Shown in pieces: positions 1 to 64,000 of a stretch of DNA of 64,000 nucleotides. Source of the DNA: a candidate division WOR-3 bacterium (GTDB lineage Bacteria; Hydrothermota; Hydrothermia; B15-G9; WFZT01); contig JALUEE010000033.1 in NCBI GenBank assembly GCA_027053075.1, positions 64,001 through 128,000 of the forward strand, given 5' to 3'. The notes beneath the pieces were generated by a model, which did no database searches, was not told the origin of the DNA, and saw nothing but the letters and a program-made list of their open reading frames with translations. Both the position numbers and the translations under genes were made by a program. Positions within the stretch are counted from its first letter, which is position 1, and each line of letters begins with the position of its first letter.

Positions 1-1939
1 CAATCCTGTAACCTGGTTTATAAAATCTTACGTAGTACGGTGAGCCTGAAATACCGGCATTAGCAGGTACGTTGTCAATTTCGTAATGACCTAATGAATC
101 CGTATAAGCATAGAAAAAAGTCCCCAGCACAACCTGTGTGGATTCAGCCGGGTTGCCGTGATCATCAAGGACCGTACCTTTAACAGCAGATTTGCCCAGG
201 ATTGGAATGTAAATCCAGAAAGGATCAGTTGACACCGTATCCATATCAACATACCTTGTAGAGTTGGCGTACAATCCCCTGTGATTGCTGTCCGGGATGG
301 CTGTTATATTCACTTCCGCATCGTGGGGTATAAAAGCCACCCATCTATCCCAGTAGTTAAAGGTGGTATCAGGAACAGCTCGCTCAGCATATCCCTGTCC
401 CCAGGCAACGGCCAAAACCTGACCAAACATCGAATCTGCCGGCGTAATCGTATCACCTGTAGTCTGATCAATAAGGGCAATCAATGTAGTAATCCTGTGC
501 TTTCTCACAAATACATTGATTATCAGCGTATCGTTATGTGGATTGGGATCATGTTCGGTGCTGTCAGGAATGATAATGACCTTAATTTGAGCATTACCTT
601 CATGAATCCACTGGGGGCCAACCCATGCTATATCGTCATGCCCTCCCGGTGGTATGGTGACAAACCCACGTCTATCCTCTACATAGGTGCTATCCGGGAA
701 TATGAATTTTACCACGTATCCGTGAGAAGTGATGTTCCCTTTATTCCTGACCTTTAAACCAACACCTGTACGTCCCCCAACCTCAGGCTGATTGAGAAAG
801 GATAGCTCATTACCTCTCGTAATGGGATGCCAGAGTGATAGATAATTTGGATCAATGTAGAGATCCACATGTGCAAGACTTTGGCCGGTCACCGGTACAG
901 GTATTAGGGGAAAATTCTGGTCTAAGGACAAATCAACATACCCATTATTTGCCCTCTGCCAGGGGGTCTGGTAAATAGTTGCACTGAAACCGAGTATTGA
1001 AATGTAGTCCGCTTCCCTGTGATAGATATCCTCCCTGACATACACGTGTGAAATTTCGAAATATCCGGTGTCATTATTGGTAGCCAGTGGATCGACATTT
1101 ATATGTAAAAAGACCGTGTCGCCACGATGCATCCAAAAGAACTGGTCGTGGTTTTGATGATATGTAGGATCGAGTGAAAAGGGCCAGGTAGGATCAATCT
1201 TTGCGTAAATCACACCATTTTGAAGCTTGTAGCCAATTCTTACACCCAAATCGAGGATATTGATGAGCCCGAGAAGCTCAGATTGGGCACTCTTGGGAAC
1301 AGGATTGCCATGCTGGTCCCTTATGGTTTTACCTCCAGCAAACATGTCAGCTCCGACCGACGCGACATTGATCTCGTCTTCACCCCAAAGTGATTCGCCA
1401 TACATGGGAAGAATCCCATTCTTCTTAACATTCAAACAAGCATCAATACCTATACCTACCGGCGTCTCCCACCATGATGTCCAAGTAGGAATCCCCCACC
1501 TAATTCTCAGGAATCTCTCCTCAAGCCCAATACCTGCCTGAAAACCATAGGCCGAATAAATTTCATACGAGCCTCCATAGTTTGGATCACCTGTATAGGC
1601 AGAATCTGTCTCAGCGACCACCTTGACTACAAAACTTCCCCCTGGCTGCACAGAGTCACTATCCCAGATGAATTTAAACTTGACACCGCCTTTCAAGTAA
1701 TATGGATTGGCCCCTGCTACGAGATTTATATTTAGCCTATGTTGATTGGTGGGCATCGTAGGATACCAGATCGCTGGAGTTGTGTAGTCTATATCCATTG
1801 GCACCCCTGCTTGAGGGTCAGAGTCGTAATAGACATCGCGTTTGTATTCAACAGTTTTTATTTCACCATAAAGCGGTAATTGAGTTATAAGAAACAAACC
1901 TACCCACAATAAAGGGAGACGGGATTTAAACATATCCAT
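1..1939 (-). CDS. Large secreted protein, N-terminal 646 aa only (runs off window); CARDB-like and carboxypeptidase-regulatory-like beta domains
   Basis: Absent from the ORF track because it has no stop in the window. ATG at 1939 follows AAGGAGG. Reads MDMFKSRLPLLWVGLFLITQLPLYG (signal-peptide-like). Frame was open at every segment I translated, ending in ...VKGTVLDDHGNP...YTDSLGHYEIDNVP...YYVRFYKPGY, a carboxypeptidase-regulatory-like pattern. Confidence 0.8.
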   Translation of the reverse strand, partial: MDMFKSRLPLLWVGLFLITQLPLYGEIKTVEYKRDVYYDSDPQAGVPMDIDYTTPAIWYPTMPTNQHRLNINLVAGANPYYLKGGVKFKFIWDSDSVQPGGSFVVKVVAETDSAYTGDPNYGGSYEIYSAYGFQAGIGLEERFLRIRWGIPTWTSWWETPVGIGIDACLNVKKNGILPMYGESLWGEDEINVASVGADMFAGGKTIRDQHGNPVPKSAQSELLGLINILDLGVRIGYKLQNGVIYAKIDPTWPFSLDPTYHQNHDQFFWMHRGDTVFLHINVDPLATNNDTGYFEISHVYVREDIYHREADYISILGFSATIYQTPWQRANNGYVDLSLDQNFPLIPVPVTGQSLAHVDLYIDPNYLSLWHPITRGNELSFLNQPEVGGRTGVGLKVRNKGNITSHGYVVKFIFPDSTYVEDRRGFVTIPPGGHDDIAWVGPQWIHEGNAQIKVIIIPDSTEHDPNPHNDTLIINVFVRKHRITTLIALIDQTTGDTITPADSMFGQVLAVAWGQGYAERAVPDTTFNYWDRWVAFIPHDAEVNITAIPDSNHRGLYANSTRYVDMDTVSTDPFWIYIPILGKSAVKGTVLDDHGNPAESTQVVLGTFFYAYTDSLGHYEIDNVPANAGISGSPYYVRFYKPGYRI

Positions 1940-2026
1940 ACAACCCTCCTTCCACTTTCAAAGGAGGAGACATGAGGTGAATCCCCAAAGCCCCAACCTT
2001 GAAAGTGTTTTGTAGCCGTTTCCCGA

Positions 2027-2055
2027 ATTTTAAGACTCTCCATCTTCCTTGTCAA
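2027..2055 (-). promoter_or_regulatory. Sigma70-type promoter for the 1..1939 gene
   Basis: TTGACA (2055-2050), 17 nt spacer, TAAAAT (2032-2027) on the minus strand. Confidence 0.7.
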
Positions 2056-2177
2056 TATAAGTAAATGTTTTGGAGTAATTATTCACAATATTGTTAATGT
2101 CAAATTTAAATTTATTTCCGTTAGTCGGAAATCTAAACGTAGCTTATAATTAAGGCCAAACTGCGAGGAGGTTAAAA

Positions 2178-2684
2178 ATGGATAGACTCTGGGCACCATG
2201 GAGAATGAAATACATCCTTCAGGCTGACTTAAAGGGAGAAGGCTGCATTTTTTGCACAAAACCCGCTGAGAATAATGATGAGAAAAATTTTATTCTTTTT
2301 CGAGGAAGGCATGTTTTCGTTATCATTAATATCTTTCCCTACAATAGTGGCCACTTGATGATCGCACCCTACAGGCACGTTCCATCCATTGAGCACCTGA
2401 CTGAGGAAGAAGTCACCGAGCTTTTTACACTGAGTCAGGAAGTGGTTAAAATTCTCAGAAAAGTACTTGATCCTGACGGATTCAACATCGGGATGAATAT
2501 CGGGCGTGTGGCTGGTGCTGGCTTTGACCAGCACGTACATCTCCACATTGTGCCAAGATGGAACGGAGACACCAATTTCATGCCCGTTATTGCCGATGTA
2601 AAGGTGATTCCCGAAGCTATGGAAGATACCTACAAAAGGCTGAAACCCGAGTTTGATGAGCTCGAAAAAAGATGGAAAAAGTAA
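2178..2684 (+). CDS. HIT family nucleotide hydrolase (Ap4A phosphorylase/hydrolase-like)
   Basis: LWAPWRMKYI, CIFC, FPYNSGH and histidine triad HVHLHIVPRW; GAGGAGG SD. Confidence 0.93.
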   Translation: MDRLWAPWRMKYILQADLKGEGCIFCTKPAENNDEKNFILFRGRHVFVIINIFPYNSGHLMIAPYRHVPSIEHLTEEEVTELFTLSQEVVKILRKVLDPDGFNIGMNIGRVAGAGFDQHVHLHIVPRWNGDTNFMPVIADVKVIPEAMEDTYKRLKPEFDELEKRWKK

Positions 2685-3838
2685 GAGTTAAGGGAAAATA
2701 CTACTTCGGTCATCCATGGATTTACAGCAAAAAAGTTGTTGAGACAGGAGATGCAAGGCCTGGAGATTCTGTTCTCGTTTACACAACAAGGGGTAAATTC
2801 GTAGGCTCGGCCCTCTTTAACCCCAATTCGACACTCGCTCTAAGAATTTACTCCAATAGTTACGTTGAGTTCGACTATCCTTTTATAAAAGAGCGGATTT
2901 TCAAAGCGAGGGAATACCGAGAATCTATCTACCCCGGCGCTTCGGCGTATCGTGTGGTCTTCGGTGAATCTGACTATCTACCCGGACTGATTGTTGATAA
3001 ATACAGAGACGGGTTGATCTTTCAAATTCTCTCCCTCGGAGTTGAAAAGAAAAAGCGAGAAGTGATTAATGCGCTTGTGGATGTATTTAATCCTGCGTTC
3101 ATCTATGAGAAAAACGATTCACTAAAACGCAACGATGAAGGGCTCCAGCCGATAAAAAGACTCGTTTACGGTGAGCTCTCCGGCCCTGTTGAAATAGAGG
3201 AAAACGGCATCAAGTTCCTCATAGATATTGAAAACGGGCAAAAAACTGGATTTTTCCTGGACCAGAGGGAAAATCGGGCAATTGTGAGAAAATACGCAAA
3301 TGGGGTTGAAAAAGCTCTTGACCTCTATAGCTATACAGGTGGGTTTACCCTTAACATGCTGCAGGTGGGGGCAGAGAGGGTGTTTGCCGTGGATCGCTCC
3401 TCCACGGCCATTAAACTCCTTGAAGAAAACGTCAAATTAAATGGTTTCGACCTCAACAGGGTAATCACATTTCATAAGGAAGTGGATGATTTTTTAAATG
3501 AGATGCTATTTTCACAGGAAAAATTTGACCTGATAATAGTGGACCCACCGGCCTTTACCCACAAAAGACGCTCAAAAGAGAACGCTATCAGAGGTTATAT
3601 TGGGCTTCATGATGGAGTCCTGAGGGTATTAAAACCCGGTGGGGTGGTATTCACATTTTCATGCTCACAATATGTAGGTGAAGAAGACCTGCTTGATAGC
3701 TTTTATCAGGCAGCAAGGAATCAGAGAAGGCAGTTTTATGTTTTAGAAAAGTTGATCCAGGCAAAGGACCATCCTATTTTAACGGGATTCCCTGAGAGTT
3801 TTTATCTCAAAGGGTTTGTTTTGAAAGAAGTGCTTTAA
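2672..3838 (+). CDS. rlmI: RlmI-family (m5C1962-like) SAM-dependent rRNA methyltransferase
   Basis: GHPWIY PUA N-terminus, GESDYLPGLIVD, GQKTGFFLDQREN, DPPAF, FSCS, DHP..YLK motifs. Confidence 0.88.
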   Translation: MEKVRVKGKYYFGHPWIYSKKVVETGDARPGDSVLVYTTRGKFVGSALFNPNSTLALRIYSNSYVEFDYPFIKERIFKAREYRESIYPGASAYRVVFGESDYLPGLIVDKYRDGLIFQILSLGVEKKKREVINALVDVFNPAFIYEKNDSLKRNDEGLQPIKRLVYGELSGPVEIEENGIKFLIDIENGQKTGFFLDQRENRAIVRKYANGVEKALDLYSYTGGFTLNMLQVGAERVFAVDRSSTAIKLLEENVKLNGFDLNRVITFHKEVDDFLNEMLFSQEKFDLIIVDPPAFTHKRRSKENAIRGYIGLHDGVLRVLKPGGVVFTFSCSQYVGEEDLLDSFYQAARNQRRQFYVLEKLIQAKDHPILTGFPESFYLKGFVLKEVL

Positions 3839-3849
3839 AGGAGGATGAC

Positions 3850-4758
3850 ATGAAAACAGCTTTTATGTTTCCCGGACAGGGTTCACAGTATGTGGGAATG
3901 GGTAAAAAACTTTACGATGAGTATCCAGAAGCGCGTAAGCTGATGGAAAGAGCAAATGAAATTCTCGGCTTTTCCATCACCAAACTGATGTTTGAGGGAC
4001 CCGAGAAAGAGCTTACAGAGACTAAAAACGCGCAGCCGGCATTGTACATAGCTGGTGCCGCAGCTTTTGAATTTCTGAAGAATGAAAAGGGTATGGGGCC
4101 GGATGTCACCCTTGGCCACAGTCTCGGCGAATTTACTGCCCTCTACGCTGCAGGTGTGTTTGACTTTGAAACGGGTCTAAAGGTTGTGAGAAAACGCGGT
4201 GAGCTGATGTCTGAGGCAGGAGCAAAATACCCCGGAACCATGGCAGCCGTGATAAGTAAGAAATCAATAGTGGAAATCGAGGAAATTCTTGAGAAGGTGA
4301 ACGGTGTGGTTGTGGTCGCGAATATCAATTCTCGCGAGCAAATTGTGATTTCAGGAGAAATCGAAGCGGTGAAAGAGACCATGAAACTACTAAAAGAAGC
4401 GGGAGCCAAAAGAGTCGTCCCCCTTCGAGTCTCTGCTGCTTTCCACAGCCCGCTGATGGAAGAGCCTGCCCGGGAATTCGCAGAATTTCTTGAGGGTGTT
4501 GAATTTAAAGAGCCTGAGGTACCGGTGATCCCAAACTTCACGGCAAAGGCCACAACAGATGTAAATGAGATCAAAAATGCACTGAAAGATCAGCTCACAG
4601 GAAGTGTGAGATGGGTCGAGTCTGTTGAAGAGGCCCACAGACTTGGAGTTGAAAGGTTCATCGAAGTAGGACCGGGAAAGGTTTTAAAAGGGCTGGTTTC
4701 ACGAATTTTAAGAAATGTGGAAGTCCTTAATTTCGAATCGCCAGGAGACATTGGATAA
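3850..4758 (+). CDS. fabD: Malonyl-CoA:ACP transacylase
   Basis: FPGQGSQ, GHSLGE, SAAFHS, EVGPG motifs. Confidence 0.97.
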   Translation: MKTAFMFPGQGSQYVGMGKKLYDEYPEARKLMERANEILGFSITKLMFEGPEKELTETKNAQPALYIAGAAAFEFLKNEKGMGPDVTLGHSLGEFTALYAAGVFDFETGLKVVRKRGELMSEAGAKYPGTMAAVISKKSIVEIEEILEKVNGVVVVANINSREQIVISGEIEAVKETMKLLKEAGAKRVVPLRVSAAFHSPLMEEPAREFAEFLEGVEFKEPEVPVIPNFTAKATTDVNEIKNALKDQLTGSVRWVESVEEAHRLGVERFIEVGPGKVLKGLVSRILRNVEVLNFESPGDIG

Positions 4759-4957
4759 TCAATATTAGAAAAGTTCTCCGGGGCAGTTTTCAATACTTCT
4801 GCTGAATTTGTGAAATGGCCTTGAGCTGAAGGAAATTTTCTGAAATCTCAAAAAATATGAACAACTTTAGATACCTCGAAAATCGCCTCTATATTGCTGG
4901 CAAATGGAGGGGGAACACTTTATAATAAATAAAATTTAAGTTTTTCTCTGAACTGTC

Positions 4958-5254
4958 ATGGAGGGAATGATTTATTCCGAATATCATAAGAAGATTGAGC
5001 ACTATACGAAGGCGCTGGGGCACATTACCAGGCTAAAAATCCTGAAATTTATCGCCAACGAATTCAAATCGGTAAATGAGATTGCAAAAGAGATGGGACT
5101 TTCACATTCGGTGTGCTCTGCACATTTAGGTGTGCTCTGGCGTGCAGGATTGGTTGATAAGAAAAGGGTGAAAAATTTCTCTTACTACAAGCTGAATCCA
5201 GAAAGGTTTCAGAAAATTCAGGAAGAGGTGCGTAGCTTCATCCTCGGGGAATAG
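4958..5254 (+). CDS. ArsR/SmtB family transcriptional regulator
   Basis: KALGH..RLKIL..SVNEIA..S.HL..L..AGLV winged-HTH pattern. Confidence 0.85.
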   Translation: MEGMIYSEYHKKIEHYTKALGHITRLKILKFIANEFKSVNEIAKEMGLSHSVCSAHLGVLWRAGLVDKKRVKNFSYYKLNPERFQKIQEEVRSFILGE

Positions 5255-5460
5255 CAATCTCCTATTTTTAGTGACTTTGTCTATCTGACCGTAATTATCT
5301 CGTTCTTAGATTAGCACCGATGTTTCCTCTATCAGGAAAGTGGCAAGGTTATGGTAAAATCCCGATCACCAATAAACAGCATGTGTGATTGAGTGCATCT
5401 GGTATTTTCCCTGTGCAGACCTTTTCGATAGCCTGCACTTGTCCGGAAAAACCTTGGAAA

Positions 5461-5581
5461 TTCCCCTCCTTCCTTTGGAAGGAGGGGGTAGGGGAGAACG
5501 GAAAAACGTATGAATCTAAGTTTTGCCAAACATAATTTTCCCAATCTACCCTGGCCCTGGATTCCACAAGGAAGACTGAGG
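5461..5581. repeat. Dispersed ~120 bp palindromic element, copy A (more degenerate)
   Basis: CCCCTCCTTCC-ttt-GGAAGGAGGGG followed by TAGGGGAGAA; colinear similarity with 57057..57179. Confidence 0.8.
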
Positions 5582-5642
5582 TGACATTTTCCAACGCGCT
5601 TCGGGGTCTTGACATGGAAGATTAAGGTAATTAGTAAATATA

Positions 5643-6021
5643 GGGGTGGTGGTTCGGGTGGTCGCCTCGCGATGACGCGGGGAGGAAAGTCCGAGCTCCA
5701 GAGGGCAGGGTGCTGGGTAATCCCCAGGGGCATCAGGGGAGACCCTGATGCTACGGATAGGGCCACAGAAACGAGACCGCCGAAGGCTTATGCCAGGCAA
5801 GGGTGAAACGGTGGGGTAAGAGCCCACCAGGCTCCAGGGTGACCTGGAGTGCTGGCAACCCCCACCCGGAGCAAGGCCAAACAGGGAGGGTACGGGAGTG
5901 GCCCGCTCCCATGAACTCCCGGGTAGGCCGCAGGGAGGTGTCGGGTAACCGGCACCCAAGACAAATGACCACCGCCCGCCTTACGGCGGGAACAGAACTC
6001 GGCTTATAGAACCACCACCCC
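5643..6021 (+). ncRNA. rnpB: RNase P RNA (bacterial type A)
   Basis: GAGGAAAGTCC, GGGTGAAACGGTGGGGTAAGAGCCCACC, GAGCAAGGCCAAA and ACAGAACTCGGCTTA conserved motifs; P1 pairing GGGGTGGTGGTTC/GAACCACCACCCC; TTGACA at 5609-5614. Confidence 0.98.
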
Positions 6022-6036
6022 CTCCTTTTATCCCTT

Positions 6037-7335
6037 TCAAACGTCTTTTAGCTCACCCTTTAAAAAGGCGTCGTAAGCCGATAGATCAAAGTAACCGTGT
6101 CCCGATAGGTTGAAAGCAATGACAATCTCATCGTCCACTTCTTTTGCAATATCTATTGCAGCCTTAACTGCATGAGCAGATTCGGGAGCAGGCAGGATCC
6201 CTTCAGCCCTTGCAAATTCAATTGCTGCCTGAAATACCTCAGTCTGATGATAGGCACGAGCTTCGATCACACCATCCTTGTGCAATAGACTAACAAGCGG
6301 AGCCATTCCGTGATAGCGAAGACCACCAGCATGAATTGGAGGTGGCACAAATTCATACCCCAGTGTGAACATCTTCAATAGAGGTGTAAGTTTTGCCGTA
6401 TCACCGTAGTCGTAATCATATTTACCTTCTGTCAGAGTAGGACATGCCTTGGGCTCAACTGCCACTACCCTCAGGTCTTTCTTTTCACCCCTGAGCTTGT
6501 CTCCTATAAACGGAAAAGTGAATCCACCAAAGTTTGAACCTCCACCCACGCAGCCAACAAGCACGTCAGGATAGACACCAATTTTCTCAAACTGTTTCTT
6601 TGCCTCAAGTCCAATCACTGTTTGATGAAGGAGAACATGGTCAAGCACCGAGCCAAGAGAATAATTTGTATCCTTTGAATTAGCGGCCTCATAAACAGCT
6701 TCACTAATTGCGATTCCAAGACTGCCGGGGCTGTCCGGGTCCTGCTCAAGAATATGCCTTCCTGGAGGAGTTTCATCGCTTGGGCTTGGAATAATCTGAG
6801 CACCATAACTCTGAATGAGGATTCTTCTGCCGGGTTTTTGAATGTAACTGATCTTCACCATATAAACTTTTACGTCAATGTCGAATAGGGAGCCAGCAAA
6901 GGCAAGGGCGGAGCCCCATTGCCCAGCCCCTGTCTCTGTGGTTAGCCTTGTTACACCTTCCATTTTGTTGTAGTATGCCTGGGCCACTGCAGTGTTTGGC
7001 TTGTGACTGCCCGGAGGAGATGTGCCTTCATACTTGTAAAATATATGTGCCTTTAGTCCTAACCTTTCGCGCAGGTTAGCAGCATAAAATAAAGGGGTGG
7101 GTCTCCACATCTCGTACACTTTATAAACAGGCCCCGGTATCTCAATTGTGGCCTCGAGAGAGACTTCCTGCTCTATAAGCGATTCAGGAAAGATAGCACT
7201 CAGGTCCTCAGGCCTTATGGGCTCCCTCGTCTGAGGATTGAGCGGTGGCTCCGGGAGCCTCGGAAGATCACTTTTTATGTTGTACCATCTTTTAGGTACC
7301 TCTTCAAGATATACTTTTCTCGGGAAATTTGCCAT
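6037..7335 (-). CDS. trpB2: TrpB2-type tryptophan synthase beta (stand-alone PLP enzyme)
   Basis: [12 protein letters not shown] (PLP Lys), [43 protein letters not shown]; no trpA adjacent. Confidence 0.95.
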
Positions 7336-7410
7336 AGTACAACCTCCTTTTTGGGATTTTTATAAGGGGTATGAGTATGTTATCTGGGTAGAATTATTCG
7401 CATGGGGGTA

Positions 7411-7476
7411 CTATTTGCCCCCATGCCACCAGAAGGGCCATGCAAGGAAGGTATAAGAAAAAGTAGACCCAAACAT
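7411..7476 (-). CDS. Putative Trp-rich leader peptide MFGSTFSYTFLAWPFWWHGGK (21 aa)
   Basis: ATG TTT GGG TCT ACT TTT TCT TAT ACC TTC CTT GCA TGG CCC TTC TGG TGG CAT GGG GGC AAA TAG directly upstream of trpB2; three TGG codons, two in tandem; starts 7 nt after a -10 box. Confidence 0.75.
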   Translation of the reverse strand: MFGSTFSYTFLAWPFWWHGGK

Positions 7477-7483
7477 TGGGTTT

Positions 7484-7513
7484 ATCATAATCCCCACCCT
7501 CCGGACCTGTCAA
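7484..7513 (-). promoter_or_regulatory. Promoter for the leader peptide and trpB2
   Basis: TTGACA (7513-7508), 18 nt, TATGAT (7489-7484); predicted +1 coincides with the leader ATG. Confidence 0.7.
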
Positions 7514-7562
7514 ATAGACTTCATCAAAGGAACTTCATCCAATGTGGATTTCTTAAACCCCC

Positions 7563-9176
7563 TCAGGCCACCTTTTTAAGTTCTTTATGCTCTTTCTGGA
7601 CCTCTTCTTTTTCTTCTCTGGGCCTGATTTCGATGTTCACTGGATGGTAATTCTTAAGCTGGGCGTGTTTCATTATTTTCGCTACAGTCTTCTCTTTTTC
7701 TTCATTGCTCATCTTCTTATCTGTAAAAACTACAAGGTCAACAGTGGATGCTTTCTCTTTTTCACCCTTTGCAAGGTGATGAAGCATGTAAATCTCACCA
7801 TCCTTCACCTCTTTCTTTATTCCCTTGATGATTGACGGGATAAATCTTTCAACCCTCTTGATAAAATGCTCACGTTCTTCAAGCTTCCAGTCAACGTAAT
7901 ACCTCATCCTTCTTCCACTTATTGCCTCATAGGCGGCCTCAAATAGGAAGGATATCACTATAAATATTGTCGCGGCTTTCAGGGATGATGGATTTTGCTT
8001 CAAATTGTACCCCACAAGGACAAGAGCGGAGGCAAGGCAGAGAAGGAAGCCAAGCATTGGAAGCCATTTATTGGAATCGGTCAATTTGCTCAGCTTGTAG
8101 TTGGCAAGATTAACAAGACCAAAGACGATCAAAAATCCGAGACTGCCTGCAACTGAAATGTTCTCAAGGTTAGTGGAAAGTGTAAAAATTATCGTGATGA
8201 CTCCAAGGATTACAATTCCCTCGTATCCACCTTTCCAAATCCTTTTTCCGAAGGTTCGGGGCAACTGGCCATATTTTGTAATCAGATAGCTAATTCTTCC
8301 ACTGCCGTAAAGTGTTGCGTTGATAGCCGAAGCAGTGGAAAGCATCGCAGCAATGCCGATAATGATGAATCCAGCTTTACCGAAGAAGGGCTCAGCGGCA
8401 ATGGCAAGGGCATAATCCTTGTATTTAACCACCTGGTCATAGGTGAGATTTCCAACAGCGACGATGGCAATAAGCACGTAAAGAGCAATAACGAATCCAA
8501 CCGAAGCATAAAATGCCTTTGGCAGGGTCTCGACAGGATTCACAATATCCTGGGCCGTATTTGCAATTAGCTCAAATCCTTCGTAGGCAAGGAAAATAAT
8601 TAGCCCACCGGTTATGATATTAAGCATCGGCGCCCAGTTTTGTGGCTCGAGCCGGTCAACCTTAATTGTGATGAATCCAACAACTGCAAATGCAAGCAGA
8701 ATGAGAATTTTGACGAAAACCATAAGGTCCTCAGCCTTACCCGTGACATAAGCACCGAGAAGATTTATCAGGGTAAACACCAGTACAACACCCACGATAA
8801 AAAGCTGCTTGGCAAGGAGAACCTCTTTTCCAAAGAACAGTGCAGCGGAATAGCTTCCAAATGCGTAAGAATAAAGGGACATCATGATGATATAGCTGGA
8901 GAGCAGTAATACGTTTATCCATCCAGAAAAGAGTCCCGTTCCGAAGGCCTTGGTGATAAACTCTATTGTGCCACCTTCACTGGGGAACCTGACTGACAAC
9001 TTCGCATAAGAGTAGGATGTGATTAGAGCAATGAGCCCCGCGACTATAAAAGCTATGAATGCTGCACCATGGGCGAGAAGAATGGTAAGGCCAAGGACGG
9101 CAAAGATACCACCACCTACCATTCCCCCTACACCGATGGAAAACGCTTCGAAAAATCCAATCTTTTTGTGTGTCAT
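7563..9176 (-). CDS. APC family amino acid permease with C-terminal degenerate nucleotidyltransferase-like domain
   Basis: GGMVGGGIF TM1, PSEGG, FLAYEGFE TM6, about 12 TM segments; about 100 aa soluble tail. Confidence 0.9.
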   Translation of the reverse strand: MTHKKIGFFEAFSIGVGGMVGGGIFAVLGLTILLAHGAAFIAFIVAGLIALITSYSYAKLSVRFPSEGGTIEFITKAFGTGLFSGWINVLLLSSYIIMMSLYSYAFGSYSAALFFGKEVLLAKQLFIVGVVLVFTLINLLGAYVTGKAEDLMVFVKILILLAFAVVGFITIKVDRLEPQNWAPMLNIITGGLIIFLAYEGFELIANTAQDIVNPVETLPKAFYASVGFVIALYVLIAIVAVGNLTYDQVVKYKDYALAIAAEPFFGKAGFIIIGIAAMLSTASAINATLYGSGRISYLITKYGQLPRTFGKRIWKGGYEGIVILGVITIIFTLSTNLENISVAGSLGFLIVFGLVNLANYKLSKLTDSNKWLPMLGFLLCLASALVLVGYNLKQNPSSLKAATIFIVISFLFEAAYEAISGRRMRYYVDWKLEEREHFIKRVERFIPSIIKGIKKEVKDGEIYMLHHLAKGEKEKASTVDLVVFTDKKMSNEEKEKTVAKIMKHAQLKNYHPVNIEIRPREEKEEVQKEHKELKKVA

Positions 9177-10474
9177 TCTATCCTCTCAAAAATAAGTTCT
9201 TGTAAATTTGGTTTAGAGTCACTGATAGAAAACGAACTTTCAAGGTATCCAAGACATTCCTGCAGCCTGGATTCATCGTTGTAGAGCACTTCAAAGATAA
9301 CATCATTCTCTGACACCTGATCTCCCACCTTTTTCAGCACCATGATTCCTACATTGTGGTCAATCTCATCTTCCTTCTTTGACCTGCCTGCACCGAGCAC
9401 CGTAGCACCAAGTCCCACTTTGAGTGTATTAAATTTCTCGAGATAGCCGGATTTTCCTGCCTTCACGAGGTAAGTTCCCTTCACCTTTACGAAATCATCC
9501 CTTTCCACAGCATCTGGATCACCACCATGCGCAATGACCATCTGCCTCCATTTTTCATAGGCCCTGCCGTCCTCAAGGGCATCCTCAAGTATCTTTCTCG
9601 CCTCGTCCCTTGACTTTGCAATTCCCCCGATGAGCAGCATCTCCACACCAAGGGCAATGGAAAGCTCCCTAACATCACGAGGCCCTTCATTTTTCAAAAC
9701 TTTTACCGATTCAACCACTTCCACTGCATTTCCCACAGCCTCTCCAAGTGGCTGGTCCATATTTGTAATGAGAGCCACCACCTTTTTACCCATAAGCTTC
9801 CCTGTTTCAACCATGGATTTAGCAAGCTTTCTTGCATCCTCAATTTTGCGCATAAATGCGCCTGAGCCGGTCTTCACATCCAGAACCAGTCCATCAATAC
9901 CCTCTGCTATCTTTTTTGACATGATGCTCGACGTGATCAAAGGAATGCTCTCCACAGTGGCCGTCACATCCCTCAGAGCGTAGAGTTTTCTATCAGCGGG
10001 AACGAGTTCCTCGGTCTGCCCGATGATTGAAATTCCAACTTCAGATAGAATTTCAACAAACTCCTCAACCGGAATTGATGTGCGGTATCCGGGTATGGAA
10101 TCCAGCTTGTCCAGTGTTCCACCAGTATGCCCGAGGGCACGACCTGAGATCATCGGGACCACCACTCCCACAGATGCAACAAGTGGGCCAAGAATCAGAG
10201 ATATTTTGTCACCCACTCCACCTGTTGAGTGCTTATCAACTTTCGGTCCACTGATGTGTGAAAGATTTACAGTCTCTCCACTCCTGATCATCGCCTCGGT
10301 CAGTACCTGTGTCTCCTCAAAGTCCATATTCTGGAAATAGATTGCCATAAGAAGTGCACTCATCTGATAATCGGGAATTTCGTCCTTAACATACCCATCA
10401 ATCATGAAATTGATCTCTTCGGGTGTTAGCTTCCCGCCATCCCTTTTCTTTCTAATAATGTCAACTGGTCTCAT
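9173..10474 (-). CDS. pdp: Pyrimidine-nucleoside (thymidine) phosphorylase
   Basis: DKHSTGGVGDK, SGRALGHTGGTLDKL, SSIMSKK, GAGR motifs. Confidence 0.96.
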   Translation of the reverse strand: MRPVDIIRKKRDGGKLTPEEINFMIDGYVKDEIPDYQMSALLMAIYFQNMDFEETQVLTEAMIRSGETVNLSHISGPKVDKHSTGGVGDKISLILGPLVASVGVVVPMISGRALGHTGGTLDKLDSIPGYRTSIPVEEFVEILSEVGISIIGQTEELVPADRKLYALRDVTATVESIPLITSSIMSKKIAEGIDGLVLDVKTGSGAFMRKIEDARKLAKSMVETGKLMGKKVVALITNMDQPLGEAVGNAVEVVESVKVLKNEGPRDVRELSIALGVEMLLIGGIAKSRDEARKILEDALEDGRAYEKWRQMVIAHGGDPDAVERDDFVKVKGTYLVKAGKSGYLEKFNTLKVGLGATVLGAGRSKKEDEIDHNVGIMVLKKVGDQVSENDVIFEVLYNDESRLQECLGYLESSFSISDSKPNLQELIFERIE

Positions 10475-11612
10475 TGGCTACCTCCATTACAAGGGCTGTT
10501 GCCATTACAGCAAGACCTTCCTCTCTGCCGATAAATCCCATCTTTTCTGCCGTCTTACCTTTTAAAGATATCTTTGAGGAAGGCATCCTTAAAATTCTAC
10601 CAAGGTTCTTAACGATTTCCTCTTTGAATTGAACGATCTTCGGTTTCTCGGTTACAACCACGATGTCAAGATTGACCGGATAGAATCCTTTGCTGGTCAT
10701 TTCTTCAGCCACCTTCTCGAGCAATACGGTGCTTTTGATGTCTTTGTACTTTTCATCGGTATCGGGAAACCATTCACCAATGTCACCAAGTCCTGAGGCA
10801 CCAAGCAGCGCATCGATAACCGCGTGTGTCACAGCATCACCATCAGAGTGTCCCTTCAAACCATAAGGAAGTGGCAGCTCGACGCCACCAAGGACCATCT
10901 TTCTCCCCTCCTCAAACCTGTGAATATCAAATCCAAAGCCAACCCTTAAATTCTTCATAAGAATCCTCTCCACAAGTTCCATGTCTTCCCTGAAAGTTAC
11001 CTTGAAATTCAATGGGCTTCCTTCTACAAACTTAGTTTTAATCCCTTTCAACTCTTCCACCAGTGTGGTTTCGTCTGTGTAAACGACTCCTTCTTCTGCA
11101 GCTATCTCAAGGGTTTCAAGTATCAGTTCTCTTTCAAATCCCTGAGGAGTCTGAATAGATTTCAGCTCCGACCTCGGGACACTCTTAAAGACAAAATCTC
11201 CCTCAAAGTTTTTAAGCGTATCTCTCACAGGCTCAGCAGGTGTGACAGCAGGCCACCCCACAAGTGCCTTTATGACGTTTTTGACCACCTTCTGGGGCAC
11301 AAATGGCCTTGCCCCGTCGTGAATCAGGACAAAATCAGATTCGGCCCTCTTGACTCCGTTCAGCACCGAATGGGTCCTCTCAACTCCTCCTTTAACAATC
11401 TCTAAATCGGGGAAATGGGGGACAAGCTCTTTTTCAGCCCTTTCTATGCCAGATTCATTCAGCACGAGAATTTTTTTCCTGAACCTGTGGGCCCGAAGGA
11501 TATTGGCCAGTGTGTAGAATATTAACGGCCTGCCAAACACTTCATAAAAAATTTTATCGCCGGCAAAGCGAGTACCTTTACCGGCAGCTACAACAACAAT
11601 ATCGATCTTCAT
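10461..11612 (-). CDS. ispDF: Bifunctional IspD/IspF (MEP pathway)
   Basis: AAGKGTR, HDGARP, QTPQ (IspD) fused to GFGFDIH, GHSDGD, GDIG (IspF). Confidence 0.95.
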   Translation of the reverse strand: MKIDIVVVAAGKGTRFAGDKIFYEVFGRPLIFYTLANILRAHRFRKKILVLNESGIERAEKELVPHFPDLEIVKGGVERTHSVLNGVKRAESDFVLIHDGARPFVPQKVVKNVIKALVGWPAVTPAEPVRDTLKNFEGDFVFKSVPRSELKSIQTPQGFERELILETLEIAAEEGVVYTDETTLVEELKGIKTKFVEGSPLNFKVTFREDMELVERILMKNLRVGFGFDIHRFEEGRKMVLGGVELPLPYGLKGHSDGDAVTHAVIDALLGASGLGDIGEWFPDTDEKYKDIKSTVLLEKVAEEMTSKGFYPVNLDIVVVTEKPKIVQFKEEIVKNLGRILRMPSSKISLKGKTAEKMGFIGREEGLAVMATALVMEVANETS

Positions 11613-11668
11613 GGGTGAATTTTAAAGCCGAGTGGCTACTCTTTGAAGATTGCATTATCATTTGAACG

Positions 11669-13753
11669 ATGGATGTCCTTGAGTTTTTAAGGATGGAGGT
11701 ACGTTATCTCAAAGGAGTTGGCCCCAAACGTGCCCAGCTCTTTAAGAGGCTTGGTATAACCACTGTGCTCGACCTCCTCTATTTTGCCCCTCGAAGGTAC
11801 ATTGACAGGAGAAACATCACCCCTATCCACGATGTAAAGCGTGGAGCCGAGGTTACCGTGGCTGGAAAGGTTCTCACAAAGGGGATCAAAAAGGTTCGCG
11901 GAAATTTAGTTTTCACCGTAATCATCAGTGATGGGACCGACTGGATGGAGCTTGTCTGGAGGAATGTCAAAGGCATTGACAAAGTTTTTAATAAAAATGA
12001 CCAGGTCATTGCATCGGGAAAGGTTTATGTCTATCGTGGAACAAAGGTTATCTACCACCCCGAATATGAAATAATTGACGAAGCACATCCGCAGGGTAAC
12101 AGGATAATGGCAGGGATGCTTGTTCCCGTTTATCCCTCCACCGAGGGCCTAAAGCCGAGGTTTATGAGAAGGCTTATCATGGAGGTGTTAGAGAAGATCG
12201 GGGGCGAGATACCGGAAACCCTGCCAGATTATATTCGCAACAAATTTGGTCTCTACACACGAAAAGAGGCAATTCGCCTCCTCCATTTCCCTCATGAGCT
12301 CAAACAGGCAAGACTTGCGAGAACAACCCTCGTATTTGAAGAGCTTTTTTACTTTTACATCAAATTGCTGGAAAAGCGCGTCGAATCAAAGGGTCTTGGC
12401 ATTCCCCTTGAAGTAAAAAATGAACTGACGAAGAAGTTCGTGGATTCTCTGAAATTTGAACTTACGGGAGCCCAGAAACGTGTAATCTCCGAGATCACGG
12501 ATGACCTCTCAAAAAATACCCCCATGCACAGGCTGCTTCAGGGGGATGTGGGAAGCGGCAAGACCGTGGTTGCCCTCTATACAATGCTGGTCGCTGTGGA
12601 AAATGGCTATCAGGCTGTAATGATGGCCCCAACTGAAATTCTCGCCGAGCAGCATTTTCTCGTTATGAGTGAGTACCTTTTCCCGCTTAACGTTCGGATG
12701 GCCCTGCTGCTTGGCAAGATGAGGAAAAAGGACAAGCAGCTTGCCATTGAAAGGATAAAGATGGGAGATGCAGAGGTGGTAATTGGCACCCATGCCCTTA
12801 TCCAGGAAGATGTTGAATTTAAAAAGCTCGCCGTTGCCGTAATTGACGAGCAGCATAAGTTTGGGGTTCTTCAGCGTGCGAAGTTACTCGAGAAGGGTTT
12901 TGAGAATAAATCTCCCCACTTTCTTGTGATGACTGCAACGCCTATTCCGCGAACCCTTGCGCTCACCATTTACGGAGACCTCGATGTCTCAATAATTGAT
13001 GAAATGCCACCTGGTCGTGGCAAAGTAGTGACAAAATGGGTAAAAGAGGGCCGCAGAGATAAGGTCTATTCGTGGCTTTTTGATGAGGTGAAGAAAGGCA
13101 ACCAGGCATACGTGGTCGCGCCTCTGATAGAAAAATCTGAAAAACTCGAGGCCGAGGCCGCAACCGAGCTTTACAAAAAACTCACCGAAATCGCCCCTGA
13201 AGGCATAAATATAGGCCTGATACACGGAAAGATGAAAAAGGATGAGCGTGGAGAGGTAATGAGAAAATTCAGAAACGGGGAGTTCCACATCCTTGTTGCC
13301 ACCACCGTTATTGAGGTTGGCATAGATGTTCCCAATGCCACCATTATGATAATCGAGCACGCCGAGAGATTTGGACTTGCCCAGCTCCATCAACTGCGTG
13401 GTCGCATTGGAAGAGGATCAAAGAAAAGCTACTGCATACTCATCACTCCATCAAAGGTAAGCGAAGACGCAAAGAAGCGACTGAAAGCAATGGTAGAGAC
13501 CACGGACGGCTTTAAGATTGCGGAAATTGACCTCGAGATCAGGGGGCCCGGTGAGATTTTCGGCACGAAACAGCATGGAATCCCCAGATTTAGAATCGCC
13601 AACCTCATTAGGGACCAGAAAATTATCCAGCAGACTAAAAAAGAGGTGGAGAAAATCCTTGCCTTTGATCCATTTTTGACAAAACCACAAAATCGAGTTA
13701 TTAAAGAAACACTGGAAAACGAAAAGATTGGAGAGGTGATCTATGTTGGTTAA
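11669..13753 (+). CDS. recG: ATP-dependent DNA helicase RecG
   Basis: LKGVGPK, QGDVGSGKT, DEQH, TATPIPRTL, QLRGRIGRG, RGPGE. Confidence 0.97.
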   Translation: MDVLEFLRMEVRYLKGVGPKRAQLFKRLGITTVLDLLYFAPRRYIDRRNITPIHDVKRGAEVTVAGKVLTKGIKKVRGNLVFTVIISDGTDWMELVWRNVKGIDKVFNKNDQVIASGKVYVYRGTKVIYHPEYEIIDEAHPQGNRIMAGMLVPVYPSTEGLKPRFMRRLIMEVLEKIGGEIPETLPDYIRNKFGLYTRKEAIRLLHFPHELKQARLARTTLVFEELFYFYIKLLEKRVESKGLGIPLEVKNELTKKFVDSLKFELTGAQKRVISEITDDLSKNTPMHRLLQGDVGSGKTVVALYTMLVAVENGYQAVMMAPTEILAEQHFLVMSEYLFPLNVRMALLLGKMRKKDKQLAIERIKMGDAEVVIGTHALIQEDVEFKKLAVAVIDEQHKFGVLQRAKLLEKGFENKSPHFLVMTATPIPRTLALTIYGDLDVSIIDEMPPGRGKVVTKWVKEGRRDKVYSWLFDEVKKGNQAYVVAPLIEKSEKLEAEAATELYKKLTEIAPEGINIGLIHGKMKKDERGEVMRKFRNGEFHILVATTVIEVGIDVPNATIMIIEHAERFGLAQLHQLRGRIGRGSKKSYCILITPSKVSEDAKKRLKAMVETTDGFKIAEIDLEIRGPGEIFGTKQHGIPRFRIANLIRDQKIIQQTKKEVEKILAFDPFLTKPQNRVIKETLENEKIGEVIYVG

Positions 13754-14711
13754 AAAAGCGTTACTTGCATTGGTTATAGTCCTTGGTCTCACGTCGTGTA
13801 CAAAGATCGAACGTTTTGCCAGAGGGAAGGCAAATGAGGTGGTAATTGTTTACGATGGTACCCTGAGAGAGGCCAAATTTCTTCAGAGTGTGCTCTCGGA
13901 TACCTTTTATACACCTCATCCTGAGCCGCTTTTCATCACCTACCCTGTCACCTACGACCAGTTTGAGCCCTTTAAGGGCTACAAAAACGTGATCTTCCTT
14001 TCCACTTATAACTCACCGGACTATCCTATCTTCAAGCAAATATTTGGTGAGCGGCAACCTGGAATCTATCTTGTGAAAAACTACTATCAGGAAGGTGACG
14101 CAATTTTAGGTGTCATCTCGTCCGACGAGACTGCACTCTGGAGTTTTGTCTATGAAAAGAAGGACTACATTTTGGGGGAGATGTTAAAAAGATACCGTGC
14201 CATACTTCGAAAGAAAGCATATTTTGCCGGGCACAACAAGAAGTTTTCGAAAGAGTTTGGTGAGAAATACGGCTTCACCTTTGATTTTCCCATGGGATGG
14301 GCTTATGTGGTTCAGGATACCAATTTTGTCAGCATCGCAAAGCACTATCCGGATAGGTTTATGTTTTTCTACCACGAAAACGCGCCTCGACTTTTTGACG
14401 CTGATGAGATCATAAGGCTCAGGAACAAACTCACTGCAAAATACTACGACGGAGACTATGTCTATAAAGAGCACCTGAGGGTCAAGGATACAACCTTTGT
14501 TGGGCAGCCTGCCATCAAGATTTTCGGAATCTGGCAGAATGATAAAGAATACCTCGGGGGGCCCTTTGAGACCATTGCGTTCAATCTCAATGACAATTTC
14601 TACATGTTTGACATGGGTGTTTTTGCACCGGACAGAAATGAGAAGCTCCAGTTTATCATCAGAATGGAAATCATCCTGAGCTCGTTCCATCTCTATGAGC
14701 CCAAAAAGTAA
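13743..14711 (+). CDS. Putative lipoprotein, DUF4837-like
   Basis: Lipobox LTSC; C-terminal G.WQN...GGPF..F.P..EK pattern typical of FCB DUF4837 proteins. Confidence 0.65.
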   Translation: MLVKKALLALVIVLGLTSCTKIERFARGKANEVVIVYDGTLREAKFLQSVLSDTFYTPHPEPLFITYPVTYDQFEPFKGYKNVIFLSTYNSPDYPIFKQIFGERQPGIYLVKNYYQEGDAILGVISSDETALWSFVYEKKDYILGEMLKRYRAILRKKAYFAGHNKKFSKEFGEKYGFTFDFPMGWAYVVQDTNFVSIAKHYPDRFMFFYHENAPRLFDADEIIRLRNKLTAKYYDGDYVYKEHLRVKDTTFVGQPAIKIFGIWQNDKEYLGGPFETIAFNLNDNFYMFDMGVFAPDRNEKLQFIIRMEIILSSFHLYEPKK

Positions 14712-15447
14712 AGTCGCAGTAATCACGGATTTCGGACTACAGGACCCCTACGTGGGAGTGATGAAGGCACAGATTTTCAGGTTTGTGGATGAGGTGGAAT
14801 TTATTGACATCACCCACTATGTGCCACAATTCAACATCAAAGCTGCCACTTTTATATTCTCGTATGCCTTAAGATGGCTTCCAGAGGATATCCATTTTCT
14901 CATTGTGGTGGACCCGGGTGTAGGCTCTAATCGCCGGGCAATTGCTGCAGCGAAAGGCAAAAGATTTTTCGTGGCACCGGACAATGGGGTTCTCTCGCCA
15001 ATTCTGGATGAAGCTGAAGTCTATGCTATTGAAAACATAAAACCGGAGTCTTCGACATTCCACGGCAGGGATTTATTTGCCCCGGCACTTGGTATGCTTC
15101 TTAGGGGGAAACCTCCTGGGGAACTCGGACCTCGCATCACAGACCCGATAAAAATCAGATTACCTGAGCCGGAAATTGAGAAAGGCTGGATCAAAGGGGA
15201 AATTATTTACATTGACCACTTTGGGAATCTTGTGACGAATATTCCCCGTGAGCTTGTGAAATCTGGTAAAAAGGTGATTTTCAAAGGTGTCGAAATTACG
15301 TTTGTAAACTCGTATTTCGATGTCGATAAGGGCCAGGCACTTGCGATTATTGACTCTTACGACATGCTTGAAATTTCAGTGAGGGAGGGGAGCGCGAAAG
15401 AGAAATTCGGAGCTGAGGTTGGAGACATTGTCCAGCTTGAGAGGTAA
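14695..15447 (+). CDS. SAM hydroxide adenosyltransferase (DUF62; chlorinase/fluorinase family)
   Basis: TDFG..D.YVG.MK, VVDPGVG, PDNG, STFHGRD, IDHFGN. Confidence 0.93.
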   Translation: MSPKSKVAVITDFGLQDPYVGVMKAQIFRFVDEVEFIDITHYVPQFNIKAATFIFSYALRWLPEDIHFLIVVDPGVGSNRRAIAAAKGKRFFVAPDNGVLSPILDEAEVYAIENIKPESSTFHGRDLFAPALGMLLRGKPPGELGPRITDPIKIRLPEPEIEKGWIKGEIIYIDHFGNLVTNIPRELVKSGKKVIFKGVEITFVNSYFDVDKGQALAIIDSYDMLEISVREGSAKEKFGAEVGDIVQLER

Positions 15448-15823
15448 GGGTGCATATATTCTTTTCCTTAAGTTACCTTCGGCAAAGAAAATAAGGGTCG
15501 GGAGATTGGGGAAATTTCACTTTAAGCCCGGGATTTATCTTTACGTGGGGAGTGCCATGAAGGGGTTTAATACGAGGATTCCGCGTTACATAAATGGTCC
15601 TGTGAGGAAGCACTGGCATATTGACTACCTGCTTGAGTTTGCCGAACTCCTCGCCGTCCTTTTGATACCATCTGATGAAAAAATTGAAGAGAAAGTTGCC
15701 GCAAAGCTGGGAACTGTTTTTAGCTCCCCCATAAAAGGATTTGGTTCCTCAGATACCTCTTCCTATGCCCACCTTTTCTATCTATCAGACATCAAAGATG
15801 GCAACGAGAAAGGTGTGGTCTGA
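15419..15823 (+). CDS. GIY-YIG/Uri superfamily nuclease (DUF123-like); true start may be a downstream TTG
   Basis: GAY.L...G.Y.YVGSA, HWHIDYLL, GFGSSD..HL; 3' end overlaps convergent xth. Confidence 0.82.
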   Translation: METLSSLRGKGAYILFLKLPSAKKIRVGRLGKFHFKPGIYLYVGSAMKGFNTRIPRYINGPVRKHWHIDYLLEFAELLAVLLIPSDEKIEEKVAAKLGTVFSSPIKGFGSSDTSSYAHLFYLSDIKDGNEKGVV

Positions 15824-16558
15824 AGGTTTCTCCCACGCCCTCGGCTCCCTGTCAACATAGGAATCTACAGATTTATCGGCAAGAGGTTTGGTTGCAAGGA
15901 TGTGGTCAATTCTCCAGCCGATGTTCCTCTCAAGAGCTTTAGGAACACGATAATCCCAGTAGGTAAATTCTCCGGGATTGGGCCTGTGCTTTCTAAACAC
16001 GTCAATAAATCCCCACTCGAGGGTCTTCTGGAATTCTCTTCTCACATCAATGTGGAAATCCACGTGTTTAAGCTTGGTCTTGGGATTTGTGACATCAATC
16101 TCAGTGGGAGCGACGTTTATATCACCCATCCATAGAAGCGGCTCGTCTGGTGAAAAATGACGTGAGAAATATTCCCTCAGTCTCCTGAACCACCTTAACT
16201 TGTACTGATAATCCGGATGATCAATCTTTTTGCCCTGGGGGACGTACGTGTTAACGATGGGAATGCCTTTGATCACTCCTTTGATGAGTCGTGACTCGTC
16301 TTTCGGCTCATCGTCGAATCCGTACTGCACATCCTCAATGGGCCATTTGCTTGCAATTGCCACACCGCTGTAGGCTTTTTGACCGCGGAAAACCACGTAG
16401 TATCCTATCTTATCGAATTCCTCTTTTGGAAAGAGCTCATCCACAACCTTTGTTTCCTGAATAGCGAGTACATCGGGGGATTCTTTCTCAATCCACCTTT
16501 TAATAATATGCATCCTGCTCCTGATGGAATTTGCGTTGAACGTAGCAACCTTAAACAT
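15785..16558 (-). CDS. xth: Exodeoxyribonuclease III / AP endonuclease
   Basis: ATFNANSI, QETK, GDINVA, FTYWDYR, GWRIDHI, SDH. Confidence 0.96.
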   Translation of the reverse strand: MFKVATFNANSIRSRMHIIKRWIEKESPDVLAIQETKVVDELFPKEEFDKIGYYVVFRGQKAYSGVAIASKWPIEDVQYGFDDEPKDESRLIKGVIKGIPIVNTYVPQGKKIDHPDYQYKLRWFRRLREYFSRHFSPDEPLLWMGDINVAPTEIDVTNPKTKLKHVDFHIDVRREFQKTLEWGFIDVFRKHRPNPGEFTYWDYRVPKALERNIGWRIDHILATKPLADKSVDSYVDREPRAWEKPSDHTFLVAIFDV

Positions 16559-16598
16559 ACCTAAATTTTACTGCTGGAGGTTAGAATTTTTGAACATC

Positions 16599-17714
16599 TC
16601 AAAGAGCCTTGAGTAGGGTTTCTGCTATATATGATACATCTTCTTCGCTCAGGCCAGGGTATAGGGGAAGGGTGAGCTGACGAGAGGAAAATTCTTCAGT
16701 GACAGGAAGGATGAGCTCTCCAAACCTTGATCTCATGGCGCTAAATTTGTGAACAGGCGGATAGTGAACCGATGTCTGAATGCCTGCTTCAGCGAGCTTG
16801 CGCACCACCTCATCTCTTGAAATCCCCTCAGGGAGTACAACCGGAAAAATGTAATTTGCTGAGTTTTCATAATCATCAAAGGGGATCAGTACCTTATCAG
16901 AGAGGAGCTCACGATAAAGTTTTACAAGCCTGCACCTCTTTTCATTTTTCTCCCCGAGCTTCTCTAACTGGACAATTCCAAGAGCAGCTTGAATTTCAGT
17001 AATCCTGTAGTTGTATCCTATATCAACAACATCGTATAAGGTATCACCAAGTGTAAACTTGGAATAGCTCGAGGTCGTAAGCCCGTGAGACCTCAAAAGC
17101 TTTGCCTTCTCGTAAACTTTTTCATCGTTTGTGAGCAAAAAACCACCTTCTCCGGTTGAAAGATTTTTGTTGGTAAATGTGGAAAACGCACCGACAAGGC
17201 CAAAGGTCCCGGCAAACTTGCCCTCTATTTTTGTTCCAATGGCATGAGAAGCATCTTCAATGAGGATGAGGCCGTATCTATCTGAGATGTCCTTTACCTC
17301 ATCGATAAACCTGTAAAAACCGGCATAGTGGACAAAGACCACCGCCTTTGCACCGCGGGCTTTTCTCTCAACTTCGTCAGGTGAGATATTTGGATACTTG
17401 AGCGAATGGATATCCACAAAAAGAGGCTCAGCGCCTATCCAGATGAGTGGTGTTACTGTTGCAACAAAAGTGAGGGAAGGTACAAGTACCCTGTCACCGG
17501 GTTTAATCCCTGCCGACAGGTATGTGAGATGAAGTGCAGTGGTGCCGGAGCTTGTGGCAAGGGCGTATTCGACGCCGAAATACTGAGCGAGCTTTTCTTC
17601 GTACTCTTTCGTTTTTGGTCCCTGGGTTATCCACCCTGAGTTTATGACCTCGATTACTGCACGTTTTTCCTCTTCGCCGTAATCGAGGTCAAAGAGTGGG
17701 TAACGCCAGGACAC
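16599..17714 (-). CDS. DegT/DnrJ/EryC1/StrS sugar aminotransferase
   Basis: SSGTTALH, TFVAT, EDASHA, K...GEGG, GYNYR; GTG start 2 nt after the pnp stop. Confidence 0.93.
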   Translation of the reverse strand: MSWRYPLFDLDYGEEEKRAVIEVINSGWITQGPKTKEYEEKLAQYFGVEYALATSSGTTALHLTYLSAGIKPGDRVLVPSLTFVATVTPLIWIGAEPLFVDIHSLKYPNISPDEVERKARGAKAVVFVHYAGFYRFIDEVKDISDRYGLILIEDASHAIGTKIEGKFAGTFGLVGAFSTFTNKNLSTGEGGFLLTNDEKVYEKAKLLRSHGLTTSSYSKFTLGDTLYDVVDIGYNYRITEIQAALGIVQLEKLGEKNEKRCRLVKLYRELLSDKVLIPFDDYENSANYIFPVVLPEGISRDEVVRKLAEAGIQTSVHYPPVHKFSAMRSRFGELILPVTEEFSSRQLTLPLYPGLSEEDVSYIAETLLKAL

Positions 17715-17716
17715 GT

Positions 17717-19819
17717 TTAGTCCTTTTTGATTTTCTTAACTCCGCCCTGAAGTGCGGCTTTGCGCGAAAGCTTTATCCTTCCAAGCTCATCAATATCAAT
17801 GACCTTAACGAGGACCTTATCACCAACTTTGAGGACATCCTCCACCTTTTTAACCCGTGTATTGGCAAGCTCTGAGATGTGAACCAGTCCTTCTTTACCA
17901 GGGAGAATTTCAACAAATGCACCAAATGGGGCAATCTTTGTAACCTTGCCAAGATAAACTGTGCCCACCTCAACTTCCTGAACAAGCTCACCAATCCTCT
18001 TCTTTGCCTCCTCAACCCCCTGGAGATTCTGCCCGGAAATCAGGACTTTGCCTGTTGTGTCTTCAATTTCAATCCTCGTATCCGTATCTTCCTGAATCTT
18101 CCTGATAGTTCTTCCACCAGGGCCTATAACCTCTCCGATCTTCTCACGTGGGATCCAGATAGCCGCTACCTTTGGAGCATATTTGGAGAGTTCTTTTCTT
18201 GGTGAACTTATTGTTGCATCCATTACGTCAAGAATGAAGTGTCTCGCCTTTTTCGCACGCTCGAAAGTATTTTTGATTATATCAAGGCCTATGCCTTTGA
18301 TCTTCAGGTCGAGCTGTATAGCAGTAATCCCATTCCGTGTACCTGCTACCTTGAAATCCATATCTCCATAATGGTCTTCAGCTCCGATGATGTCTGTGAG
18401 CAATTCATACTTATCCTCACCCTTCACAAGTCCGATGGAAATTCCAGCCACAGAGGTTTTAAGAGGCACGCCTGCATCCATCAGAGAAAGTGATGCACCA
18501 CAAACAGTTGCCATGGATGTGGAGCCGTTGGATTCAAGAATATCTGAGACTACCCTTATTGTATAGGGAAATTCATCCTCTGGTGGGATCAAATTGGCCA
18601 CTGCCTTCTCAGCCAGTGCGCCGTGACCTATTTCACGCCTTCCTGGACCTCTTAAAGGTTTAATCTCTCCCACTGAAAATGGTGGGAAATTGTAATGAAG
18701 CATAAAGCGTTTTTCTTCTTCAGGTTCAAGCTCTGAAAGACGCTGAACATCTTCTGATGTGCCAAGGGTCGTGACAACCAGTGCCTGGGTCTCCCCCCTT
18801 CTGAAAAGTGCAGACCCGTGAGTTCGGGGCAAAATTCCAATCTCCGCGGAGAGGGGCCTTATTTCATCAAACTTTCTACCATCAATTCGAGCGCCCTCTT
18901 CAAGCACCATGCGCCGCATGGTCTCGCGCTCTATCTCGTAAAGTGCACTCTCTATTTCGACCTTGCTGTCAGGAAATTCATCAGCCAGTGCCTCCTGAAC
19001 CTGCTTGTGGATTGAAGAAAGTGTCTCCTGACGCGTCTTCTTGTGTGCGATTCTCATTGCATTGCTGATTAATTCTCCAAACTGTTCCTTTATTCGGTTC
19101 TTCATCTCATCGGGTATAGGCAACACCGTTGGCTCTCTCTTCTCCACAGGTACAAGCTCCATCAGCTCCTTCTGAACATCAATCACCTGGTCAATGTAGG
19201 GCTGGGCAAACTCGATTGCCTTTAAAAGCAGGTCCTCTTCCACCTCTTTCCCTTCAAACTCTATCATGTGGACTTCACCATCGGATCCCACAAGGAGTAG
19301 GTCAAAGAGGCTATCATTCAGCTGGGTATTGGTTGGGTTAATGACAAATTCATCATTAATATACCCAACCCTGACCGCTCCAATGGGCCCTACGAATGGG
19401 ATAGGAGAGATGGAAAGTGCGGCACTTGCCCCGATAATACCGAGCAGATGCCCCTCGTTCTCCATATCATAGGAGAGGAGATAGGCAATTATCTCCACCT
19501 CATCCATCATCCCTTTGGGGAATCTTGGGCGAAGGGAGCGGTCAATAGCCCGGGAATAAAGAATTTCCCTCTCTCTTGGCTTTCCCTCTCTCTTAAAGTA
19601 ACCACCAGGAATTTTACCAGCTGCATAGGACTGCTCGCGATACTCCACAAGCAGTGGTAGAAAATCTCTCTTTTCCTCTGAAGGCTTGGATACAGCGGTA
19701 ACCAGGACCACTGTATCCCCGTATTGAACCATCACGGCCGCGTCGGCCTGCCTTGCGACCTTACCTGTTCTAATCTCTAATTTCCGCCCCCCTATCTCAG
19801 TTTCTACAATCTTCTCCAT
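17717..19819 (-). CDS. pnp: Polyribonucleotide nucleotidyltransferase
   Basis: DRSLRP, RREIGHG, SNGS.SMA, GDMDFKVAG, KH and S1 domains. Confidence 0.98.
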   Translation of the reverse strand: MEKIVETEIGGRKLEIRTGKVARQADAAVMVQYGDTVVLVTAVSKPSEEKRDFLPLLVEYREQSYAAGKIPGGYFKREGKPREREILYSRAIDRSLRPRFPKGMMDEVEIIAYLLSYDMENEGHLLGIIGASAALSISPIPFVGPIGAVRVGYINDEFVINPTNTQLNDSLFDLLLVGSDGEVHMIEFEGKEVEEDLLLKAIEFAQPYIDQVIDVQKELMELVPVEKREPTVLPIPDEMKNRIKEQFGELISNAMRIAHKKTRQETLSSIHKQVQEALADEFPDSKVEIESALYEIERETMRRMVLEEGARIDGRKFDEIRPLSAEIGILPRTHGSALFRRGETQALVVTTLGTSEDVQRLSELEPEEEKRFMLHYNFPPFSVGEIKPLRGPGRREIGHGALAEKAVANLIPPEDEFPYTIRVVSDILESNGSTSMATVCGASLSLMDAGVPLKTSVAGISIGLVKGEDKYELLTDIIGAEDHYGDMDFKVAGTRNGITAIQLDLKIKGIGLDIIKNTFERAKKARHFILDVMDATISSPRKELSKYAPKVAAIWIPREKIGEVIGPGGRTIRKIQEDTDTRIEIEDTTGKVLISGQNLQGVEEAKKRIGELVQEVEVGTVYLGKVTKIAPFGAFVEILPGKEGLVHISELANTRVKKVEDVLKVGDKVLVKVIDIDELGRIKLSRKAALQGGVKKIKKD

Positions 19820-19820
19820 T

Positions 19821-20090
19821 TTAACCTCTTATCCCCAGTTTCTTGAGAACTTCCTGATACTTCACGAAATTCTCCCTCTTCAAATACCTGAGCAGTCTCT
19901 TCCTCTTTCCAACCAGTTTGATTAGTCCATACCTTGAATGGACATCTTTGCGATGTTTTTTAAGGTGCTCTGTAATCTGCTTAATTCTTTCTGTTAGAAG
20001 AGCGATCTGAACCTCAGGTGAACCTGTGTCCCCCTCAAATCTCTGCCATTCCTTGATAATTTTTTGTTTGTCTTCTTTCTCAAGTGCCAT
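19821..20090 (-). CDS. rpsO: 30S ribosomal protein S15
   Basis: [23 protein letters not shown]. Confidence 0.98.
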
Positions 20091-20101
20091 GCTAAAACCT
20101 C

Positions 20102-20548
20102 CTATTTTTTCTTAACTTCAACCTTTAGCTCGACTTCGACCTCAGGATGAAGTTTAATTGGCACATAATGGGTTCCAAGTGACTTAATAGGCTCTTCAAG
20201 TTTAATCATTCCTTTCTCCACCTCAGTTATGCCTTTCTTTCTCAGGGCTGAGAGAATGTCAACTGAGCTTACCGCACCAAAAAGCTTGTCTTCCTCACCA
20301 GTTTTTACCTCGATGGTTAGAGAAGTATTTTTGATTTTGTTTGCAAGTTTTTCCGCCTTCCTTTTTGCTCTCTCTGCCTTCATTGTAAGGAGTTTCTGCT
20401 CGTTCTCAAAAGCCTTGATATTGGATGGTGTAGCAGGGATTGCAAGCTTTTTCGGGATCAGGTAGTTTCTTGCAAATCCATCGGAAACGTTGACCACATC
20501 TCCTCTTTTACCAACTCTATCCACGTCTTCTCTAAGAATTACTTTCAT
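20102..20548 (-). CDS. rplI: 50S ribosomal protein L9
   Basis: [21 protein letters not shown]; start corrected to ATG 20548. Confidence 0.97.
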
Positions 20549-20561
20549 ATCTCCACTCCGT

Positions 20562-20792
20562 TTAGATGTAATAGGCTTCGACAAACGGCAGAAGAGCCAT
20601 TATCCTTGCCCTTTTAATAGCACGTGAAAGCTGACGCTGATGATAGGCACATGTGCCTGTGGTTCTGCGTGAGAGAATCTTACCCCTTGCTGTGAGGTAT
20701 TTTCTTAATCTCTCAACGTCCTTGTAATCAATCTCTTTGATTCCTTCTCTGCAAAATTCACAGCTATTTTTTCTAATCTTGTTTTTTGCCAT
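20562..20792 (-). CDS. rpsR: 30S ribosomal protein S18 (Zn-binding C+ form)
   Basis: CEFC..IDYKD..GKI..TG.C..HQR..AIKRAR. Confidence 0.98.
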
Positions 20793-20807
20793 GGTAAAGC
20801 ACCTCCT

Positions 20808-21236
20808 TTAAAAGGGTAAGTCGTCCTCGTTGGGCTGGGTCTCAGGTGGAATCTCATCAGATATCGGCTCGTAAGTTTCACCCTGGACACCCATTTTCTC
20901 AAGCATCTGAACAGTTCTTGCAATCACCTCAATGGTTTTCCTCTTCTGACCCATGCTGTCTTCCCACGTTCTTGATTGAAGTCTTCCCTCAACCACAACG
21001 GGACTTCCTTTTGTAAGTTTATCGTTAATACGTTCCGCCAGTGCACCCCAGGCAGTCACGTTGATAAAGAGAGTGTCTTCCTGCCATTCTCCTGCCTGAT
21101 TTTTATAGTTTCTTGAGACTGCCAGTCCGAATTTACACACCGCGCGACCGCTTGGTGTATATCTCAATTCAGGATTGGCAGTCAAACGTCCTGAAAGGAT
21201 TACAAGGTTGATACTTGGGACTTTAATATCAGCCAT
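20808..21236 (-). CDS. ssb: Single-stranded DNA-binding protein
   Basis: N.V.L.GRL..PELRYTP.G; acidic DDLPF tail. Confidence 0.97.
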   Translation of the reverse strand: MADIKVPSINLVILSGRLTANPELRYTPSGRAVCKFGLAVSRNYKNQAGEWQEDTLFINVTAWGALAERINDKLTKGSPVVVEGRLQSRTWEDSMGQKRKTIEVIARTVQMLEKMGVQGETYEPISDEIPPETQPNEDDLPF

Positions 21237-21535
21237 TATTTAACTTCACCCCTCTTGATTATCATGCCCCTCATGAGGTTTTTATTGAATCTAAACTCCT
21301 TACGAAGGGCATCTGGTAGGGAAGGCTCGCCGGTGAAGTAATACACGGCGTAATAGCCTTCGTTCTTTTTATTTATCGGGTAGGCAAGCTGTCTTTTACC
21401 CCATTCGTCGATCTTTTCCAGCTCTCCACCATTTTCCTCGATGATATTTTTGAGTGTATTGATTGTGTTACCAATCTCTTCATCTGGTATATCCGGGTCA
21501 ATTATGACCATCATTTCATAGCTTCTCTTCCTCAT
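21236..21535 (-). CDS. rpsF: 30S ribosomal protein S6
   Basis: YE.M.I..P, WGKRQLAYPI.K..EGYY. Confidence 0.97.
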   Translation of the reverse strand: MRKRSYEMMVIIDPDIPDEEIGNTINTLKNIIEENGGELEKIDEWGKRQLAYPINKKNEGYYAVYYFTGEPSLPDALRKEFRFNKNLMRGMIIKRGEVK

Positions 21536-21606
21536 TTTACCTCCTTGGACCTGATTTTTTTGTTTTAATCAGGGACGCCTGCGCTTATGGAGGCGTCTTC
21601 TGATTG
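21536..21606 (-). promoter_or_regulatory. Structured rpsF leader, candidate S6:S18 autoregulatory RNA
   Basis: Minus strand GACGCCT..AGGCGTC and CCTGATT..AATCAGG hairpins then GTCCAAGGAGGT; an upstream CCTCC could alternatively pair with the SD; promoter TTGAAA-17-TAATAT just upstream. Confidence 0.5.
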
Positions 21607-21643
21607 GGTTCTTATATTATTTTAAGTGCTGATAATTTTCAAG

Positions 21644-21683
21644 TTTAGGGGGCGGAGGCGCGAAGCGCCTCCGCCCCACTAAA
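21644..21683. terminator. GC-rich hairpin after hppA
   Basis: GGGGCGGAGGCG-CGAAG-CGCCTCCGCCCC immediately after the hppA stop. Confidence 0.65.
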
Positions 21684-21685
21684 TC

Positions 21686-23746
21686 CTAAAATACTATTCC
21701 TCTCAACCAAACAATAAACGGTGCAAAAACCAGTGATACAATAGCCATCAGCTTCAGCAAGATGTTCAATGAAGGACCGGCTGTATCCTTGAATGGGTCT
21801 CCTACAGTGTCTCCTTCAACTGAAGCCTTATGGGCATCTGAGCCCTTTCCACCGCGGTTTCCAGCTTCAATCCACTTTTTCGCGTTGTCCCATGCAGCCC
21901 CTGCATTTGCCATGAAGATTGCAAGAGGAACACCCACTGCAAGTGAACCGGCAAGGAATCCACCAAGCGACTCAAGGCCGAGGATAAATCCAACTACGAG
22001 AGGCGTAAAGAAGGCGACTACACCGGGAGTGATCATTTCTTTCAATGCGCCCTTTGTAGTAATATCCACAATCTTTGCATAATCAGCTCTCACACCTTCC
22101 TTACCTTCGAGAAGTCCTGGGATCTCTCTCCACTGACGGCGAACTTCCTCAACCACATACTGGGCTGTCCTTCCCACTGCTTTCATCACCGCAGCAGAGA
22201 AGTAGAAGGGGATCACTGCGCCTATGAAGATTCCTGTAATTACGCGGGCGTCAAGAATATCAAGCACGAACTTCGATACATGTAAAACATTCTGAGCATT
22301 CTGGGAGAATGCGGCAAATAGAGCAAGTGCTGTCAGTGCAGCAGAGCCAATGGCAAATCCTTTACCGATTGCGGCAGTTGTATTACCCGCAGCATCGAGC
22401 TCATCGGTAATTGCCCTGACTTCACTCGGCAGTCCTGCCATCTCTGCAATACCACCTGCATTGTCAGCTATTGGACCGTAGGCATCCACAGAAACTGTAA
22501 TTCCTGTAATGGAAAGCATTCCTATTCCTGCAAGGGCCACACCGTAGAATCCAGAAAGTCCCGCTGCGTTTCCTACATAGAAAGCCACATAGATGGATAT
22601 CGCGATAGCGATTAGAGGAACTACCGTACTCATCATTCCAGTTGCAAGGCCGGCGATAATGTTGGTTGCAACTCCAGTCTCAGAAGCCTCTGCAATAGCC
22701 TCTATTCTTTTACCTGTTGTATAAAATTCTGCGACATATCCGATCAATATACCGGTTGCTAATCCAAAGAGCACAGCCCAGAAAAGGATAAATCCTCCCA
22801 TCACGTATTTGATGGCGATAGCGGCACCCACAGCAAAAAATATTCCGGCGAACACGGTAGTTCTGAGCAATGCACCCTGTGGATTGGATTTAACCCCTTT
22901 GATAAAGTAGATTCCAAATATAGAGGCCAGAATACCAATAGATGCGAGGATAAATGCAAGTGCTACTCCTTTTGTGCTTCCAAGTGTTGCTGCGATAACC
23001 ACAGCTGAAAGAATTGATCCCACATAAGATTCGTAGAGATCAGCACCCATTCCGGCATCATCACCAACGTTGTCACCGACATTGTCCGCAATAACTGCAG
23101 GATTACGAGGGTCGTCTTCTGGTATGCCTGCCTCAACCTTACCCACGAGATCAGCTCCGACATCAGCGGCCTTGGTATAAATTCCACCACCGACCCTTGC
23201 GAAAAGGGCCACACTGGATGCTCCCATAGAGAATCCTGCGAGGACTGTTGCAGCAGCGGAGTTGGTCTTAAAAATAGCAAGGAATATGATATAAAGAATG
23301 GAAAGCCCCAGAAGTCCGAGACCGGCCACAGACATCCCCATGACCGTTCCACCATAGAAAGCTAAGGCAAGGGCCTCTGAAAAACCCCGTTTCATAGCGG
23401 CAGCAGCAGTTCTTGCATTTGAGCTCGTAGCTACTTTCATTCCGAAGTAACCAGCCGTAAGAGAAAGCGTTGCTCCCACGAGATAGGCGATAGCTGTGGC
23501 AAGAGCCATGGAGAATCCAAGCTGAGCGCTAAGACCAATCAAAAGGAGAATTACCACAACAACGATAAATATGCTGATGGAGCGGTATTCTCTTCCAAGA
23601 AAAGCCATTGCGCCTTCCTGAATGTATCCCATTATCTGGCGCATTTTCTCTGTACCAGCATCCTTGGATGTCACAAGCTTTGCCATATAAAAGGCAAAAA
23701 GTATCGCAATTACAGCTGCTATAGCCGCAATCCAGAATGGACCCAT
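21686..23746 (-). CDS. hppA: Membrane-bound ion-translocating pyrophosphatase, probably K+-dependent Na+-PPase
   Basis: [64 protein letters not shown] Glu in TM6. Confidence 0.95.
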
Positions 23747-23748
23747 AT

Positions 23749-24327
23749 CTATACCTCCCTGTTAATTTTTTTCGAATTTATAAAATTTATTGCCTTCATC
23801 GGGGATTCCTCAACGTAAATTTTTATCCCCTCATATCCAACCGGGAAAACTTCGGTGCGCAGCACCTCAATTTCCTCGTTAGTAAACTCGCTCAAAACGT
23901 AGTCCCTGAGCCTTAAACCTTCAGGCCGTCCGATGCCAATCCTGAGACGAGGTACCTCTTCCGTTCCAAGCTCCATAATCACTGACGCAAGTCCATTATG
24001 AGACCCCGCTGAACCCTTTAATCTTAACCTCAGCCTGCCAAAAGGTAAATCGGCATCATCCAGAACAACGAGCATCGACTCCAGGTTATTTATTCCATAC
24101 TGTTCCACAATCTGTTTTACGGCGATTCCGGAAAGATTCATAAAAGTCGTGGGTTTAACCAGCACAAATCTTTCGCCTTCGCCAATGTAAAAATCACCTC
24201 GTCCCGGCTTAAATTTAATTTCTTCTCTGTAAGCAACGTAATCAAGAAAGAGCCATCCCGCATTATGGCGGGTGTATGCATATTCGCTTCCAGGATTGCC
24301 AAGTCCAATAACGAAGAGTCTATCCAA
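23749..24327 (-). CDS. pth: Peptidyl-tRNA hydrolase
   Basis: GLGNPG..Y..TRHNAG, KP.TFMN.SG, HNGL.S, RLRIGI. Confidence 0.97.
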
Positions 24328-24960
24328 TTACTCCTTCTTCTCTTCCTCAGCTTCTGCTGCACCTTCCTCGGTGGCCGCTTCTTCTGTAACCTCTTCCTCA
24401 ACCACTCCCTTCTTGGGTGCAAGCACTGTCACAATTGGTGTATCAGGTGGCTCGAGAATTTCAATATCCGGGTCGAGCCCAAGGTCTTTTATGTGGATAG
24501 AATCTCCAATTCCCAGATCAGAAATATCTACCTCAATGTGAGGGATAGACTTACTCGGCACTACATAGATGGTGAGTTCTCTTGTGATGTGCTCTACCAG
24601 TCCACCAAGTTTCTCGCCCTTTGCCTCGCCTTTGAGGATCACAGGAACCGTGAGCTCGATCTTTTCACCAGCGTAAGCAATCTGGAAATCCACATGCAGG
24701 GGTTTGCCGTAAAGTGGATCCCGCTGGATCTCTTTGATAAATACCTGCTTCTCTTCACCGTCCAGCTTCACTGTAATGAGCTGAGTCTCTCCATGGATTT
24801 CTGCGAGAAAGTGCTGGAAATCCTTAAGATTAACCTTCACGGGATAGTTTTCACCAGCGTGTCCGTAGATGACACCGGGAATATATCCGCTCCGTCTTAG
24901 CTTTTTAACTCTGGAAGTGCCGAACTCTTCCCGCTTTTCAACCTTCAATACTCTTGCCAT
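24328..24960 (-). CDS. rplY: 50S ribosomal protein L25 / Ctc
   Basis: LRR.G.IPGVIYG, HVDF, beta domain and acidic tail. Confidence 0.96.
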   Translation of the reverse strand: MARVLKVEKREEFGTSRVKKLRRSGYIPGVIYGHAGENYPVKVNLKDFQHFLAEIHGETQLITVKLDGEEKQVFIKEIQRDPLYGKPLHVDFQIAYAGEKIELTVPVILKGEAKGEKLGGLVEHITRELTIYVVPSKSIPHIEVDISDLGIGDSIHIKDLGLDPDIEILEPPDTPIVTVLAPKKGVVEEEVTEEAATEEGAAEAEEEKKE

Positions 24961-24978
24961 TTATTTCTACCTCCTATA

Positions 24979-25917
24979 TTAGATGAATACTTGACTTACG
25001 GACCTTTCTTCGTGGATTCTCAAGATGACATCCGCAAGTAATTCTCCGATTGAAAGGGAAACTGCCTTCTCGGGCCAGTTATCCCCTCTGGGTAACGTAT
25101 TGGTTACCCAGACTCTCTCAATGGGGCTCTCATCAATAATCGACTTTGCCCCTTTAGAAAAAACACCATGTGTTGCAATTGCACATATATCAACGGCTCC
25201 CTTCTCTCTGAGGGCCACGGCTGCTTTTGCAAGGGTGTTACCCGTGTCTATAATGTCATCCACCAGCACAACCCTTTTCCCCTCAACCTCACCGATGATG
25301 TGGACAACTTCGGCCACGTTGGGCTGAGGCCTTCTTTTATCTATCAAAGCAAGCTGGAGGTTACCCAGCCTTTTTGCCACGGCCCGCGCCCTTTTCACAC
25401 CACCTACATCAGGTGAAACCACAATATGTGTCTCCGGTGAAAGCTGGGTGATGTATCTTCTGAAAACAGGGGTCGGAAAAATATTATCCACAGGCACATC
25501 AAAAAAGCCCTGTATCTGCTCAGAATGAAGATCGATGGTCAAAACCCTATTTGCTCCTGCGCGCTCAATAAGATTTGCCACGAGCTTGGCCGATATAGGG
25601 ACTCTCGGCTGATCTTTCCTGTCCTGCCTCGCATATCCAAAATAAGGAATGACAGCAGTTATCCTCGCCGCTGAGGCCCTCTTTGCGGCATCAATCAAAA
25701 GCAGGAGCTCCATCAAATTGTCAGCAGGCGGGTTGGTTGACTGAATGATAAAAACATCGTGCCCACGTATATTCTCTTTGATCTGGACCTTTATCTCACC
25801 GTCGTTGAAGCGCGAAACCTCAAGCTCAGTTGGCCTGATATCCAGAAACCTCGCAATTTCTTCTTTCAAATACTTCGAAACATTCCCTGATAATAACTTA
25901 ATATCTCCTCGCATCAT
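24979..25917 (-). CDS. prs: Ribose-phosphate pyrophosphokinase
   Basis: F.DGE, PYFGYARQDRK, DLH..QIQGFF, VDDIIDTG.T. Confidence 0.98.
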   Translation of the reverse strand: MMRGDIKLLSGNVSKYLKEEIARFLDIRPTELEVSRFNDGEIKVQIKENIRGHDVFIIQSTNPPADNLMELLLLIDAAKRASAARITAVIPYFGYARQDRKDQPRVPISAKLVANLIERAGANRVLTIDLHSEQIQGFFDVPVDNIFPTPVFRRYITQLSPETHIVVSPDVGGVKRARAVAKRLGNLQLALIDKRRPQPNVAEVVHIIGEVEGKRVVLVDDIIDTGNTLAKAAVALREKGAVDICAIATHGVFSKGAKSIIDESPIERVWVTNTLPRGDNWPEKAVSLSIGELLADVILRIHEERSVSQVFI

Positions 25918-25969
25918 GGAAAAAATCTCCCTGGAAGTGCCTTAATTTTAATTGTAGTGGTAGGTTAAA

Positions 25970-27826
25970 TCAATATTTGATGAATCTGGTAAATTTTTTA
26001 TCCACCTTCAGGAAATAAACACCTGGGGCAAGGTGAGAAACATCTATTTGCCGCGTCATTCCGTTTGCAGAAATCAATCGCCTGCCATTTGATGAATAGA
26101 CAGCAGGATTTTTTACCGGATATCTAAATAAAATGGCATTTCTCACAATGTTACTGATTAGTGGATGAAAGGTATTTTGTCTTTCTTCAACCGAAACAGA
26201 TTGGGAACCATAGAAGATTTCCACAAACTCGTAAATATATGCATGGGTGGAATCAGCATCGCTCATCTCAGAAATACCGAGAAAATTGCCGTTACCATTA
26301 AATTCCACACTCCCGGGGGTTGCATCATGCCAGTCAACCACGCTCCAGGACCCCGTGCTTGAAGCATTTCCGTTAAAATCCACCCGCTCGTAAGCATGCC
26401 CCCTCGCCACTGAAACAGTAGGTCCATCAACAGTATCACCGTCAGCGTTCACCAGTGTGAAGGTTTCTCCTCCATTAATTTTTGGTATACTGCCTCCAGA
26501 ATTGATATACACAACGTTTTCCGATAGAGTAACTCCCCAGAAACTCTCAAAATCACTTTTGTTGGTATCCCTTGCGATAATCAAAACAGAATTGTACGGA
26601 AGCTCTACATTACCGAAGATGTACTCGATATGACTGTTTTCCTGAATTAATCTCCAGTTCTCAAGATTCAGGTTCCCACTTGGATATCCGGTGACATACT
26701 GGAAGGTATCGCTCAGGACAACGCCACTGTCCACTTTGTAAGCCTTGACGAAAAAGTTCACTGTATCAGGTGAGCCTGTGGGAGGAATGACAAATTTTGC
26801 TGTACTTGAATCAGACCAGAATGACGGCTCTCGCACCCAGCTTGTTCCATCAAAAGTGTAAAAAATAGTATCAGCGACACTTAAAAAGTTGTAATTGGCC
26901 GTGACAATCACACTATCCTCTGGAGTTGGGCTCAAGGGAGTGAAAGTAACCGTTATCAGATCATTTGATTCGCTTGCAAGCCAGAGGGTTGTATTCAGAA
27001 TAGCGTAATTATTTTGCACTCCACTCTCGTTCCACCCATCATATAAATGGTTACCAGGGTTGCCTGTACCGTCATCGGCAGGTGAACTATCGGTAAGTCC
27101 GGCAATCTTTCCATTACCATAACTACCTGTTGTGAGAAAAACATAGGTGGTGCCCTGAGAGGCGTCGCTCTTCCAGACATGGCCTTGAAGAGTGGGATTA
27201 ATAGACCTCCGAAGTGTCATCACAGTAGCAGCATAAAATGACATGCCGTGAACTGTTCCAACAGGGCCGTTGGTTATAGGGTCATCCGGAGCTGTGGATA
27301 CATTGAATGTCCTATCACTTACTGAATTTGCTGGATCACCGGTGACGTTAAAATGTATCCCAAAATAATCCTCAAATAGATTCCAGATGTGCGGTGAATC
27401 CCACCCATTTCCGTTCCTATCAGATGCGTTGTGGTCAGCAACCATGAAAAGTGCCCCGCCATTCCTCACATACTGGAGGATAGCGTTCATCTCTTCACTT
27501 GAAAATGGGACCTGGGGCTCGCAAACCACGAATACGTCAAAATTTGACAGATCAAGGTCGTTTGTAGGGTCATTGTATGTAATCCTTCCCCAGGGCGGAA
27601 GTGTAACGACTTCGTGGCCCATGGAATGGAGATCAAATCCCCAATCAGAGATTCCACCGATCCAGTCATCACCATTTGATGGATTTGGCGGCTGAGGATA
27701 GGGGAAATCATTATCTATCATCCAGTCCGCGTTGCCCGCATCTTCTTCCTTGGTCATGTCAAAGAGTATCCTTGCGGGGAACGCCTGTCCGACGACTAAA
27801 ACAAATATTAGTAGCAACTTCTTCAT
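25970..27826 (-). CDS. Secreted protein: GATase-like N-domain, lamin-tail-like domain, T9SS-type C-terminal domain
   Basis: Signal peptide; LFD.TK.E.AGNADW, EP..F...E..AI..YV.NGG.LF..ADH; C-terminal IDVSHLAPGVYFLKV..KFTRFIK. Confidence 0.72.
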   Translation of the reverse strand: MKKLLLIFVLVVGQAFPARILFDMTKEEDAGNADWMIDNDFPYPQPPNPSNGDDWIGGISDWGFDLHSMGHEVVTLPPWGRITYNDPTNDLDLSNFDVFVVCEPQVPFSSEEMNAILQYVRNGGALFMVADHNASDRNGNGWDSPHIWNLFEDYFGIHFNVTGDPANSVSDRTFNVSTAPDDPITNGPVGTVHGMSFYAATVMTLRRSINPTLQGHVWKSDASQGTTYVFLTTGSYGNGKIAGLTDSSPADDGTGNPGNHLYDGWNESGVQNNYAILNTTLWLASESNDLITVTFTPLSPTPEDSVIVTANYNFLSVADTIFYTFDGTSWVREPSFWSDSSTAKFVIPPTGSPDTVNFFVKAYKVDSGVVLSDTFQYVTGYPSGNLNLENWRLIQENSHIEYIFGNVELPYNSVLIIARDTNKSDFESFWGVTLSENVVYINSGGSIPKINGGETFTLVNADGDTVDGPTVSVARGHAYERVDFNGNASSTGSWSVVDWHDATPGSVEFNGNGNFLGISEMSDADSTHAYIYEFVEIFYGSQSVSVEERQNTFHPLISNIVRNAILFRYPVKNPAVYSSNGRRLISANGMTRQIDVSHLAPGVYFLKVDKKFTRFIKY

Positions 27827-27849
27827 GATAGGGGGTCAATTTTAAGGGA

Positions 27850-28701
27850 TTACACCTCCACATTCAAAAGACGACGCGCAAGAACTCCAATAACGAAGGA
27901 AACAAGGGCGACGCCAAAACTGATTAATAGCATCTCGGCGAAGAGTTTGCCAAAATCTTCTTCTTTGACCACTGAAACAAAAAACGTGAAAAGGAGAATT
28001 ACAACGAAGGCATCAAATAAGGACCAAAGCAGCGCAAAATAGGCGTTGTGAATGAGGAAAAAAGGCAATATCAAAAGAGCCACTGTGATAATGTAGGCTA
28101 TGCCTGTATAAATGGCGGCCTTTGCAGGGCTTTTACCGGACTTCTCTGATTTCTCGGAGAGGTATTCCGAGGCGGCCATAGAAAGGGACGCTGCGATACC
28201 CGTGATCAATCCAGCAATCCCCACAATACTTGTATTCCTCAGGGCAAACGTAAGACCTGCAAGAGTCCCTGTTAGCTCCACAAGTGCATCGTTCAGCCCA
28301 AGAACCATGGAGCCAATGTAACCGATCCTCTCTTCTTCAAGCATGGCAATGAGCCTGTCTTCGTGAGTCTGCTCCTCCTGTAGCATCTTTTTCGCCTCCG
28401 GTACCTCATCGAGAACGGACTCGTATCCCACCTCGGCCTTTTTCTCGGATAACTCCATCATTTTGACCACAAACGTATAGCCCAGTATCAGGGCCAGCAA
28501 CTTCATAAACAGTGTGCTAAAGAAAGGCGGTTTTACATCCTCCCCGGTGTATTTTCTGAGTATCCTGTAGTGATTCAACTCCTCCTGCGCTATTCTATCG
28601 AGTATCCTGGAATTTTTCTCATCGGCGTGTTGAGCGAGGAACTTATAAATCACATGGCCCTGAATCTCAGCCTTCTGGAATTTCAAAAGCACATCTTTCA
28701 T
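27850..28701 (-). CDS. VIT1/CCC1 family iron transporter with N-terminal rubrerythrin-like domain
   Basis: E..H diiron motifs (EELNH, EEQTH), then LGLNDALVE, SMAASEYLS and TM segments. Confidence 0.9.
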   Translation of the reverse strand: MKDVLLKFQKAEIQGHVIYKFLAQHADEKNSRILDRIAQEELNHYRILRKYTGEDVKPPFFSTLFMKLLALILGYTFVVKMMELSEKKAEVGYESVLDEVPEAKKMLQEEQTHEDRLIAMLEEERIGYIGSMVLGLNDALVELTGTLAGLTFALRNTSIVGIAGLITGIAASLSMAASEYLSEKSEKSGKSPAKAAIYTGIAYIITVALLILPFFLIHNAYFALLWSLFDAFVVILLFTFFVSVVKEEDFGKLFAEMLLISFGVALVSFVIGVLARRLLNVEV

Positions 28702-28756
28702 ACCTGAATAAATTAAAATCCCGCCCCCGTCTTATCAATGAAAGTAAGGTGGTAAT

Positions 28757-28778
28757 TTTGAATAATTCCAATTATAAT
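28757..28778 (+). promoter_or_regulatory. Possible PerR/Fur-type box adjoining the SOR -10 element
   Basis: TTTGAAT-A-ATTCCAA 7-1-7 imperfect inverted repeat followed by TATAAT (28773-28778). Confidence 0.35.
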
Positions 28779-28801
28779 AAACTTAAAAAGGAGGTTGAGT
28801 C

Positions 28802-29197
28802 ATGAAAACATTCGGAGAATTAATTCAAACAGCTGATTGGAAGACCGAGAAGCACGCTCCAGTCTTTGACCTTCCAGAGAAGGTCAAAAAGGGTGAGAAG
28901 GTAATGATCACCGTTTCCGTGGGTAAAGAAATTCCACACCCAAACACAACCGAGCATCACATCGAGTATATCGAGGTCTTCTTCCTGCCCGAGGGCGAGG
29001 CAAAGCCACTCCACGTTGGCAGGTTTGAATTTGCCGCTCATGGTGCGTCAACTCAAGGTCCCAACACGAGCACGGTTTATGCAGAGCCAATTGTGGCCTT
29101 TGCCTTTAAAACGGAGAAGCCGGGCACATTCTACGCATTCTCATTCTGCAACATTCATGGACTCTGGGGCGGAACAGCTGAACTGAAAGTCGAATAA
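28802..29197 (+). CDS. sor: Superoxide reductase (neelaredoxin-type, class II SORL)
   Basis: EKHAP, HP...HHI, CNIHG iron ligands. Confidence 0.93.
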   Translation: MKTFGELIQTADWKTEKHAPVFDLPEKVKKGEKVMITVSVGKEIPHPNTTEHHIEYIEVFFLPEGEAKPLHVGRFEFAAHGASTQGPNTSTVYAEPIVAFAFKTEKPGTFYAFSFCNIHGLWGGTAELKVE

Positions 29198-29205
29198 AAT
29201 TTTCA

Positions 29206-29240
29206 TGTGAGGGGGCGCCGCGGAGCGGCGCCCCCTCACA
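29206..29240. repeat. GC-rich palindrome, near-identical to 30630..30662 in inverted orientation
   Basis: TGTGAGGGGGCGCCG-CGGAG-CGGCGCCCCCTCACA. Confidence 0.7.
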
Positions 29241-29270
29241 AAACATCAAAATCCCTCAAAGGAGTAAAAA

Positions 29271-29435
29271 ATGAAAAAGTACAGATGCACAATCTGTGGG
29301 TATGTCTATGACCCGGAAAAGGGTGACCCGGACAACGGCATTGAGCCGGGAACCCCGTTTGAAGAACTGCCTGATGACTGGACATGCCCACTTTGCGGAG
29401 CAGAAAAAGAAGAATTTGAGCCTGTGGAGGAGTGA
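29271..29435 (+). CDS. rub: Rubredoxin (54 aa, not in ORF track)
   Basis: [62 protein letters not shown]. Confidence 0.97.
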
Positions 29436-29437
29436 AA

Positions 29438-30625
29438 ATGGCCATTTTTAAGGTTAAAGATAACGTGTACGAAGTTGGAGCGATTCACTGGGACAGAGCT
29501 ATTTTCGATGAACTCATTCCACTGCCCCATGGAACATCCTACAATTCATACCTTATCAAGGGCTCGGAGAAAACAGCGCTTATAGATACCGTTGACCCGG
29601 ACACACTGGAGCAGCTACTTGCAAACCTGCACCATCTTAAAGTTGAGAAAATCGACTACATTATCTCCAGTCATGCAGAGCAGGACCACTCAGGTGGTAT
29701 TCCGGAGCTTCTTAAGCTCTACCCTAAAGCGAAGGTCGTTACAAACGCCAAGTGTAAAACGTTCCTTATGGACCTCCTTCATATTCCGGAGGACAAATTC
29801 ATAGTTGTCGGTGATGGAGAAAAGCTTTCCCTCGGTGATAAGACCCTCGAATTTATCCTTACCCCCTGGGTACACTGGCCCGAGACCATGACTACCTACC
29901 TGGTGGAAGACAAGATCGCATTCACCTGCGACTTCTTTGGTTCACATCTTGCAACGACCAACATGCTGATCGAAGAAGACCCTGTTGTTTTAGAAGAGGC
30001 CAAGAGATATTACGCAGAGATCATGATGCCATTCCGCCGCCAGATTGCAAAGAATATCGCCAAGCTGGAAGAGCGGGAAATTGAAATTATTGCGCCGAGC
30101 CACGGACCTGTTTACCTCAAGCCTCAATTTATCATCAGCGCCTACAAAGACTGGATTGACGAGAGTAAGGTAACAAACACAGTGATTCTGCCATATGTCT
30201 CCATGCACGGCAGCACAAAGAGAATGGTGTGCCATTTCATCGATGCCCTTGTAAAACGCGGAATCCATGTTAAGCCCTTCAACCTCACGAAGGCGGACCT
30301 TGGCCAGCTTTCCATTGCACTTGTGGACGCAGCGACTCTTGTTGTGGGAACTCCAATGGTACTTGCCGGTGCCCATCCAGCTGCAATTTACGGAGTCTTT
30401 CTGGTCAATGCTCTGAAGCCCAAGATTAAATACGCATCCTTTATTGGTTCCTACGGCTGGGGTGGAAGAATGCTCGACCAGATGAAGGCCTTGCTCACAC
30501 AGATTAAGCCAGAAATTCTGGAGCCTGTGGTGGTTAAAGGGAATCCAAGGGCTGAGGATTTCAAGAAACTGGACGAGCTTGCGGATAAAATTTTAGAAAA
30601 GCATAAAGAACTTGGAGTAATTTAA
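29438..30625 (+). CDS. fprA: Flavodiiron protein (FprA, class A)
   Basis: GTSYNSY, H.EQDHSG, HWPE, DFFG.H, PSHG, flavodoxin SMHGST and GSYGWGG. Confidence 0.95.
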   Translation: MAIFKVKDNVYEVGAIHWDRAIFDELIPLPHGTSYNSYLIKGSEKTALIDTVDPDTLEQLLANLHHLKVEKIDYIISSHAEQDHSGGIPELLKLYPKAKVVTNAKCKTFLMDLLHIPEDKFIVVGDGEKLSLGDKTLEFILTPWVHWPETMTTYLVEDKIAFTCDFFGSHLATTNMLIEEDPVVLEEAKRYYAEIMMPFRRQIAKNIAKLEEREIEIIAPSHGPVYLKPQFIISAYKDWIDESKVTNTVILPYVSMHGSTKRMVCHFIDALVKRGIHVKPFNLTKADLGQLSIALVDAATLVVGTPMVLAGAHPAAIYGVFLVNALKPKIKYASFIGSYGWGGRMLDQMKALLTQIKPEILEPVVVKGNPRAEDFKKLDELADKILEKHKELGVI

Positions 30626-30629
30626 TTCT

Positions 30630-30662
30630 TGAGTGGGGCGCCGCTTCGCGGCGCCCCACTCA
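30630..30662. terminator. GC-rich hairpin after fprA
   Basis: TGAGTGGGGCGCCGC-TTC-GCGGCGCCCCACTCA. Confidence 0.65.
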
Positions 30663-30671
30663 CTTATTTCT

Positions 30672-30935
30672 ATGGACTCCCAAAAACTTCGCAAAGCATC
30701 AAAAGAATTTAACCGCTACAGGGCCCCTGAATGCAGGGTAAAAACCATCAAAAATACCAAAGACAGGCTCGTTGTAAAATTCGAAGGCACGGGGGCAAAT
30801 TTTTACTGCTGCTATGACGAAAATTTCATTGACTACCTATACTACCTGAAAGACCACACCGGTGAGTCCATGAAAATAAAGGATGTTCGTCAGCCCGCAC
30901 CAGATTCGTTTATTGTTATTTACGAAAAAGATTAA
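30672..30935 (+). CDS. Small hypothetical protein with CC motif, archaeal-like
   Basis: MDSQKLRKASKEFNRYRAPE...VKFEG....CCYDENFIDY; start moved to ATG 30672, past the hairpin. Confidence 0.65.
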   Translation: MDSQKLRKASKEFNRYRAPECRVKTIKNTKDRLVVKFEGTGANFYCCYDENFIDYLYYLKDHTGESMKIKDVRQPAPDSFIVIYEKD

Positions 30936-30939
30936 GCCT

Positions 30940-32220
30940 TCACTTCATCAATCCCCACACCCGAGGCAAATACGTTGTCAAAAATGGTGTGTACATGAGC
31001 AAAATCAGGGCTGAGAATGCCGCTATAATGAATGGAACTGCCGCCTTCGATATATCCTCAAAGTCCACTTTCGCAATGTTTGCCGCGACAAATAGATTCA
31101 CCCCTACAGGCGGAGTTATCTGTCCAATGGCGAGATTGATGGTCATAATCACACCAAACCACAGGTAATTCCAGTGAAATTTATCGAGAATCGGGAGCAG
31201 GATCGGCAGGAAGATAAAGTAGATTGAAATGGCATCCAGAAACATACCGGCGAGCAAAAGCAGAATGTTTATCATGAAAATTGCAATTACCGGTGATTTC
31301 CCTATGGACAGAATAAAAGCTGTAATTTTGTCCATCAGCCCAAGGGTTGAACCTGTCCATGAAAAAATTCCGGCGAATGTAACGATTATCATAATCACGG
31401 ATGCGTTTATCGCCGCATCCACCATCAGGTGATAAAGGCTCTTAAAATCGATGGTTCTATAGATAAAAACACCCACAAAGAGGCCGTAAAATACAGCAAC
31501 TGAGGCCGCTTCTGTGGGCGTGAATATTCCACCGTAAATTCCTCCAAGAATGATAACAGGCGCCATAAGCGCCCAGAAGGCATCCTTGAAGCTTATGAGA
31601 AGTTCCTTTAGCGTCGGAAACTCCTCTTTTCTGTAGCCCTCTTTTTTAGAAATAAGGTAAGCCGCTGTCATCAGGGCAAAGCCCACGATTATTCCAGGTA
31701 TAATACCGCCTGCAAAGAGGGCTGGAACAGAAGTATTTGTGATGGTTCCATAGATAATCAAAGCAATACTCGGCGGGATAACAATCCCGAGACTACCAGA
31801 GGCCGCCACAAGAGCGGCGGCAAAATCTGCTCTGTAACCGGCCTTTTTCATGCCCGGTATCAAAATCGTGCTCAGGGCAGCAGTATCAGCAGGTCCGGAG
31901 CCCGAAATCGCAGCCCAGAACATACCTACGAGGACAGTGACAATTGCAAGTCCACCTGTCACAAACCCTGCAAGCTTCTTCATGAAGAGAACCATCTTCT
32001 CCGCCATCCCTGCCCGATCCATGATTACACCAGCCAGAACAAAGAAAGGAATCGCAAGGAGCGGGAATTTGGCAATACCTGAATAAAAATTGGGGGATAG
32101 AACATCAATTCCAAGGTGATAGATATAGATGAAAGAAATCCCTGAGACTGCCAGCGATATAGCAATGGGCACGCCAAAAGCTACAAGTGTCAAAAATATA
32201 ACAAACAGCAAAAACTGCAT
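30940..32220 (-). CDS. dctM: TRAP transporter large permease
   Basis: LLAIPFF, SGS..AD, IPPS, FTPTEA, TPPVG. Confidence 0.95.
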   Translation of the reverse strand: MQFLLFVIFLTLVAFGVPIAISLAVSGISFIYIYHLGIDVLSPNFYSGIAKFPLLAIPFFVLAGVIMDRAGMAEKMVLFMKKLAGFVTGGLAIVTVLVGMFWAAISGSGPADTAALSTILIPGMKKAGYRADFAAALVAASGSLGIVIPPSIALIIYGTITNTSVPALFAGGIIPGIIVGFALMTAAYLISKKEGYRKEEFPTLKELLISFKDAFWALMAPVIILGGIYGGIFTPTEAASVAVFYGLFVGVFIYRTIDFKSLYHLMVDAAINASVIMIIVTFAGIFSWTGSTLGLMDKITAFILSIGKSPVIAIFMINILLLLAGMFLDAISIYFIFLPILLPILDKFHWNYLWFGVIMTINLAIGQITPPVGVNLFVAANIAKVDFEDISKAAVPFIIAAFSALILLMYTPFLTTYLPRVWGLMK

Positions 32221-32222
32221 CT

Positions 32223-32711
32223 TTAGAGCTCCTTGTAAGATTTAACAGCGGTTTCAATAACCCTGAAAATGATAAGTAATGACCCAAACGGCACTCCGGC
32301 AATGTAAATCCATTCTGGTATATTTAAAGCCATGGTCCTGATATTGAGGTCTATCTCGTTTTTAACGTGCCAGATGCTGTAGTAAAAAAGAATGGCGAAA
32401 ACCGCGACAGTTAGAACTGTGGAGAAGATTAGGAAAAACTTCTGTGCACCTCTGGGTAACGCCTTCACAATAAAGCTTACACCAAGATGTGCCTTTCTTT
32501 TAAATGCAAGGGCTGCACCAAACATGGTAAGCCACACGAAGAAATTGACTTCAATCTCCTCAGTAAATGCAAGGGAGTATTTGATAAAATAACGGGTTAT
32601 CACATTCACAAATGCGAGAGTAACGAGCACAGACAGGATGATAAAGAGCATGATTTCTTCGAAGTGGGAGATGAAGTATTTGAGATAATATGTGAAGTTT
32701 TTTCTGGGCAT
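32223..32711 (-). CDS. dctQ: TRAP transporter small permease
   Basis: Four TM segments, V..RY...TEE..W..GA....HL. Confidence 0.92.
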   Translation of the reverse strand: MPRKNFTYYLKYFISHFEEIMLFIILSVLVTLAFVNVITRYFIKYSLAFTEEIEVNFFVWLTMFGAALAFKRKAHLGVSFIVKALPRGAQKFFLIFSTVLTVAVFAILFYYSIWHVKNEIDLNIRTMALNIPEWIYIAGVPFGSLLIIFRVIETAVKSYKEL

Positions 32712-32729
32712 AATTTTTTTTGTTTTTGT

Positions 32730-32762
32730 TGTGCGGGGGGAGCCTTCGGCTCCCCCCTCACA
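32730..32762. other. Intercistronic hairpin between dctP and dctQ
   Basis: GGGGGGAGCC-TTCG-GGCTCCCCCC-type stem; typical position for stabilising the binding-protein mRNA. Confidence 0.6.
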
Positions 32763-32768
32763 GTTTTT

Positions 32769-33803
32769 TTACTGTACCTTACTTATTGCTTCTTCTGCCG
32801 CTTTCACAAGATCACGTCCGATAACGGGAACCCATTTCTTATAAACCTTCTTGGTCTTCGCCTTAAATGCTGCCCTTTCCTGATCGTTCAGGATGGTTAC
32901 ATGCATACCCTTTGACTTGAGGTATTCGATAGCCATGAGGTTGCCGCCGACCAGTCCGCACCTTGCCTTTGCTACCTCTTCGGCAAGAGCAATCTCAGCA
33001 GCCTCACGGATGGCCTTTTGATCCTCTGGTGTGAAGGAGTTCCAAACCTTCTTGTTGACACCCATAATGAGAGGGTCAATTAGGTAATGCCAGATAGTGA
33101 TGTATTTGTGGAATTCGTAAACCTTGTAAGGAATGATAACCACGTTGATCGGGTTTTCCTGCCCGTCAACTACGCCCTGTCTGAATGCAGTTACAGCCTC
33201 ACCCCAGTTCATGGATGTGGGATTCGCACCGAGTGCTCTGTAGATGTCAATGAAAATAGGGGAGCCTACGACCCTGATCTTGAGTCCCTTTAAGTCATCA
33301 GGTGTCTTGATAGGGTGTTTACTGTTTGTAATCTCTCTGAATCCGTTCTCTCCCCAGCCGAGGCCAACAACACCCAGCTTATCAAGCTGCTCGAAGATCA
33401 TCTTCCCGGGCTTCCCATGTGTCACTGCATCAACCTGGGCATATCCCTTGTCTCCGGCAGCAAAGAAGAAGGGCAGGGAGAACAGGTTGAGGGATTTTAC
33501 CGTTGTTGACCAGTTGATGGTGGAGCCGAGGGCAAAATCTGCGACGCCGCTTTTGAGGAGCAGAAACTCATTGGTCTGCTTTCCAGCGAAGAGCTGACCA
33601 CTGAAATACGGCTTGATGTTTACTCTACCGTGGGTTTTCTCCTTGACGAGCTGAACAAATCTTGTAGCAGCTTCGCCCCATGGCCCTTTGGGACCTACCA
33701 CTACACTGAGTTTGTACTCCTTCTTGTACTTGGCATGGAGTGCATTGGGCACAAACCCAATGACCAACGCCAGTGCTATTAGTGTGCTGATTACTTTACG
33801 CAT
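32769..33803 (-). CDS. dctP: TRAP substrate-binding protein
   Basis: Signal peptide, ENGFR, DLKGLKIRV, GVVDGQENP. Confidence 0.95.
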   Translation of the reverse strand: MRKVISTLIALALVIGFVPNALHAKYKKEYKLSVVVGPKGPWGEAATRFVQLVKEKTHGRVNIKPYFSGQLFAGKQTNEFLLLKSGVADFALGSTINWSTTVKSLNLFSLPFFFAAGDKGYAQVDAVTHGKPGKMIFEQLDKLGVVGLGWGENGFREITNSKHPIKTPDDLKGLKIRVVGSPIFIDIYRALGANPTSMNWGEAVTAFRQGVVDGQENPINVVIIPYKVYEFHKYITIWHYLIDPLIMGVNKKVWNSFTPEDQKAIREAAEIALAEEVAKARCGLVGGNLMAIEYLKSKGMHVTILNDQERAAFKAKTKKVYKKWVPVIGRDLVKAAEEAISKVQ

Positions 33804-33817
33804 AATCTAACCTCCTT

Positions 33818-34216
33818 TTAATCCTTGTTCTGGGCGATTTGAAAGCTTATATCGCCCTCATCGTTTATTGCCGTGGCAATGAGCCAGGCGACTCCCTGGG
33901 CCGGTTTTTCCTCTAAAAACCGGATACCCTTACCTTTTAGCTCCTCCATATCCTTTTCGATATCCGTGGAAAGATACGCAACGTGATACAACCCCTCTCC
34001 GTGCTTTTCCAAAAATCTGTAGGAAGGTGAGCCAGGTTTCAAAGGCTTGATAACTTCCACGTACTGCTCACCAGTTTTCATGAGCACGATATCAAGGTCC
34101 CAGGGCTCGTAGTAAAGTTTTTTGACAAATTCGAACCCAAGGACCTCCTGGAAATACTTCGCGAGACCGTCAAGGTCCCGCGTAATGTAGGCTATATGAT
34201 GAACCCCCTTTATCAT
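33818..34216 (-). CDS. VOC family metalloprotein (methylmalonyl-CoA epimerase/glyoxalase-like)
   Basis: HHIAY, E.I.P, FL..HGEGLYHVAY. Confidence 0.85.
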   Translation of the reverse strand: MIKGVHHIAYITRDLDGLAKYFQEVLGFEFVKKLYYEPWDLDIVLMKTGEQYVEVIKPLKPGSPSYRFLEKHGEGLYHVAYLSTDIEKDMEELKGKGIRFLEEKPAQGVAWLIATAINDEGDISFQIAQNKD

Positions 34217-35412
34217 AGCTCCTCCAGGTTTTCCAAATAATCTTTAAGGGCCTTCAAAAATGCAGCTGCCGGTGCGCCATCAACTGCCCTGTGGTCAAAC
34301 ACAAGAGTTAGCTTTACTGTGGGCTTTGCATAGATTCCACCGTTTTTAACCACTGCGCGATCCATGATGGAGCCTATTCCAAGAATGGCAATCTGCGGAG
34401 GATTGATGACCGGGGTAAACCAGTCAATGTCATAGATGCCGAGGTTTGAAACCGAGAAGGTCCCGCCTTCAAGGTCCTGAAATTCAAGCTTTCCACTCCT
34501 TGCCCTCTCGGCCAGCTTCCTTGCCTCTCTTGCCACTTCCACAAGGGATTTTTCATCCGCCTTTTTGATCACAGGAGATATGAGCCCTTTCTCTGTGTCA
34601 ACTGCCATGGAAATATTGACTTCATCAAAGAGCTCAATCCCTTCATCTTTGACAATACCATTCATGTAAATGAAATCTTTTAAAACATTAGCCACTGCTT
34701 TAATAAAGATGTCGTTATAAGAGATTTTAACGTCATGCCATCTATTTTTCACGCGCTCCCTGAATACCACCAGCTTTGAGGCATCAACTTCAACGGTTTC
34801 CGCCACCCTCGGAGCCTGCCAGGCCTGTGTGAGTCTCTTTTTGATAGTGCCTCTAATGCCTTCAAAGGGAATAAATTTGCCTGCCGGAATTTTTGGAGCA
34901 GGGGCTGAGGGCTTTTCCTCTTTGAGGCTCGCGGCATACTTTTCCACATCTTCGCGGGTAATTCTGCCACGTGGCCCCGTGCCTTTTACTTTTGCAAGGT
35001 CGACCCCGAGTTCCCTTGCCAGTTTTTTAGCCGCCGGTGAGGCAATTATCCTTGCAGGTTTTGGAGCTTCCTCTTTCCTCACAACCTCTTCCTTCTCCTG
35101 GGGTTTTTCTTCCTCTTCCTCTAATTCCTCAGGCTGTGAAAGCCTCTCAAGGTCCTCATCGGTGAGGGTTTCTCCAGCGGCAGCCACAATTCCAATCACA
35201 GTACCGGGTGGCACCTCCTCACCCTCATGAACGAGTATTTTGTAAAGAATTCCATCCGCAGGAGATTCTAACTCGTACTCGATCTTTTCTGTAAGGATAT
35301 CTGCCACGACTTCGCCTTTTTTGACCTCATCTCCTTCCTTCTTCCGCCACGAGCCCACCTTCCCGGTCTCCATCGTCAGTCCGAGTTTTGGCATCACAAG
35401 TTTCCAGGCCAT
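34213..35412 (-). CDS. Dihydrolipoamide acyltransferase E2
   Basis: MPKLG.TM, lipoyl TEKI, E3-binding ASPAAK..GTGP.GRI, catalytic DHR.VDG. Confidence 0.94.
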   Translation of the reverse strand: MAWKLVMPKLGLTMETGKVGSWRKKEGDEVKKGEVVADILTEKIEYELESPADGILYKILVHEGEEVPPGTVIGIVAAAGETLTDEDLERLSQPEELEEEEEKPQEKEEVVRKEEAPKPARIIASPAAKKLARELGVDLAKVKGTGPRGRITREDVEKYAASLKEEKPSAPAPKIPAGKFIPFEGIRGTIKKRLTQAWQAPRVAETVEVDASKLVVFRERVKNRWHDVKISYNDIFIKAVANVLKDFIYMNGIVKDEGIELFDEVNISMAVDTEKGLISPVIKKADEKSLVEVAREARKLAERARSGKLEFQDLEGGTFSVSNLGIYDIDWFTPVINPPQIAILGIGSIMDRAVVKNGGIYAKPTVKLTLVFDHRAVDGAPAAAFLKALKDYLENLEEL

Positions 35413-35413
35413 C

Positions 35414-36391
35414 TTATGCCTCCTCCAACACCTTTTTTACTGCCCTGTAAACATCTTCTGCATCAGGTATGACCCTCTTTTCAAGCGGTGGGCTAAACGG
35501 AATCGGTGTATGCTCAGCGCCTACTCTTACAATGGGAGCGTCAAGGTAATCGAAGAGTTTTTCCTGAATCTGGGATGCAAGCTCAGCACCTACACCACCA
35601 ACCTTCCACGACTCGTGAGCAATTACAACGTGGCCGGTCTTCTTCACAGATTCAGCGATGAGATCAAAATCGAAGGGCCAGACGGTCCTAAGGTCAATTA
35701 CCTCTACACTGATTCCCTCACCTTCAAGCTTTTTCGCAGCTTCAAGTGAGTGGTGGACCATCATCGAGTATGTAATCACCGTGACATCATTACCTTCCCT
35801 CTTCACGTCCGCCTTTTTCAATGGAATCACATACTCTTCCTCGGGAACAGGTCCCTTGAACTTGAAAAGTTTCTTGTGCTGGAAAAATAGCACGAGGTCG
35901 TCGTCCCGCAACGCCGATTTTAAAAGACCTTTAACATCGTAAGGAGTCGAGGGGACAACAACTTTCATACCCGGGGCATGCATAAACCAGGCCTCGAAGG
36001 ATTTGGAGTGATGAGGACCGGCTGAGAGCCCGGCACCATCAGGAGCCCATATCACAAGAGGCATCTTTGATTGTCCACCAAACATATACCTCATGGTGGC
36101 CGCCTGAGACACTATTTCATCCATGGTAATGGTGATAAAGTCGGCAAAATGCAGGTCCACAAGAGGTCTCATGCCTGTGAGGGCTGCGCCAACACCTGCG
36201 CCTACAATGGCAGTTTCTGAAATTGGTGTGTCAAGGATTCTGTCAGGGAATTTCTCTGGTATTCCGACAAACTGCCCAAAAATTCCTCCATGAGCGGTGA
36301 GGTCCTCCCCGATAATGAAGATCCCGGGGTCTTTTGACATCTCTTCCATTAAAGCCTCGGCAGTTGCCTGAGCAATTGTGATTTCTCTCAT
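35414..36391 (-). CDS. 2-oxoacid/acetoin dehydrogenase E1 beta
   Basis: GED, DTPISE, HS, PSTPYD.KGLL, IDLR, LDAP. Confidence 0.94.
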   Translation of the reverse strand: MREITIAQATAEALMEEMSKDPGIFIIGEDLTAHGGIFGQFVGIPEKFPDRILDTPISETAIVGAGVGAALTGMRPLVDLHFADFITITMDEIVSQAATMRYMFGGQSKMPLVIWAPDGAGLSAGPHHSKSFEAWFMHAPGMKVVVPSTPYDVKGLLKSALRDDDLVLFFQHKKLFKFKGPVPEEEYVIPLKKADVKREGNDVTVITYSMMVHHSLEAAKKLEGEGISVEVIDLRTVWPFDFDLIAESVKKTGHVVIAHESWKVGGVGAELASQIQEKLFDYLDAPIVRVGAEHTPIPFSPPLEKRVIPDAEDVYRAVKKVLEEA

Positions 36392-37371
36392 TTCAATCCC
36401 TCCTCAAGTGGATTAACAAAAACATCTTTGAGGGCTTCCTCAGGATCAGGATAGGGGCTTTCTTCTGCAAATTTCACAGCCTCGTCAGCTTCCTTCTGGT
36501 ACTCTTCCCAGATAGCCTTCTTTTCCTCTTCCGTAAGCCAGCCATTTTCAAATGCGATCTTTTCGAACCTTCCGATGGGCTCCTGCTTCCAGAATTTTTC
36601 GACCTCTTCGTGTGTTCTGTACTTTTCAGGGTCACCAATGAAATGTCCCTTGAGCCTGTAGGTCTGACAGCTCATGAGTGTGGGCCCTTCACCGCGTCTC
36701 GCCCTTTCTACTGCTTCCTTTGCCGCCTCGTAAACAGCAATCACATCGTTGCCATCGCAGCGGACACCGGGAACATTGTATGCCGATGCCCTCTGCGCCA
36801 CATGCTCGACTGAAAGGGTTCTCACCTTCCTTGTGGTGGATGCAAACTGGTTGTCCTCGTTTACAAAGATGATCGGCAACTTCCAGATGGAAGCCATATT
36901 CATAGCCTCGTGAAAGGTGCCGCGGTTGGCAGCTCCATCACCAAAGTATGCCACTACAACCTGGTCTGTTTTTCTAAGCTTAATAGAGAGTCCAGCACCC
37001 ACAGAGATGGGAAACTGACCACCAACAACTCCGTTGGCACCAAGCATACCTATGGAGAAATCCGCGATGTGCATGGAACCGCCCTTCCCTTTGCAGTAGC
37101 CAGTGAATTTTCCATAATTCTCAGCCATCATTTTTTTCATATCCCCACCCTTTGCGAGGGTATGACCATGACCACGGTGGGTTGAGAGGATGTAATCATT
37201 AATTCTCAAATTTGCGCTGACTCCGGCAGCAATTGCCTCCTCTCCAATATAAAGGTGCACAAAACCGGGTAATTTTCCTTCGAGAAATAGCTTCTCTGTA
37301 ACGGTTTCAAAAACCCGGATGCGCACCATTGTACGGTACAGCTTTAAGGCTAAATCTTTATCAATAGCCAT
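36388..37371 (-). CDS. 2-oxoacid/acetoin dehydrogenase E1 alpha
   Basis: GFVHLYIGEEA, THRGHGH, GKGGSMH, TPP motif GDGA..N, TYR..GH. Confidence 0.94.
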   Translation of the reverse strand: MAIDKDLALKLYRTMVRIRVFETVTEKLFLEGKLPGFVHLYIGEEAIAAGVSANLRINDYILSTHRGHGHTLAKGGDMKKMMAENYGKFTGYCKGKGGSMHIADFSIGMLGANGVVGGQFPISVGAGLSIKLRKTDQVVVAYFGDGAANRGTFHEAMNMASIWKLPIIFVNEDNQFASTTRKVRTLSVEHVAQRASAYNVPGVRCDGNDVIAVYEAAKEAVERARRGEGPTLMSCQTYRLKGHFIGDPEKYRTHEEVEKFWKQEPIGRFEKIAFENGWLTEEEKKAIWEEYQKEADEAVKFAEESPYPDPEEALKDVFVNPLEEGLK

Positions 37372-38014
37372 AACTTACCTCCTTTTTCGGACTTTCGATA
37401 ATTTCATCAATTCCCAGGGTTTGCCTTAATTTTTCTAAGTAAAGCTCCTTGATATGCTCCATATCCATAGTTTGCCCGAGGAGCTCTGACAAAGATGTCA
37501 TTTTTACATTTTGAATCCCGCATGGGACAATCATGTCAAAATATTTGAGGTCAACATTGATATTGAGGGCAATGCCATGAAAAGTTACCCATTTCCTTAC
37601 TGCCAGTCCCACAGAGGCAATTTTCATATCATCTATCCATACGCCAGGGTAACCTTTTTTTATATAAGCATCAAATCCAAACTCGCGGAAAAGCTCCGCT
37701 CCAGCCTCAAGAATGCTGTGGGATAGCTCATGCACATCGCTTACTTTGAAGATAAAATAGGCCACGAGCTGACCGGGACCGTGAAAGGTGATATTTCCGC
37801 CCCTTTCCACTTCATAAACAGGGATATTGTTGGTAGGATTTATCAGATTTTCGCGTCCCCCATGCTTTCCGATGGTAAAAACTGGATAATGCTCGCAGAA
37901 TACAATGGTATCCGGTATCTTATCACCAATCCTGTATTCAACGAGCTCTTTCTGGAACTCCCAGACTTCTTTATAGTCACGGAGTCCCAGGTCGTAGAAG
38001 AGCGCAGCTCTCAT
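37361..38014 (-). CDS. lipB: Lipoyl(octanoyl) transferase
   Basis: EH.PVFT.G, RGG.ITFHGPGQ, KIAS.G, HG.ALN, PCG. Confidence 0.95.
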   Translation of the reverse strand: MRAALFYDLGLRDYKEVWEFQKELVEYRIGDKIPDTIVFCEHYPVFTIGKHGGRENLINPTNNIPVYEVERGGNITFHGPGQLVAYFIFKVSDVHELSHSILEAGAELFREFGFDAYIKKGYPGVWIDDMKIASVGLAVRKWVTFHGIALNINVDLKYFDMIVPCGIQNVKMTSLSELLGQTMDMEHIKELYLEKLRQTLGIDEIIESPKKEVSYGY

Positions 38015-38093
38015 CAATTACCACTATGGCAATTTTCCTGCCACTCAAGAAATCAAGATTTTATGGGGATTCTGGAGGATTCAGATTCTGAAA

Positions 38094-38114
38094 GATGTAA
38101 ACTTTATTTACATC
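38094..38114. promoter_or_regulatory. Palindromic operator candidate upstream of the lipB operon
   Basis: GATGTAAA-CTTTA-TTTACATC; minus-strand TTGACA hexamers near 38127-38132 and 38150-38155. Confidence 0.5.
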
Positions 38115-38407
38115 CATGTAAAAACCTGTCAATAACATTCAAAGTTTTATGTCAACAAATTTTACACACTGAGATATTTGGTTCCTTGCAGAGAAGAAAT
38201 CAGCAAGCCTATTTCCTGGTTCCTCTCGAAGATATCTAAAAATTATTGGGGCCAGTTCTGTAAATCTTTTCTGAATGGAAAAACTTTGTTTTGCCAGATG
38301 ACCACTTGGAATCGCAAGGAGGATACATTTTTGTAAATGAATTGGATTTATCTTCTCCGATGGTTATTCATAGGAACAGCGCAGAGATATTTAGATATCT
38401 TGTACAC

Positions 38408-38749
38408 TTACATCAATTCATCCTTTATTTTCAACATTTTTTTCTTCAGATCAGGGATGTCTTTTTTAACAACTTCCCACGTTAATTCTAAATCTATTCC
38501 GAAATACTCGTGAATTAGAATATCCCGCATACCGGCAATCTTTTTCCATGGAACTTCTGGATATTTTTCTTTTATCTCATCTGGAATGTTTTTGACTGCT
38601 TCTCCAATAATTTCAATACGACGTATGATCGCATCTTGGAGTTGAACTGATTCAAAGAAATCCTCTTCTGTTTTGTCTTCAGAATAATTTTCTATCAGTT
38701 CGATAGACTCCAGTACGTGTTCTATAAATATCTTGGGATCTTTTCTCAC
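38408..38749 (-). CDS. HEPN (DUF86/HepT-type) RNase toxin
   Basis: [22 protein letters not shown] (RX4HXY). Confidence 0.92.
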
Positions 38750-39036
38750 AGAATTTTCTCTTGTTCACTCAATATTTTCTCCCTGAGCAGGGGATGAAGG
38801 GATTTATAAGTTACGACATCTACCTTCCTTTTCAGCAGTTCTTCCAATTCTAACTTCAATCCTACAAGGTCCAATAGACTCTTTTTTCCTTCAAATTCAA
38901 TTAGTAAATCTATGTCACTGTCTTCAGTAGCCTCTCCTCTAACTATTGACCCAAAAAGAGCAGCTCTTTTAACCCCATGTTTTTTTAAAACTTTGATAAG
39001 TGTTTTTTCCATTTCCTCGATCTGATTCTTACTCAT
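38746..39036 (-). CDS. MNT minimal nucleotidyltransferase antitoxin
   Basis: LFGS..RGE...DSDID (GSX10DXD), KVD; start at ATG 39036 after GAGGT; 4-nt overlap with the HEPN gene. Confidence 0.92.
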
Positions 39037-39257
39037 GTTTTTTACCTCATTCGGCATGTTATGTATCCAGACTACTCGACATACTCGCGAATCTATCATG
39101 GATTATATACGAAGCTTTTAGCATGTCAACCCTCAACAGGGTCTGTTTGCAAAGAGAAAAACATCTTCGACATATTCGCTTTCCACGATGTCCTACCTCC
39201 CTCGCGGTTTGTTTAGAGTTGTGTTTGCTTTAATATTATTGGTCAGACTTAAGAGGA

Positions 39258-40541
39258 GTGAATCCCGTTATGGTTGTTATTCTTACTATCGTTGTTCTTG
39301 GTGTCATAATTTTTGCCCATGAATTTGGTCATTACATCGCGGCTAAATCTGTTGGGATATACGTGGAGACCTTTTCCATAGGTTTTGGTCCAAAGATATT
39401 CTCCTTCAGATTCTGGGATACAGAATGGGTACTTGCCGCCATACCCTTTGGCGGATACGTAAAGATGAAGGGGGATAACCCGGAGGAGGCGGCTTTTTCG
39501 GGTGATGAATTTCTCGGTAAACCAGTTCCTGCCCGCATCTTAGTGGTATTATCCGGTCCTATGATGAACCTCATACTTGGATTTGTTCTCTTTTTTGCGG
39601 CTTACAACATGGTGGGATTCACCTCAATTCCGGGAGACCGTGTTTACAAGGTGGAGCCCCATTCTATCGCACAGACGGCAGGTTTCGAGCCAGGGGACGA
39701 AATAATCTCTATTGACGGGGTCCCGTTCAGATACTGGGACAACTTCTTCAAAATTCTTTTAAAACCGGGCAAGCACCTTGTCGAGGTTAAAAGAGACGGA
39801 AAAATTGTAAAACTCCATGTTTCCTATCAGGACTCCCTTAAAATTGGCTTAATACCGTACATTCCGCCTGTAATAGGTCACGTGAGAAAGGGAGGTCCTG
39901 CCGATAAGGCAGGTTTACAGCCGGGGGATACGATTGTAGCAATAAACGGAAAACCCATAGACAGCTGGAACGCAATGGTGGATGTCATAAAGTCACATCC
40001 CGGGATCCCCTTGGAGATAACCGTTTCAAGACACGGTAAACTCATTACCTTCAAAGTTACCCCTGAAGTTAAAACAGACCAGACTGGTAAAAAAGTGGGC
40101 ATGATCGGCATTATGTCCCCGGTTATAAAAGTTAAACTGCCGCCTGGAGAAGCGCTGGATATAGCAACAAAGCGTACTATCTCTTCTGCGATTCTCATTT
40201 TTGATGTTCTCGGTAAACTGGTTGTGAGAAAAGTTTCTATCAAGCAAATCGGTGGACCTGTAATGATCGGCAAGGTACTCGGTGAATCATACAGTTATGG
40301 ACTATACACCCTGCTCGTGGTGATTGCCCTTATCTCCATTAATCTGTTTGTGATAAATGTCATTCCATTCCCGGCTCTTGATGGTTGGTACGTACTGATG
40401 TTTCTCATAGAGGGTATCAGAGGTAAGCCTGTTTCTATCAAAACCCAGGCAGCCCTGCAGAGAATTGGCTTCGCCTTTCTAATTGCCTTCATGCTCATAG
40501 TCACATTCTTTGATATCTCAAGGCTTTTTGGTGGAAAGTAA
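39258..40541 (+). CDS. rseP: RIP metalloprotease RseP with two PDZ domains
   Basis: HEFGH, FSIGFG, GGYVKM, GP.MN, N..P.PALDG. Confidence 0.95.
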   Translation: MNPVMVVILTIVVLGVIIFAHEFGHYIAAKSVGIYVETFSIGFGPKIFSFRFWDTEWVLAAIPFGGYVKMKGDNPEEAAFSGDEFLGKPVPARILVVLSGPMMNLILGFVLFFAAYNMVGFTSIPGDRVYKVEPHSIAQTAGFEPGDEIISIDGVPFRYWDNFFKILLKPGKHLVEVKRDGKIVKLHVSYQDSLKIGLIPYIPPVIGHVRKGGPADKAGLQPGDTIVAINGKPIDSWNAMVDVIKSHPGIPLEITVSRHGKLITFKVTPEVKTDQTGKKVGMIGIMSPVIKVKLPPGEALDIATKRTISSAILIFDVLGKLVVRKVSIKQIGGPVMIGKVLGESYSYGLYTLLVVIALISINLFVINVIPFPALDGWYVLMFLIEGIRGKPVSIKTQAALQRIGFAFLIAFMLIVTFFDISRLFGGK

Positions 40542-40824
40542 AGAAGTTTTCAACATACTCAGACTCGCAAGAAGGGCGGGCAAGATTGTTCACGGCCATG
40601 ATGCAGTACTCAGAAATTTTGACCGTGGGAAGCTACTCGTAATCTCCCTTGATTACAGTCGGAGGGAGGCGTCCTACTTTCGCAGACTCGCTGTAAGAAA
40701 CAACATCCCTGTGCTCTTTTTAGGTAGTAAAGAGCAATTTGGTGAGCTCCTCGACACATCACCCACTGGAATTTTGCTCGTAACTGATAAAAACTTTGCC
40801 AAGAAGATATTAGATCTGGTATGA
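40531..40824 (+). CDS. L7Ae/L30e/YlxQ family RNA-binding protein
   Basis: L.LARRAGK...G...V, D.S, K...G..L, D..FA; likely GTG start at 40531. Confidence 0.75.
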   Translation: MESKEVFNILRLARRAGKIVHGHDAVLRNFDRGKLLVISLDYSRREASYFRRLAVRNNIPVLFLGSKEQFGELLDTSPTGILLVTDKNFAKKILDLV

Positions 40825-41573
40825 CACCACTTTCCCTCTTCTACATAATGCTTGCCGGACTCGGCATCGGCTGGCTTGCATCAATGCTCGGCATCGGGGG
40901 TGGGGTCCTTATAGTTCCCACTCTCACACTCATTCTTCACTTTCCCATCAAGCACGCTATTGCCGTTAGCCTGATCGGAGTTTCTGCCACTTCTCTTATG
41001 GCAGCTTCAAACTATTTAAAGTCCGGCCTTGTGGATGTTGAGCTCGGTATAACTCTCGAAAGTTCCACCATTTTGGGAGCCCTAACTGGTGGACTGCTCA
41101 GCGGATATTTGAAAAGTGGCATTCTGTATATTCTTTTTGCCATCCTTGTGATTTACACGGCTTACGTAATGTGGGCTGGCAAAAAGGTTAAAGATATTGA
41201 AAATAACGGATACTCCCACCTCACAGAGGGAGTTGGCTTTTCATATTTCGCCGGCCTCGCGTCTGCACTACTTGGCATTGGAGGAGGAGTGCTCAAGGTG
41301 CCTATCATGAATCTCGTTATGAACGTACCGGTCAGAACAGCAGTGGCAACTTCAAGCTTTATGATAGGTATGACGGCCGTAACGGGTGTCTTCCCGTACA
41401 TCGAGAGGGGAGAAGCTGACTTCCATGTTGCCGGTGCCATAGTCATTGGAACGCTTATCGGGGCATACATAGGTTCGAGGATAATGAGAAAAATCCCCAC
41501 ACTCATTTTAAAAAGGGCTTTTGCTGTAATACTTTTTCTCGTGGGTGTGAGGATGTTTATTAAAGGGATATGA
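40821..41573 (+). CDS. TauE/SafE sulfite exporter family protein
   Basis: Duplicated G.GGG...VP motif, A.ATS. Confidence 0.9.
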   Translation: MTPLSLFYIMLAGLGIGWLASMLGIGGGVLIVPTLTLILHFPIKHAIAVSLIGVSATSLMAASNYLKSGLVDVELGITLESSTILGALTGGLLSGYLKSGILYILFAILVIYTAYVMWAGKKVKDIENNGYSHLTEGVGFSYFAGLASALLGIGGGVLKVPIMNLVMNVPVRTAVATSSFMIGMTAVTGVFPYIERGEADFHVAGAIVIGTLIGAYIGSRIMRKIPTLILKRAFAVILFLVGVRMFIKGI

Positions 41574-41842
41574 TAGAAAAGGAGCTTGCTAAAATACTTA
41601 GAATTTTCCTGTACTCGGCATTTTCCGTGATATTAGCAGGTCTTTTACTCTACACCTTCCATTACCACGGTAAGAATTTAATAGAGGTTGGCGTTTTCAT
41701 CGTGCTTCTTGCGCCACTTGCAGAATTCATTGCCCTACTCGTCCACGGTGTTACAAAGGGCAAGAAAAAATTTGTTTTTATCTCCACCTGGATGATGGCA
41801 GTATTTCTTTTTTCCTCTCTCAAATTTTTTATATTCCACTGA
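41570..41842 (+). CDS. Small membrane protein (DUF1634-like, TauE partner)
   Basis: Three TM segments, G...LL..P; overlaps the TauE stop. Confidence 0.6.
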   Translation: MIEKELAKILRIFLYSAFSVILAGLLLYTFHYHGKNLIEVGVFIVLLAPLAEFIALLVHGVTKGKKKFVFISTWMMAVFLFSSLKFFIFH

Positions 41843-41885
41843 GCATTTGCGGGATTAAGGGCAGGTTTGTATAATAAAAACCATT

Positions 41886-42980
41886 ATGGCAAAGGATACG
41901 AGACTAATTGAATTAGAGAAGAAGTTTTCTGAAATCAAAGAGCTTTTCGACGTTGAAAGAAAGAAGAGGGAGATCGAGGAGATTGAGAGAAAGGCCCAGT
42001 CTCCTGATTTCTGGAATGACAGGGCGAATGCCCAGAAATTGATGGGCAGGCTCAAGCTCTATAAAAAGGACATCGAAACGATTAAAAGGGTCGAAGAAGA
42101 GCTTCAATACCTTGAAGAGCTCGAGGAACTCCGGGAAGAGGAAGAATTCCAGAGGGAATACGAGAAGGAGCTTGCGAAGCTTCAAAAAGACGTCGAAGAG
42201 CTTGAGATTAAAGCCCTATTTCGTGATGAGGATGACACAAAGAACGCCATCCTTTCCATCCATCCGGGTGCGGGTGGTACGGAATCGCAGGACTGGGCAG
42301 AAATGCTCATGCGCATGTACCTTAGATGGATAGAGCGCAAAGGTTTTAAATACAAGATTATTGACCTGCAGCCCGGTGATGTGGCCGGTATCAAAGACGT
42401 TACTATTTTTGTTGAAGGTGATTACGCCTACGGCTATCTCAAGGCTGAAAGAGGTGTTCATCGACTTGTTAGAATCTCCCCTTTTGATGCCAATCAGAGG
42501 CGTCACACATCCTTTGCCTCTGTTTTTGTGTATCCAGAGGCCGAAGATGTGGAGGTTGAAATCAAGGAAGACGAGCTAAAGATTGATACATTCCGTTCCT
42601 CCGGCCCTGGTGGACAGCACATGCAGAAAAACGAAACCGCCGTGAGAATTACCCACATACCAACAGGAATTGTAGTCACGTGTCAATCAGAGCGTTCTCA
42701 GCACCAGAACAAAACCATCGCTTTAAAAATCCTCAAAGCCCGCCTTTACAACTATTACAAGGAAAAAGAAAAGGAAAAGCTCGAGGATGTGGAGAAAGAA
42801 AAGGGAGACATTGCCTGGGGCAATCAGATTCGTTCCTACATTCTTCATCCGTATAAGATGGTCAAAGACCATCGAACCGGTGTTGAAACCGGAAATCCCA
42901 ACGCAGTTTTAGACGGAGAAATTGACGATTTTATAAAAGCATTCCTGCTGATGCAGGGTAAAAAGGCTCTCAAAAGTTAA
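41886..42980 (+). CDS. prfB: Peptide chain release factor 2, no programmed frameshift
   Basis: GAGGTESQDW, SPF, GGQ, WGNQIRSY; uninterrupted frame. Confidence 0.97.
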   Translation: MAKDTRLIELEKKFSEIKELFDVERKKREIEEIERKAQSPDFWNDRANAQKLMGRLKLYKKDIETIKRVEEELQYLEELEELREEEEFQREYEKELAKLQKDVEELEIKALFRDEDDTKNAILSIHPGAGGTESQDWAEMLMRMYLRWIERKGFKYKIIDLQPGDVAGIKDVTIFVEGDYAYGYLKAERGVHRLVRISPFDANQRRHTSFASVFVYPEAEDVEVEIKEDELKIDTFRSSGPGGQHMQKNETAVRITHIPTGIVVTCQSERSQHQNKTIALKILKARLYNYYKEKEKEKLEDVEKEKGDIAWGNQIRSYILHPYKMVKDHRTGVETGNPNAVLDGEIDDFIKAFLLMQGKKALKS

Positions 42981-42992
42981 GGAGGCACAGGT

Positions 42993-43763
42993 ATAAAGAT
43001 ACCTTTCATAAAAAATTCCATTTCCCCTGCATTTACTTCTATTGCACCGATTTATGACGAACTCATGCAGGATGTGGATTACTTCGACTGGGTGGATTAC
43101 TTCGAATCCCTTATCAGAAGATACTCGAAGATAAAGGTGAAAAAGATTCTGGACATCGGATGCGGGACAGGCACACCCACCATGCTATTTCGTTATCATG
43201 GATATCACGTCGTTGGCCTTGATAAGTCAAAGGATATGCTTGAAGTGGCCAAAACCAAAGCAAAGGGTCTGAAAGGTGTAAGATTTGTTCAGGGGGATTT
43301 TATCAACTTCAGGCTCGAAGAGCAGTTTGACGCCGCAGTCTCAATTTTTGACAGTATCAACAACCTTATGAACGAGGAACATCTACTTAAAACCTTCAGA
43401 AACGTCAGGGCACACCTGAAAGAAGGCGGCCCATTTGTTTTCGACATGAACACAAAATACGCTTTAAAAGAGTACTGGGGCAACGGCGTGAAGGTGTTTG
43501 ATAAGGGTAAAATCCTTTCCATCTGGAGAACCACGTACAACGAGAAGAAGATGCTTTCGAGACTGCACATCACGGTGTTTTACAGAATCGGTGAAAATAC
43601 CTATACAAGGATGGATGAAGAGCATTTCGAGAGGGCTTATAATAATGAAACTATTGAAAAACTCTTGAGGAAAGCAGGTTTTGATGAGATTTACGCATTT
43701 GAACACTTGAGTTATTCAAAACCGAGGTCCAACACACCAAGAGTTGTTTTTGTAGCCGTTTAA
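42993..43763 (+). CDS. Class I SAM-dependent methyltransferase, probable ATA start
   Basis: LDIGCGTG, D.S..ML, DSIN; conserved-looking F..IA..YD.LM N-terminus lies upstream of ATG 43065; in-frame ATA 7 nt after AAGGAGG. Confidence 0.85.
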   Translation: MKIPFIKNSISPAFTSIAPIYDELMQDVDYFDWVDYFESLIRRYSKIKVKKILDIGCGTGTPTMLFRYHGYHVVGLDKSKDMLEVAKTKAKGLKGVRFVQGDFINFRLEEQFDAAVSIFDSINNLMNEEHLLKTFRNVRAHLKEGGPFVFDMNTKYALKEYWGNGVKVFDKGKILSIWRTTYNEKKMLSRLHITVFYRIGENTYTRMDEEHFERAYNNETIEKLLRKAGFDEIYAFEHLSYSKPRSNTPRVVFVAV

Positions 43764-43764
43764 A

Positions 43765-44988
43765 ATGTACATCGCAGACTTACATATTCACTCAAAATAC
43801 TCACGTGCCACATCAAAGGATATGACCCCGGAAATACTCGCAAAGTACGCTAAAGAAAAGGGAGTAAGTCTACTTGGCACAGGAGACGCCATTCACCCAA
43901 AGTATCTGGAAGAGCTAAAGGAGAAGTTAAAACCCACTTCGAGGTATGGAATCTATGAGTATGATGGGGTGGATTTTATCCTCTCAGGTGAGATTTCCAA
44001 TATCTACTCTCAGGACGGCAAATTGAGAAAAATCCACACGGTTCTCCTCTACCCGGATTTCGAGAGTGTCAAGGCAGTACAGAAAAAACTCGCTCCGTAC
44101 GGAAGTATCTTTGCAGATGGAAGGCCTATATTTGGCTTAAGCTTGAAGAAAACCATCGAACTTGTGAGGGAAGTTTCAGATGAAATAATGATTATTCCTG
44201 CGCACATCTGGACACCGTGGTTTTCTCTCTTCGGCTCTAACTCTGGATTTGATTCAATCGAAGAATGCTGTGGAGAGCTTTCCGATGAAATCATTGCCCT
44301 TGAGACGGGTTTATCATCTGATCCACCGATGAACTGGCGGCTCTCGGCGCTCGATAAATATACCCTCGTCTCCAACTCCGATGCCCATTCCCCATCGAGG
44401 ATTGGGCGAGAGGCCAATGTGTTTGCACATCCCGTTGACTTTAACGAGCTTCGTGAAATCCTAAAAAATGAAGATTCCACAAGATTTCTATTCACCATCG
44501 AATTCTTCCCGGAAGAGGGAAAGTACCACTACGATGGCCACAGGAACTGCAAGGTCAGTCTTCATCCGAGAGAATCAATAAAACTTCACAATGTGTGTCC
44601 TGTATGTGGCCGACCATTAACAGTCGGCGTGCTACATCGGGTAGAAGACCTTGCGGACAGGCCCGAGGGGTTCAGGCCTCCCGGAAAGATTGGCTATAAG
44701 AATCTTGTTCCCCTCGATGAGATCATCGCTGATGCCCTCGAAGTTGGTAAGGAATCAAAGAGAGTGAGAGCCGAGTATGAGAACATGGTCAAACATCTCG
44801 GCCCGGAGCTCGAAATCCTCCTTCAGATACCTTACGAAGATATGGAAGGACGGGTAAACGAAAAGATCATCGAGGGAATACGCATGGTCCGTGAGGGCAA
44901 GGTTAAGGTTGTCCCTGGCTACGATGGTGTCTATGGGAAAATTGAAATTTTCCCAAAACAAGAAACAAAACAGATGTCTCTCTTTTAG
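43765..44988 (+). CDS. Endonuclease Q family (PHP domain plus Zn ribbon)
   Basis: DLHIHS.YS.ATS, GTGD..HP, PAH.WTP, ETGLS.D, NSDAHS, GRE, GKYH...C..C...CP.CG, PG.DG.YG. Confidence 0.9.
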
Positions 44989-44999
44989 GAGGGTTTGAA

Positions 45000-45188
45000 A
45001 TGAGTCTCGATAAGGAACTTCTTGATATACTTGTTTGTCCAAAGTGCAAGGGAGAGCTTGAGTACAGGGAAAAGGAAGATGTGCTCATTTGCCACAACTG
45101 CAAATTGGTCTATGTGGTTAAAGAGGACATACCCGTGATGCTCGTAGAAAAGGCTATTCCCTTAGATGAGTGGGAGAAAGATAAATGA
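45000..45188 (+). CDS. Trm112/YcaR family protein
   Basis: LL.IL.CP.CKG.L...C..C...Y.V...IPVML...A. Confidence 0.92.
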
Positions 45189-48100
45189 ATGCATACCTAC
45201 TTGCGTTCATCCTCTCCTTCTCTAACTTTAACGTAAAAACTCTTAAAAACTCCGATGATTTCATAAAACTCCAGGTGAACGTTAACTTTAGCGGATATCC
45301 CCTCAAAGGTGATGGATTTGTGGTAGATAGCGCGGGGTATCCAGAGCTTCCTTTCTACTACGTGAAGATCGCTCTGCCACCCGATAGAGATGTCTCCAAA
45401 ATAACAGTTGAGCCCACAGGCTACGAATACAAAAAACTTAAGCCGCCGGTACCAATCCCTCATTACATCGATGATGGACTTACCCCAATTTACAGAGAAG
45501 GGGAGATTTATAAATCGTCCTCCATTTTCCCATCAAAAACCTGGTCTCTTGCTGGTGGCGGTTTCCTTAGGCATGTGCGTTATAAACTCATAAAAATCTA
45601 CCCCTTCAAATATGATTTTGGAGCAAATCGGCTCATCGTAGTAAAGGGTTTTAATATCAATGTCTCCCTCAAGCCGGCATCGAAGAGGTATGTAAAGTGG
45701 AGAGGGAAGGACAGCTTTGAAGCCCTTTACAGATATACGTTTCCAAATTACAGACCGGATTGGAAGGTGAGTCTGCCTTCTCGGAAACCCTCAAATCCCT
45801 TTGACAACGCAAGTATATGGATAAAGATCAAAACCATTGAGGGTGGGCTTTATAAAATATCTGGCGCATCTCTTGAGGCCATTGGCGTTCATTTGCCCGT
45901 CGCAACGAACCATTTAGTTCTCTACAACTCGGCAAGTGACACCCTCAGGTCACTCCTGAGCCATGCCACAAATATCTTCTACACAGTCCCGTTGAAGGTT
46001 GTGGATAATGATGGGAATGGGTTACTTGATAGGAATGACTACATAGTTTTTTATGCAAGAGGCTTGAAAAGATTTTGGTTCCGGGGAGATTCAATCTCCT
46101 ACTTTGAACATCCGTATTCGGACACCAATGTATATTGGCTCGGTGTAGGCTCATCTGATCATCCTTTGCCAATAGAAAGCGTGACAAATTTCCGTAATGG
46201 AATTCAGGACACAATCACATCCCTGTTTGCTGTCTATAGACATGACATAAACACAATTAATCCTGCAGAGAAGGGTCTGAGGTGGGTTGGAGAAATACTA
46301 CGAATGCACAATCCTCCGGGCAGCGCGGAGTACACCTTCAATTTTTCCTTAAACGATCTTGCCTCACCCGATGGCGGTGGAATAGTAGTACCTGTTTTGC
46401 TTCTTGGATCCACCTACTTTGATGTTTATTTAAACAACACCCGCTACATTCAAAGCTCACCCCTTTACGCGGTGCATGATGACACATTCAGGCTTGTTGT
46501 AAACAACCTGAGAGAGGGGAGCAATGAACTCAAAATAGTCATGCGCGCTATACCCGGTAGAAATGACACACTGAATTACGGCAATCTGGATTTCTTTGAA
46601 TTCCAATATCAGAAGCGTCTGCTCCTGGGACCCAAAGTGAATCATTACTACAATAAAAATATATCCGGATGGCATGTCTTGAAGATCAGGTCTACAACCA
46701 CTCCCCTCGTTTCAAAAATCAAGGGAGGCATTGTCATGATTTTCGAGAATCTTCGGCATAAAGGTGACTACTACCTGCTCACCGATTCCCTCATGGGGAA
46801 AGAGGAATTCGTCATACAGAAAAACTACCTGACACCAATATCCCTTGAAATACGAACTCCTTCAGAGCTTGACCTGAGGAACCAGAGTTGGCGAGTTGAT
46901 TACCTAATTATCGGGAAGGAAATGTTTAGAAGCACCCTGATGAACTACATGAGCTACCGTAGAAACCATCTTTATATGCCAGATTCCAGTGGTGGCCATT
47001 ACACACAAGGTGATGTGAAATTTGTTCCTCTCGAGCGCATTTACGAAGAATTTGGATTTGGTGTTGCGGACCCTGTGAGTATCAGAAACTTCATTTATTT
47101 TGTTTATCACAATTCTGTGGGTCCTCCGCCCACCTATGTGCTATTTGTGGGCGATGGAAACTACGACTATAAGAATTTCGCCGGTGCAGCTTCTTACAAT
47201 CTTTTTCCACCATTTGAACCCTGGAACCTTATAGATATCAACGACAATTTCCATGGTGCCCTCGACGCCTTTTATGCCGATGTAGCACCGGATACAGGGT
47301 TTATCATGGAGGATATTTTTTACGGCCGCATCTGTGCACGCACGCGCTCTGATTTGAGAGATTATCTCGACAAGGTAATGGTTTACGAGTCAGGACAGAG
47401 TAACGGGCCTTGGAGAAACAGGGTAATGCTCGTTGCTGACGACGAGTATAACAACGATACCCATACCCATCATGAGACCGTTCATACCCTTGATTCAGAC
47501 GACCTTTACAGACACTACATTCCGCATTCTGTTGAAGTGATGACCCATTATTTGATCAACTATCCTTTTGACCAGAATATGATGAAACCCCAGGCCCGTC
47601 GCGACTTTAAACGGAAATACAACATTGGGCATCTTCTGATAAACATCTTCATGCATGGCAATCCAACGGTACTTGCCCATGAAAGGATGTTTATTGCCCC
47701 TCAGGATTATGCTGATATCCACGCGGGTTTTAAAAATTCCTTTCTCATTATTGCATCGTGTAAGGTAGGGGCCTACGATAGAATCGTTCCTGCAAGGGTG
47801 ATAGCAGAGGAGTTTAGTCTGAAGAAAGGGGGATCAATTGCCGTACTATCGTCTACAAACTCCACATATTCCAGTGCCAATGATTCCTATGTGACTTCAA
47901 TGTTAAGCCAGTTGAAAACCTACAGACACTATGCACTGGGGGAGCTCTCATTCTTTGGCAAAAACAATGAGTTTTACGTCCTTCTTGGCGACCCCACTGT
48001 GGCGATAGGCTATCCACGTCCTGATTCGGCTCTCTCACTGAACTTTTACCACAATGGTATGACAACAGATACCCTTACCGCTGCAGGTAGATTTTTATAC

Positions 48101-49060
48101 CGGGCATCTGGCCTATCCGGTGGCACGCGATACTATATCAGGATGTTTGAAAGCAAAAAGGATACCACCTATAGAAGAAACTGGGGAACAGATGTGGTGA
48201 GTATAACGTACCAGAAAGCCCCTGTGGCATTTTACTCCGGAGTAGTGGAGATCAGCAACTCTGATACGATAAGCAGAACATTCACTGTCCCGGTTTCATT
48301 GACCACCGGAAATAAAGCCTTTGCTTACATTTACAGAATGGGAGAGGTTGGACTGAGAGATTCCATCACAATTCTGCCTTCCACTGGTATTCCGCCGGGC
48401 AACAGGGGACCAACAATAAAGCTGTTTTTGAACGGAAAAGAACTTCAGGATTCATCATCTGTTCCACAAAATTTCTTGCTACAGGTTTACCTTTCAGATT
48501 CTGACGGCATAAATCTCACAAACAGTATATCACCTACGGTAAAATCGGGTATTCAGCTGGAAATAAACAACGACGCGGCAAACTCCATTGACCTCACCCC
48601 TTACTTTAATTACGAAAAGAATAGTTCAACGTCTGGCTACGCTATTTATCCCCTGAATCTCACAAATCCAGGGCTAAATCTCGTTAAAATCACAGCATAC
48701 GACAATCTGAAGACACCAACAGTCAAAACCTACTCACTCTACGTCCAAACGGCCGAAAACTTCAGATTACGCGATTTTTATATTTATCCAAACCCCATCC
48801 GTAACAGGAATGGGACGTACATCACATTTATTCTAAGCTCACCCGCAAGGGTTAGTATTTCAATCTATACCATAGCCGGCACTCCCATCTGGAAGAGTGG
48901 GGAGATGATGTTGCAGGAAGGATTCCACAAAATATACTGGAATGGGCGGGACATGGATGGAGATTATCCAGCCAATGGCCTATACTTTTTGACCTTAAAC
49001 GTAGAAGGAGCAAGCGGTGATAAAGTTCGGAAAATCGAAAAAATCCTTATCGCAAGATAA
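45185..49060 (+). CDS. C25 family (gingipain-like) peptidase, PorU-like sortase, with FlgD/T9SS-type C-terminal domain
   Basis: C25 propeptide (G.PELP), G.YKI, YLII, IYEEFG.G, VL.VGD..YDYK, GRI, MHG (His) and SC (Cys) catalytic motifs, LLGDP, GP.I, YPNP..WNGRD.DG..ANG.Y. Confidence 0.85.
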
Positions 49061-49076
49061 ACCTGGAGGTAACAAT

Positions 49077-49439
49077 ATGAAAGACAGCAGGATTGATACA
49101 AAGCTTGACACACTTGTGGGTCAGGGGGCCACATTTGAGGGGAATATCACTATTGAAGGCGGTGCAAGGATCGACGGGAAACTCAAGGGCAAGGTTAATG
49201 CCAAGGGAACAGTCGTTGTGGGAAAGAGTGGTAAGGTCGATGGAGAAATCATGGCGAAGAGTGCCGTGGTCGGCGGTGAGGTTAAGGGCACAATTCGGGT
49301 TCAGGATAGAGTGGAATTTGAAACTGGTGCGAAATTCGATGGAGAGGTCTACTGCAAGACACTGGTTGTTCAGGAAGGAGTGATCTTTGACGGCTCGTGC
49401 ACAATGACCAAAAAGGAGGTCCAGCCTCCAAAACAATGA
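49077..49439 (+). CDS. Bactofilin (polymer-forming cytoskeletal protein)
   Basis: T.VG.G..FEG.I...RIDG...G beta-helix repeats, G..F.G.C.M; ATG 49077 after GGAGGT. Confidence 0.92.
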   Translation: MKDSRIDTKLDTLVGQGATFEGNITIEGGARIDGKLKGKVNAKGTVVVGKSGKVDGEIMAKSAVVGGEVKGTIRVQDRVEFETGAKFDGEVYCKTLVVQEGVIFDGSCTMTKKEVQPPKQ

Positions 49440-50212
49440 AACTCTTTGACTCACACTGCCACCTGAACGACCCGAAATTCAAGAAAGACCTCGAAGAGGT
49501 CATTGAAAGGGCAAAATCAAATTTTGTCCAGCATGTAATCGTCGTTGGCTATGATCTAAAGAGCTCAAGAAAAGCCATTGAACTTGCCGAAAGGTATCCC
49601 GATTTCATCAGGGCAGCCGTTGCCATCCACCCGCACGATGCCGATACCGTGGATGATGAAAAATTAAAACAGCTGGAAGAGCTTGCAAATCACGATTACG
49701 TTGTTGCCATCGGAGAAACAGGGCTCGACTACTACAAAAACTATTCACCGAAAGAAGACCAGATAAGGGTGTTTGTAGAGCATATAAACCTTGCGAACCG
49801 GGTCAAGAAACCTGTCATTCTTCATATCAGGGATGCATTTGAAGATGCCTTCAGAATTCTCGAGGAGCATGGGGTCAATGAGCGTGGAATCTTCCACTGT
49901 TTCTCGGGTGGAGTGGGAGAGGCAAAAAGGGCCGTGGAATTGGGATTTTATGTCTCTTTTTCCGGCACCGTCACCTTCAATTCAAAAAAGCTTGAAGAAG
50001 CTGCTGTTTTCACACCTCTTGATAGGCTACTCATAGAAACAGATGCCCCATATCTTACCCCTGTTCCCAAAAGGGGCAGAAGAAACGAGCCTGCCTATGT
50101 TTATTTTGTGGCAAAGAAAATAGCCGAGCTTCGCGGGATGGAACTTGAGGAGATTGCCGGGGCGACCTACGATAATGCCTTAAGGGTTTTCAAAATAAAA
50201 GAGTGGAGCTGA
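49436..50212 (+). CDS. tatD: TatD family hydrolase/DNase
   Basis: DSHCH, HPH, GETGLDY, H.R.A, HCFSG, ETDAPYL.P, NEP. Confidence 0.96.
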   Translation: MKLFDSHCHLNDPKFKKDLEEVIERAKSNFVQHVIVVGYDLKSSRKAIELAERYPDFIRAAVAIHPHDADTVDDEKLKQLEELANHDYVVAIGETGLDYYKNYSPKEDQIRVFVEHINLANRVKKPVILHIRDAFEDAFRILEEHGVNERGIFHCFSGGVGEAKRAVELGFYVSFSGTVTFNSKKLEEAAVFTPLDRLLIETDAPYLTPVPKRGRRNEPAYVYFVAKKIAELRGMELEEIAGATYDNALRVFKIKEWS

Positions 50213-50276
50213 GGGGATTCGAACCCCTGACCCCAGGCTTGCAAAGCCTGTGCTCTCCCAACTGAGCTACAGCCCC
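50204..50276 (-). tRNA. tRNA-Ala (TGC), CCA not encoded
   Basis: GGGGCTGTAGCTCAGTTGGGAGAGCACAGGCTTTGCAAGCCTGGGGTCAGGGGTTCGAATCCCCTCAGCTCCA; G3:U70 pair, followed by CTC rather than CCA. Confidence 0.97.
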
Positions 50277-50456
50277 ACTTGTGAAGGTAATTAATTATCA
50301 CTGTTCCACCAATGACAGTCAAGAACTGGACTCAATTTTGTGGAGTTTGGTTCTCTGATCCGATAATTGGAGGGGGGGTGATTTAATGTACACTATTTGA
50401 GGCCGCTCTTTTATGTGGAGTTGAAGCGACTTAAACCTGATTTTAAAATTCGTCTA

Positions 50457-52043
50457 ATGAGAAACCTAACTTTCTTATTAATGCTTGTGTTTTCCATTGG
50501 ATTCGCAGAAACTATTCCATTAAAGAGGGGGGATTTTGCAACAGGAGATTCTCATCCTGATAGCGCAGAGCTTCAGTGGCTTCTAAACTTTAACCTCATT
50601 CAGATTGGGGGAATAGGAGATGAGGCTCCGGATTCTGTGATAAACACACTTCGCTCATCAGGAGCAAAACTACTTAGTTACGAGTGGATGCCCGCTGGAT
50701 ATCATTATACCGATGGCTCACCGGATGACCCCTTTATGGCTTGGGTGTATTCCCGCAGGGATTCACTCACACTTAATCCCAATGGGCCATTCCCACATTG
50801 TAGCGATGCCGGGTACAACTGGTGTGAGGACTATTACTATGACCTTGCCATACACTCTCTTGTCTCAAGAAGAATAAACTACCTGCTCTCCTCTATTGAG
50901 GATTACGATGGCCTCTTTTTCGACTGGGCGAGCGGTGCATTCATTGATGAACGTGAGTACACCCCCATCAGAGACACCTTTTATAGCCGACACCCTGATC
51001 TGGTTTACTCCGCTGTCGTTGGGGAATTTTACAGAAGTCTGAAAGAGGCCGATTCTGCAAAACTAATAATGACCAACCAGGGATTTAGAAGATGTCAATA
51101 TATACTGCCATTTGTTGATTATGATATGACAGAAAGTTATGCCACAACAGATGAATATTTAGGCGATACAATATACATCGAGGGAATGGGCAGGCAGGAG
51201 GTGCCGAGAACCATTTATTATCCCGTTAGCGATGACTACAGAACAGGGCATATCGAAGACCATATACATTATTTGAACGTTTTGAAACAATGTGGGGGTG
51301 AGCACGGTGGAGAATATTTCAAGAATTTTGTCTATATGAACTATGCAGCGCCTGATTTTGTACCAACCGGAGATACTATCAACGGTTATGCAGTTTTTCG
51401 CCCTGAAGTTCCGAAAAATGCCATTTATTTTGCTTACGTGATCCCAAAACTCCTAAACTTTGTGGTCTATACAGAAACACCATGGAACCACATGTATGAG
51501 CGTGATAGCATATATTTTTATGATTTAGGAGAGCCTCTGGGTACATCTTACGACAGTCTTGGAAATCATGTTTATGTCAGGTACTACTCACAGGGGTTTG
51601 TTGTCGCAGGTGAATGGCAGGAGACGACTCAGGTGCACATTGAGTCGCAGTTCATACCTTCCAGTATACCTTTTTACGATGCATATGAGCAGCAATGGGA
51701 TACAACCGGTGTAAATGGTGTGGACTTCCTAATAAGACCACAGTACGACAGCCTTATCGGCAGAATGGCGCCATCCGGTCGCGTTTTCCTCTATGATTTA
51801 GATTATACCGGCATTAGTGAATCAAATCCCCCCGGCATCCTGGTCAAAGATGGACTTTACATCCCGTCAAAGCATGTGAAAAGAGTGAAGATATTTGATG
51901 TAGCAGGGCGTGTTGTATTTGACTCAAAAGTACCAATGGACAGGAAAGTATCTATACCGCTGAAAAATGGCGTGTTTTTCTTAGAATTTATGGGGAATAA
52001 CGGTCAGATTCTGGCAAAGAGGAAAATAGAAATAATCAAATGA
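50457..52043 (+). CDS. Secreted putative glycoside-hydrolase-like TIM-barrel protein with T9SS-type C-terminal domain
   Basis: Signal peptide from ATG 50457; YDGLFFD, NQGF, TESY, Y.R.YS.G.V; C-terminal IFDVAGR..L.NGVFFL. Confidence 0.65.
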   Translation: MRNLTFLLMLVFSIGFAETIPLKRGDFATGDSHPDSAELQWLLNFNLIQIGGIGDEAPDSVINTLRSSGAKLLSYEWMPAGYHYTDGSPDDPFMAWVYSRRDSLTLNPNGPFPHCSDAGYNWCEDYYYDLAIHSLVSRRINYLLSSIEDYDGLFFDWASGAFIDEREYTPIRDTFYSRHPDLVYSAVVGEFYRSLKEADSAKLIMTNQGFRRCQYILPFVDYDMTESYATTDEYLGDTIYIEGMGRQEVPRTIYYPVSDDYRTGHIEDHIHYLNVLKQCGGEHGGEYFKNFVYMNYAAPDFVPTGDTINGYAVFRPEVPKNAIYFAYVIPKLLNFVVYTETPWNHMYERDSIYFYDLGEPLGTSYDSLGNHVYVRYYSQGFVVAGEWQETTQVHIESQFIPSSIPFYDAYEQQWDTTGVNGVDFLIRPQYDSLIGRMAPSGRVFLYDLDYTGISESNPPGILVKDGLYIPSKHVKRVKIFDVAGRVVFDSKVPMDRKVSIPLKNGVFFLEFMGNNGQILAKRKIEIIK

Positions 52044-52734
52044 GGTTTCCCCATTCAAAGAAGTTGTTCTCAGTTTCCTCGAGGTGCATCCATTTGATCT
52101 CGACGCCACCGAGCGCCTCAAATTTTTTCTTAAGATAAACGAGAATATGCTCTCCTGTGGAAAAATCAAGATCATTAACGGCATCGAGGTCCATGTGATT
52201 AAGCTCATCAACTACTCTCTTCATCTCACTTATGATTCCAGACCCATCACCTTTGAAAGCCACTTTCAGCAAATAGTTATGGCCATGCTTTTCTTCCCCG
52301 CATTTGCCATAAACTTCGCGACTTTTCACTCTTTCCTCAGGAAGTTTGTGGGATGCAGAAAATCTGAATTTTAAAGACTTCAAACTGCTTTCTCCGTCAT
52401 AAATAGCACCTGTTTCCTCGCCAGTCTCAACCCTTACAGATCGGAGCTTAACCTCGGGAGGTAAGCCGTTTATGCCGTGAAAAATAAACTCTGCAATGTT
52501 CTCAATTGTCGGTGGCCTATCCTTGAAATATGGGAGGTCATTGAGGCACACGTGGTCCAGTTTCTCAATAACAGGATTTACAGCTTTTTTCAGGTGTTCA
52601 AGATTAATTACCATGCCGGTTTCAGGATTAACCTCGCCTTCCACAGTAACGAAGACCTCGAAATTGTGTCCATACACCTTTCCCTTTTCAGAGGTATAAC
52701 AGGCTGAAAATCTGAATCTTCTTATGACCTTCAT
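52036..52734 (-). CDS. Tandem-domain 6-pyruvoyl/6-carboxy-tetrahydropterin synthase (QueD/PTPS family)
   Basis: Two T-fold repeats: GHNF..V.V.G..D..TGMV..LDH..PT.EN and FSASH...C...HGHNY..LNH..T.E; start at ATG 52734. Confidence 0.85.
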   Translation of the reverse strand: MKVIRRFRFSACYTSEKGKVYGHNFEVFVTVEGEVNPETGMVINLEHLKKAVNPVIEKLDHVCLNDLPYFKDRPPTIENIAEFIFHGINGLPPEVKLRSVRVETGEETGAIYDGESSLKSLKFRFSASHKLPEERVKSREVYGKCGEEKHGHNYLLKVAFKGDGSGIISEMKRVVDELNHMDLDAVNDLDFSTGEHILVYLKKKFEALGGVEIKWMHLEETENNFFEWGNLI

Positions 52735-53093
52735 TTCTTCTTCACAAAAAACTTTACGTCGGGACTGACACCCCAGTTGTCCCATACATCACTCGCTCTA
52801 AGGCTTAACGTGTGAGGCAGTGAATCAACAAGGCTGTCTGTGGTGAAAAACAGGCTATCCGTGTCTGAAGTGGATACGATGTTTCTTCCGTCCAGTATAA
52901 GGATGTAAGTCTTTATGGGCGATTTATCTTTTATCTCAAACTCAGGCCGCACTGTGTCAACACCAAGGGTATCGTTGTTTTTGGGGTAAGTCAGAACAAT
53001 CTCCGGAGGTGTTACGTCCGGTTTTCCCGGTGGAGGCGCCTTGTGGCCGCATGCGCCAGCGAAAAGTATGAAAACTAATGCCAGTCTTTTCAA
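52731..53093 (-). CDS. Lipoprotein with Ig-like domain
   Basis: Lipobox AGAC, PPPG.PD.TPP, A.D..DN. Confidence 0.75.
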   Translation of the reverse strand: MKRLALVFILFAGACGHKAPPPGKPDVTPPEIVLTYPKNNDTLGVDTVRPEFEIKDKSPIKTYILILDGRNIVSTSDTDSLFFTTDSLVDSLPHTLSLRASDVWDNWGVSPDVKFFVKKK

Positions 53094-54607
53094 TATATCT
53101 TCACTCCTTTAACACCTGGAAAATAGTGACTGATAATGTCCTTCATTTTAAATCCATGCTCTGCAAGAATTCCAGCTCCCACCTGACACATCCCCACACC
53201 GTGCCCTGCCCCACCTCCTTTTATGACCACATCCACTATATCCCCTTTCTCATCCCTTTCATAATCAACGATGAAAAGAGAGCTTTTTAATCCCCCTAAA
53301 ATCCTCCTTATCCTGTACTCTCCCCTGACGTCCACACTCTTTTTTGTTCCCGTAAAGACAATCTCTGTAACCCTACCGGAAACTCCCCGTTTTACTGGAG
53401 TTATAGAGATGAGCTTTCCAATACCCTTACCTGTAAATTTTTTAACCCATTTTTCAACCTGCTTTCGCTGCAATTTTACTTCCCACCGGAAATTTTTCTC
53501 CACGTAGTGCATTATAACCGGGTTATCCGTCATGCGGCAAAAGATTGATTCAGGTGGGGATTCGACAAACATCCTTACTCCTAAGGGATCTTGCAGGTCA
53601 TAATCAAAGTTTCCATCCTTCACACCTCTTAGATATGGTATGCTCCCCGTATTCCAGATGTATGTGACATCCTCAGTGTGTCCTCCGCACGTGGAATGAT
53701 AAAAAACATCTGCAATCCTGTTATTGTAAAAAAGCACTATTCCCCTTGTTTTATCAACCATTGTATCTGAGACTTCGAATCTTTTTCCACCAAATGTCTG
53801 GGATAGGGGAGTTGATGTAAAATCAAAAGGTTGATAGCGGTAGAATTTGCCCAAATTGGCAAGTGTGAAGGTTCTTGCCACCACAGCCTGGGCTTTGAGA
53901 GCTTCCTCGGGAAATCCCACAGGCATCTCTGAGGGCAGCACGTGTTTTATGTAATCTTCCAGTTCACTCTTCAGCACGACAATTCCACGTGTTCCCGTGT
54001 CAAAAGTTACAGTAACTTCACCGCTTAAATTCTTGTATCCTGCAAAGGATATGGTTCCGCCCCGTGGCTTCAAAGTCACAGAATCATTTGCTGAGATAAC
54101 TCTATGTCCCTTCTCATCAAGGATTTCTACGACCCCATGTGGAGGATTAGCTGGCTCCGCATAGGGATGCTCAAGGTCTTTTTTACTCTTAAAAGGTCCT
54201 TTTAGTACGTAAAACTCCCGGTTATCCAGGGTGGTATTCCCAATTTTGAAGATGGTGCCTACATCGATAAAATAAACATCAGGGTCATGATGGTTTTGGA
54301 AGTACCGGTAGGCCGAATCGTAATTCGAGGTTTTAAATAGGGTCTCGTAGTATACCAATCTGGATTTCTTCCTGCGAGATATTTTCACAATATATTGGCC
54401 TGGTTTGAGCGTTACCTTTCCTGCAGAGTAGGAGCCATTAAGCACGAGGGGTAGTTCCTTTTCAAAGGCGTGTAGTTTTATTCTGACAAAAATTGGAGGG
54501 GATACGGTTTTCACTCTTCTTTCAGGGGGACGAGGTACAGGTTTCTTTACCATGATTCTCGAGCAAGAAGTGAAAATTAGTAAGGTGAGGAGAACCAGCT
54601 TCCTCAT
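53090..54607 (-). CDS. SpoIID/LytB domain lytic transglycosylase-like lipoprotein
   Basis: EDY...V.P.EM..EALKAQAV.ART, YHSTCGG.TE, PYL, G.GHGVGMCQ.GA. Confidence 0.9.
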   Translation of the reverse strand: MRKLVLLTLLIFTSCSRIMVKKPVPRPPERRVKTVSPPIFVRIKLHAFEKELPLVLNGSYSAGKVTLKPGQYIVKISRRKKSRLVYYETLFKTSNYDSAYRYFQNHHDPDVYFIDVGTIFKIGNTTLDNREFYVLKGPFKSKKDLEHPYAEPANPPHGVVEILDEKGHRVISANDSVTLKPRGGTISFAGYKNLSGEVTVTFDTGTRGIVVLKSELEDYIKHVLPSEMPVGFPEEALKAQAVVARTFTLANLGKFYRYQPFDFTSTPLSQTFGGKRFEVSDTMVDKTRGIVLFYNNRIADVFYHSTCGGHTEDVTYIWNTGSIPYLRGVKDGNFDYDLQDPLGVRMFVESPPESIFCRMTDNPVIMHYVEKNFRWEVKLQRKQVEKWVKKFTGKGIGKLISITPVKRGVSGRVTEIVFTGTKKSVDVRGEYRIRRILGGLKSSLFIVDYERDEKGDIVDVVIKGGGAGHGVGMCQVGAGILAEHGFKMKDIISHYFPGVKGVKIY

Positions 54608-55467
54608 CTTGTCAAAATATTGAGCCTATCCCGCGCCCTCGCTGCATATGGAGAACGTTTGTAAAATACGATGAGCTTTTCGTAGGTCTCGATGGCCTTA
54701 TCGTAATCACCCTGTTGCTCATAGGAGAGTCCCAGATAGAAGAGGGCATCGTCCATGATGGTGTATGGCTTGTTGAATTCAAGTACCTTTTTGAAATAGA
54801 CGATTGCCGAATCATAAATTTGGCTTTCGTAAAACATTTTACCGATCTGGAAGAGTGAGTTTCCGTAGATCCAGTCTCTCTCGGCAAATTTGGGATCAGC
54901 GGCATTTATCACTTCAAGCACGTCTGAGTATCTTCCCACGTTGTAAAGGCATTTTGCATAGGGGGCTGCCACATCCTGAAGGTCTCCGCCGCCCATGGAC
55001 AGGTAGTTTTCATAGTATTCAACAGCCTTTTTGCAGTCCCCTTTCTTGTAGTAATAGTCTCCAAGAATTTTAAACCGGTGTCCTATGTTGTAAAATGGGT
55101 CAAACTGAACAACTCTCTCGAGGGCGTAGATGGCAAGTCTTCTCTCACCTTTCGCCATTGCACTATCGGCAATTGCAAGAAGCAGGTTGATGTAATTTTT
55201 CTTGGTTTTACCGTATATAGACCTGTCCATGGTGTTCAAAGTCTTGAGAGCCTTGGTGTACTTCCCCCAGTTGAAATACACTCTGGCAAGCAAAATCTTA
55301 TACTTTGGGGATAGACCATTGGCCTCTTCCTGCTCCAGTATCAGGGACTCGGCCTTTCTATACTGATGCTGCTTAATTAACTTTTCTACCTTTGATTCCA
55401 CTGAGCCACCAAAGTTGCAAGCTCCGAATAATAATATCAAGAAGGGGATAATCCACGGTTTTTTCAT
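54604..55467 (-). CDS. TPR-repeat lipoprotein (CpoB/BamD-like C-terminus)
   Basis: Lipobox FGAC; several TPR motifs; A.FYLG..Y......A...Y..L...Y..S..A. Confidence 0.8.
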   Translation of the reverse strand: MKKPWIIPFLILLFGACNFGGSVESKVEKLIKQHQYRKAESLILEQEEANGLSPKYKILLARVYFNWGKYTKALKTLNTMDRSIYGKTKKNYINLLLAIADSAMAKGERRLAIYALERVVQFDPFYNIGHRFKILGDYYYKKGDCKKAVEYYENYLSMGGGDLQDVAAPYAKCLYNVGRYSDVLEVINAADPKFAERDWIYGNSLFQIGKMFYESQIYDSAIVYFKKVLEFNKPYTIMDDALFYLGLSYEQQGDYDKAIETYEKLIVFYKRSPYAARARDRLNILTR

Positions 55468-55519
55468 GGATTTAATTATAATCTTTGACCTGAGGTTCTG
55501 AAAGTTGTAAATTTAACCT

Positions 55520-56257
55520 ATGTGCCAGATGAAGCTTGAAAAGGCTGGTTCGAATTTAATCGTATTTATCCACGGTTTCTTCGGGAATCTGGAAACGTTC
55601 AGACCACAGGGAGAATTTCTAAAAGAGTACGGATTTTCCTACGCCCTTGTTACCTACCCAAAGGTAGAATTCAGCCTGATTGACTTTGTGGACTGTGTCG
55701 TGGAGAAGCTACTGGACGTTGGAATGGAGAGATTCAGTGTCCTCGGCACCTCAATGGGTGGATTTGCGGCGCAGCTCCTCGCAGCGAGGTACAATTCCAG
55801 AATAGACTCTTTGATACTCTCCAACACATTCGCTTCAACGGCTGTTTTCAGGGAGAAAAACAAGTTTATCGCAATGATTGCCCCTTTGCTTCCCGAAGGC
55901 CTCATAAAATACTATCTGAAAAACGTGGTCAGAAAGGAGTATGGCAAGTACAAAGATGTGGGCAAGATTTTGCAACTGGTGGATAAAATTTCTAAAAAGG
56001 ATGTGCTTGTGAGGTTAAAGGCACTACTTTCCATTGAGGCTGTGGAATTTGAGAAAAATTTCCCGGTCGCAGTTTTAGACTCAGCCGATGATGTCACCAT
56101 TCCAGAAGATGTTAAGTCTGAGCTGAGATTCAAGGCGAGACCTGATTTTGAATACACCTTCAAGTTCGGGGGACACTTCCCCTATATTTTCAATCGCAGC
56201 GAATACAACAGCATACTTTTGAACTTTTTAAAAGAAGTCTACTCTCTGGATATTTGA
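55520..56257 (+). CDS. Alpha/beta hydrolase
   Basis: HG, nucleophile elbow GTSMGG, D, GGHFPY. Confidence 0.88.
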   Translation: MCQMKLEKAGSNLIVFIHGFFGNLETFRPQGEFLKEYGFSYALVTYPKVEFSLIDFVDCVVEKLLDVGMERFSVLGTSMGGFAAQLLAARYNSRIDSLILSNTFASTAVFREKNKFIAMIAPLLPEGLIKYYLKNVVRKEYGKYKDVGKILQLVDKISKKDVLVRLKALLSIEAVEFEKNFPVAVLDSADDVTIPEDVKSELRFKARPDFEYTFKFGGHFPYIFNRSEYNSILLNFLKEVYSLDI

Positions 56258-56766
56258 GAGCGAATCTTCTCGATCATTTTGCGGTGAGTCGAGAAGGGAA
56301 TCTCCGGAATTTTGTCAATGGGGAAGAATTTTGCATCAGCCGCATCGTCGCCTGCCCGGAGTTTGCCACCTGTAACGTTCAATCTGTATCCAATGGAAAT
56401 AATCCAGCGGTATTTCGTACTGCTTTGTCCATAAATCCCTATGATATCCTTTACTTCACCTTCCAGGCCTGTCTCCTCCCGAAGCTCGCGCTTTGCGGTT
56501 TCCTCTGGCTGTTCCCCGATCTCCATGTATCCAGATGGAAGGGCCCACATACCTTCAGCCGGTGGTACCCCACGCTTCACAAGTAGTATCTCGTTTTTCT
56601 CGTTCAAAACCACACAGGCCACAACGGGGACCGGATTTTCCCAGATCACCATCTCACACTTGGGACAGTAGAGATGCTCCTTACCCTCAACAACCTTCTT
56701 CTCAAGGCGTGTGCCACACAGTGGACAGAATCTAAAGGGGTAAAATGGCTTTATTTTCTTCTCCAT
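56239..56766 (-). CDS. NUDIX hydrolase with N-terminal Zn ribbon
   Basis: FCP.CG..C..C...NP; GX5EX7REL.EETG Nudix box; start ATG 56766. Confidence 0.93.
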   Translation of the reverse strand: MEKKIKPFYPFRFCPLCGTRLEKKVVEGKEHLYCPKCEMVIWENPVPVVACVVLNEKNEILLVKRGVPPAEGMWALPSGYMEIGEQPEETAKRELREETGLEGEVKDIIGIYGQSSTKYRWIISIGYRLNVTGGKLRAGDDAADAKFFPIDKIPEIPFSTHRKMIEKIRSQISRE

Positions 56767-57056
56767 GCTAAATAGCATAAATCCCGAAAGTAGCTACATC
56801 AATGGTGGAATTGAGCTTGTCCGAAAATTTTGTTTTCAAAACCTCTAAGAAGCTGGTCGTAATCTCGCAAATCATTGTAAACCAAGCTGGAAAATTCTTA
56901 ATCACGCATACTGAGAATTTTCTGCAGAAACCGGTGAGCCTGGAGAGTTCAATGGGGATTTTGATCAAGCTTGTTCGAAAAATCTTAAATTTTAGTTACC
57001 ACCTTATTCGTCGAATCTTCGTAACCTCAACGATAATCACAGACAAGTCGGTAAAT

Positions 57057-57179
57057 TTCCCCTCCTTCCAAAGGAAGGAGGGGTTAGGGGAGAATGGAAA
57101 AAATAAATGAACCTTATGTTTTACCGACTATAATTTCTCCATTCTACCACGACCCTCCCTTCCACAGGTAAGGGAGGGA
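57057..57179. repeat. Dispersed ~120 bp palindromic element, copy B
   Basis: CCCCTCCTTCC-aaa-GGAAGGAGGGG, AGAATGGA...TCCATTCT inner stem, second palindrome CCCTCCCTT..AAGGGAGGG; homologous to 5461..5581. Confidence 0.8.
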
Positions 57180-57243
57180 GTTTCGCTACTTGTCATATCA
57201 AAACTAAAAAAATCTTGGATTACTTAATTTTTAGCATTACTTT

Positions 57244-57481
57244 TCATCTCACTCCACTCGCACCGCACAAAATTATAAACGGGGGATATTTTCGAACAGA
57301 CTTGATTTGGGGTTTACTTTTTGTGGCTTTCCTGTATAATTTGGCATAATAAGCGATAAAAAGTGTTGTTCATTGAAATCAGTCCTTTTGGGAAGGTTAT
57401 TGAAGTGCACATGGGGGTTACCTCCTTTTTCAGAATGGAGATTTTTGTTAGGAAAGAAGTATGTTGGGAGGTAGCCCCTGA
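57244..57481 (-). pseudogene. Possible IS/transposase 5' remnant, or a 32-aa small ORF with hairpin-sequestered SD
   Basis: AAAAGGAGGT-ATG(57412) MCTSITFPKGLISMNNTFYRLLCQIIQESHKK* (stop 57314); a shifted frame continues KSKPQIKSVRKYPPFIILC; SD paired in GGGGCTACCTCC/GGAGGTAACCCC stem. Confidence 0.35.
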
Positions 57482-57560
57482 TGATAATTATGGAATTTTT
57501 GGGAAGCAATATATTTCCGAGTAGATTTTTGATGAATATCAGAAATTTGAGGAGGGAAAG

Positions 57561-58013
57561 ATGGAGAAAGGTAAAAGGGCTGATTATTATTGGTACATTG
57601 GTGGATTGGTATTTTTCTCACTTCTCGCCATTTTTCTTTTAATTGAGAGACTCAATTTCATAGCGGGATCACTTATTGCGACTATCCTGATAAACAGCTT
57701 GCTGTTCTGGTTGTATAAAATTTTCTCTCCCAACAGGGGTGACCTTCGTAAAGTAGGTTTATTTTCTCTCGGATTGGGGATCGTTCTCGGATTGATAAAT
57801 TATGAATTCTTGAGACTCATCTCACTATCCTGGGATATCTATCTCACAGGAGCTCTGGTGCTTTTCCCCATGTTGATAGCAGTTATCCATACATATATAG
57901 AACTTGGTGCTGGAATCGGTCCAGGCCTGGTGCTGAAGCGTGTGATAATTTCTTCTATCTTTATTGACCTATCCTTTCTTGGAGCAATTTGGGGATTGAA
58001 AATTGCGATTTAA
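57561..58013 (+). CDS. Hypothetical integral membrane protein (about 5 TM)
   Basis: GAGGAGG SD; highly hydrophobic; ends at a strong hairpin. Confidence 0.7.
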   Translation: MEKGKRADYYWYIGGLVFFSLLAIFLLIERLNFIAGSLIATILINSLLFWLYKIFSPNRGDLRKVGLFSLGLGIVLGLINYEFLRLISLSWDIYLTGALVLFPMLIAVIHTYIELGAGIGPGLVLKRVIISSIFIDLSFLGAIWGLKIAI

Positions 58014-58058
58014 GGTTTGGTGGGGCGGGCCGCCGAAGGCGGCCCGCCCCACCAAACC
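58014..58058. terminator. Long GC hairpin between convergent genes
   Basis: GGTTTGGTGGGGCGGGCCGCC-GAA-GGCGGCCCGCCCCACCAAACC. Confidence 0.7.
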
Positions 58059-58085
58059 AATTAACTTACCACTTCAAAAACACTT

Positions 58086-60086
58086 TCACCTCAATTTGAT
58101 AACTTTCCCTTCTATGGTTTTGTTCAAGCCATAAAAGTAAATTCCCTGTGGAGCTGGTTTACCGTTTTCGTCCCTTCCATCCCATTCAGCATGTCCATTT
58201 TTGATGGGAATTTCTCTCACGAGCCTGCCTGAGACGTCCAGAATCCGGATTTTTCCCGATTTGATATTTGAAGGTGTGAGGAAACTTAATCTATTAGAAA
58301 ATGGATTGGGAAATGCAGAAATAGTGAGAATATGTGAAGGCGAAATGTGTTCGGATACACCTACGTTTAATCCAAGCCACTGCAATACACGTCTTAATAC
58401 AACTGTTCTTCCCGCATAGGTTGGTGGCAATTCACCGAGTCCCTCTATCCCAAAGCTAAAGAAGACCACCTTATAAGCTCCACTATATCTCACACCTGCG
58501 ATTGAGTCAGTGTAGCCATTGTATGTAAACACCGGGTATGCATCTGCAGTGGGTTGTATTACATCCTTTGAAGTCTGGTTCATTGCGCTATTTGGACCAG
58601 ATGTAACAAGGCTCAGGCTGTTCCCTATAGGGTCGCCGTTCACACCATTTATGAATATACCGGCAAAATTTGGAGCCACGAAGCTTGCGTGCAAATAATT
58701 GGATAAAAATGAATTACCAGCGATGTTCTCTGCTATGTTCTGGCCTGTGATAAAGAGATTACCTCCCTGATTTAGATACGCGGTTAAAACGTTTATCTCA
58801 CCATTTGTCAATGAATTTGTAGTACTGTTGCCCGTGAACCACAGGACATACGGGTAATTTGCCAGCCAATCGGCAGTAACATTACCTTCACTGACTTGAT
58901 CCCACCTGTCATATATCGTTAATATCGAATCGAGATTGGGATATATGAAGTCCTCATAATGGTCACCTTCATCATCGTCAATGACTATAAGTTGCGGGAA
59001 ACCGATTTCAAGGGATATCGGTATGTCAATTGTATAGTTCTGTGCCTCGATGTGCAGATTAAAGCTGGCTATGTGCACTTCTGCATTTGAGCTGACATTT
59101 ATAACAAATGGATCTGATGAATTGTCAGCACTGCTTCCTGATGGAATGTCAGGGTAACTGGAAACGGAGTCAACTACATTAACCGATGGGTCTGTGGTGC
59201 TTAAATATGCGGTAACGTTATTGGCATCCTGATAGTAATTCTCGTTGGCAATGGTGATTATGATATTAGCATTTTCACCAGGTTCAACACGGCCATTGTT
59301 GTTCCCTGCTGAGTCATCAACCCGAAGGCCGGCAACATAAAGATTGGGATGGTTAATGGTAATGTGGCTGCCTGTAACCTGCAAAATTGCCTTTGTATTG
59401 TCATCCTGGAGAAACACTAAAAATTCACAGTTGGGAATTACCCACAACGTATCAACAGTAAAGGCCTGAGTATCAACTACGACCTGACCCGAATCAATTG
59501 AAATAGGTGTGCCATTTACATTTGGCAGCATGTCACGGAAGACATAATTGTGAACGCGCTCACCGTTTGGTGATGTGAAGTGAATATTAGACTCCACAAT
59601 TGCATACCTCAATTTTAAGTTGTTGTAGTTCACAGCTCTATCTGCCTCTATTGTGGTTATCATGTATCCAGTTCGATGTGCATCATCATAGTTAATTTCA
59701 AGTGTAAGGTTGATTGGTGTTACACTCCCCAGTTCGTTTAGTGTTAAGTTTTCCCAGGTTGAATACTGGTATCTTCCGTCAATGTTTCCGTTCACAAACA
59801 GATGAGGAGTGTAATTAACACCATAGTAGTTTATCCTCGCTCTGTTTTCCGAAATGTTGTATAAGTAAAATGGGTCACTGCTGTTTGGCCACCAGGCGTG
59901 ATATTTTATACCGTAGACACCACTACTTCCGTGGCGAGCTATTATTGTGTCAAACTCCGCATCAGCAGGGGGACAGGATGGGCAACCATTATTGGTCACT
60001 TCTTCAAGTAAAACGTGCTTCGTGTAACCTGAAAGTGTCCCAATCACCAGGATTGGTAAAAAGATTTTATACAGCAAACTCCTCAT
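58086..60086 (-). CDS. Omp28-related thioredoxin-like secreted protein with FlgD/T9SS-type C-terminal domain
   Basis: Signal peptide; VLLEE.T...CPSC, YH..WP...DPF, R..YYG...TP...NG, H..VFR, F.QD; C-terminal FPNPF..I.DVSGRLV..WDGRD..G....GIYF. Confidence 0.82.
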   Translation of the reverse strand: MRSLLYKIFLPILVIGTLSGYTKHVLLEEVTNNGCPSCPPADAEFDTIIARHGSSGVYGIKYHAWWPNSSDPFYLYNISENRARINYYGVNYTPHLFVNGNIDGRYQYSTWENLTLNELGSVTPINLTLEINYDDAHRTGYMITTIEADRAVNYNNLKLRYAIVESNIHFTSPNGERVHNYVFRDMLPNVNGTPISIDSGQVVVDTQAFTVDTLWVIPNCEFLVFLQDDNTKAILQVTGSHITINHPNLYVAGLRVDDSAGNNNGRVEPGENANIIITIANENYYQDANNVTAYLSTTDPSVNVVDSVSSYPDIPSGSSADNSSDPFVINVSSNAEVHIASFNLHIEAQNYTIDIPISLEIGFPQLIVIDDDEGDHYEDFIYPNLDSILTIYDRWDQVSEGNVTADWLANYPYVLWFTGNSTTNSLTNGEINVLTAYLNQGGNLFITGQNIAENIAGNSFLSNYLHASFVAPNFAGIFINGVNGDPIGNSLSLVTSGPNSAMNQTSKDVIQPTADAYPVFTYNGYTDSIAGVRYSGAYKVVFFSFGIEGLGELPPTYAGRTVVLRRVLQWLGLNVGVSEHISPSHILTISAFPNPFSNRLSFLTPSNIKSGKIRILDVSGRLVREIPIKNGHAEWDGRDENGKPAPQGIYFYGLNKTIEGKVIKLR

Positions 60087-60653
60087 ATTTTGTACCTCCT
60101 TTGTCTGAAAAGTTTTTTGCTACTGGGACTTTAAATTCTAATGCTTTAAAAAGCCACTTTGTCTTTGTAAAACTATCAAAACCTACAAAGACATCCGAGG
60201 ACGTCTCGAAGAGATCAGCTGTTTCTATGGCTCCAATATTCTCATTTTCTATGCCCTTGTTTGGTTTAATGGTTGTATCTATGCCCTGGTAAGCAGAAAT
60301 ATTGTGATCTTGCCTATGTATTTGTGTTTTGCACGGGTTGCAAGTTACAGGTGGGAATAAGGGGATGGAAAAGGGCGTCAGGATAAACATGAAAAGGTTG
60401 TTGGAGCGTAGTCGTTTGAAAAGAAAGTCGAAAAATATTTCCTCTTTATCGAGCCGAATAAATCTGGTGTATTCCACCCTGATATTTTAATTGGCCAATA
60501 TATGCCGTGCAACAATTTCGGGTTTAATGAGCACCAATTGACATGCGCGGAAGTTGTAGATATATACTCGCCCCAGGATATGCCCATGGAATATAATCCT
60601 CCTTTCTATTTTCCCTCATAATTCGCACATGATGTTAAGTAGAATCCACCTTA

Positions 60654-60687
60654 AATAGTTGACCGTTTTAGTCAACTATTGTATAAT
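60654..60687 (+). promoter_or_regulatory. suf promoter overlapped by an IscR/Rrf2 type-1-like operator
   Basis: AATAGTTGAC-CGTTTTA-GTCAACTATT palindrome containing -35 TTGACC (60659-64), then 17 nt and TATAAT (60682-87). Confidence 0.8.
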
Positions 60688-60720
60688 GACATCTCATGAA
60701 TTTATAGTGGAGGTGCGAAA

Positions 60721-61449
60721 ATGAGCGAATTTCGCGTGGAAAATCTTTTTGTTAAACCCAAAGAGGCAGATGAGATAACCATCAAAGGTGTGGATCTTTC
60801 TGTAAAGAGTGGTGAGCTCCATGTGATTATGGGGCCAAACGGAAGTGGAAAAACTACACTTTCCCTTGGCATCATGGGAAGTGAGAGATACGAGATTGTT
60901 GACGGCAGAATATTTCTTGATGGAGAAGATATCACCAGTATGCCCATGGAGGAACGTGCCCTGAAGGGTCTTTTTATTGCGTATCAGGCCCCTCCTGAAA
61001 TCCGGTCTGTTAATTTCCTCACCTTCCTCCGCGAAAGCCTGAAAATCAGAGGCAAGAACGGAGACGATTCTATCATCAAACGAGCGTTTGCAAGGGTGGG
61101 ACTGGATGATGATTTCCTTGACAGAGAACTCTATGTTGGATTTTCAGGTGGAGAGCGCAAGAGGGGAGAAATGGCTCAGCTACTGCTTTTCCATCCCAAG
61201 TTTGCCATCCTCGATGAACCTGACACAGGGGTTGATGTTGATTCCATGAGGCTTATTGCAGGGACCATAAACGAGGCCCTTGAGAAGGGCACTGGTATTG
61301 TACTCATTACACACTATGCCCGTATCCTCGAGCTACTCCCGGACGACTACCATGTTCACGTGCTGATAGGTGGTAAGTTCAGGGCTCACGGTGGACCTGA
61401 CCTTGCAAGGTCTATTGAGAAATCGGGCTTCGAGGGGTTTGGCTCATGA
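60721..61449 (+). CDS. sufC: Fe-S assembly ATPase SufC
   Basis: MGPNGSGKT, Q.P.EI, GFSGGE.KR.E, LDEPD.G.D, ITHY. Confidence 0.94.
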   Translation: MSEFRVENLFVKPKEADEITIKGVDLSVKSGELHVIMGPNGSGKTTLSLGIMGSERYEIVDGRIFLDGEDITSMPMEERALKGLFIAYQAPPEIRSVNFLTFLRESLKIRGKNGDDSIIKRAFARVGLDDDFLDRELYVGFSGGERKRGEMAQLLLFHPKFAILDEPDTGVDVDSMRLIAGTINEALEKGTGIVLITHYARILELLPDDYHVHVLIGGKFRAHGGPDLARSIEKSGFEGFGS

Positions 61450-62750
61450 GGAATTTTGCAAGAAAGGTCGGAGAGTTCAACAACGATCCGGAATGGGTGA
61501 TAAAAATCAGGGAAGACGCAGAGAAATACATTGATACTGCTCCTTATCCCCCTTTTCTGCCGATTCTCGATCTTTCAAATTTCAATCCTCTGAAGCAGGA
61601 TGCCCCAATAGAAATCCCCGAGATCAAAAGTCTTGATGACCTGCCAGAGAATATCAGAGAACTTCTTAAAAAAATGGGTGTTCCCGAGTACGAGTGGGCT
61701 AAAGTGCTTGGACTCCTGCAGGTTGATGAAACAAGCTCCACCTCCTCTTTTAAAGACTACTTTGAAAAGATGGGCCTTGAAGTTCTCCCGATGTCAGAGG
61801 CGCTTAGGCGGTACGACTGGCTTCAGGATTACGCATTCAAACTGATGCCATATAAGGAGAACAAGTATGTAGCTTATCACACGGCTTACTGGAGTGGAGG
61901 GGCATTTATCAGGGTCAAGAAAGGAGTTAAAGTAAAGATTCCCGTGCATGCCTATTTCCTCATTACAGAAGGTGCACTTGCCCAGGCAGACCACGCTTTT
62001 GTACTTGCCGAGGAGGATTCAGAGGTCACATTCATTGAAGGATGTACAGCTCCACCACTGGCGAGGTTTTCTGCCCATATGGGGGCAACTGAAATATACG
62101 TTAAAAAGGGCGCGAAGGTCAGAGGAATTGTGCTTCAGAACTGGCCCCATTACGTCCACACGAGACCGTTTACGCATGCTCTGGTAGAAGAGGAAGGGGA
62201 ACTTCATGTGGTTACCGCTGTTTTGGGTAATGGTGCATCGGCAGGCAGGTATGAGCTAATAGATGTCGTTGGAAAAGGCGGTAAGGCTGTTGTAGAAAGC
62301 ATAACTTTTACAAAAAAAGAGGAAGTTCTTGGCGACTATATCCACATTAACCTCAAGGCACCGGATACCTCAGGTTTGATAATAACTAAGGGAGTGACAA
62401 GGGACCACGGCCAGAATACATCAGCCACAGTTATTAAAGCTGATAAGAATGCAAAAAATGCGAGGGGTCACATTGAGTGTGCGGGACTCCTTCTAACTCC
62501 TGGTGGCAAGCATGAAACCTACCCTGTGCTTTCATCCGAGCTTGGCAGTGTTCACCTTGATCACGAGGCTTATGTTGGCAGAATATCCGAAGAGGCGCTC
62601 GAATACATGAAATCAAGAGGGTTCACAGAAGAGGCGGCAGTAACATTACTCCTTAGAGGTTATATCCAGCCCATATTGAAGCACATTCCATTTGAATACG
62701 TGATGGAAATTATGAGAATCGCAGAAATGGTTGCTTCCGGGGAGGCGTGA
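61446..62750 (+). CDS. sufB: Fe-S scaffold SufB
   Basis: WSGG.FI.V, IEGCTAP, QNW, GHIEC.GLL, HEA.VG.I...YM.SRG. Confidence 0.9.
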   Translation: MRNFARKVGEFNNDPEWVIKIREDAEKYIDTAPYPPFLPILDLSNFNPLKQDAPIEIPEIKSLDDLPENIRELLKKMGVPEYEWAKVLGLLQVDETSSTSSFKDYFEKMGLEVLPMSEALRRYDWLQDYAFKLMPYKENKYVAYHTAYWSGGAFIRVKKGVKVKIPVHAYFLITEGALAQADHAFVLAEEDSEVTFIEGCTAPPLARFSAHMGATEIYVKKGAKVRGIVLQNWPHYVHTRPFTHALVEEEGELHVVTAVLGNGASAGRYELIDVVGKGGKAVVESITFTKKEEVLGDYIHINLKAPDTSGLIITKGVTRDHGQNTSATVIKADKNAKNARGHIECAGLLLTPGGKHETYPVLSSELGSVHLDHEAYVGRISEEALEYMKSRGFTEEAAVTLLLRGYIQPILKHIPFEYVMEIMRIAEMVASGEA

Positions 62751-62752
62751 CG

Positions 62753-63835
62753 ATGAAAAAGGAAATTGTGGAATTTTTAGATATTTTGAACATTCCAGAG
62801 GACGAAAGAGAATTTGTTCTTGGAATACAAACAGAAAAATTGCCAGAGAAGTACGAAAAAGCTAAGGAAGATTTTTTACGTCTTGGCGTGCGTTTTGAGT
62901 TGTACGATAAGCTACCCGGGCATTTTAAGCCTTTTGAAGATTTTGAAGAGGCAAAAGATTGGCTTAAAAATACAAAAGAATTTATACGGGTTGAAATCCC
63001 GGATGGTCTTGAGTTAACTGATCCCATGCCCATTTGCTGTTTTACGAAGGCACCTTCACCCGGTAACCACCATATCAATCTTAGATTTGGTGCGAGATCC
63101 AAAGCCACCGTGGTGGTTGGAAGTACTGTACCCAAAATTACGGGAGATAGCGAGATCAGGAGCAACATGGAGCTGAATGTAGGTGAGGAGGCGGAGGTCA
63201 ACCTCGTGATTCTCAATAGCTTCAGGAAAGAGGCCAAGGTGTTCCCTCTGGTTAGAGGTAAGATTGGGCATGGTGCAAAGATAAATATGACAGTGGTGAA
63301 CCTATTTAACGGCAACAAACATTCAAGTGATTATCAGCTCATAGGTGGTGACAGAGTTGACGTTAAGCTCAATGTGATTTCCTTCTCAAGAAACAGTGAC
63401 AGGGTAGAGGATTCATACAAAATCACTCTTAAGGGCAAGAAATCCCATGCACTACTGAGTATCAGGGGAGTTTCCAGAGATAGTTCCTATCAGAGACACA
63501 TTGCAGTGATAGAGGCGGATACAGAATCAGAGAAGTCTATAGGAATTGCTGATACTGCCGGATTCCTACTTCAGGACGAGTCAAAATTCGAAGTCTGGCC
63601 CTCTTTGATTGTTAAAAATGACAATATCCACCTTGACCACCAGGCCTACGTGGGGCACATTCCCGATGAGACTATAGAATATTTGAGGTCCCGTGGATTT
63701 ACGCGCGAAGGAGCCATGTTCTTGATTGTCCACAGCATGATTGCACCACTAAAATCTTATCTACCACCTCGATTCCAGGATGAGATTGAAAAAATAGCCC
63801 GCTTATTGGTAGAGAATAAAATCCCTGAGATTTGA
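62753..63835 (+). CDS. sufD: SufD-like (SufBD family) protein
   Basis: Beta-helix paralogue of SufB with P.L.V......H.A.VG....YL.SRG; ATG 62753 after GGAGG. Confidence 0.82.
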   Translation: MKKEIVEFLDILNIPEDEREFVLGIQTEKLPEKYEKAKEDFLRLGVRFELYDKLPGHFKPFEDFEEAKDWLKNTKEFIRVEIPDGLELTDPMPICCFTKAPSPGNHHINLRFGARSKATVVVGSTVPKITGDSEIRSNMELNVGEEAEVNLVILNSFRKEAKVFPLVRGKIGHGAKINMTVVNLFNGNKHSSDYQLIGGDRVDVKLNVISFSRNSDRVEDSYKITLKGKKSHALLSIRGVSRDSSYQRHIAVIEADTESEKSIGIADTAGFLLQDESKFEVWPSLIVKNDNIHLDHQAYVGHIPDETIEYLRSRGFTREGAMFLIVHSMIAPLKSYLPPRFQDEIEKIARLLVENKIPEI

Positions 63836-63845
63836 TTTCAACACA

Positions 63846-63872
63846 GCCCCCTAAGAATGGGGGCGCTTTTTT
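63846..63872 (+). terminator. Intrinsic terminator after the suf operon
   Basis: GCCCCC..GGGGGC stem followed by a T-tract. Confidence 0.7.
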
Positions 63873-63915
63873 AAATTTAATATCACTTTAAAAATGATAT
63901 TTATGGAGGCGTGAG

Positions 63916-64000
63916 ATGGAACTTTTAAAGAACAAAGAGATGAAAAAGGAGAAACTGAAGGAGATTTTGAAGGCAATCCATCACGGAGAATCTCCAGATG
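63916..64000 (+). CDS. N-terminus of a probable DUF438 domain protein (partial)
   Basis: GGAGG SD; MELLKNKEMKKEKLKEILKAIHHGESPD resembles the DUF438 start (K..LK.I...LH.G). Confidence 0.6.
   Translation, partial: MELLKNKEMKKEKLKEILKAIHHGESPD

Follow-up and report, generated by a model that had tools for sequence, protein, structure and literature searches.

A conserved tryptophan-codon uORF upstream of a stand-alone trpB2 gene in a WOR-3 bacterium: a very likely starvation attenuator with a possible Rho-dependent output

Introduction

According to the accessible parts of PMC11535334 and PMC1854888, TrpB2 of the Thermotoga type uses indole to make tryptophan, the Km cited in PMC11535334 being below 1 uM, and Pyrococcus horikoshii likewise retains only trpB2; those same parts make no mention of leader-peptide control of TrpB2. 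A locus in a candidate division WOR-3 bacterium now raises the question of such control. In the window, namely, the 64,000-nucleotide stretch of DNA analyzed here, a short upstream ORF (uORF) with clustered Trp codons precedes a stand-alone trpB2, the product of which resembles the Thermotoga-type enzyme in being encoded alone and in its predicted use of indole. It was asked whether the uORF senses tryptophan and, if so, how such sensing would be relayed to trpB2.

Results

The trpB2 gene and its promoter

The window trpB2 gene (7335-6037, minus strand) encodes a 432-residue stand-alone TrpB2-type tryptophan synthase beta homologue. The product scores 654 bits against TIGR01415 (cut-off 519), exceeds the cut-off of PRK12391 as well, and falls below that of TrpB1. 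A convergently oriented class A RNase P RNA (5646-6022, plus strand; 275 bits) lies downstream, ending 15 nt from the trpB2 stop codon; within this RNA gene, a terminator-like hairpin was noted on the minus strand (5989-5969). Directly upstream of the trpB2 leader is a gene for an APC-family amino-acid permease with a C-terminal extension (7563-9176, minus strand). Because, of the clade loci considered below, just that of the closest relative has this permease next to trpB2, the permease is probably not part of the system.

A predicted sigma70-type promoter precedes the uORF. Its -35 box, TTGACA (7513-7508, minus strand), and -10 box, TATGAT (7489-7484, minus strand), are separated by an 18-nt spacer and match the consensus at 11 of 12 positions, with the -10 box lying 7 nt before the uORF ATG, exactly as described in an earlier note on this DNA. 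The promoter-like site (7513-7484) is the best of five found within 5800-7800, and no terminator-like site was found between it and the upstream permease gene. In the own genus (family f1), the same -35 hexamer is positioned 37 nt before the uORF start in 5/5 loci, while in each of the 12 class leaders inspection by eye revealed a -10-like hexamer lying 7-10 nt 5' of the uORF ATG. When 797 promoter-like sites across the genome were considered, 71 gene starts fell 6-9 nt after the -10 box, as compared to one at 1-5 nt. So sharp a peak suggests that many mRNAs in this genome are leaderless. The promoter-to-ATG spacing of the trpB2 leader corresponds to this peak, from which we infer a start site that would render the uORF leaderless.

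An additional in-frame ATG was noted inside the -10 box at 7488, with GGAGG found 9 nt upstream (7488-7502, minus strand), a motif shared with the closest relative only. It could serve as a start only in transcripts that read through from the permease gene, where it could yield a 25-codon form of the uORF.

A uORF with clustered tryptophan codons

The predicted leaderless uORF (7476-7411, minus strand) comprises 21 codons followed by TAG (7413-7411). Trp is encoded by codons 13, 16 and 17 (7440-7438, 7431-7429 and 7428-7426, respectively), such that the clustered-Trp-codon uORF upstream of a Trp gene that trpL-type attenuators need is present here. Just 5' of the first Trp codon is a pyrimidine-rich stretch, termed region 1 (7444-7466, minus strand), predicted to form the 5' half of a split Rho-loading site. 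The 3' part of region 1 (7452-7444) is also predicted to be able to pair with the trpB2 Shine-Dalgarno sequence. Judging from its presumed footprint, a ribosome stalled on the Trp codons would cover region 1.

Trp content alone is not rare, given that, of the 133 short ORFs in this genome whose starts follow a promoter-like site by 5-9 nt, five contain at least three Trp codons. Likewise, the whole leader folds no better than shuffled sequences (z -0.99), and no Rfam family matched the leader at E<=1. With Trp content and fold each being modest when taken alone, it is conservation that places the leader above chance. Another Trp-containing short ORF, found on contig C26 before a lactate-utilisation-like gene, was also considered and looks like a chance occurrence.

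The region between the uORF and trpB2

The uORF ends in a hairpin (hairpin H; 7426-7400, minus strand), the 9-bp stem of which joins a G-run (7426-7418) to a C-run (7408-7400), with the uORF stop codon in the loop. H, assigned -18.2 kcal/mol in the window, is present in 7/7 clade leaders. The earlier note had placed a hairpin over the stop codon at the same position, which held, and had given it a 5-nt loop, which did not, ViennaRNA preferring one of 9 nt. Covariation within the hairpin, offered in that note as a check, came to a single pair with two-sided change; 65 of 500 shuffles scored as high, meaning that this was not significant.

The effects of ribosome position on folding were modelled with the footprint of a stalled ribosome assumed to reach 9 nt past the A site. 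In all seven leaders, the calculated probability of H was 0.99-1.0 both in ribosome-free RNA and with a ribosome stalled on the first Trp codon, H being lost only when the ribosome was placed on the last Trp codon or at the stop. Ribosome position did not select among mutually exclusive protector, antiterminator and terminator folds, with H dominating the free and first-Trp-stalled states. Because H folds in both of these modelled states, it is probably a structural element and not the switch.

Downstream of H lies a C-rich, G-poor and weakly structured tail (7399-7350, minus strand), predicted to be the 3' half of the Rho-loading site. A recount of this interval yielded 14 C and 2 G, matching the earlier approximate tally, and the excess of C over G is conserved in composition. 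No intrinsic terminator (i.e., a GC hairpin followed by a U-tract) was found between the uORF and trpB2 in the window, nor by eye in the seven clade leaders; the earlier remark that no U-tract follows the hairpin was likewise borne out, as no terminator-like site was seen 3' of H. The trpB2 Shine-Dalgarno sequence, AGGAGG (7348-7343, minus strand), is invariant in alignment A1. As a separate observation, an A/C-rich motif in the tail (7383-7377, minus strand), holding a -10-like hexamer (7382-7377), recurs in 4/5 f1 leaders and may act as a weak promoter within the leader or belong to the Rho site.

Distribution of the leader

TrpB2 was matched at E<=1e-60 in 25 of 64 genomes of the class, with 14 of the 25 matches being at least 64% identical to the query. 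Seven of these loci, from five genomes of the own genus (f1) and two of family f3, make up the terminator-less clade. In each of the seven, a uORF, hairpin H and a C-rich tail were found, with 70-84 nt separating the uORF stop from the trpB2 start and no U-tract; these seven leaders are from close kin, corresponding to about five independent units. The uORFs span 17-26 codons, include two or three Trp codons and place the last Trp 3-4 codons before the stop in 7/7 loci, so that the conserved Trp-codon uORF sought at related trpB2 loci in the earlier note is indeed there throughout the clade. The encoded peptides diverge apart from Trp and a Gly-Gly dictated by the RNA, and the upstream neighbor gene varies outside the closest relative. 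TrpB2 proteins of f1 and f3 are 77% identical, and the open frame, Trp position, H and spacing were retained between these families. When the 64 class genomes were searched at the DNA level, the leader was found only within the genus.

The other seven loci at or above 64% identity belong to sister families f8 and f9. Five have a complete leader (L008, L009 and L011-L013) and, in each case, this consists of a triple-Trp leaderless uORF followed by a hairpin with a U-tract. Of the remaining two, one is cut off such that only the terminator is visible, and one is without upstream sequence. The switch-fold test was valid in 3/5 complete sister leaders, as the RNA cut fell after the terminator in L008 and L013. 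In the three (L009, L011 and L012), the nascent RNA was predicted to fold into a protector when free and into a G-run/C-run antiterminator with a ribosome on the first Trp codon. Such classical switching indicates that trpB2 is turned on in Trp starvation.

A FastTree phylogeny of 52 TrpB2 proteins (38 from loci and 14 from databases) recovered the terminator-less and terminator-bearing groups each as a clade (support 1.0) and not as sisters, in a tree with weak deep nodes and a long root branch. The idea that the terminator-less leaders were derived from the sister attenuators by loss of the terminator is unsupported, given that the groups are not sisters and the deep nodes are weak.

Further afield, no Trp-rich uORF was seen by eye before eight of 11 distant paralogues (42-51% identical), the set for which upstream sequence was fetched. 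Outside the class, 2 of 16 loci from the phylum passed the uORF rule, while 12 of 80 GTDB loci from other groups passed a loose filter. A Trp-rich uORF, a hairpin and a U-tract were found before trpB2 at L163, L191 and L244 (from KSB1, Zixibacteria and one genome of the same phylum), of which L163 and L191 look by eye like classical attenuators; L172 and L193 also carry Trp-containing uORFs. In a scan of metagenome contigs with the hairpin motif, trpB2 was found at none of the 120 matches listed, 40 of which had short flanks only. The hairpin motif alone is not diagnostic, and these matches added nothing to the set of leaders lacking a terminator.

Genomic setting

TrpA, a chorismate-binding TrpE/PabB and TrpC were not found in the genome, which is 95% complete. 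No TrpD was found, the only TrpD-family match being a nucleoside phosphorylase in the window. TrpB2 is in this sense stand-alone, as the earlier note had it. Among relatives, TrpA exceeded its cut-off in 1 of 41. TRAP, TrpR and T-box elements were not found in five genomes. Given this inventory, TrpB2 is the sole route to Trp and the uORF the sole Trp sensor to have been detected. By contrast, Rho was matched in 41/41 genomes (over the cut-off in 39) and NusG was found in 5/5. The amino-acid composition suggests growth near 63 C.

This genome and 5/5 other f1 genomes carry a tryptophanase-family gene that was not distinguished from tyrosine phenol-lyase. No such gene was found in four f3 genomes, including two with the same leader. 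In the present genome (G000, contig C100), the gene (L036:1366-2724) begins 33 nt after a dihydroorotate-dehydrogenase-like gene, a gap that leaves no room for a tnaC-like leader. The orthologue in genome G004 contains an internal TAG. In other genomes of the class (G012, G017, G018, G023, G024, G028, G029, G032, G033 and G036), tryptophanase-like domains were also noted within open frames of 700-975 residues, which are possible fusions; two such frames hold two matches each.

The genome provides an internal control in a second leader. A leaderless 20-codon ORF with three Phe and four Tyr codons precedes the DAHP synthase gene (G000:C21:15116-15279, plus strand; L260:417-580) and is followed by protector-like and terminator hairpins, the latter with a U-tract, an arrangement conserved in 6/6 f1 genomes. 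This is a candidate classical Phe/Tyr attenuator, and the lineage accordingly appears to use leaderless aromatic leader peptides. Since the lineage is able to build intrinsic terminators, their absence at trpB2 is a real difference.

Possible modes of regulation

Considered together, the leader is very likely a Trp-starvation attenuator. How the signal would be relayed is less certain. Our tentative preference, at somewhat short of an even chance, is for a ribosome stalled on the Trp codons of the leaderless uORF hiding one half of a split Rho-loading site, the two halves of which are joined by a fixed hairpin. Transcription would start at or beside the uORF ATG. When Trp is ample, translation would proceed to the stop codon in the loop of H and the ribosome would then leave, whereupon H would refold, sequester the G-run and join the pyrimidine-rich uORF segment to the C-rich tail; Rho would load on the exposed, C>G-biased stretch, and transcription would end near the start of trpB2. 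In Trp shortage, with charged tRNA-Trp scarce, stalling at the first Trp codons would leave the uORF segment hidden beneath the ribosome, so that transcription would proceed into trpB2 and its Shine-Dalgarno sequence would be open to initiation. Indole and serine would then be converted to Trp by TrpB2. As H is constant in both states, the difference between them would be the exposure of the pyrimidine-rich uORF segment. A Rut site split by a hairpin resembles lambda tR1.

According to the accessible text of PMC12360218, Rut sites are marked by an excess of C over G and weak structure, with 60-90 nt being optimal and RNAs of about 30 nt still binding or activating Rho. In terms of composition only, a weakly structured C>G stretch of Rut-like length is present in the trpB2 leader. 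The modelled number of unpaired nucleotides was 68-95 in free RNA and 42-62 in stalled RNA, a drop that the masking of 48-66 nt explains alone. The excess of C over G in the tail was reached by 0.8-8% of 374 background leaders. Across the seven leaders, the unpaired YC count was reached by 0-32 of 318 background regions (14 for the window, probably counting itself), whereas for the five terminator-bearing sisters it was reached by 106-278 of 318, a comparison in which the background is a single genome, and the sisters are GC-richer and have a hairpin in the compared stretch. In all seven clade leaders, the unpaired C>G sequence ranked at roughly the top 10% of background or above. Against a Rho-dependent output, the 50-nt tail stays exposed in the modelled stalled state, trpB2 is not C-rich over its first 45 nt and the RNAalifold consensus favors pairing between the uORF and the Shine-Dalgarno sequence, which is strong in family f3.

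This last point bears on the chief competing explanation, namely, translational attenuation, in which the uORF motif at 7452-7444 pairs with the trpB2 Shine-Dalgarno sequence across H in ribosome-free RNA and is covered by the stalled ribosome, freeing the Shine-Dalgarno sequence, with Rho acting only secondarily via polarity. The RNAalifold consensus pairs the corresponding columns, and in five of seven leaders the Shine-Dalgarno sequence was paired with the 5' part of the uORF with a probability of 0.53-0.99. Moreover, at 60 C, stalling lowered the opening energy of the ribosome-binding site (RBS) by 2.0-4.3 kcal/mol in five of six leaders tested, although only f3 stood out from shuffles, with the drop matched by 1 of 60 for L006 and 5 of 60 for L007. 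A precedent is found in Ms5788A, as described in the available portion of bioRxiv 10.1101/834739. In the window itself, however, the opening energy changed by 0.03 kcal/mol, below 58 of 60 shuffles, and the pairing probability was 0.00-0.37. Duplex energies were no better than those of synonymous shuffles in any of the seven leaders (p 0.08-0.71). Nor is the cognate RBS preferred: 318 of 372 others match or surpass it in pairing with the window uORF, and 94 and 53 of 120 permutations are equally good. No sign that the uORF motif and its RBS had co-evolved was seen in this permutation test. Such occlusion is somewhat less likely as the output than Rho shielding; the two are able to act together, and f3 may lean on occlusion. 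Of the earlier proposal that control is Rho-dependent or translational and not through an intrinsic terminator, the missing terminator, the C>G tail and the presence of Rho all stand.

Other explanations fare less well. It is improbable that H itself acts as an mgtA-style switch, with region 1 capturing the G-run during transcription so that the freed C-run completes the Rho site, and a first-Trp stall allowing H to hide it. In L003, L005, L006 and L007, region 1 is indeed predicted to pair with the G-run as long as the C-run has yet to be made, the nascent competing fold in f3 amounts to -26 to -28 kcal/mol, and G-run/C-run pairing serves as the antiterminator in the sister families. Yet at equilibrium H wins in 7/7 leaders, free or stalled, the competing fold in f1 reaches only -9 to -14 kcal/mol as opposed to -18 to -21 for H, and a stall on the last Trp codon would destroy H, giving the wrong sign. 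A leader that is a relic or merely damps expression constitutively, with trpB2 being transcribed by read-through or from a weak internal promoter (the -10-like hexamer at 7382-7377), is quite improbable. The frequency of chance ORFs with at least three Trp codons, the recurrence of the hexamer in f1 and the lack of a terminator-like site between the permease gene and the promoter, all given above, would fit. Against this, two families with differing upstream neighbors both retain the open frame, Trp position, H and spacing, and the hexamer is without a good -35 partner and absent from the promoter scan calls. Finally, tnaC-like induction would have free Trp arrest the ribosome at the stop codon and shield the tail, such that Trp excess would turn trpB2 on and indole set free by tryptophanase would be recaptured. 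The f1 genomes contain the tryptophanase-family gene described above, and the tail adjoins the stop codon. But the uORF contains several Trp codons, its peptide is not conserved apart from Trp and the Gly-Gly imposed by the RNA, the same leader occurs in two f3 genomes where the tryptophanase-family gene was not found, and the sister leaders follow a starvation-on logic, making this reading highly improbable.

Discussion

The trpB2 leader can be compared with several known systems. As seen in the accessible part of PMC1262725, leaders of the E. coli trpL type and the trp leaders of actinobacteria resemble it in that a Trp-synthesis gene is preceded by a short uORF in which Trp codons cluster, and in the predicted sensing of charged tRNA-Trp. 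The present leader differs from the trpL type in having no GC hairpin with U-tract, a predicted leaderless uORF and a stand-alone trpB2 as target, whereas the five complete sister leaders do fit the trpL class. With the same trpB2 being under a classical terminator in the sister families, the class would, if a Rho-dependent output applies here, show interchangeable outputs on one sensor design.

A uORF followed by a weakly structured C>G spacer with no intrinsic terminator is also found in cruR of Bordetella, mgtL and corL of Salmonella, and tnaC and speFL of E. coli, as presented in the available text of PMC12360218. The closest likeness is to cruR, where, according to that text, a stalled ribosome shields a Rut site inside the uORF, as is proposed for the trpB2 leader. 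The signal here would be uncharged tRNA-Trp, unlike the ligand-arrested peptides or Mg2+ that act in those attenuators, and no Trp-starvation case was seen among the uORF-Rho attenuators tabulated in the accessible portion of that source. There, too, tnaC and speFL are described as stalling at the stop codon in ligand excess. The comparison to tnaC-type control drawn in the earlier note consequently fails in sign, because the tnaC stall occurs in Trp excess and turns a catabolic gene on.

Ms5788A, a mycobacterial leaderless polycysteine attenuator (10.1101/834739, as far as available), has in common with the present leader an amino-acid-sensing uORF, leaderless in Ms5788A and predicted to be so here, no terminator, a 70-100 nt spacer and possible pairing between the uORF and the Shine-Dalgarno sequence. 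It differs in that its regulatory codons pair with the Shine-Dalgarno sequence in a very stable fold, whereas the Trp codons of the trpB2 leader do not and pairing in the window is weak. Candidate Rho-dependent cys leaders of Mycobacterium, Propionibacterium and Bifidobacterium (PMC1262725, accessible part) combine an amino-acid-codon uORF with a pyrimidine-rich spacer, the Rho site likewise having been proposed from sequence; these contain Cys instead of Trp codons, and the prediction was called weak by its authors. As the tested mycobacterial case, Ms5788A, proved to be translational in the available account, caution is called for in assigning the trpB2 leader to Rho.

Both uORF-controlled Rho attenuators and leaderless amino-acid attenuators are already-published classes. 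In line with the earlier note, which knew of no description of the arrangement, a literature search that covered few subscription journals returned no description of a leader peptide before a stand-alone trpB2. Such cases may be listed in the comparative attenuator surveys of Lyubetsky and co-workers or those of Merino and Yanofsky. In Corynebacterium diphtheriae, a 'trpB2A' operon is preceded by an attenuator, with that operon including trpA and so not being a stand-alone case (PMC1262725, accessible part).

Should the proposed mechanism prove true, charged tRNA-Trp would join the uORF-mediated signals that control Rho, and the leader would offer a 140-nt, probably thermostable Trp-starvation switch amenable to an easy reporter test, with a matched control in the same genome in the form of the leaderless Phe/Tyr leader and its classical terminator. 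For the organism itself, Trp-starvation control of trpB2 where no other Trp pathway genes were found argues that the in vivo job of TrpB2 is to make Trp from scavenged indole.
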